Origin: Pelomyxa schiedti
Taxonomy: Eukaryota; Protista; Evosea
Reading direction: 5' to 3'
Length of the DNA: 48,872 nucleotides
NCBI GenBank assembly: GCA_020536535.1
Contig: JAHLWZ010000146.1
Span: 1 to 48,872, forward strand
In this document: positions 1 to 48,872 of the stretch, one piece after another
How positions within the stretch are numbered: the stretch's first letter is position 1
Layout of the letters: every line of letters begins with the position of its first letter
The notes under the pieces: generated by a model
What the model was told of the DNA's origin: nothing
What the model saw: only the letters and a program-made list of their open reading frames with translations
Databases searched by the model: none
Translations under genes and position numbers: made by a program

Positions 1-555
1 TACGCGGGGCAGGTTTTGTTGCCGATTTAGTGGTGGTATGTACTGTAGAAGATGGCGCCGAGTGTTGAACTGATGGTGTGGGGACATGAGCTGAGGGAGA
101 AGAACGAATTGTCTGAGCGGGAGCGGAAGTAGAACTATAATAGGATGAAGTCTCGGCCTCGAAGAGGAACGAATACTTGAATGACGAATTCGTTTGGGTC
201 ACCGAAGGAGTTACATGGGTGCTTACTCTGGATTCTTCAGAGAAGGGTTGTCTATTCTCACCTGTCAATTGAGGTGTGAGAGTGTCGTCTTTGGGAACTG
301 AAAAAAGTGAGCTGGAGTACGGTGAGTATGTTGTTGCTGGTGATTTCTGCGCCGATTCTTTCTTTGTTTCGACTTCGTGAATGGCTGTCGTAACCAATCT
401 TTGGATCGCTGGTGGTTCAGTTGAAGTGGGTTTTGGGGGAGATACACTTGCAGGTTTTTTCTTAATTTCCTCCCTTTTTGGTTCAGTGCGTTTTACAGGG
501 GGCGGCGGAATGTATGGTTCATAACCATCAAACAAATCAAATCCCCCAAGATCAC
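1..555 (-). repeat. Alternate-allele copy of part of the PARP4-like gene (matches 33173-33718); mis-scaffolded assembly bubble
   Basis: Near-identical to 33173-33718 with scattered SNPs and two in-frame indels (+3 and +6 nt). The first difference is at base 122 and the last at base 434, leaving exactly 121 identical nt at each end. Confidence 0.9.
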
Positions 556-655
556 NNNNNNNNNNNNNNNNNNNNNNNNNNNNNNNNNNNNNNNNNNNNN
601 NNNNNNNNNNNNNNNNNNNNNNNNNNNNNNNNNNNNNNNNNNNNNNNNNNNNNNN
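556..655. other. Assembly gap (100 N)
   Basis: Run of N. Confidence 1.
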
Positions 656-879
656 GGAAAAGTAGGTAAAATCATCTCCTCTTGTGGTTTCTGACGTGAT
701 TGACTTTTACTGTCAGGTGCTGTTGGAAAACCCAGAGAACCTAACTTTGTTGACTACTTTTTCAGAACCAGAGAATGCTGGGCTGCAATATTGTGAGGTA
801 AAGAAAGTTATTGTGTTGAAATGGATAACTTGTTGAGGAAGTTCTCAGCAAATGTAGTTTTGTGCACCTTAAGGATAGG

Positions 880-1700
880 AATAAAGCTTGACATATTTGC
901 CCGTGTTGTGTGACATTGGTACCCAACTTCATGCATGTTGCAACAATAAACCTATCACCTAGGTGGTAAAAATGTAGACCAAGCTCTGGATACCTTGCAG
1001 TGCTTTAATATTAATCCATCCCAATGGATTGATGGAGGCCAGTTTACCCATAGCTGTCCATTAACATATTCCCAGTCACAGTCCCTTGCGAGCAAACAGA
1101 AACACTTTGCGCACCTGAGTCCGTGATGTTGCATCCTGTCTGGATTTGTTTCTGTTGAGGCGGAAGCTTCATCAGCAAAGGCTGCCGTGCTGAGAGATTC
1201 AGAAGATGATGGTTTCACAAACCCTGTGTCTGCAAGGAAGGAGCCAGTTGTTGTAGGGCCTCGCAGGAAATGCCTAAAAGAGAAGTTCAAAACCTCTGTC
1301 CTAACGGATTTTTGCAAACACAGTGAAGAAATTCTAAGTCACATGATATATACACTGTAGCTGTGGTCAACTGGACTTGGTTTGTGGTTCCACATTCAGC
1401 GATCCAAACACCAGACACACCCCGACTCTTCTTGCTACTGGGTTCTACTGTGATTTCAAGGGGAATCTGAGATATGCATTACTTGGGCCATGCCTGTACC
1501 AGGTATACATACATAAGGTTCGGCACTAGTGTTGCCTTGGAGATCTTGTGCTGCGAAGCCCAAACCGTCATTGACAGCTGCAGTAGGTAGCAGGAAAGTC
1601 ATTAGTACTGTAGTAATTGCAAGTGCAATCAACGAACACTCAATGGAGCAGACTTCAGAATAATCTGGTGTAGGTGTAACGTCTGTATTTGTCTCCTTAT
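880..1700 (-). CDS. Hypothetical spliced protein with Cys-rich, possibly Zn-binding segment; boundaries uncertain
   Basis: ORF 955-1317 (LRCAKCFCLLARDCD...LWVNW) and neighbouring exon-like segments (YCCNMHEVG; SQIPLEITVEPSSKK) with plausible GT..AG ends. No family confidently recognised. Confidence 0.3.
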
Positions 1701-2119
1701 CTTAGGTGGGGTGTTGTCAAGGGGAAACAACGTAAAAGAATGAGATTACGAACTGCGCAACATTGTGACAGTGGCAGCAGCTTGCCTTCTTCGCTTTCTA
1801 TTTGCTTTCTGCGAGTATTATTGCGATCTACAAAGCGTGCATAGGCCACCAACCTTTCGGTCTTTTTTTCTTTGTGTGGTTTCTTGTGCGGACCTCATTT
1901 ACCTCTGGTTGTCCCACAGGGTTTCCTGGACAGTTATGGCTACGGGGTGACAAACGTTGGTACTTTTTCCTAGTACAACATTTCTATTTCTTTTTCTATT
2001 TCTAACGGTGCAAGGATTTTCGCTGCACGCCAATCGTTGGACCAACGGTAGTCTACCCGCCAACGTGCCATAGCCTTCTCTCCAATAATACAGATCACAT
2101 CGCTGGTCAATCACAAATT

Positions 2120-2980
2120 TTGGAATCTTTCCTGCCATGTCTGCGACACGCTGCTCCTCTGAGCTGTCGTACCTTACTGCTCGGTTTGCTCGTAGACGAA
2201 CAAATTAAGCTGTACGAAGACCACCTATTGTCTGTGGAACAGCGCCTGAATCCGCCCGACAGCCGCGATCGCCCATCCGCGCAACTGGAGATCGCTTTGA
2301 GGAACGAGCACGCTGCGGTATTCAACGCGACTTATGCCTTGCACTCCGAACTGGCTGAAGTAAGACACGAGATCTCTATGGTACGAATGGGTACAGGAGA
2401 AATGAAGACTACACAACGTCAGTCGGTGATCACCACGACTTCGTGAAGTAACCAAATTCTCTCATTACAGCAAAAAAAAAGACCCATATTTCTTCCGTCA
2501 CATGGCACGTTCCAATCCTCACCAAGTTGTGGAAGATATCGATAAGAATTTGCATATTCAGATGACTTCGTCCACAGAAATTGTCTTGAGTCCATGGTGC
2601 ATACTTTCTCTGATGAGGTCCTTGAGAAACCACGATATATCCCCACATCCAAAAAAGGTTGTTCTTCTTCTGGATTTGCATGGCACAATGGTGTACATTG
2701 AGTGACCCACCCCTCACTTGACTTGGCTCCAAGTGCTGAATCTGTGGGACGAGCGCTTGTTGATTTCCTGGTTCCTCTGGACGATGGACGTGTCAAGGTG
2801 GTTCATTGGCGGAATGCCACCTTCAATCTGCTACTTCTTCTGCTATGGTGTTCATTGGAGGATACATTGTGTTATTCTCAAAGGAATGTGAAGGTATTTT
2901 TTACAGGAAAAGAAATCGAAAAATCGAATTTCACGCCAGAATTGAACTGGAAATTAATGATAAGGTCTATCACCAGGTAG
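2120..2980 (+). CDS. Hypothetical protein with helical segment and possible degenerate HAD/FCP1-like motif; may be a fragment
   Basis: Consecutive ORFs 2120-2446, 2502-2705 (KKVVLLLDLHGTMVY, resembling HAD motif I DxDxT with D>H) and 2702-2980. Confidence 0.25.
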
Positions 2981-5900
2981 TCTGGCCACGGCGGTGTACA
3001 ACAATGAAGAAGTACTCTGTGGTGTCCTTGACTCCATCTTCCATTACTGTGAAACCTACACTCCTGAATTCCGCAAGAAGTATGCCGCTAGCGCCACCTA
3101 ATTGCATGGCGTCGTACCAGCTCCATCGGCTTTTCTCGTCAGACACGAAGATATATCCAGTGGGCTTGCATATTCTCACGGCCTCTTTTATGGCTTCCTG
3201 AACGAATTCCGGCCTGGCTCCACCCCAGCCCAGTGACATGCAGAACACAACAATGTCGAAGGAATGTTCCTGGGCTCCAGTGGTTCTAAAGTCACACTGC
3301 ACTATCGGGTAATCAGTGGGTTCCTCAGCATACAGTGCGTGGTCATAATTGGTAACCTTCCCCATGATTAGTTGTTGGTAGTATTTGAGTAAAGTCAATG
3401 AACCTGTATTTGAGGGTTTGTGTCCAGGTATCTTGCCAGTGCGCAGGTTCCGCAGCCCATGTCCGCAACCTTACATGAAGTCGGACCAGACAGGGAACGA
3501 ATGAATTTGGCCGCTCGTGCTGATGGAATTACTTCATCGGGGGGTTGTCCTGGTCTCAACACTGTACGAAAATTCTCGTCTTGAAGCTTATGTAAGTCCC
3601 TCCACTCATCAAGTGTCTTTCGGTCATTTGACAATTTCAGATGGAGTTTCTTGGGATCCATGGTTGTCAAGCGCTGAAGAAGGGTATGAAGTTTCTCTTC
3701 GTTCTTGTCAATAGGTGGAAGATTAAAATGTTGCACAAGGAGTTCAATGAAGCAAAGGTAAGCCCCGGTCTTGCCAATATGTGGTTCAGCGGCAATCACA
3801 AATCGCTGCTTCAGTTTGGATGCCAAAATTGAGGTGTTTTCCAGTTTCCACAGGTTCCTGTCAGATTGCTCCCAGATAAAATCGGGGTGGAAAAACCCAG
3901 CAAGTGATTCCGGTTGTGGCTGGTCAGATCCCTTCAACAGTAAAGGTGAGCTCTAGAAGGCAAAAAACCAAAAAAGCGGGTTACACACTTGCTCTGGTCT
4001 GTCAGTCTTCTTCAGGCAACGGTCCAGTTGACCATCCGAATCCCTGAGGGCCGCAACCGGATTTTCTGCATATTTGTATGCAGTTGGATTGAGAAGCACG
4101 CGCACACACTGTGAAGCTGGTGTATCAGCCTTGCACCACTTGAATGCACGTCCAATATCCTGCATAAAAGCTGCAAATGCGAACTTTTTTGACTGGTAAC
4201 GCGCCCTAAGGTCAAACAGCTTGAGGTGGCTTGGCATTGTGTCTCCCATTCGCGCCTTGTTGAGAGAAAATCAAAGTGAAGTTAACTCAAGTTACACATT
4301 GTCACAATTGGTAACCTTCTCAACCAGAACAAGTAAGAAAGGGAGTCCCTCAAAATCCTGGTAACTTTTGACCACAGCGTTGTTCGTCTGTTGTAATTCT
4401 GCGAGTTTTGAAGCGCAACTCTTACTGACCAACGTTTTGGAGCAGATGTCACCCCCCGAGCCAATTGCGTTATGAACACAGAAGAACCTGTCTTCTTTCA
4501 TTCCAACCAGGAGCCGTGAGATAATCTCGCCATAATAACGCGATAGTCTACTCGGGAGCCGCACAGCCACCATGCCCCCATGTTTAAGCCATCTAACTGC
4601 CTCCAGTGTATAGGGACAATCTACTATCTGAATCCATCTTGCATCTGGAACTGCTTCACCATACTGTGGAACGAGTCTTAGTTCAATTAGAAATAAATCG
4701 TACCCTACCTCTTCACAATGCCGCTTGATGAACGCTGCGGCATAGGCCATTAGGCTCACGAAAGTGGTCCAGTCACCGGAGTCCATAAGTTTGCTATATG
4801 TTGATGTACTATCATCAGGATCATTTGGAAAAAGCTCCTTGCAAAGTTCCTGGCAGGTCCCTGGGGAAATCAAGTCACTTTTCAAGATGCATTGAAGATC
4901 CATCAGTTTTCGGCGGCCCATGTACTCCATTCCAGTTTCAGGTGTTGCCGTTGTCATCCACCCGTGCACGTGCTTCTCAAGCAACCCAGCGATATTTGAG
5001 AATGATTGCTTCAGCAGTTCAATCTGGTTCCACGCTGTGGCTGATATCTGAAGTGTCAGCATATTGGAGCCTGGAGTCACAAGGGCCTTCCTGAGGATGG
5101 AACTAATGCGACCCAATTTCCTATCACCAGGCTTCCTTGCTCCCCAATGGCACTCATCATATATGATGACAAAGAAATGATCGGGAAGGGACTTGCACTT
5201 TGCAGCTTTCTCAAAGAATGCCTTTGTCTTCTTTTTGCTCTTATGATAATTGTTACCCTTGACAACACAGATGCGGAGATTTCTCTTCCCAAACTCACTG
5301 GCGATGTGTTTCTCAAAGCTCTCCACTCTTTGGTTGGTCTCGTTGTACAGTGAGTTTTGTGGAGGTACCAAAATCAGGACGTCCAAGCTACGGCATGAGT
5401 TGGGGAATTCGTTCCAGTTCTCCTTGACCCTCTTGAAAAAGAGATTGGCCTCTGCCATCTGTGCTGGGAATACTTCGTACATGGAAGGTGTGCTCAAGGG
5501 TTGTGTGCCGTGGTGTGGTTTTGATTTGATATCACGCATGTCTACTGGGGGAAGGACCTCTCCATATTTACTAAGGGATCGTAACGCCTCTCTTACACGG
5601 TTGATGACAGTGTCTATTTCACTTTGACTGAGGGTTTTTTTTGTTGTTTCCAGCTATTAAAATTCGCATAAAAGACAGCAAACACAGAGAGGAGATGGTA
5701 AAAGTTAGGAAGAGCTTCCTTGTTTTTTTTTTTACCTTCGAAATGTTTCTTATATGTCCCGCGTGTAGCTGCTGGGCGGGGAAGTCAACTCCACAATGGC
5801 GACATCGCCAAAGCGTATGTCCTTCATGTTTCTGTTCTTTCTGGTGTCTTCGAAGGGACGGACGGTCCTCAAGTACGACTCTACAGACAGAACAGACGAA

Positions 5901-6689
5901 GGCGGCACTTGTCCACGGTATCGTGTTGGAGGTGAGGGTAGTTTGTTGTGGTGCTTGCAACGCCTGAGAAGCTGCGCTTGAGTGCGAATCATTTGTGACT
6001 GTTGGTTGCGGTGGCTGTGTTTGTGGAACCGGCTTTTTGTGTTCACTGTTGACATGAGCGGTAAACTTCTTTCTTTCGCTGTCTTGGAACGCAACCTTGG
6101 GCCCGCAGATGGGGCAGATCCAGATTTTCGACTTGTGCGGGCATTGATGCGCGGCCCACTTGGCGTTGTCGACCCGCTTTTTGCACACGCCGCAAGCGAG
6201 AACGGAGCTTATCCTCGGACCTCGAGCTGGAGTGCCGACCATATGCGTGCTGTCTGGGGACAATGGCGCAGCAGGGAGATTATCAGGCGGTGGTGGTGGA
6301 ACAGCGGCGGCAGGACCGCGCTTCGGCGCGGGCGCAGCGACTTGGGAGTCACCGCCAAGAGAGACGGCGGAGCGTTTCTGGGGCAGTGTGGCGTCGTCTT
6401 GGCTTGGAGGGATCGCTGGGGAGGACCTCCTGCGGTGGCGATGGTGATGGTGGCGACGGCTGTAGTCGGCGTCTGCTGCTGATGGAATATCGGGATCCCT
6501 AGCAACCTCCGCACTTGTACTCGTTGTAGTAGTTGTGGTTGTGGTTGTGTTTGTGGTTGGTGTGGCGGTTGCAGATGGGGTTGAGCTCGGGCTCGGATGG
6601 ATATCCGGGGGAAGGACGGGTTGGATGGTACGATCAGAAGGCGGAAACGATAGCGATGGTGGTGGGGTGCGTCCTGCCATGAGATGCAT
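2970..6689 (-). CDS. C2H2 zinc finger + circularly permuted SF2 helicase (GREB1-like) + Rrp8/NML-like class I SAM methyltransferase fusion, ~1160 aa
   Basis: Exons 6689(or further 5')-5736, 5653-4316, 4255-3989, 3952-3404 and 3356-2970 are joined in frame by four phase-0 GT-AG introns. Motifs in order: four CxxC..H fingers; LILVPPQNSLY (Ia); IIYDECH (II); ISAT (III); EKARMGDT (V); QDIGR (VI); then AAEPHIGKT (Walker A); then VADMGCG, FDIVVFCMSL and EAVRICKPTG (methyltransferase). Start codon uncertain. Confidence 0.8.
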
Positions 6690-8094
6690 GGCCTTGGTTG
6701 CCCACGACCAACACCCCACGGGAACTGTATGGATCTGAAAAGTTGCTTGACTGTTTTTTGGGCCCCAAGAGTTGTTCCGAGTTGCTTTCGAACTGAGTGA
6801 TTGTGGAACCAGCTGAGGGTCCAAAAGACCCCGAATATCAAGGTGTGGAGCCACACTGGCCCATCATGGGTTGAATTCTGGAGAGAAGTAGAAGTTCCAG
6901 AACCATCATACAAGTGGAGGTTGTGTTCTCAATGGGGACACTGGGTTGCAGTAAGGTGTTCTGCAGGATTCTGCTGGCCGTTTCAGTGTCACATTTGGTC
7001 ACTTGTGAAACCCCTACAACAGGCAAAAAAAAAGGTTTTCCATTCAATTTTCCACACTCCTCTTTCTTGGTGTTGGAGATGGTGTCTGGGATGTAATGGC
7101 CACACATTGGGTTTCTTCAGAGTGGGGCCTGCTTGAACATTTGCAGTACAATTGATTGATACTGGCCACCAAGTTAGTCAGCCAAACAACAATTACTCAC
7201 ACACCTGATCAATTAAGCACTTGCCAACCCAGTCAGGCTTCATCCAGCTTACTCCTTTTCAGAAATGCCTTTTTTGTGGGTTTTAGGGGATGAAACTTGC
7301 AAGTTTCAATAAGTTTGGGTTTTTGTTGGCTCAGAAGAACACTGTTGGCTGTTGGTGGGTTTTATGTGGTTTAGCATGGAATTGTCAAAGGGGGAACATC
7401 ACCACCCAAGAGTGTAAAGGAAATATCTGTCCCTAAGGGAAAGGAAACTGCACAATAACAAGAGTGCAGGTAGCCAGGAGCTCCTTGGGAACTTTGAGAA
7501 GTAGTTGATTCAGATCATATTTTCTTGTCTGAGAGGACTGACATCTTGCTGATCTGTGAACTAGACAATAAGGGCACTTTCTGGTACCTTGTGTGAGCAA
7601 TGAAATCGAGTATGATAGCAAAAATCTCTCTGTCACTCTCAGAAAGCATGAAAAACAGAATAGGAATCCTTTGCCAGGCATTCTTTCAAGGACAAGTGAG
7701 AGGCACAAGGGCATGTGTGAATCAATCACACATGACTTGTATTGTGGATTGAGTGAATTGCAAAACAACCACACACAGCACATATGACGTAAGGCAGTTA
7801 AGACATTATATGAATGGACCAGGAGTAGAAAGAAAACAGATTGGCTGAAAGAGCAAAAAAATCTGAACACTGTGCTCCATTCACAAAAGGTACAGCCAGT
7901 TGCTTCAACAGAACCAGAAGAAAAGTAAGGCCAGCCACCATACAAGAGGACCTTGTTGCCCTGGAGTGAGTTCGAGCTGCACAACAGAGAGTCAAGCATA
8001 GTGGAAGACTTCAGCTGTGAGGAGACACTGCAAGGCACGGGAAAAAAAAAGGAATCTGTATGCCAGAGAGGCATCCACACAGTGCTTTTCTGTG

Positions 8095-8262
8095 GTTTGA
8101 CACCACTTTTCATCCCATCACTGAGTTCAGTGTTGTGCATGTTTCACCTCGTTTTTCACCTTGACACCACACACTTCTCGGATTTTTTCCGGACCGCACC
8201 GGCCGAACCATCACCAGTTTAAAGTTTGACACCACTTTTAACGAATCCCCAGTTTTGACACC
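8095..8262. repeat. Cluster of short direct repeats (TTGACACC x4; exact 16-mer GTTTGACACCACTTTT x2)
   Basis: TTGACACC at 8097, 8161, 8226 and 8255; 16-mer at 8095-8110 and 8224-8239. Confidence 0.7.
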
Positions 8263-8638
8263 TGTCTTGGGTTTTTTCATGACAATAGACCCACCACTCA
8301 CTGGCATGGTGTCTGTTGTTTGTCACTGCTGCCTGGGACCCAGGTCTGCTTTCAGAGAAGGACAGCGGAGCCTGATGAAGTCACGTCCTGTGAGTCTTGC
8401 CTGTGCTTGTTCCTTTCTGTCTTGGTTTCACCACACATGCAACATGGGTCCCCTCCAAAAGCTGTACCTTGAAAGTACAGGAAAAAACCCACTGGAGAAA
8501 AGTGATGTGGTTTGAGTATTTTGTTTTGCCCTTTAGGAAGGAAGACCACAGCCAGTAAAGGCCAGGTGTTAAATGGTTTACAGTTTGTTTGGTAAAGGTG
8601 AAGTGATAGTAGGTAGGTGCTGCGGTTGTGGTGGATGT

Positions 8639-9833
8639 CTAGTGCTTCCCCTTTTGTGCTTGTGGTTGATCGGAAAGGGATCTGCCATCACAAGCAACAA
8701 TTTTTACCTTAGATGAAACAATTGGTGTTATGATGGGATGGGGAAGTCGTTAGGAATTGTACCTTATCATTGCATTCCAGAACCTCATTGCCTGTTTTGA
8801 AAACAGGTTTATCAAGAATCCATGTCCATACATTATCGCACCCTCTATAGGTTTGGAGATGGCCCTATATTTCAAGGTAATTATAATGATAACAAATATT
8901 AGGAAGTAAGTACATTGAAGGTGAGCTTGGTCTGAACTTGATTCCTTAATGCCTGTGCAACAGACTGTTCTAAAGTTAGAACTTAGGAAACTTAAGAAAA
9001 GGGAGTTATGGTGGTGTGACTAAAATAGCATTTAAAAAAGTGACCTTGTCGAATTGAGTCAAAATTTTTTCCCTAAGTGAGATAGGGATTTGTCCGCCAC
9101 TTGATAAGTCATCCAAGGTATCCGTTAGGGCCGTTCCCAGTGAAGACTTCCGGTAAAATGTGTACATCCCAGCCCTCCCACTGTTGACCATTGTAGGAGA
9201 TGGTGGTGGTAAGCTCGGAACAGGTGATTGAATTGGAGAAGGTATTGGCGATGCCACTGGTGTGTAGTGCAACATCCCACCTCCAGGTGATGATGGACTT
9301 CCGGGGTTGTTTGGCATACTCATGTACATGTGGCCTGGTGGAGGGCTTGTTACGTACGGTGACGCCGAGGCACCCGGGTGCCGAAGTGCCTGTCCAGTGT
9401 GGTACGCCAAGTTGTGGTGTTGCATTTGTTGCAGCTGCATTTGCCGGGACATGATAATTTGCTGGGGGATACGAGACTGGGGAGGTAGCATCATTCCGCC
9501 CATGCTCATGCCCATTCCCATTGGCATTCCCGGTCCAACACCCATTCCCATCCCGTGGTGCGTTATTACATTGGGCACAACAAGAGGCGGTGACGAGGCG
9601 CCGGACGAGAGTGCTGCAGCAGACGGCGACGGCGAAGGAGGCGGAGAAGACGACGTAGTAGAAACGGAGCTGTACTGGGGCGAAGGAGTAGCGGGCGGGC
9701 TCGGGTTCCCGTTGTTGTTACTAACGCTAGTTGTGGTCGATGTGTTCGCCGTGGACGTAGATGCAGTCGGACTTGTGCTTCCTTGTGGATTCCCATTCGC
9801 ATTCTGCGGCTGTGTCGCAGCGTACGAGGCCAT
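8639..9833 (-). CDS. GTF2A2: Transcription factor IIA gamma (small) subunit with long low-complexity N-terminal extension
   Basis: [17 protein letters not shown]...ILTQFDK | SVAQAL...KLTF | [17 protein letters not shown] | VKIVACD across four exons; TAG at 8639-8641. Confidence 0.9.
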
Positions 9834-10088
9834 TCGGTGTTGGTAATCAATAATAAAAACAAAGAATGAAGGAAAGATAGCAACTAGGAGAGGAAAACTG
9901 ATCGCAGGGGATTACTGCCAAACCAGAGACAGATTCTGATCCAGGGTGTTTCTGCGCTGGTTGACAAGCGAAGTAAAACCCCGGACACTTCAGAATCCAA
10001 GTGTCCAGGTGAGCTACTTACCATTTAATTAAAACAAACCAAAACTCTTTGGAGGGTGATTGCTGGTCACTCGCGGCGAAAGATCAAG
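9834..10088. promoter_or_regulatory. Probable bidirectional promoter between TFIIA gamma and GCN2
   Basis: About 255 bp between two divergently oriented start codons; no specific element verified. Confidence 0.45.
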
Positions 10089-13000
10089 ATGGCAGCATCC
10101 ACATTGCGAGCCAGTGTGGGAAGTAACAGGTGCGGGGCTCCTCAGCCTCAACCGCAGCAGTCCTCCTCAGCCAACAGCCATTCCCAGAGCCATCACCACC
10201 CACACAACCAGACTAACAACCAGCACTCGGGTGAGCAGAACCATAAAGGAACTGCTGCATCGGTGGCAACAACGCCGCATGACGGTGCGACTAACAGTGC
10301 ACCCACTGAGGGTAGCACTACCACCACGATGAGTGAGTGGGAAGTACGGCAGCGGGAGGAAGTGGCTGCACTGTCTTCCATTTACACAGTATTCTTCAAA
10401 TGACTGACTGTTAACTCCAACAATAATCAAATCGCCTCACACTTATAGTGTATTGTAAATAGTCACAGCTATTTCTTATTTTTTTACCACAGGACCATTT
10501 TGTTTTCCTCACCAATTCCCCAATTTCCTTCAAAGTCAAGGTATTTAGCAGAATCTTTTTTTTTTTTTTTACAATATCCTCTTTTCCTTTTAGATTGTAC
10601 CTTTCTCTGATTTGCCTGATGACCCACCTGAACAACCCCTTAACAAGTCAGGGAATGCCAAGGGCAACTATGCAGCCATCAATGTGTTTGTGAAGTAGTA
10701 ACCTCCTAATGTTGTTTCATTGCTCAATATTACAGGTTCCCTCCAACCTACCCAGAAGTATCCCCTGTTGTTACTCTTGAGAAGGTGAAAGGAATATCAG
10801 GTGATGTTATGTCTGAAATTGAGAAAGTTACTCAAAGTATTATCAGCCAGGCAAGTTTGCTCCTGAAAGTGTTGCATTAACTTTGATAGGGCATTGGAAG
10901 TGAGATAATATTTGATATATGCACTGCAGTACATGACTTCTGTGACAAAAATAACAGACAGCTTGGCTCACTCCACGCTGAAATGATGGCCCAAAAGAAA
11001 TTAGCCCTGACAGCCAAGTAAACACTAAAATTAACATGCTCTGTGTAACTGGGGGACAGTGATGATAGGGAGAGTTGTGTCTATGACCGTTCTGCCTTAA
11101 TGGGAGACTTTTACAGTGAAGTATATAGGACATAGCAATCAAATTAAAACTCACTTGCGAAGTTAGTAGAAGCATATAATAATACCACAGCACCCACAGC
11201 TTTCTCTCATTCATCGGAGGCATCTTGGCTGACCACAAGAGGTATTTCATCTGTATAAAGGTTTTTGTTCTGCCTTTTTTTTTTGAGCTTTATACAGAGA
11301 TCAAGATTCATGAACCAACAAGTGGTGATGACTTTGGTGATTTATCTCATCGGTGGTCGAAACTGACATTAGTGGGGAGAGGCCCTTGCAGTGAAGTGTA
11401 CCAGGTCTCTCCTTCTTTGTGAGAATTTTTTTTAACATATTTCAGGCACGTGACGCCATTACGGGCGAGATGGTGGCACTAAAGAAGATAAATATAGATT
11501 TTGAAACTAGTAATAGTAGTAGTGGGGGTGGTAATCCAGTTCCACAAATTCTAGCTGAGAAAGAAGGCTGTGTATGTGCTTTCCAGATTTATCTCTTTGT
11601 TAAGAAAGAAGCAGATACGAGATTTGATACACTTTGTCACAGCGGCCAAAAGTCTTATATGTGAAAATATTGTTCAATACCAAGGTAACAGTTCTGTATC
11701 AGAATTATTTCTCTAATTTTCGTAGAAATTCATCAACTTGAAAACAATGCTGTACTTCTTGTCATGCAATTCTTAAACGCAATACAGCAAACCCAATTTT
11801 CTGAAGCTCTTCTTTCTGTGTTTTGCCACAGTATTTTGAAGGGCTTGGTATTCCTCCATTCGCATAACATAGTACATGGCGGTAATGCCTCTCTACCCTT
11901 GATTTTGTTTACCCAGGAAAAGATTTAAAGATGAGTAACATACTCAAGAAAGCAGAAAATATCTTTGTACTCTCTGACTACGGAATTGTTGGTCTGTTCT
12001 TATTACAATAACTATCCCTTAAATTTTATCAGACTATGTCAGTAAACTTGGTGGTTGTGGAAAAAATTTACACTTTTGGTATCCTCTATTCACAAAATCC
12101 AACAACCAAATTAACCAAAATAATTCTTGACTAAACCTAACACAGGTCACAGCCCGCACTTTCCCTTGCCCAGGGCAAGTATGTACCCAAAAATCCCTTC
12201 CTTTCTTTCTCACATAACAAAAGAAAAGAGGATATAAAGCAGCTTGGTATGCAGCATCGTTTGGCGAACTGACTTCTAAAATTTTTTCCCTTGTTCAGGA
12301 AACCTTCTGGCTGAGGTAACCTCCCAGCCTGGGCAAGCCTTTTCCGATTGTTATCAAGATTTCTTGCGATTGTGCTTGATCAAGTATAATTTCAATAGAA
12401 TGGTTTTTTTTTTTTAGATTGACCTTTTATCAGGGATGCAGATAAAAGACCAGATGCCCTGGCACTACTCAAACACCCTTTCATTTCAGTATGTCATTTG
12501 CCACTCAACTGTTGTTATGGAGGGTTGATTGTCCATGTCAAAGTTAAAAACATTCAGACACTTGTGGAGGACTCTGAGGAAATACCAACTCCATCTGCTA
12601 CTCCTGTGGCCTCTATTATAGATAATCATGAATCACTAAATTCCTCTTCAGCGTCAGTGTCAACATCCTCTCTTCCAGCTACCTCACGATACATGACTGA
12701 TTTTGAGGAACTAGAGTTTATTGGACGAGGGTCGTATGGGGTACTTTTTAATGACTCCCTTTCAATTATTAATACCAACATAGGATGTCGTCAAAGCACG
12801 AAATAAACTTGATATGAGGTATTTTCAAGTTCCATTGCCATGTTCAAATGGACATTAAGTTTTACTCAGAGTTTATGCAATCAAAAAGATCAGAAATAAT
12901 GCCAATAATCCCCGTCTCACACAAAAGATTCTGCGTGAAGTCACAACACTAAGTGCTCTGCACCACGAAAATGTTGTGAGGTATAACAGTGCCACCTCTA

Positions 13001-16000
13001 TTTTGATTTTCCAACTTTGAAAACACAAGGTATTACCAAGCATGGCTTGAAAATACGAGTTTGTTTCACTAGTCATACATGTTCTTAAAAAAGTGTTTTA
13101 ACGTACTTCTAGACCCCACAGATTCCAAAAAAGCAAGCAAGGGTGGCACACTATACACAGACCAAACAGAAGCCACACAAGCGACTGAAAGTGAACCTGT
13201 TGATGGTGAAAGTGAAGAAGATGAAGTGGGTGATAGAGACACGGAAGGGGACGATACTGACTACACCGACAACGTGGTGGACAACGAAGAGAATGCTGAC
13301 ATCTATAATGCTGAAAATGACTTTCTGACAGAGGGTGGTGATGACTTGTGGCTAATAAATCCAAGATCAGGTTGTTGGCACAGTGAAAAGTATAATAACA
13401 TAACATCTTGTTGAGAATCTCATCCAGAGAAAAAGGTGCTTCTGTGGTTTTTGATCAAGCAGAAGAATTTCATGAAGAAAGTGAAAATCCATCTGAATCC
13501 AAGGCAAATAAATTGTGATGTTTTTTCGTCCCTAGTAAAACTGCTAGACTTCCACTCAGACAGCTTCACATTTTCAGTCGAGTGCTTGCTATGAAAAACG
13601 GAAACCTCCAGTCACACAGATGCTCTACATTCAAATGGAATTATGCTCGAAGGTACCACCTCCACATAATTTGAGGTTTTCTAACATTCCACAGCAAACT
13701 TTACGTGAAGTATGCCTCTTTATGTACATATTAGAGGCTTTTTTAACAGAAACAAACCAAAGGAGATTGACAATAAGAGGCACACTCAAGATCAAGTTTG
13801 GCAAATCTTCCGTCAGGTATCGATCGCACGTTTCGATTGTTCTTAGTCAACTAATACACACTCATTTCCAAAAAAAAGATCGTCGAAGGTTCATGAGGTA
13901 GACAAATCAATATGATAAATTAAATTACCGTCTAGGTCTCAAGCACATACACAGCCAGGGGATCATCCACCGTGGTATGTTCCCCCAGTAAAACTTCATT
14001 CTAAAAGTGGGACAGATCTCAAACCAGCCAACGTACCTCTTTTTATGTTTTTTTGACCTTGATTTATTTCCCCTTCGTCTAGATTTTCATTGATAAGCAG
14101 TCCATGATAAAAATCGGTGTGATTTTCACACAGATTTCATTTTTCTCACCTCACCTTTCTTGCTCAGGGGACTTTGGATTATCAACAGTTGTTGGTGATC
14201 TCTCGACACCCAATGCACATAGAGGAAATGAAAGAAAAGTTGATTTGACTGGAAGAGTTGGTTGTCACCTGACCCATAACACAATCAAAGTCTTACAGTA
14301 GAAAAACCTCAAAGGTACACCATTTTATACCAGTCCTGAAGTTCTTGACAAACGTACCTCTTCTTATGACCAAAAAGTTGGTTAGTTTCCTTTCTGTAGA
14401 TCGTTTTTCTCTGGATAACTGAGATGATAGATATATATAGCCTCGGGATAATTTTGTTTGAACTCTGTTACAAATTTGAAACCGGAATGGAAAGAGCCAT
14501 CATTTTATCCACATTGCGTGACCACTGTATATTCCCCCCAGCGTTCGAGGACAAGCTCCCAAAAGAGGCGGAAGTAATAACATGGTTGCTGCAGGTCGAC
14601 CATCCACTTTATCAAACTAGACGTTTTCTTACCAACTTTCTAGCCAGATCCAACCAAAAGGCCCACTGCCTCTCAGATACTTCAATCTGAGAAGGTTCCA
14701 TCTAATTTTGAAGATGAATTACTTTTGAGAGCATTGAAACAAATCACCACACCTGGGACGACAATGTTCAATACTTTGCTGGAACAACTATTCTCTATGA
14801 AACCTGATGAACATTTGACAAACCTATACAATTCGTCTGACTTGGTTTGCACTCAACTTCACGTTGATTACACTGAGTCTTCCGTAAGGAAACAAAAATG
14901 GCACCATCAATTTTCAAGATGAGAGAGAATGCATTCCAAAGGCTGTACGCACAACGCTTTTCCAATTCAAGAATACTCACACTCCAAACTAGGAGTAATA
15001 TTTTCCAAAAACATGGAGCGATCAGCATAGAAACACCAATGTTTCAAATAACCAAAGTAAGTGTTTTCCTCATCAACTCGAGTGTAAGATCAAAACCACT
15101 CTTCAAAGGATACTATAGAGCCCAACCGATATTGCGTGCTTGATAGTTACGGCACTTTAATGTCTCTCCCTTTTGATCTCTCTCTCCCGTTTTCTCGGTA
15201 CGCTCAGTATCTGGAGTCTATGGACCCTTCCTTGAACATTAAGCGGTATCACTTTGGGAAGGTCTTCAGGTATTGAGCAAATATCGCGGCACGTTGTTTT
15301 TTTGTTTGTTCACCTCCGTGTAACCAGGAGGAGGACTGCTGGAGGCAAGCCAAGGGAACTCCTCGTGTGCCAGTTTGATATTGTGGGCCCATTTCCCTTG
15401 CAGGTGATACAAGACGCCGAAATTGTGAAAGTGATGTCAGAAATTCTCAACGAATTTGTGGAGGAACTGGGGACTTCAACGTACATAAAAGTGGGCAAGT
15501 GTAGCTTTGCATTTTTTATTTATTGTTCCCCAAAGGTAAATCACTACCTCCTCCTTCAATCAATTTTGGAGTATTGTAAAGTAGACAAAGCACTTTTACC
15601 AAAATTGATTCAAATGCTCTCAAAGGTTTTTGGTTTCACTTTCTTCTCTTTGATAACGCAAAACAAAAAAGCATACCGTGCCTTTAGTTCCTTTAGAACT
15701 TGCTCGAGTTTTGGAATGCAACGCATCCACCTGGCAGATCGAGTCTCTGTCACATTTTTTGTCTTTTGCTGGTATGCCTGTTTTTTGAGGCACGATTGTT
15801 GGCTCGACTTAACTTTGTCCTAAGGTGATCTTGCTAGACAAATTCTCAATTTTGATACCAGCTCACTTAAGAATAACCCTCATGCCCAAGAAGCTGTATG
15901 TTTTTAATATGTATGTCAATTTTCACATTATTGAAAGCTTAGGGATTTAAAACTCCTTTGCCACTCGATGAAAGTATTTGGCGTACAAACCAAGGCACAA

Positions 16001-17446
16001 CTGCACTTTTGTCGCCTCTGCGTTCTTTAACTCTCTTTTTAGTTAATTTTGGACCCTTCCTTTATGATCAGTGATAGTACATATCATGGCCTGGTATTTG
16101 AGGTACTGTAACCGTCATCCATATAAGTTGTTCATGACTTGTGGCCCCAGGTTGTCCAAGGTATTCCAAGTCAGCCAGGAGAGATACTAATGGAAGGGGG
16201 GAGGCGGTTCATTAGACCTACCTCTGGAGCATCGGCTGCACATTCTGCAACTCCAGCTGCACCCAATCTCGCAAATATCAGCTGGATCACTGTATCTATA
16301 TCAGTAGAGAAACTTGTTTCGTTTCTTGTCACCTATGACCAGGTATCCCGAATTTTTTTTCCAAATTCCAAAATTGGACAGCGCCATGTGCATTCAATCA
16401 CTGGGAAAAAAGCATTTTCCAGTCATGTAGAAGTTCTGGTGTCCTCTATTGGGAAAAACATGCTTCATCATCGAGTAGAGATTGCCAGTGTACTCTGGTC
16501 ATCCAACCTTCGGTTTTTCGTTTCTTCCTTCTTTCTTTTTGAATAACTTGTGAACAGGACTGAGTACATGCACCCAGAAAACCTCTCATTTGATGATTTG
16601 GTTGTTTATTGTAAAGATTTGCACATAGAATGGCTGGTATGTCAAATTGGCCACACCCTCCATGTTCTTCTAACTTCAGAACAGGTTATCCTTAACTCAA
16701 AGAATTACGAATTTCAAGGAATGGTGAAGGTAATTACAATGCATAAATTTTAATGGTTCCTAAAAAAATTGCAAGGTGAGGAACATTAGGACGAAAGCAG
16801 AGAATGAAGTCTTAGGTGCCGAGTGTGGCTTATTTATATCACATGCAAAACTTGGCATCCAGATTCCGGCAGTTGAATCACGTTCGTCCAAGCCAGAGAG
16901 TATGATGAAAATATGAAAAAACGGGGTGGTGGGGAAATCTACACACACATTAATTCTTAATACTGCTTCATTTGCAGCCTCCTTGGACCATGCGATCGAT
17001 GTTTCTGTCGTGGGGCTCGATCCCCGGCAGGGGAAAAATAAGAGGAAAATTGCACAAACAGCCACTGCAAGCATAGGTACAATATCCTTTTTTCACCAAA
17101 TTTCTAATGGACTTTACAGCACCGGCCTTGTCAGCACTCCTTTCAGCTCCAAAAGTATTGGCACTGAATATGCCGATTACTATTATAAGGTATTTTGTAG
17201 CCTCTTCCGCTTCTCTTGCTACCCACCGTGCTCTTTAGAGAGATTACCACGTGCTACACAAATAGCACCAGAATCGCATGGGAAAAAACTTTGATTGACA
17301 GATATCCCCGCATGCGAGACAAACTCAATGAACTGAGTGAAATCCTTGATTCTGATTGTGTCAATCATCCACTAGTGTTTTTGTACTCTATCAAGGATGA
17401 GCAATATGAAATACTAGCACTGAGAAGTCGGTCCAAGAGAAGGTGA
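10089..17446 (+). CDS. EIF2AK4: eIF2-alpha kinase GCN2 (RWD, pseudokinase, kinase, HisRS-like, C-terminal domains), many short introns
   Basis: RWD (QREEVAALSSIY; FPPTYPEVSP; GSEIIFDI). Kinase RYMTDFEELEFIGRGSYG, YAIKKI, REVTTLSALHHENVVR, acidic insert, LYIQMELC, IIHRDLKPAN, GDFGLS, DIYSLGIILFEL..FETGMER. HisRS-like IFQKHGAISIETP, LPFDLSLPFSRY, CQFDIVG, IKVNH. Confidence 0.95.
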
Positions 17447-17891
17447 AATCAGCACCTTTTCCGGCCATCACCAGCCTCCCCTCCCCACAGTGGATCACCT
17501 CAATACTGTTTATTTGTTATGTCTAGTGTACTTATCTGACATCCAATACTATTTTGTTTTTTTCGAGTACAAAAATGATCATTATGTACTTTTATGACCA
17601 CGGGTTTGCAAAAGGGCACTATGGTTGATCCAGAAAAGGTAACTTTTTGTTGTCTACTTAAAGTCGAGTCTCACGGCCACACAACCCCTACACACGCAGC
17701 TCCCCTAACCCTAAGTTCAGTAGGGAAGAACAAGGAGACAAATGATGAAAACAAGAAAACTATGACAATGGTTGGGGAGTCAATTCCATTACAATGTTTT
17801 CTGCAGCGAACTTCGGCCTGTTCTTTGTATGAGTAGGATGTGGTTGTGGACTGCATTTTCTAGCTGCTGTTGTGACATTGGGTGGAAGTTG

Positions 17892-18838
17892 TCAATCACT
17901 CTTTGCATCAACATCGTCCTCATCACTGAAATACCCACTGCTGGTCCTGTGATGTGAGGAGGCAGTGCGGTAGCGTTTATGTGATGGGGGTGTTGGTGAG
18001 GTTGTTGTTGGTGTTGTTGTGCTGCTGCTGGTGGAAATGATGGTATGTGTGGTGCTAGTAGCAATGGCACTGGCCCAGTTGTCACTTTCTTCATCTGCAC
18101 TTGCGGATGGCGCGTTGGCCCTGTGCTCGGGCGGAGAGTAGTCATCGCCATCACTGTCACCGTGGTAGTTATCACCGGTGTGTGCATACTTTGATGTTCT
18201 GGTTGTGAGAGCGTGCGCTGTTGATTCGGAACTGGCGGGTCCTCTCTTGCGTTTTTCAGGATTGGTCTTTTCTCGGATTCCATACAAATTCTTTGGGCAT
18301 TGGTAACTCAGATGCCCTTGTTCCTGTTATCAAATGAGATTGGCCATATAGGGTGGTAGTACGCCACACTCGAAGCATCTGGATTTATCTTTGTAGGTTT
18401 TGTGTTTGATGAATTCCTTTGCTCTGCCATTATCATTTGCAAGCGTGCATTTGATAGTTCTGCCATGCAGAGCCTGCCCATTCATTGCAGCAGAAGCTGC
18501 TTGAGCGTCACTCGCCTAATCTTTAGGGAAGGTAGAAGGATTAGAAATGTGCAAGAATATTTAAGTGCACAAATTAAACCAAACAAAAGTGTGGCAGTGC
18601 CTTAGCCATCAAAACAAACGCCACTCCTTTACTCTTCCTGGTTGTTGGGTCCTTCACTATAGTAACCCTAATACATTTTAGTCCGTGCCCACTACTGAAA
18701 AAAATGACAAAAAAAAAAAACGGACTTTCCCACAGGTCCAAAACGTTCAAACAATTTCGCCACATCGTTGTTCGTCAACTTGAAGTCCAAATTCCCCACG
18801 TACAACGTAGACCGCGACGGCACCAACCCCTCGCTCAT
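17892..18838 (-). CDS. ZCRB1: Zinc finger CCHC and RRM protein ZCRB1 (U11/U12 snRNP 31 kDa)
   Basis: [26 protein letters not shown]...[19 protein letters not shown]...[24 protein letters not shown]|[12 protein letters not shown]; four exons, one GC-AG intron. Confidence 0.92.
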
Positions 18839-20016
18839 CACACACGAAATAGTTCTTAAAGACCAAGTTGGTGCAAAATCTTCTCAGTTTGGCCCATAAT
18901 GCCCAACTGAGGGTCGCCGAACCAGTCCCATAGAGGTGGAAGAGCGAATGAACTCTGAGAAACGGATGATTGGTTAAAATACACAGATCAAATGAAACCC
19001 TTTGACTTTCCAATTTCACCCCTATCTGATTCTTTTTTTGTTGTTTGTGTTCCCTTTGTTGGCGATGAGGGCGGTGATACCCCGGTTGCCTTTGACGATG
19101 ATTGTTCATGTGATTGTGGGATTCTTTCTTGTTCCGTGCTGGGGCATTTTTGTGCCGAGGCTTGGTACGCGGAAATGGCATCAATGGGTTACAGTGATTG
19201 GGATAAGTAAGGCTGCGTGACTTGAACCACAGGACACAGCCTGGAGTTGTACTTGGTTGGAAAGGGGATGATGGTTTGGAACTCCCTGGCCACTGCCCGC
19301 AAGGGGGGTGTGCCCACGTTGATTGTGGAGAAGCTCAGAATCAGGGATCCTTGGGAGATTGTCACTCCTTCCTGCGTACTGTTGGCGGGGACCACCTGGA
19401 TTTGGCTTATCAATAGATTTGACTTGATTTCCAATAAGTATCCTGAAACACACACTGGAGTGATAACCTGGATGTTAATTAAATTAATTCCAAGCCCCCT
19501 CTCCATTCCCTGGCCTCCTCCATTAGGTTCTGAAGAAAAAATCCATAGAGTAGTAGCACCATTTCCTCAAGGAAAACTAGTATTTCCACGTAACCAACCT
19601 TGATTTGGCCTTTCTTGTTGAAGAGCTCTCTGTTCTCACACCAGCACCAGGCTTGTTTCTTGTGTGGATACTTCCATTCATCTGTTTTTAGGTGCTGAGA
19701 GTTGACTGCTGTTGTTAGTTGCTTTTCTGAAGTTAGTACAAATATATTGTACTAAGTGCAGGCATCATTTTTTTTTGTTTTCCCCCATTTCAGACACCAC
19801 GCCAACTTGTGGGCCTTCTCAAAGGAGAATGGCAGTTCTCTGAACGGGAAATTACTTTATAAACCGGACGCAGCAGAGATTGAGAATATTAAAAAAACAA
19901 AAACAACAGACAAAAAACAAGGAAATCGATGGCTTATACCGCAACAAACAAAACAACAGCGATAAACAACAATACAAGAGATTACGTACAAAAAAACAAA
20001 CATCAAGCCAGCTTTA

Positions 20017-21727
20017 ATGACGTCTTCAATTTCTACAACAACCGCTCTACCGTCAGCGACCACGTCCGAATCGCCCACACTTGCTGCCGCAAAGGCTATT
20101 AATTTGGACGATGTGTCGCGTTTGCAGCCTACGATGAATATTGGTACAATTGGACATGTAGCCCACGGAAAAACTTCGCTCGTGGAAGCGCTCACTGGTG
20201 TTAGGGTATTGATTTGCTTGTTGATACGCTCCACTTACTTTTTTCTTTTTTGTAGACTACTAGAAGTTCTGAAGAGATGGAGCGAAACTTTACTATACGC
20301 TTGGGATATGCAAATTTCAAGATATTCCGCTGCCCACGCTGTCCTCGTCCCGAATGTTATAAATCATATGGAACCATGGCTCAAAAATCCAACAGTCCAA
20401 AATGCACAAATCCTGGTTGTGGCTCTCCGACAAAGCTTGTTAGGCACCTATCTGTATGTTTTCTTATGGTGGAATCACTTAAACTTAACTGTTTGTAGTT
20501 TGTTGATTGCCCGGGACATGAGTACTTGATGGCTACAATGTTGTCTGGAGTTACTGTAATGGATGGTGCTATCTTGCTTGTAGCTGCCAATGAGACTGTA
20601 CCCCAACCCCAGACCGCCGAGCACCTCACTGCCGCTTCCTTGGCCGGAGTGAAGGTCTTTTATGCAGACTTCAAGGAAATTGTTTCTCACGTTTTGTTAG
20701 AACATCGTCACAGTTCAAAACAAAGTGGACCTTGTGAACATGGAAGGAGCCAGACAGAATTACGAGAAGATATGCCAATTCATTCACAGGACACCTGCAG
20801 AGAAATCTCCTGTTATCCCAGTTTGCTGTTCTCCTGCCAGTATACAAGCATCAAACTCTTCTGCTCCGTTGAACCTTGATGTGTTGTGCCAGTACTTAGC
20901 AGAAGAGGTATCTTCGTCAGTACCCAGATACCAAATCTAACTCTGTGCTAGTTCACCGTTCCACCCCGAAATCTTTCTGCCCCTCCTTTGATGTGTGTAA
21001 TCCGCAGTTTCGATATTAACCGACCGGGAACCCCGTACCAAGCTCTCAAGGGTGGAGTTGCCGGTGGGACACTTATGACTGGAGTTCTCAATGTATTTAT
21101 TCCTTTTTTCTCCTTTCCTAGGGTGCTGAACAGTGTGTCTAGGTTGGACAAGATGTCGAGATTCGCCCGGGGCTTGTGAAAAACGAGGATGGAAAAATCA
21201 AATGCACTCTTTTGAAGACACGGGTGACAAGCCTTCTCTCTGATAACACTCAATTGAGTTTTGCTGTTCCTGGTGGGCTCATTGGAGTTGGCACAACTTT
21301 GGATCCTTTACTCACCAAACAAGACAGACTCGTGGGGCAGGTTTGTGCTTCCAATGGTTCTTTTAAACCCCGACTTACTTTTCCCAAGGTGGTTGGCGTG
21401 TCTGGCTCCATGCCTCCATCATGGACAGTACTTCAAGTCAAAGTGACGCTGCTTACCCGCGGAAGCTTGCTGACGAGCCTCACGGGCCTAGTCAAGGGTG
21501 AAACAGTGCAATGCAACGTCTGGTCAAACTCTGTGAAGGGAAAGATCACTGGATTGGCTCGTGGTGGCACCATTGCTGATGTTCAACTAGAATCCCCGGT
21601 CTGTGTTCCCCCAGGGGAGAAGATTTCCCTTTCCCGTTTCGTGGCTGAGACCCGTACTTGCGCTTCCAAAGGCTGGCGCTTGATAGGGTTTGGAGAGCTG
21701 GTTTCAGGGGTCCGCGTCCAGTACTAA
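20017..21727 (+). CDS. EIF2S3: Translation initiation factor eIF2 gamma-like GTPase (divergent)
   Basis: [25 protein letters not shown], Zn ribbon [81 protein letters not shown]. Confidence 0.93.
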
Positions 21728-22099
21728 CTTCTGCTCAATAAATTCCGTCACCATAATGGAATCCTCTTTAAAAGTCTCTGAAAAGATGTGATTTTTTATC
21801 CCTTGGTGTGCAACACCGGTTTGTGTGGAAGGGAGTCATCAGTCAAACCAGATGTTGTTGGTACTGTGGTGTCTTGGCCCTGCTTTCTGGCTCCCGTCCC
21901 GACACAAAAAGGTGACGCAACAACAAGTTGAAAAACAAGTTCGTAAGTTACTCAAGAAGGCATCCACTGTGAAAAGCAGAGCTGAACTGATCCCAAGGAT
22001 GACACCCTATGATTCTCTGTATCACAAATGAACACAACAAAACTTTTCCCAGTAGAGCAATTGATTTTTCTGTTGTACAACAAGGGAAGTTAAGCTCTT

Positions 22100-23324
22100 T
22101 CAGTGTCGGATGAACAAGTACCAGGCAACGATGACAGCAATTACGACAACGGCAATGTCAATGCACCTCTTTGCAGCCTTTACTTCCTTGAGAGCCTTCT
22201 TTTGCTCTTTGTGCGCTTTTTGTAGCTCCTGGTGCTCTAATTGCAGATGGTTGTGTGCTGTTTCGAGACGGTTGTGTTCTGTTTGTAAAGTGTTGTTTGC
22301 TGTGGTGAGGTTCTCCTGTTTCACTATGAGTTTGTTGTGATCTGTTAGGAGAGTGCTGTGTGTTGTGGTGAGAGCGTTGAGTGTGGTGGTGAGGCTCTCG
22401 TGTTTCACTATGAGTTGGTTGTGATCTGTTAGGAGAGTGCTGCGTGTTGCGGTGAGAGCGTTGAGTGTGGTGGTGAGGCGCTCGTGTTTTGCTATGAGTT
22501 TGTTGTGATCTGTTAGGAGAGTGCTGTGTGTTGTGGTGAGAGCGTTGAGTGTGATGGTGAGGCTCTCGTGTTTTGCTATGAGTTGGTTGTGCTCTGTTTG
22601 TAGCTTGGTGAGTGTGTCTTTGAGTTCCTTCTTTCTGCTTTTGNNNNNNNNNNNNNNNNNNNNNNNNNNNNNNNNNNNNNNNNNNNNNNNNNNNNNNNNN
22701 NNNNNNNNNNNNNNNNNNNNNNNNNNNNNNNNNNNNNNNNNNNGCTGTGTGTTGTGGTGAGAGCGTTGAGTGTGATGGTGAGGCTCTCGTGTTTTGCTAT
22801 GAGTTGGTTGTGCTCTGTTTGTAGCTTGGTGAGTGTGTCTTTGAGTTCCTTCTTTCTGCTTTTGTAGTCATTTTTAGTGGTTTCCAGTATCTTCTTGGTG
22901 GTTTCCAGCTCCGTCTTGGTGGTTTCCAGTCTCTGCTTGGCGGCTTTCAGTTCCTTCTTAGTGCTTTTCAGATCCTTTCCACTATGTGACAGGGCTCTTA
23001 TTTTGTCGGCGATGACTTCTCGGGATGCAGCCAAGTCTTTTTCTTGGCCCTGACTGATCTCAAGGCGACGTGAACTTTCTTCCTGAAGGACCTCTGCACG
23101 CATGGCCAAAACATTATCCAGTTTGTCCTTTAGGAGAATATCAGCGACCTCTAGAATGTTTGTTTTATCTGTCAGCACGTTGTGTTGTTTACTGTGTTAC
23201 ATACTTTGGTGCGATGTCAATGACCTCGAGGGTACCAATTCATCACTGACAGAAAAGAAGAATCTGAATATGTATCAGCGGTATTGTGTTGTGAAAAGAA
23301 TACCAACCTCCCCATCGCTGCCAT
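22100..23324 (-). CDS. Coiled-coil protein with 28-aa tandem repeats and a C-terminal transmembrane anchor; 5' exons uncertain
   Basis: ORFs 22576-23178 and 22100-22408 are continuous once the duplicated gap flank is collapsed. Heptad pattern; terminal IAVVVIAVIVAWYLFIRH*. Confidence 0.7.
22317..22595. repeat. 84-bp coding tandem repeat, 3 full copies plus partial
   Basis: Units start at 22317, 22401, 22485 and 22569; encode KHESLTTTLNALTTTHSTLLTDHNKLIV-like repeats. Confidence 0.9.
22644..22743. other. Assembly gap (100 N) flanked by an exact 121-nt duplication
   Basis: 22523-22643 is identical to 22744-22864. Confidence 0.95.
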
Positions 23325-23371
23325 TACTACCAGCCAAGGTGGATTAAATTCAGCAAAAGTTGCCCAACTGT

Positions 23372-25362
23372 TTATCTCAGACTGTTGTTTTTGTGTATAC
23401 ACCAGCAAGCCACAGCACCACTGCATGGCTTTTCGGTTTTCATCAGAACAAATGCAAGGCACAAAGGTGACTTTGGGGGGAATATAGCCATATTACGTAG
23501 CATGTTGGACTGTAGTTGAAAGAACTTGCGGCGGAGTAGTTCTTTGGCCTTTTCCCTGGTGAATGATTCAGGAATGTATGCAACTTCACAGATTAGTTGG
23601 TCATGTTTTGTTCCTCCGGTGTTGTCAGAAACATGAGACGGTAAAAAATCTGTGCCACATAGCAAATCTTTACTTTCCGGGTCATTCGGGAGAAACATGT
23701 GTAAGCTGTACTGAGTCTGACATTGGTGAAGGAACGTGCTTGCTTGTTTACTGCTCTTAAAGGTTCCCAGGCAATCAATTTCCCTGCTTAAATCCTGGAA
23801 ATTCTGCAGTTCCAGCCCGCAACGATCTGATAACCACCCTCTGACCAGATTTTCAACAAACAAAGATTCACCCAGCTTCTTTTTTCCAGTATTGCCGCGC
23901 TTGTGGCTGAACAATTGTGTTGTGTCCCCAGAAGCCTTGGAAGAAACCGGACTTGCAGGGACCGGAACCGGACTGCTGCCACTTGCAGGGCTAGGCTTTA
24001 TGGTTTTTTCTACATTTGGATGGTACGGTAGAATTTCTCGTTGTCCTGGAGATGGTATTCTGTCTGTATTTCCTCCTTCACAGTGGGCTGCTGTCTGTGC
24101 TGCCACTGGAGCTGCTGTGCTTGCAGTAGATATTGTGGGATCAAGGACCTCATCCTTTGGGCAGATAATTTCCACAAGTGGAGAAGAAACTTCCTGGCAA
24201 TGTGCCTCACACAACAGTTTAGCCTTGTCCAGCCAGGTGTGCTCATGGTCCATAGATTGCAAATTCTGTAGTAATTTCAGCTTGCGCAGCAACCCCAAGA
24301 TCCTGTTTCTATTGAAACTGTCAGAGCTGGAACTGTAAGAGGTGCCAGTAGAAATTAAATCTCTCGGAAAGGAAAGCCCATGAAAAATAAAGCAAAGTGA
24401 TTGCAAATCACACGCCATTGTAAGGAGCCCCAGGTGCTGGAAGATTGACGCCCAAAGAGCATTCCCTCGGAACGCCATCGAGTAATCAAACATGTCAATT
24501 GTGAAGGGCCCCATACTTGCTGCTGTAGTGGTTGCAGTTACGGTTTCAGCTGCGGTTGTGGTTTCAGCTGCAGTTGCAGTTCCGGCTGCGGTGGTGTTGC
24601 TTCTAATTTCAGCTAAGTCAAAATCCACTATTTTAACTGGAGAAGTAGGGTCCGGTGGCACGATAATATGCTGAGGCTTCAAGTCCAATATTATCACTCC
24701 AGAGCAGTTAATTGTCCATACGGCGCGTATTACCCGCGCTGTGCACTGAGGATCAACCACGTGGATCTTGTTCAAATGAGAATCTCCCACATCTTGCACG
24801 AGAATAGCCTTATGACGGTCTTGACCATTGCAAAATTTTCCAACCACCACACACGGTGAAATGTGCTTTGCTGCTTTAGTAAAAGAAAGAGTTTTGTATG
24901 CCGTGATTTCCCCTTCACTCAACAGCTTGAGAAAAAACTTCACCCTGCCTGGCCGTGCCGTCAAGTCCCCAGGAACAGCCGCACTCTCTGTCACCGTCTC
25001 GTCAGTAGCAAAAATCACATAATATGCGCCCATATACAACCGTCCCGTGGGGCAGACATCAGGGTTATTGAGATTCGGTACTTGAGCGTCCGGTTCGAGA
25101 CGTAAAGTGTTACCACTGTAGAGTGGTCCCACCTCACGGTCGCTCGTAGTGGTAAACAGAACCTCTTCAACAAAGAAAGTACGTTGCATTCTACCGGTCT
25201 GTTATGAGTGTGAATTCCCGTAGGGAGGCATGTGTTGAGCCAAATGAGACTTGTGGAAATGGGAGAACAGACCTTCACGTAATGCTGGACGAGGACATTA
25301 ATGACAATTCGATCTGCAATCTCTTGATTACTTCTTTTCGAATACAAGATTGGCATGGGCAT
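23372..25362 (-). CDS. Divergent protein kinase (CK1-like features) with additional C-terminal domain
   Basis: Exon 25362-25273 spliced in frame to exon 25198-23372. Motifs FFLKLL, GVIILDLKPQHII, VKIVDFDLA, FRGNALWASIFQHLG, CDLQSLCF. Confidence 0.75.
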
Positions 25363-25499
25363 GGGGACCGGGAATGGGTACGGGACCGTGCTGGAGCCCA
25401 AAGGGGGGTAGGGCTGGGGGGCTTCAGTTCCGATTGGATACGACCACGAAAACGGTCTGACAATTTTATGCAGCCATTTTTTTTTCCTCTCTTCAAAGA

Positions 25500-27144
25500 A
25501 TGGCGGTGTGCGTTGGTCTGCGGACCCAGCACATTGCTATGTTGCTGGGCACCGCTCTGATGAGTTGTTGGTGCGCAGTAGCAGCGCCGCCGTCAGTGCC
25601 AGAGTTGGTTGTCAACCTGGACACCGAGGCTGGACACCGGTGGGACCACGTTGTGGACTGGGCCTTGGCCGCGTCGACGTGGGGATCCGGCCTCGGTGCC
25701 GTGATGGCAGACGCGGAGCGGAGCGCATCCGAGGCTGGGTGCTGGGACGAGTGCAGGGGCAGGCTCAGTGCCGCTTTCGAGACGAGATTCCCTGATCAAT
25801 ACGCAGAACTCGCGTGCGTGTCGTTTCGGGCTGGAGGGTTTCCGTTTTCCTTTTCCCCCCCGCCTCTTTTCTTTCTTTGTTTTGTTTGTGCTATTTCATC
25901 GCTTGTTTGTTGACTTGGGTATCATTAATATTAGAGGGATCGCAGATTATCTGACTGCTGCCGGGCATTCGTATTCTACTCAAGACTTAGTGACTTATCA
26001 GTATGTTATCAGAATTTTGTGATTTTAATGTTGTTTGTGACCATCCCCACTCAAAGATATTTGTACGAACTTTCTCATACAAGTAGTGGCCAAGAAAGTT
26101 TAGGTTGCACCACAGTCTTGGTGGAAGACCCGAATGGTATCCCTATTTAATTCATTTTTACACGCTTGGCAATGTAACAGCTTTTTTTGTTACCCAGAGC
26201 AGGTGTTGTGAGGCACGGTCACAACCTTGATTATGCTGTTCCAGAATACCAAAATGCATCCGCACTTCTCAGTTGGCAAAAAAGTGGGGAGGAACTCTTC
26301 TCTAGTACCCAAGGGGTTCTAGGTATCTTATGTTTTTTTTTTTTCCGGTACCCTCTCACCTTACTTAGAATGCATTGGGATATCGGGAAATGCCATGTGT
26401 GACTCATGTGGGCTTACGTTTTCCTACAACTGGCGTTATAGCATCATTCCTCTTGAGGTTTGCACCCTCTAATCACAATTTAACATTGTCTGATAGTTAA
26501 TCTAGACCGTTCTACAATGCATAGAAGAGGACACATCCATTGCTCCCCTTAGCAACTATATTCGAGCCAGGTTTGTGATGCCCACAAACTCTGTATCGCT
26601 TGATACATCTCTTAGGTTCGAACAGAAGATATCCTTTTCCGACCTTCAGTTGGAATTAGAAACCAACCCCGTGTGCTCCCCTGTATATATGATGCTGTCT
26701 AGCACAACAGCAACTCAAGGTGTAGCTTTGACAAGAGACCCCGACAGTCTAGGTACAAACTTCTACTTTTGAAACTGAAAGTTATTATCCCTTGTCCTCA
26801 TTAATATCTTGCACAGTTTTTTCGCAGTCACTGGATGTGGACCATTGGTATGTTGTTCAAGCCAACTACGATGTATGGGAGCCACCACCTGAGGGTGATG
26901 ATAGAGTCAGTATGGCCTCATCCTTCCTTGATTCTCTGGGTACCTAATTTCCTGCATTTCATTCTTCACAGTGGAAACTGACAACAATGCAACAGGTCAA
27001 AGTGTTGGTGCAACAAATTATGGGTTGTGGGAGACTTTATCATTGCCGGGGAATGACACTACGAGGGGTGTACTATCTTCAAGTACATTGTGGACTTTCT
27101 TGATGGATGACAACACTGGAAACTCCAAGTCCTGGTTTAGGTGA
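25500..27144 (+). CDS. Acid ceramidase / NAAA-family Ntn hydrolase, secreted or lysosomal
   Basis: Signal peptide; VVNLDTEAGHRW; YAEL|RGIA; YEL...GCTTVLVED (Cys nucleophile); HGHNLDY; GVALTRD; WYVVQANYDVWEPPPEGDDR; TGA at 27142-27144. Confidence 0.88.
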
Positions 27145-27193
27145 CCTAAACCACAACTCGTTTTTTTCAAAAAAAAAGAAATTCTTTTTTTTT

Positions 27194-28253
27194 TCAAGTG
27201 TTGTTAAGCTTCCATTCATAGAATTCAGGGCAAAGGTAGACAACTAGAGCAATCCAACCATATTTAGAGGGTGAAAACACTTCCCTCTTTCGATGCATAC
27301 ATCCAGCCAACATTTCTTTGGCACAGTCCTGTGCCGTGATGAATTTGAGCCCGTGTGAGTTGTATGGTACTTTCCCACCCAGTGATTTTCCAGAAGGATC
27401 CAGCCTTGATATACCTTGAGTCATTTCTGTTTGCACAAAGCCTGGAGAGCCAACTGTGATGCTTACACCATATTCTTTTACTTCAGTGCGAACATTATTG
27501 CACAACGATAAAATGGCAGCTTTAGATGCAGAATAGAATGAACGATTCTTTCTGTGCGCATGTGCTGAAGCACTGGAAACAACAAGGATCCGGCCATGTG
27601 ACTTTCTAAGCTTTTCAATTAGTGCAAACGGATTTAGAGAAGTAACTACTTAAGGTGAGGCAGAGCAAGTTGCATTTCCCAGACAGGTCCCCAGAAGTTA
27701 GTGTTGACAATGACTTCCGCACCTTCTTTTGTTGCATCTTCAAACAGATAATCCATTGAGACTCCAGCATTTAGAACAAGCAAGTCAATTCCCCCACACT
27801 GCTGAACAGCAAATTCCAGCATAGATTTGGAATCTGCATTAATTAAAGAGGGAAATATGGAAACTATAAGTTAAAAAAAGTGCCAATAGAACAAACCATC
27901 AAAATTAGTAACATCACAAACAACCGGCACGACCTTGGTTGCTTTGGATAGAATAGAACATTCACGTGCCACGTCTTCAATGCGGTCACGTCTCCTCGCT
28001 GCCAAAACTACACATTTAGCACCACCAGCGGCGCATTCCAATGCTATCTGAGACCACCGATGAGAGCAAGAAAACCTTGGTAGAAGTAACTTGTGGGTGC
28101 ACAAACCTGGCGCCCAATGCCGCTAGATGCACCAGTGACAACCACGACCAAATCCCTGGCCCAATTGGGACCAAGAGTCCTCGATCCTCTCCGCCTCAGA
28201 TACCACACGAGAGCGATTACGACCACAGCAACGACTGCCACTACGCCCACCAT
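27194..28253 (-). CDS. Short-chain dehydrogenase/reductase (11-beta-HSD/DHRS7-like) with N-terminal membrane anchor
   Basis: Hydrophobic N-terminus, VVVTGASSGIG, LAARR, IDLLVLNAG, YSASKAA (YxxxK), PGFVQTEMT. Confidence 0.9.
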
Positions 28254-28328
28254 GCAATTGGCTTGAAATCAACACCACGAAACGGTGACCACGACATTCA
28301 TTCGTGGTTTCTCCGGATTTGGTCGACG

Positions 28329-30500
28329 ATGATGACGGCCGAACCGGCGCAGACAACAACAACGACCAGCGCGGTGGCCCTGGCCCTCAAGTGGCACTGC
28401 CGCCACTGCTTCACATTCTCCCCGCGGCGGCAACATCGCCGCCGGTCCCACGGCGGCAGCGAGGAGGAGGATTCCGTGGTGGTGGTGGCGGGGTACGGGG
28501 CGGCCGGGGACGTGGCGGCGTGCATGCTGGTGTGCCGGGCGTGGGGGGAGGCCATCCGGGGCATCATGGGGGAGATATGCCACGCCCTGTGCCGCGCCAA
28601 GTACCTGCTGTGTCCTCGCTGCCTGCCCCCTGCATTCCCCGTGATCTCTATTCTCTTCCCCTCTCCTCTTCTTCCTTCCGTTTCTTGTGTTTTTTGTCTT
28701 GTGTTGTCTTTGCTTTGATTGGTAAGTGTGTTGTGGTGTGCTGTGCTGTGCTGTGCTGTGCTGTATTGTTTTGTGTTGTGTTGGGATGTCACTGACATTT
28801 ATTCTATTCGTTGAACTTCGGTGTTTGTCTCTTACTCTCTCACTCGGAAGTCGTGGGGCCATTTGTATCGCAGTAAGACAGCGCCGTCAGTGACGGGTGT
28901 GCGCGTTGCGAACCTGGAACTGAATGGGGCTACTTCGTTGTGAGTGGTGACAAATATGTTCTCTAACACTCCTGAATTAACCTTTTTTTTTTGTTTTAGC
29001 TCTGAGTTTATTTCTCAGACTGCAAGAGCACTCTCCAACCTTCCTCGTCTCCCTGCTACTCTAGTCAATATAAGGGAAAGCCTTGCTCAGGTGCACGGCC
29101 TCATAAAGCGCCTTGAGCTAGTAGAAGATACTGGAGAATACAACAAAATCTGTCAGGGGCTTTCAGACACTCTATGGATGTCAGTACATGCAAAAACATT
29201 TAACCCAGAGGAACCCAAACTGAGAAAACTCTTTGCCCTCCTTGTATTGTTTTTCATAGCTACGACCTCTGCCCCGGTTGTCCGTTTTTCATTCCCCATG
29301 TTGAGAAATGTGTGTGCTTTCAACATTAAAACAGAGTATAACAAAATTAGGCATGCTCTCAAAGTGACACTATGGAAATGTCTGTATTCTCAAACATGAA
29401 CCTAAAGGAAAATGCTGAGTATAACTCCTTTACTGAGCTTCAACTAACACAGTGAAGCATGCAACTATTAACTAGTTCTACTATACTTCAAATCTTTTTA
29501 AAAAACACTCGGACTGGAACCAATATTGCCACCACTCACATGTTAAACTGTTATGATATGCATACCATGGAATTCTATTGTTCTTATCTTCTGAGGGTAT
29601 GGAGCGGCTTGTATTACGTAATATACTTTCCTAAAGTATTGAAGTATCTTCAATCTGGGTCAGGGCCTTCTTTGGAGGCTGCAAACAAAAAGTGCCTTGT
29701 AGCTTTGAGCAGGGCCCTGAGGACAGATGATCACGTGACTCCTCAAATACTTGGTCTGTTCTTTGCTTCGAAAGACATTCAACAGATATCTAGACTAATA
29801 CATTTCACAGAGACATTGCAATCGAAATTCTCCTCGACAGGTTGGGCACGAGGTTTCGTCACAGCGTGCTACACAATAGCGAAATTCGAAGCACCACAGT
29901 AAAAGAAACTTCTCACCTCTGTGTCTGCCACAATTCTGATTAACTTGTTGAATGCTCCAACTGTCACAGGGCCGTTAGGTTCGTGTCAAGTATTAGCACC
30001 CTTCTGCATAGTTGCATCACACTTCCGCAGCTGAACAATGACCAGTGGTGGCTGGCCTTCTCATGTCTGCAATTTTTGTCGCTCTACGCTGGTGAAGGCG
30101 AAGATTGCACTTGCCTGTTTGAATGTGGCACCATAGAGACATCTTTATTGCACTTGTGTACTCATGCAAGGTAACACCAGAGGCCACATCCCAAGGATTA
30201 TTTCTGTCTGGCTTAAATTTAATTTAGTGTTACTTCCCAACAAACCCCTTGTACTAACTCGGGTATTTCCTCCTCTAGGCTTTTGCATTCCAAACACAAT
30301 GATCCAGGCAGGAAACGGGAACCGTTTTATTTACCAGCTGCAGGTACATTCAACACCGTTGGTTTTTCCCATCTGAATGAGACAACAGCGTTTTGTGAAG
30401 CAGGACCACTATTCTCCGCTTTTGGTGCTCAGGGCTCCCCACTTCAAACAGGTAAATCCTGTATCCATATTTCCCCTAGTAACAGTCGGGGTTAGATACC
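28329..30500 (+). CDS. Hypothetical protein with F-box-like N-terminus and helical (ARM-like) region; exon structure and 3' end uncertain
   Basis: GC-rich first exon with GDVAACMLVCRAW; downstream helical ORFs 28944-29399, 29459-29902 and 29983-30174. Confidence 0.4.
28736..28764. repeat. (CTGTG)n microsatellite, probably intronic
   Basis: About five tandem pentamers. Confidence 0.8.
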
Positions 30501-30920
30501 GCAGAGACAGCTTTGTTTCTCATATCCCAGGGTGATCACAATGAAAAAAATAAAGTGCTACAGACACTGGTAGCTTTTCCTGGCTTTTATGACCTGGTGA
30601 CCACTTCTGCATTGGATTGCAGTGCTCTCCAAGTGGCCTTGGGCTCACGGTCTCCCTAACAGCATTTACTGTATTTTTTTTTAATAAACGGAAACACAAA
30701 TGCCCGTTATTTTGAATAGCTCTGTAACAGAGCTATTCATGCAATTGCAAAGCCCGCTGCTTTCAAGGCCAGGCAAATCAATGAAAAAAAGATCTGTGGA
30801 TCTCCGTTCCCGAGAACAAGAAAGGAATAAGCAAAAATGCTTTATTTCTTGTTTAATTTTGTGTATTTTCGAAAAAAAAACCGTCTGTATTCCGCCGTAA
30901 GCCGAATATACGACACATAA

Positions 30921-31707
30921 ATGACAGATCCTGCTGCAACAACAGCGCAGACTATCAAACTTGTGGTGGTTGGAGATGGTGCCGTGGGGAAAACGTGTTT
31001 GCTCATTACCTACGCAAACCACGAGTTCCCGAAGACTTATGTACCGACAGTCTTTGATAACTACGGTTGGAAGGACGGCTTTTTCCCCCTTCTTTCTAAC
31101 TTTATGTTAGTTGTGACACTTACTGCCGGCAATCGAAACATCGAGCTGACTCTGTGGGATACCGTATGTGCCTTTTTTAGATAGAACGCAAGTGTAATGT
31201 TTTATAGGCAGGCCAAGAAGAGTATGATCGACTTAGGCCTCTCAGTTATTCTAACACGAACGTGTTCTTGATCTGCTTTGCCATCACTAACCCCGTTTCA
31301 CTGGAGAACGTCAGCGCCAAGTGGTACCCAGAAATTGTACACTTTAGCCCAGGTACTTTTGCATTCCAGTCTTAGTTCCTTGAACTGACCTACTCGGCAG
31401 CTGATGGTGTGCCCTACCTTCTGGTCGGCACCAAGGTTGACGGCCGAAATGACCCTGATGCTATTGCAAAATTGAAGTCAATGGGGCAATCTGTGGTTAC
31501 GTATGACCAAGGAAATGAAGTTGCTGAGAAGATCAAGGCTCTCAAGTACATTGAGTGTTCCGCGAAGTCCGGAGAGAACTTGAAAGGGGTCTTTGATGAA
31601 GCTATCAAGGCTGTGCTGTTCAATAAAGGTGCTCTCCTGTTCTACTGCCTATTTATTCTTATTTTTTTCCCTCAGGAAAGAAGAGGAAACGCTGCTCTGT
31701 AATGTAA
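30921..31707 (+). CDS. Rho-family small GTPase (Rac-like)
   Basis: [30 protein letters not shown]|[28 protein letters not shown]; spliced C-terminus [10 protein letters not shown] (polybasic + CaaX). Confidence 0.97.
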
Positions 31708-31779
31708 AACAGTTTGCATAAAAAGCATTTGCTTCAAATACAAATTCTTTTGTATTGTAACTGCTCTTCTTTTTACTTT

Positions 31780-34700
31780 TCAGTTCTTTCTCCTGAGGAG
31801 GAAAACAGGAACGTGCTTTGTGGCACTTTTCCAGAAGACGTCATACAGGAATGTGCCGGAGGGGAAAAACCCTCCCTAGGAATTCGGATCAGTAAGAACC
31901 TTACTAGTACTGTACAGAAATGCACACCTGGAAGGATCGTGGTCCGTAGGTGGCCAAGTCGTCGTATACAAAGGCCCCTTCACTGGGATTGTCCCCAAAA
32001 GCAACAACTTTGTAGTGGCTGACGTACCCAACAGAGCAGAAAAATGATATCTAAAGAAGAATAAGTGCTAAGTGCTTTTGTTGTTGTGGTACCAATGAGA
32101 CAAGTGTGAAGTCAACGTTGTTTGTAATCCAGCTTGTTAGTTCTGTACTTTTGGTGTACAAGGTATCAAAGACAATTACATAGTCGACAGCCGGGTTCCG
32201 TCGAAATTCCTTAGAAATTTTCCTTGTTATCGCGGATTGCTCTGTGACTCCTGTAATATCTTGAAACAGTTAGCAAGGAGTAAGTTGGTATGATGCAAAC
32301 ACACCGCAAGTGACGAAGAGCCGCGATTGGGGACAGGACTTCACTTGTTGCAATACTGTGAGGAACGCCTTGAGGGCACACTGGCTTTCCCCATATTCAA
32401 ATCCAAGGCACTGAAACCACTTCCAAAGATGGAAGTAGGATGTTTTACAGAGAGACCACACATCATCTGCGTGATGATTGGCGTGGATGATATCCTTACA
32501 CAACTGGCCCAGCGCCACTGGGAGTGGGCAGCTCAAGGGAGAACTGAGTGGAGAAATAGATGAGCAAAATAATAGTGGTATAAGAGCCAGTACTATTTAC
32601 TCTGTGGAGCCACAAAAGGAGGCACTGCATCAAATAGAGTTCGCAATGGCGGAATTGTACAACAGAACATGACTACAGAATCGAGCCAGCAGTTTTTCCC
32701 TCTTGAATCACACACAGGACCTCGGAATATGTGTGAAAAAGAATATTCCCTAAGATCCCGCTGAGCTAGACACGCTGAAAATCCAAAAGGAGTTGGAAGG
32801 AAGTTCTTTGTTGATGTGGTATTATTGCCATAATAGCACAGGACACTCTATTTCTAGTCAGTGTAAAAATGCTCTATTTTGTTTACCGTATCGAAGCTAG
32901 AAATTCCTCCTCCACAACTACGAATCACTTGCACTACCGGTTTAGGAGGCTTACGCGGGGCAGGTTTTGTTGCCGATTTAGTGGTGGTATGTACTGTAGA
33001 AGATGGCGCCGAGTGTTGAACTGATGGTGTGGGGACATGAGCTGAGGGAGAAGAACGAATTGTCTGAGCGGGNNNNNNNNNNNNNNNNNNNNNNNNNNNN
33101 NNNNNNNNNNNNNNNNNNNNNNNNNNNNNNNNNNNNNNNNNNNNNNNNNNNNNNNNNNNNNNNNNNNNNNNNTACGCGGGGCAGGTTTTGTTGCCGATTT
33201 AGTGGTGGTATGTACTGTAGAAGATGGCGCCGAGTGTTGAACTGATGGTGTGGGGACATGAGCTGAGGGAGAAGAACGAATTGTCTGAGCGGGTGCGGAA
33301 GTAGAACTATAATAGGATGAAGTCTCGGCCTCGAAGGGGAACGAATACTTGAATGACGAATTCGTTTGGGTCACCGAAGGAGTTACATGGGCGCTTACTC
33401 TGGATTCTTCAGAGAAGGGTTGTCTATTCTCACCTGTCAATTGAGGTGTGAGAGTGTCGTCTTTGGGCATTGAAAAAAGTGAGCTGGAGTACGGTGAGTA
33501 TGTTGTTGCTGGTGATTTCGCCGATTCTTTCTTTGTTTCGTGAATGGCTGTAGTAACCAATCTTTGGATCGCCGGTGGTTCAGTTGAAGTGGGTTTGGGG
33601 GGAGATACACTTGCAGGTTTTTTCTTAATTTCCTCCCTTTTTGGTTCAGTGCGTTTTACAGGGGGCGGCGGAATGTATGGTTCATAACCATCAAACAAAT
33701 CAAATCCCCCAAGATCACGCTCCTCTTCTTCCTGGAATCCCCAGGAAGAATAGCCAAACCCATCCTCTTCACATTCATAACATTCGTCTTTCGCACATTC
33801 CTTTGCCTTCTCTTCGCGTTTTTTTTCAGTTTTTGACATCGCCATTTCCGGCACTGAACTCGGAGCCGTATGAGGTACTGCTTGCAAAAATGCACTGAAG
33901 TATAACTCTCCGAAATCGCGTTTTCTTTCTGCCAGCGGACCTTCTTTTGAAGGTTCATAGACAAGATTTCCGGAACCACAGCTCATGGAACCCATGCCCC
34001 TCTCTTCGAACGGTATTTCACAAGGCGGGCTTGGTGCTGGGGAATGTCCTGGGGTCGGTTCAAAAAAGGCATCATATTGTACTGCGTCACTACTGTCTTC
34101 TTCATTTCTCTGGGAAGACTCTGCAGGATTGAGTGTATGAGTGAGGTCACTAGTAGTCACATCTGTGGGCCCATTATCTCCAGCTAAATTTAACTGGAAA
34201 TAGTTTGGCTTCTCCAACAGAGCAGCCCTTTTGAGAGAATTCCTGTACGAGAGCCTCTCACCATGTATTCTAGTTTGGCGCATATCAGCTGCTAATCGGG
34301 CTCTGCGTTGATTTTGTTCTTCCCTCATTTGTTGTAGTCTACTTGCCATGGCTTTCTTTCTTTCAGCAAACACCGCAAGGTCCAGTTTTTCGTGTGTTTT
34401 CTGTCCACACAAGAGTCTCCATTCATCGTCCATAGCCTTGAGCCAACTCCAATACTCTTCGTTCCCTTTCTCAATGTCCCACTCAAGTAGGGACGCTGAG
34501 CCACCCCATCCATCGAACTGTTGCTCAGGAAGATTATCCACAACTGAACAAAGTGTTTCCAGTGCAGGTGTTGGAGTGGTTCGACGGTCACCAGGTTTCC
34601 TCTCTTCGATGGCAACAAAAGATGTCAGAGGAGAAAGAACGGAGTACTCGCAGCTCAGTTGAAGAATTTGATTGCTAAGACTTTTCTTCTGCATTTCAGA

Positions 34701-37700
34701 GCTCAATTTATCATGACTATAAGAAGCCTTAACCCAGTCACGGATAGTGGCCTAAATTTGCAATGAATCAAAGAAGATCTAGAAAAGGGGTAAACCTTTG
34801 CTGCTAAAGTGTGGAGCAAGTTACCACGTGTAGTAAGAAGCTCACTTGTACTTACAATACACTTGCTCTCCCCTCCAGAACCAGACCAACAAAGTTCGCC
34901 ATGGGTACAAAGATTTTTTTGCATGTGTGTATAAATGAGTACATGGTCTCCATTAAAAAGAGTATCAAATTGGTGAGGTGCTTGAATCTTTGGTTCAACT
35001 TGCCACTTGACAAAGATGAGAGAAAGAAGAGTGACATTGGATATGTACATCGATGGAGACATGGGAAGCACTTGGATTTGTAGATCGTTGGATATATTTT
35101 TTTACAACAGTCTCTATTTTCGGCACTGGATCGTTCGTATTTATGACTTCGGCAGCACCACCCCCTACCCTTTTTTTTTTATTATTATTAGTATTTTTTT
35201 CAATTGGTTGTTGAGTAGTCCCATTGTACCTTGCCAAAGCTGAAATTGTATGTAAATCACTATTTCCAATTCCGAGTACAAATAGTCTAATTTGTGCAGA
35301 ATGGCGATCAAGCATTTTTATCACATGGGGGATGTCAGATATAACGCCATCTGAGAGTAGAAAAACGTTCGTTGGAATTTCTTCGTCTCTTGACGTTTGT
35401 GAGTAAAGCAATATACCTGACCCATACATACTTGGATGCGGCAAAGGGACAGATTGCATTTAGAGGGGGCCACAAATCTGTGCAGCCAAGACCAGGGTTA
35501 AGACTCTCTATGGCCGAGCATATCATTTCATATGAATTTCTGGATTTTTTTACCCTAGAAGGGAAAATCCAAGAAAAACCAGAATCTATTTGATGTGAAA
35601 CTGTTGCAGATGTAAGGGGATACAAACCAAATTTCATAATGTTGACAGTTGAGTTCTCTGGCAAATGTTGAATAAGAATTTTTGCCACTTGCTTCAACTT
35701 GAAAAAAGTTTGCCCTTGCATTGAATAGGATGTATCCATTAAAAGCACGAAGTCCAGAGGCGATATCGTGGCCTCTAGGAGATTCTCAACAGTGGAAAAA
35801 TATTTAGAATTTCAACCTAAAGATAGTTCTGGATGAAATACAAGCATCGTGGCCATTGTACCGTTACAGTTTCGTTCTAACCACATTCTTGGTAAATCTA
35901 CTTTTAGTCACATAATGAAAGGCGAAAAAAAAAAAACGGACGAGAATTTTCAGCATAGATAGATACAGTGAAATCCGTTTGTAGACTGACATCATTCTTA
36001 ATTCTTATTGTTGCTAAGTTATCTGTTCGTTTCATCCAAATATCGTGACTGCACGTTATATTGGTGATATCTCAGAACAGTTAGACCATGTAATATAAGG
36101 GATTCCCTTACTAAATGCCATTTGGATGGTCATCTGGCAGTGAAATAACTGTGCAATAGCCTGATGAGTAGAAGTTTGAAGCTGGGTGATGGTTGAGTAG
36201 TTACTCTCCACTTGGGAGCGAGGGCAATGAGTGGAAGCTGGAACGATAAATTGGACTGCACCATCACTAGAAATGGAAAGTTCTTTCACATATCTGGGAG
36301 TGTCAATTCATATTGAGGCCAACGGGGAATGATACGTTATTTTAATGATTACATCAGTTCTGGGAGGCAAATTGCCAATGCTCACGGTGAAAACGTCAGA
36401 TTGATCTTCATCCATGAGATAGGCACCATGCCCTGCTTTGACTGCTTGGTGGTATTCCTACAAAATACATTAATATGGTGTAGGAAAGCCTTATGAACCT
36501 CATGTGCAGCCTCTTTTTCTTTAACAACGCCTATAACATGTCGGTCATTGATGTATGCCTCAAATCCACATACTGCCGCCATGGCATCCAGAGAGAACAC
36601 ATATCTTATTTTTTGGAATAATTAATCATGGGTGGAGAACACACGTAAATCTCACTTTGCTTCCAAAGGTTGATCAGAATCATTTCTGTACTGCTGGAGT
36701 ACAACAACTTCTGCAACCAAATCGACTATCTAGATTAACGTTACGAGAAATACTTCTCTGAGATAGTGAACTTTTGCTTGAACGTTCACTTGGAGCAAGG
36801 GAACCAGAACTCCAGTTTGTGAAAATAAGCCTGATTGTGGTGGTTCCGAGGTAGGATGCATAGGTGGAGTGTCATTTGCACTTTCTTGATCCGCAAACAT
36901 CAACTCCTCCGACGAACTCACAAATTTGCCATGTGATAAAACTTTGGGAGGTGTTTGACGGAAAGAGAATTCGATGAGGTACGCCATGTGCTGTTGATCC
37001 ATTGAGTAAATGACATATCTGTTCAGTTATCAGAGGAGGAGAGGTTGAAATGGTAACATAACTCATCATCTCGAAAATCTGTTGGTGTTTCAGGGGTAGA
37101 TTTCACCGCATGTATACTGTGGTAGGGGGATGGCGGCGCCAACAACGATGAACATGAACGCTTGAAGTCTACACACTGGCCTAGTGCCACCCTGCATACA
37201 AGGAGCAATGCTCGATTACCTTTTCTGTCGCAAATCAGTTACAAAAGCAAGGAATAACGGATAAACCCTTTCAAAACAGAGCAATATTGTAAGGCTGTAG
37301 ACGCTTTATCTGCAAAATAAAGACCAGCACCAAGCATCCCAGCATCAGTCCTCTTGGTGTTTGTAAAGGTTAAAACATGTGGCACTAGTAGGCCTCTAGA
37401 CAAAATGCCGAGCCAGTGCTCGGCCTTACTGCCATGGAAGAGGTACTTAATGTTACCAATGGGAGAGTTAAATCTTTCTAATTCTCCTGTTCTCTGTGCC
37501 CTTTTTTTTGTTGTTATACTATAAGACAATGAGACAGATACCTGAAAATGTTGGTCAGCTTCACTCGAGCCAAAAAATCGTTTCCTAGAGTCTCTTCTAA
37601 GGAGCCCCATTCAGCAGTTTTTCTTTCAACACAAGAGATGTTACACCGCAAGGAGGCGTACTTGAGGTATGGCGAGTCCCTATTTTATTTTGTTATTGCT

Positions 37701-39302
37701 AAGGAATTCAAAAGACTAAATATGGTACCTAATATCTCTGTTTGTTCCAAGTACTTCACCCACACCATGCATGTCTCTCAGAGTTTGGCAGTAGTAGAAT
37801 TCAGTATCCAAGTGAGTAAAGGAAGCGAGATCTAATTTTGATGCCTAGGACCATATTAGAATGCTTTTGCAAATTCCAGATTATACATGTGGAAGAATAG
37901 AATAGAATTTATCCTGTAGTGAATGAATCCTGTTTATCTCTTGAGACTAAAGATGATTCAATGCTTCTTGAGCTTGAAAGAAATAATTGACCTTCAAGGC
38001 TGAACTAATTTCGGCTAAGATCAGTTCAGCCTGAAGAATCGTGTCCAAGTCAGGGAGCGATGTTGTATTTGATTGTTGGAGGTAAAACTCAGTGGCAGAA
38101 TTATACACTTCAGTTATGAGCTTCTCAATCGGAAGTTCCAAGTTGGCCTTCGGAGTGTCCCTCTTTTTTTTTTCCCACCCCCAACAAATTGGTGTTGTTC
38201 GTAGTTTTAACCCACCCTACCATATGTGAAACATTTATTGGCCATTCAATTTGTGCAAATCCTTTTTCAGTCAAATTACTGTATAAGGTAGCGTACCTTC
38301 AACAGTTTAAGTATTAGAAACATAGTACAAATGAACAAACAGAAGTTCGGCAGTGTCAAGGCTATAGAGTCTTTTCACATTCCTGAAGGCATTAAACAGG
38401 TATGCTGTCAAAAGGGGAAAAGAAACTTTCTTGGCACTGGTTGGGCTTTGGAATATAATAACGCAAACTCCCCCAGTTCTTAGAAGAAATTAGACAGGTG
38501 AGAGAACTGGTGGACTACTTGAAACAAGAAGCGCTAATGAAACTTCATTGGAATCTCGCTTCAGTTTAGATCTTCTTATCGGCTCATAACTGGCCAGTGA
38601 GCCATCAAAAGAAATCCACAACTCTTTTCCAAGTTTCAGATAGAACTAAGAGGAACAAACCATTACCAGGATTGCACTCATCTTCGCTCAGTGCATTGCT
38701 CGGTGATTGCGTAATAGTATCTCTAACTGAATTAGTGCCACAAATCAAGTATCACTAGTACTTTGTGGGGACTGGAGGTTCAGGCGAATGTGGAGAGGGA
38801 ACAATATAGGATGAATATGGCAAGAGCGTCTCCTTTCTCACACAGTCACCCAAATACTTCTCACATAGCAATACAACTCTTTCATTCTTTCTTGTTCGAT
38901 TCAACCGCTCAAGTTGGGCCCAAGCCCTTCGAGGAGTGTTAATTGATGGTGTGAATTGTATTCTTCTATAGCTCTATCCACTCAGTGAAGTACATTTTCA
39001 AGTTTGAGTCCTCCTCAGCACACAAAACAACGTGACTAGTGTATTGTGACATGCACGTTTGTACACGACCTCCATATTTCTCAACTAACTTCTCCAGTGC
39101 TTTTCTCTGTCAAATGGAAACACAGAAAGACGTGGGTATTAGAGCCAAAAAAAAAAAAAAAGGAGCAGAAGGTATATACTTTGGCAGTGTCACCCCCAAG
39201 CAACACAAAACTGCACCCAGCGAATACCAGCGTAGTATTTGTTGTGGATGAAGTTGCCTTGGACTCAGGTACTGTAGGCGTTGACGGATGTTGGTCAGTC
39301 AT
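31780..39302 (-). CDS. PARP4: PARP4 / vault-PARP-like protein (BRCT, PARP catalytic, VIT, vWA, long low-complexity linker, uncharacterised C-terminus)
   Basis: BRCT (VFAGCSFVL...KYLGDCVRKETLLPYSSY). PARP LFHGS, GMLGAGLYFADKAS and spliced DDE|YVIY. VIT AAVCGFEAYINDRHVIGVVKEKEAA. vWA LLMDTSYSMQG, FLLSDG. LSCEYSVLSPLTSFVAIEER. The 3' exon chain to ~31780 is less certain. Confidence 0.9.
33073..33172. other. Assembly gap (100 N) flanked by an exact 121-nt duplication
   Basis: 32952-33072 is identical to 33173-33293; collapsing it restores the frame KPAPRKPPKPVVQ. Confidence 0.95.
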
Positions 39303-39517
39303 TTACTCGAGATCTACGTGCACGTCGCCACTATACCACCGTTGACTGTTCGTTGTGAAATCGTTTTTCTTTGTGTTTTCCAAGTGGCATCACGTTATCG
39401 TTCCGGAATTACGAATTCGTCGTTTAGAAGAAAGGAGTTTTTTTTTTAGGCAAGCGTCTTTGTTGCAAAAGCAGTGACATGAAGGGGTGTTGTTGTGTTT
39501 TGTTGAGGGTGCTATGT

Positions 39518-42691
<3,174 letters not shown>

Positions 42692-42992
42692 CCCACTGTG
42701 TTTGTTATTGGTTTTTAATTCGAATTTTAAATTGCACTCTGATGATGGAACCGAGCCTAAATGACAGAAGAAAATTACTCTGCGAATGGCACTGGTTGCC
42801 TGCCCACATGTTATTGCATTAATTCTCCACAAAACATCATTTATTCGCACAGGGTCTCTGTGGTCACCGGATCTCTGATGCGAAACGTACGCGGGATCTC
42901 CCTTTCTGCGATCTCCCCAACAGTTGGGGTCCGAACAAAATGTGCAGCACACAACAAGAAGGAAAACACATTTAATTAAATCATCACTCGCA

Positions 42993-44380
42993 ATGAGGAC
43001 CGTTCTAGCGGTGTTGGTTTTTGCAAGTGCTGTGCTGGCTGTGGACGACTTTGTTTTGTTATCCAACAAAGTGGGTGCTGTAACTAGCATCTCCTTCATC
43101 AATGCCACACACGGCTTTGTTGGCGATGAATTGAAAATCATGCGCACCACTGATGGTGGATACACATGGTGTGCCTTGTGAACTTTAGGTTTTTTTTTAC
43201 TTCCAACTGATTTTAGGACGGAATCCTTGATTGAGGGAACTCAAGCAGCAAGGTACTTGGACGTTGTGGCTTCTGGCAAGGTTGTTGTGGCAACTGGGGT
43301 TGGCGACTCCAGTGCTATTCCTGGCACTTCTTACAGCCTCAACGCTGGAATTTTCTTCAATAAGACTGACGAGACGTATTTCCACCCCACTTGAGAGTTG
43401 TTTCCATAACGCTAGGTGCTAGGCATCTTCGCCAGCAGTGGTACTCCGTTGAACCTATTAAGGGTGCTGACGGTTCTTTCGTGAAGACTGGCCAATGGAG
43501 CGACCTCGTTGGAGGAGACGGAAATGGCGTAGCAACGTCTTCGTAAGTTTTCACAGTCAAAGGTTTCATGCTATAACTCGGCTAAGAAATGGCGGAAAGT
43601 CATGGACAGATCACAACTGGGGAATTGACACTCCAGCTCGGTTTGCCTCATTTGTCAGCACAGCAAAAGGATGGGTTGCTGGTGGTGAATTGCCCGATAT
43701 TTCTGACAATTCCACTCGTGCTGTCATTGCTTCAACAACTGACGGTGGTTGGACTTGGAAACAACTGACTGACACAACCCAGTATCAACTTCCATACTTT
43801 TTACGAAATCCTAAGCTCCATAGATACTATAACAATGGAATTGCATTTGCTTCCGAGACTGTTGGGTGGGTTATTTGCGTTACTTCTGATGGTACTCCCC
43901 ACTATTTTCTCTTTGCTAGATTAACTCTTTGGAAGGGTCAATCATAAAGAAAACGACAGATGGTTGTATTTTTCGCCAGGCCTTTCTTTTCTAACCAGAA
44001 TCAAGCGGGCAACACCTGGATCACCCAAGTTACCACCGATCAAGTGATACTCAAAAAGCTTTGGATGCTTAGTGCAACTGAAGGCTGGGCTGTTGGTATT
44101 GATTCCTTGTCTTCCCACACGTGTCTGACAATACACCAGGTGGGTACCAAGACGGAATTATCTACCATGGGCAGATTCTCCACACCACCGACGGTGGTGT
44201 TAGTTGGCCTTCATACGCTATTCGTGGTGTATGTGTCCTTTACTTCAGATTTCATTCCCAAACCACACCCCCCAGGTGATTTTCAATGATATTGCTGGTT
44301 CAGATTCTACCCACGTTTGGGCCTGTGGTGTTTCTGAAAGCAGTGATGGTGGTGTTGTGTACCAGTGGGTAAAAAGCTAG
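42993..44380 (+). CDS. Secreted BNR/Asp-box (Ycf48/WD40-YVTN-like) beta-propeller protein
   Basis: Signal peptide MRTVLAVLVFASAVLA; repeated TTDGGYTW, NGGKSW, STTDGGWTW, HTTDGGVSW and F....GW motifs; TAG at 44378-44380. Confidence 0.8.
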
Positions 44381-44621
44381 ACAGTAAATTAAATAGAATC
44401 CCTTTTTGAAAAATGTTTGAGGCCCCAAGCACAGGTGCCATCTTTAAGAGGGACTTGTGCTATTGGACGTAAGGGTTTTCCTTATGGCAGATTGGAACCC
44501 AATCTATATGAAGCAACTGAAATTTTTACGTCAATAATTTCATCGGACTTCAAAAGAGTTAGAACACTCCTAGAAAATCAAAAGTCGAAACCAAAACAAC
44601 ACAAAAAAAAACCCGTTCGAG

Positions 44622-46172
44622 ATGATGCAACCGGTCGTGTCGTGCTCGCTTATTCGCCCTATGGTACGTAACGAGATCTTTACCCTGTATATAAGTACGC
44701 AGCGCAACGAATAACGGTAATTTGCTTTTTTTTTGTAGACCATGCCAGTGCGAATGTCGCACTCATCGGGACCCGTTAAGAAGACACCGTTCAACTCACT
44801 CCACAAAGAACTCGGAGGGAAGATGATCGAGTTTTTTGGCTGGGAAATGCCAGTTCAATTTCCAACTGGTGTGATGGGCGAAGTGGCACTTTGCAGGAAC
44901 GGCGCTGCTGTATTTGATGTGTCCCACATGGGGCAGCTCAAGTGAGCACAGTCCTAGTAGGACTTTTTCTTCGTCTCCCTTCTTTCACATTAGCCAACGC
45001 TAACGCACTTTGTCTTTTTTTTTAAGGGTCTATGGTTCCAAGCGAATCGACTGGGTTGAGAGAATGACAGTTGCCGATGTCAAGAATCTCCCAGAAAATA
45101 ACATCAAGCTGAGCATCATCCCCAATGAGAAGGGTTGCACAGTGGATGACACCATGGTCACTAAATGCAAGGACCACCTTTACATCATCGTCAACTCTGC
45201 TTGCTATGATAAGGATATGAAGCACTTCAAGAAATATCTTAGTGAGTTCCCTGGAGTCAGGATTGAGAACTTGTATGACACGCACGCCATGATTGCCATC
45301 CAGGTAAAAAGCATTTGAGTCTTGTTGCAGTGTGTTGATGTTTCGTTTTACAGGGTCCTGCTTCCGAGGAGGCAATGAAGACACTTCTTGATAAGGACAA
45401 GGCTGCTTATCTTGACAAGATGCCTTTCATGACCCGCATGGTTGCTAGAGTTGCTGGGTGCGACGATTGTGTCATTTCCCGTTCTGGCTACACCGGAGAA
45501 GATGGTTTCGAGATTAGCGTACCACGCAAGAATGCCATAAAACTCGGAAGGTAGTTTTTTTCTTAACACTATGAGATAACTTATTCCCACCAGGGCTCTC
45601 TGCAATGCCCCCAATTGTGGACCCGCGGGTCTTGGATCCCGTGATACCTTGAGGCTCGAAGCAGCCCTTTCACTTTATGGTCAAGACTTGGATGACAAGA
45701 GCACCCTTGTTGAGGCAGGTCTCAACTGGGTTGTACGTATGTCGCTCTTACTTCTTGATCGTCTTTACTAATCTTCCGCAGCCAAGAGGAGACGTCAGGA
45801 GGGTGGCTTCCTTGGTGCGTCTGTAATCCTCAAACAAATGAAGGAGGGTGTTGCTAAGAAGCGTGTGGGCCTCATTGTTGACACTGCTCCAGCCAGAGGT
45901 TGTACTTTCACCTCGTTCACTCATCGCTGACATTGTTTTTTTTTCCCCCAACAGAGCACGCCCCAGTCCTTAGTGTGACCGGAAAGGAAATTGGAGTTAT
46001 CACAAGTGGTGGACCAGCACCAACAATTGGCAAGAACGTTGCCCTCGCCACAGTACCAACCGAGTATTCCTCCATTGGCACAAAGCTTAAAGTCAAGGTC
46101 CGTGGTAAAGCCTACAACGCCACAGTCACCAAGCAGCCCTTCGTTCCCCACCGCTACAAGAAGGACCTGTAA
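44622..46172 (+). CDS. AMT: Glycine cleavage system T protein (aminomethyltransferase) with N-terminal organellar presequence
   Basis: [44 protein letters not shown]|[50 protein letters not shown]; upstream exon from ATG 44622. Confidence 0.96.
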
Positions 46173-46276
46173 CTCCCACAACAAACAACAAACCAGCCTT
46201 CAACACCAAGCCGGAACAAAAAGAACCAAAATCCCTTTGCCCTTTGAACAGCTTTCTTTCTTTTATTGATTTCTCC

Positions 46277-48399
46277 TTACAAAACACCAAAGGTTGGTGG
46301 TAACAAGAAGTTCAGACAAGACACCACCCTCATAATTCTGAAGGGGTTGGAATCCGGCAAATTGTAAATGTGAGGTGGCTTGCTCGTCAGAGGCCCCCAG
46401 CCCGGCGCCCATTCCCACGGCAGCCCACAGCCACTCGCGCCGAGCACGAGAGGCACAGTGCAATTCAGGTCGGGGCGGCCGCGGCTTCCCGCGCCGGGCA
46501 CCGCGGCGAGAGGGGTCATTGTGGGACGGGGGTCCGGCGAGAACTCGAAGGCCAGGGTGTCTGGGCTCGGGGATTTGTGGCCTGGAAGGAAGCAGGGTCC
46601 GCTCTGGGTGGCCATGGCCGTCTGAATGGTGGTGACCGTGACCTGGTTCTGGTTCTCTTTCTCTCCCGGGGTGCATTTCCACACACCCTCTGCGGTGCTG
46701 CGGGTGGAATAGTCCTGTGGGGGGGGATGTGTTGTTGTGAGTGTGTATGGTGGGGGTGAGAGGTGGGGGTGGGCGGAGGCAGGTTAGAAATTGTGGGTAT
46801 GTTATTATGATCAGATAGATAGGGAGGGGAAGGGAGGAAGGGGTAAAGTTACGTTGTTGCGGCTTGATGTGATGGAGGAGAAATCTATTCGGCATGTGCC
46901 GTCTGCCCTCAGAGTAAGTGTAATACCCCAATCTGCACATGCCGTCAGCAACTCGGGTGCTGGTGTAGGGGGGGGAGGAAACCTGTGCTCCTGGACCACG
47001 ACGGATCCTTGGAGAAATAACCAAACTGCAGGCTGTTCTTCTCAGAAAATAAGGATCGTAGTCCAGCTGGGTAGTCGGTGCTCATAGGCACTGCTGACAA
47101 AAGCAGTACAGAAAGGTGCTCGCAAATTACAGGATAGCTCAGTGCATGATGTAGCAGTTGGGTAGGAAGATCAAGAAGCAAGCCAAGTCCTCGTGAAATG
47201 ATTTTCTTTTTTTCAGTATACCCGAGGTCATTATTTGCCTGTAGATAAGTGATACTGTACTCACTGCGGTGGTGGGAAACCTTGACAAAATTCCTCATGA
47301 CATGAGGGTCTGGGACACTCAAGGTTTTTAGAATAGCCTCTAGTTTCGAGTTGAATGCTGTGACTGAATTTTTTCAGTTTCATCAATTATTCAAGAAATG
47401 GAATACCTACAACGTGGTATTGGCTTTCATCTGTCCTGTCGCTAGAATAGACGAGGGTGTATTGCCCAGGTGTAACTTCACTGATAAATGGCAGAGAATC
47501 CATCTTGACTGTTTTTTTGATTGAACCATCTCTCGAATGCAAGATAAACGGAATTTCTTCGAAGTCACAGCACACATATAACTTGTTTAGCTCCTCAGGA
47601 ACATAGAAAGGGATTTCGCGGTCTGAAGTGCTTGATGGAGAAAATGGCCTGAATTCATCAGCAACAGTTGAGAAAAGTTGGCTGAAATTCTAAAAACGGT
47701 TGGAACAAGCAATGGTGGGAAGGGAATAAGGGCAAAATCACAGGAACACTAGGAACAAGGGCAGAGAGTATTTGTGCACAAAGTGTATGAGCCTGATCCC
47801 GCAAAGGAGAGCACACACAAGAAGGTGGTTGGGGATTATACAAAACAGCTGCCACTGGTAAGTGAACTTCTCTACTTTTTCTTTTTACGGAAAGTAACTC
47901 AGTGTAAAGTCTAATAACCTGAAAGAAAAAGATATCAGCGCAGTACTCTCCATATATCAAGGAATATAATCCGAACCCCCCAATAAATTGCAACACACAC
48001 CACAAACACCAATTCGCATGGAAGGAATCAAGGAGGGAGGGGCCCACTCACATCGGCCCACTGCAGGAACCCAGCCAATTCCACTATTCGGCAGCAGATG
48101 TCGCGGGGCAGGGCCGGCCTCGCCCCCTGCAGCAGCGCCTCCACCCTTGCGTCTCCCTCCCTCCCGCCCCCCTCCGTGTCGGCTCGCGCTCCTCCCGCCC
48201 CTTGCTCCTGGTAGGCGTCGCAGCCGCCGCCGCCGTCGAGGGCCTGGGCGTGCATAGACAAGAAAGTCCAGGCGGCACTCAGGGCCTCGTCGGGGTAGCG
48301 GCATGCTGGCGCCTGCTCCCCCCCGCCGTGTTGCAGAGGAGGAGGAGGCACCACCGACGACCCCGTCCCCCCGCCACGGCTACTACCGCTCCCGCCCAT
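46277..48399 (-). CDS. Lineage-specific hypothetical multi-exon protein, possible N-myristoylation site
   Basis: GC-rich first exon MGGSGSS...LPRDICCRIVELAG; chain of protein-like minus-strand ORFs ending at the stop at 46277, convergent with GcvT. Confidence 0.5.
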
Positions 48400-48539
48400 T
48401 CGTGTAAGACTTCCTACACGTATCTGATAGTGGTATTCGTTTAAAATAACGGCCAGCCCCTGGTCCTATTAAATACTTCTCACTTATTTCTTCTCCTGGT
48501 TGGAACCAAAGGAACAAAGTAAACTTCTACCTTCAACAA

Positions 48540-48872
48540 TTACGCTCCAACATCAGAACAGTCCGAGAAGTAGAAGAGAACCAGATTATGGATTCCACTG
48601 GTCTGTAGTCCACACATACAGTTCCCCCCCTCTTGTGTTGACTGGATGGCTGAGAGGTAGGTAGTATCTAAAAACGGAGTTGTTGTCAGTGGGCATTCAC
48701 TGTTACAGATTTTCAGAAGGTTTTCTTTTGCACAAAATAGAATCTCCAATCCACAATATATCCAATCCAAATCCAAAGGGTACCTTGTGCGAAATTGAGG
48801 GGTTAATTAATTGGGAAGCACCACACACCTTGTTTTGTGGGTCAATGAAATGATGTAATATCTCAGGGTTAA
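48540..48872 (-). CDS. Possible 3' end of a gene truncated by the window edge
   Basis: ORF 48540-48776 with exon-like context; no recognisable family. Confidence 0.25.

Follow-up and report, generated by a model that had tools for sequence, protein, structure and literature searches.

To our knowledge, almost the only known bearer of the permuted SF2 module is animal GREB1, in which the module is described as dead, and the GREB1 architecture was reportedly defined by Iyer et al. in 2013. GREB1 is a protein glycosyltransferase with an N-terminal Zn-binding domain and an inactive helicase, and it O-GlcNAcylates a protein by means of a domain derived from DNA-base enzymes (PMC7968844). Rrp8 is the m1A645 methyltransferase of 25S rRNA, and the glycines of motif I are needed for SAM binding by the yeast enzyme, in which the importance of G209 was shown (PMC3553958).

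The window analyzed here, 48,872 nt of contig JAHLWZ010000146.1 from the assembly GCA_020536535.1 of the anaerobic amoeba Pelomyxa schiedti, contains a gene on the minus strand (2970-6689) corresponding to Pelo_1690 (KAH3766433.1, 1142 aa; P0022). Its product joins a zinc-finger-like N-terminus, a GREB1-type permuted SF2 module and an Rrp8-type methyltransferase in one polypeptide, as indicated by spliced RNA contigs, the NCBI model and single-chain homologues.

Gene model and transcripts

A six-exon model with five introns matched the NCBI protein exactly (Table 1). The original prediction had proposed four phase-0 GT-AG introns and a protein of about 1160 aa. All four were indeed GT-AG and phase 0 with no internal stops, and those at 5654-5735, 4256-4315 and 3357-3403 were retained, whereas 3953-3988 was corrected to 3932-3988 and the length to 1142 aa. 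A fifth intron, 4664-4708, had been overlooked; it is in frame, so that the earlier reading ran through it, and its removal is needed to keep the frame in paralogue C1121.

Checked against RNA, four junctions (5654-5735, 4664-4708, 4256-4315 and 3357-3403) were spliced in contigs, and splicing of the 57-nt intron 3932-3988 was seen in RNA of an 87%-identical paralogue. The junction 5654-5735 and the poly(A) end were covered by contigs on sequence specific to the window copy, the contigs over 4664-4708 and 3357-3403 carried paralogue letters, and the splicing of 4256-4315 could be attributed to neither copy. RNA contigs were identical to the window over 5736-6060 and 2927-3252, and RNA depth was absent on both gene flanks. 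Homology searches were run exon by exon and with the database protein P0022, the exons being joined only for alignments.

Table 1. Features of the fusion gene in the window
Feature	Position	Strand	Description
Exon 1	5736..6689	-	aa 1-318; low-complexity Pro/Thr/His-rich N-terminus, basic NLS-like patches, four zinc-finger-like units
Finger 1	6135..6194	-	aa 166-185; CxxC...HxC type; sub-threshold in Pfam
Finger 2	6039..6116	-	aa 192-217; C2H2, BED-like; zf-BED E 0.0017, below cut-off
Finger 3	5826..5894	-	aa 266-288; C2H2; zf-C2H2_4 E 1e-4, below cut-off
Finger 4	5754..5804	-	aa 296-312; CxxC...HxxH, without a normally spaced last His
Intron 1	5654..5735	-	82 nt; GT-AG, phase 0; spliced in run X1 on window-specific sequence
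Exon 2	4709..5653	-	aa 319-633; Q-motif-like helix, motif Ia (5360-5386), Walker B DECH (5144-5158)
Motif III, SAT (exon 2)	5036-5044	-
Intron 2	4664..4708	-	45 nt; skipped in X1 and X2; spliced in NCBI model
Exon 3	4316..4663	-	aa 634-749; second RecA-like lobe up to motif V
Intron 3	4256..4315	-	60 nt; splits motif V
Exon 4	3989..4255	-	aa 750-838; rest of motif V; motif VI QDIGR (4139-4162), without second Arg
Intron 4	3932..3988	-	57 nt; earlier 3953-3988 used an upstream in-frame AG
Exon 5	3404..3931	-	aa 839-1014; relocated Walker A strand-loop-helix (3764-3790), then Rrp8-type helical subdomain
SAM motif I, DMGCG (exon 5)	3449-3463	-	aa 995-999
Intron 5	3357..3403	-	47 nt; skipped in X1 and X2
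Exon 6	2970..3356	-	aa 1015-1142 and stop; remainder of class I SAM methyltransferase; Methyltransf_8 E 3e-9
3' UTR	2929..2969	-	poly(A) site near 2929; 21 untemplated T on plus strand, X1 contig

Domains of the encoded protein

The N-terminus had been described as four C2H2-type fingers; four finger-like units are present, but only two (aa 192-217 and 266-288) are complete C2H2. The features of a Krueppel-type array were wanting, as TGEKP-like linkers are absent, the two complete fingers belong to separate pairs, and all Pfam scores were sub-threshold; finger 4 is complete in the C97 and C1659 paralogues. The proposal that DNA-reading fingers had been added to a GREB1-like protein was not borne out, for GREB1 already carries an N-terminal Zn-binding domain and the N-terminal module varies among homologues.

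Exon 2 matched cpSF2-GREB1 and ResIII in Pfam, and cpSF2-GREB1 (PF20692) reached 155.7 bits against a cut-off of 26.2 in three stretches lying in model order over exons 2-4. Walker B (aa 484) is followed by motif VI (aa 781) and then by Walker A (aa 886), with the methyltransferase directly behind it, and the same placement of Walker A after motif VI was found in eight proteins. An AF2 model of the core (pLDDT 83.8, pTM 0.80) displayed a strand-loop-helix at Walker A; a single-sequence fold with a pLDDT of 39 was not used. The Pfam score, motif order and model agree with the predicted permuted SF2 ATPase of GREB1 type. Across the family GKT, DECH, SAT and QDxGR are retained, whereas one fish GREB1 is without DExH. 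Motif VI of the methyltransferase branch lacks the second Arg of the QxxGRxxR expected in active SF2 ATPases, which could weaken the putative ATPase. A word-index homologue search with exon 2 alone and a PHROGs search gave no matches, and NCBIfam gave weak generic ones only.

The C-terminal part scored 51.7 bits with Methyltransf_8 (PF05148; cut-off 27), and all the motifs quoted for it earlier (W..LH...F, VADMGCG, VTNYDH, VQCDF and FDIVVFCMSL) were found. The likeness to Rrp8/nucleomethylin held as well: nucleomethylin 2zfu was the top match by both sequence and structure (Z 22.3, rmsd 2.6 over 190 aa including the N-terminal helices), and the next structural matches had Z 16.9-17.0. The motif I glycines that yeast Rrp8 needs for SAM are kept. 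The residues of the SAM pocket differ from paralogue to paralogue, and four of the seven have another residue in place of the His that precedes motif I. The check for a separate canonical Rrp8 located one elsewhere in the genome (G000:C213), and the rRNA-facing surface motif of Rrp8, RFRxxNExLY, is absent from the window protein; judged by sequence, the window methyltransferase is not the rRNA Rrp8 orthologue, canonical Rrp8 being another gene. PADLOC returned only a generic match to mad2 methyltransferase. The methyltransferase tree, unsupported, long-branched and with Rrp8 represented by one row, did not separate an origin from Rrp8 from one in the fusions.

Copies, relatives and predicted function

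Seven genomic copies were found in P. schiedti, all seven with the methyltransferase, and dN/dS was 0.13-0.63 in all 22 segment comparisons among them; the copies are under purifying selection. The fusion of cpSF2 and methyltransferase also occurs in Mastigella, Echinamoeba, Amoeboaphelidium and unassigned contigs, and the position of intron 4256-4315 is common to the paralogues and two unassigned contigs. At two homologous loci (L034 and L035) the methyltransferase has apparently been lost or cut short. Neither a nuclease nor any other defence partner was found near the gene, and no TAGT glycosyltransferase in the window protein or in the genome; a search for TET/JBP was blank, as was its control. 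The duplicated segment is edged by an 18-nt imperfect inverted repeat (2930-2947/6870-6887), which was considered as a terminal repeat of a mobile element and treated as chance, since its upstream arm is missing in a close paralogue and neither arm is present in the other copies.

Bacteria and giant viruses encode fusions of an unpermuted SF2 with an Rrp8-like methyltransferase (Methyltransf_8), which appear to be newly recognized here. The bacterial ones, those of Crinalium and Rhodococcus included, mostly have zinc fingers in front, and one of the bacterial and giant-virus fusions is also joined to an MmeI-type DNA methyltransferase. A search of protists and giant viruses for the same architecture yielded further protists; the giant-virus and bacterial versions found were unpermuted, and on account of these the read-translocate-modify layout with an Rrp8-like methyltransferase is not unique. 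That the helicase descends directly from such bacterial or viral fusions was considered and gained no support, HHalign probabilities being 4-13% both in native and in re-ordered form.

Based on these features, the protein is predicted to be a single-chain, ATP-coupled nucleic-acid base methyltransferase, a reading that we hold to be somewhat probable. The variable N-terminal module would help to choose the target, the two RecA lobes would bind and hydrolyze ATP so as to travel along a duplex or open it locally, and the methyltransferase would methylate a base with SAM as the donor, adenine N1 being the likeliest position, as for Rrp8, at a target probably other than the rRNA site of canonical Rrp8. 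The burial of adenine N1 in a Watson-Crick pair would account for the attached motor. As the substrate, DNA is about as probable as structured or double-stranded RNA. The patchy distribution, the expansion to seven copies and the mobile-element counterparts favor a role in marking or disabling invading or repetitive nucleic acid over housekeeping. The fuller proposal, a eukaryotic lineage kin to the giant-virus and bacterial helicase-methyltransferases that would place N1-methyladenine on invading or repetitive nucleic acid in ATP-opened DNA or dsRNA, is offered tentatively, as a less probable reading. If it is true, N1-methyladenine would serve as a pairing-blocking mark in a defence or epigenetic system with deliberate m1A outside rRNA and tRNA.

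That separate finger, helicase and methyltransferase genes were wrongly joined by the model is scarcely credible: no single RNA contig spans the whole gene, but all junctions were seen spliced (3932-3988 in the paralogue), and helicase and methyltransferase share one chain in the transcriptome-derived Mastigella P0021 and Echinamoeba P0016 and in the uninterrupted ORF P0006. It is very improbable that the gene is a mobile-element or endogenous-virus relic with little present function, a reading largely refuted by spliced RNA and dN/dS. Gene-sized duplication into different neighbourhoods, giant-virus ResIII proteins as the nearest language-model look-alikes of the helicase, and one split metagenomic homologue near a SET/endonuclease VII-like ORF would suit such a relic. 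Its transcripts, however, are spliced and polyadenylated, all dN/dS values are below 1, the five spliceosomal introns have positions common to the copies, the neighbours are ordinary eukaryotic genes (TFIIA-gamma, a kinase), and no terminal repeats are shared among the copies; moreover, cpSF2 relatives were not found by pattern scans of viral contigs and prokaryotic genomes or by tblastn in phages, all insensitive scans.

The protein might instead resemble GREB1 as a scaffold, with the SF2 module binding nucleic acid or chromatin and the C-terminal domain methylating proteins or only sensing SAM. GREB1 glycosylates protein despite the DNA-base ancestry of its domain (PMC7968844), and the variable SAM pocket and incomplete motif VI would fit this account, yet Amoebozoa and an opisthokont have preserved Walker A, Walker B and motif III, unlike vertebrate GREB1, and the nearest characterized enzyme acts on RNA, so that we regard it as unlikely. 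A housekeeping RNA enzyme is rather unlikely, whether it wrote m1A at another rRNA, tRNA or snRNA site as a second Rrp8-like enzyme or served in ribosome assembly with its motor remodelling pre-rRNA: the patchy spread, seven copies and rapid divergence would be atypical, canonical Rrp8 is present and the rRNA-facing motif is lost, even though Pelomyxa Rrp8 (65-69 bits) and the viral and bacterial helicase-fused versions score about equally with the methyltransferase profile and the Foldseek matches of the helicase include the dsRNA translocases MDA5, Dicer and DRH-1.

The protist fusions provide a testable and probably active version of the permuted SF2 module, because the main ATPase motifs are kept and a different enzyme is carried, which suggests that this module is a general motor delivering nucleic-acid-modifying enzymes. 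Together with the bacterial and giant-virus proteins, they form a little-studied set of Rrp8-like methyltransferases fused to helicases, and methylation of adenine N1 in DNA or dsRNA by these enzymes would be a new kind of programmed modification. The original prediction knew no characterized protein of this architecture, and our literature search likewise found no description of this enzyme type; Iyer et al. 2013 or its supplement may mention methyltransferase fusions.

Comparison with known systems

The kinship once suggested with helicase-methyltransferase restriction-modification enzymes reduces to analogy. Type ISP/IIG enzymes (LlaBIII, MmeI) also combine target recognition and a methyltransferase in a single chain, with an SF2 translocase in Type ISP, but their methyltransferase is of another family with an NPPY/DPPY-type amino-methyltransferase motif and a nuclease, whereas motif IV of the window protein is FCMSL and a nuclease domain is absent.

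GREB1/GREB1L (PF20692 with PF20691, TAGT) shares with the window protein the permuted SF2 with Walker A after motif VI, the N-terminal Zn-binding region and a modifying enzyme after Walker A. The modifying enzyme differs, the TAGT glycosyltransferase being replaced by an Rrp8-type methyltransferase as had been proposed (TAGT absent, Methyltransf_8 present). GREB1_N and GREB1_2nd occur in fish GREB1 (P0023) and not in P0022, the window protein keeps the ATPase motifs while the human GREB1 helicase is described as inactive (PMC7968844), and the helicases of GREB1/GREB1L, the glycosyltransferase-bearing relatives, stand on a separate branch from those of the methyltransferase fusions (99/97).

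Rrp8/nucleomethylin has the same fold as the window methyltransferase, including the N-terminal helical subdomain, and shares SAM motif I, the acidic residue after strand 2, CD(F/M) and FCxSL. The window methyltransferase differs in its fusion to a helicase, the loss of RFRxxNExLY and its far greater divergence (52 bits, where the genome's own Rrp8 scores 113+47). The bacterial DUF4379 + ResIII/Helicase_C + Methyltransf_8 and giant-virus ResIII + HA + Methyltransf_8 proteins have the ordinary motif order and, in bacteria, another finger type, and no special relationship of their helicases to that of the window was detected by HHalign. Like the window protein, both place an SF2 before a C-terminal Rrp8-like methyltransferase in one chain, and they share with it the D-H after strand 2, W..xH and (I/V)P, at which Rrp8 differs.

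Structure, expression and copies of Pelo_1690

The Pelo_1690 product is annotated in the database as a hypothetical protein of 1142 aa (KAH3766433.1), and mapping it to the window showed that six exons and five introns reproduce it exactly. The original prediction had proposed five exons and four introns; its five pieces are stop-free on translation and its introns are all GT-AG and all phase 0, but the exact mapping reveals that the model was one intron short, an in-frame 45-nt intron having been overlooked, and that one acceptor was placed 21 nt early. One sample of one study supplied the two single-cell RNA runs in which expression was observed: RNA depth covered the gene and was zero in the flanks, RNA contigs skipped the introns, and a poly(A) tail occurred at 2929; such joints were absent from the DNA-type runs. 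Some RNA contigs are mixtures of Pelo_1690 and a paralogue with 87% DNA identity, because the two copies have words in common. Copy-specific RNA sequence was found at junction 1, the poly(A) end, 3455-3877 and 4418-4585. Part of intron 1 was kept in one contig, and no contig from these two runs contained the full gene. That the gene model is wrong is exceedingly improbable.

Features of Pelo_1690 (window coordinates or amino acid positions) and loci with unpermuted counterparts
Feature	Position	Remark
Intron	5654-5735	exact mapping of database protein
Intron	4664-4708	exact mapping; RNA contig bears paralogue letters
Intron	4256-4315	exact mapping; RNA contig attributable to neither copy in particular
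Intron	3932-3988	exact mapping; RNA contig bears paralogue letters
Intron	3357-3403	exact mapping; RNA contig bears paralogue letters
Q-motif-like helix	aa 378	helicase
Motif Ia	aa 408	helicase
Walker B DECH	aa 484	helicase
SAT	aa 522	helicase
Motif V	aa 748	helicase
Motif VI QDIGR	aa 781	helicase
Walker A	aa 886	helicase, after motif VI
Bacterial DUF4379 + SF2 + Rrp8-like methyltransferase family	L038:3100-6510, L039:3284-7534, L040:3494-7534, L046-L072	some on plasmids
Viral-collection ResIII helicase + HA domains + Rrp8-like methyltransferase	L041-L045	1250-1490 aa; one is from a named giant-virus MAG

Seven copies are spread over five contigs of the P. schiedti assembly (52.4 Mb, 5337 contigs; PMC8887013), three of them in tandem, and all seven carry fingers, helicase and methyltransferase with intron positions in common. 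The segment shared with the close paralogue L028 (window 2910-6886, L028 3060-7032) comprises only the gene with flanks of about 200 bp on the 5' side and 60 bp on the 3' side; it retains the introns, and its surroundings are unrelated. L028 (G000:C1121; protein P0001) bears the NCBI name "bifunctional metallophosphatase/5'-nucleotidase", apparently taken from the adjoining gene, and its NCBI model omits part of motif VI. No gene for TAGT, the C-terminal glycosyltransferase of GREB1, was found in the Pelomyxa genome, where the C5 DNA methylase family PF00145 has at least four matching loci (contigs C902, C151, C829 and C1048). Elsewhere in the window, 6790-6951, just 5' of the gene, carries a 162-nt deletion variant in both DNA-type runs, and depth over 7208-7400 is high, as in a repeat. 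At 9006-9911 (-) lies a gene for TFIIA-gamma whose N-terminus is extended by a long Pro/Ser/Met-rich stretch, and ORFs at 42203-43165 (-) and 23372-25189 (-) have weak nSTAND3 NTPase and protein-kinase matches.

Helicase, methyltransferase and N-terminal modules

Pfam cpSF2-GREB1 matches exons 2-4 in model order, with 155.7 bits for full Pelo_1690 (cut-off 26.2). The AlphaFold model of aa 372-1142, built on an alignment of 43 rows, is confident (pLDDT 83.8, pTM 0.80) and folds Walker A as strand-loop-helix; Foldseek on the helicase side returned the SF2 translocases MDA5, Dicer, DRH-1, EcoR124I HsdR and LlaBIII, all with low TM-scores. GKT, DECH, SAT and QDxGR are kept across the permuted-helicase family, with the caveat that motif VI of Pelo_1690 lacks the second arginine. 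Since the Q-motif-like helix is still N-terminal, sequence and secondary structure suggest that the Walker A element may have been relocated without a circular permutation in the strict sense.

The last exon matches Pfam Methyltransf_8, and human nucleomethylin is the methyltransferase's best solved relative by sequence (E 7e-8; profile E 6e-13) and also its best structural match (Z 22.3, rmsd 2.6, 190 residues, N-terminal helices included; runner-up about 17). H952, G997, D1019, D1036 and C1053 align with what we take to be the SAM contacts of nucleomethylin. SAM motif I, DMGCG, is intact, and in yeast Rrp8 a glycine equivalent to one in this motif is required for SAM binding (PMC3553958). 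The check for a separate canonical Rrp8 located one on contig C213, RFRxxNExLY included; this motif is lost in the Pelo_1690 family, and the methyltransferase is therefore Rrp8-like but not an Rrp8 orthologue.

Four C2H2-type fingers had been predicted. The C2H2 pattern is complete in two of them, a third is of CxxC-H-C type, and the remaining one is incomplete. All four fall below Pfam cut-offs, and no Krueppel linkers occur among them; DNA recognition by these fingers is conceivable. GREB1, too, carries a Zn-binding domain at its N-terminus (PMC7968844).

Permuted relatives and unpermuted counterparts

Homology searches used separate exons and the database protein instead of a joined spliced model. 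A search of 1.84 billion representatives yielded 19 matches. Helicase and methyltransferase occur in one chain in Mastigella eilhardi, Echinamoeba exundans and the aphelid Amoeboaphelidium protococcarum, and also on contigs L032, L033 and L073, while the methyltransferase seems truncated or lost in L034 and L035. The N-terminus varies: Mastigella has C2HC-type fingers, Echinamoeba and two contigs have Cys-rich modules, and P0006, from the intron-free contig L032, has an OTU-like deubiquitinase domain where the fingers would be. In the helicase tree, methyltransferase-bearing and TAGT-bearing proteins split at 99/97, with only two TAGT rows and long-branch warnings. No permuted relatives were found in low-sensitivity scans of viral and prokaryotic collections. 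On the metagenomic L073 (2545-8373), the fusion is split over two frames with motif I altered and is followed by an ORF that weakly matches SET and endonuclease VII; the locus may belong to a mobile element.

Helicases of ordinary order joined to similar methyltransferases were also encountered. The first result of the ESM Atlas structure search was a 1498-member ResIII + Helicase_C + Methyltransf_8 cluster, 56% bacterial (TM only 0.32), and the methyltransferase-domain search led to plasmid proteins of Crinalium and Rhodococcus with DUF4379 zinc-finger repeats, an ordinary-order SF2 helicase and Methyltransf_8. Scans gave 27 bacterial and 5 viral-collection loci, and in nearly all of them helicase and methyltransferase share one reading frame; an additional MmeI-type DNA methyltransferase is present in the myxobacterial protein L059 and an additional sigma70 region-4 domain in L058. 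No published description of the bacterial family was found. These fusions and the Pelomyxa family have minor features in common that differ in Rrp8, such as D-H after strand 2, and by language-model similarity the permuted helicase resembles giant-virus ResIII proteins (0.96). Considering that methyltransferase profile scores of Rrp8 and the unpermuted fusions tie, that the methyltransferase tree supports no grouping of the Pelomyxa family with either, and that the helicase comparison detected no special kinship between permuted and unpermuted helicases, either the layout arose repeatedly or the connection is too ancient to detect.

Both domains are already in Pfam; their combination is unnamed in the databases searched and undescribed in the literature searched; the 2013 paper that reportedly defined the GREB1 architecture lay outside that search.

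Proposed function and comparison with known systems

The architecture, expression, fold and purifying selection described here are shown by the data; on that footing Pelo_1690 is viewed, with modest confidence, as an ATP-driven motor that exposes a base for Rrp8-type methylation. ATP would drive movement along a duplex, or its opening, and the active site would methylate the exposed base, most likely at adenine N1, a position concealed by Watson-Crick pairing; target choice would depend in part on the variable N-terminal module. DNA and RNA are about evenly placed as substrate.

A housekeeping RNA enzyme is an unlikely identity. A GREB1-like scaffold bearing a protein methyltransferase or SAM sensor is fairly unlikely: human GREB1 is described as inactive (PMC7968844), and a fish GREB1 lacks DExH, whereas the Pelo_1690 family has DECH. 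A relic is very unlikely; the copies evolve under purifying selection, all 22 segment comparisons, those of the methyltransferase among them, giving dN/dS of 0.13-0.63. As for the motor-driven methyltransferase favoured here, the original prediction likened it to helicase-MTase restriction-modification enzymes; these possess a nuclease and an NPPY-type motif, both absent from Pelo_1690, and the resemblance is one of analogy only.
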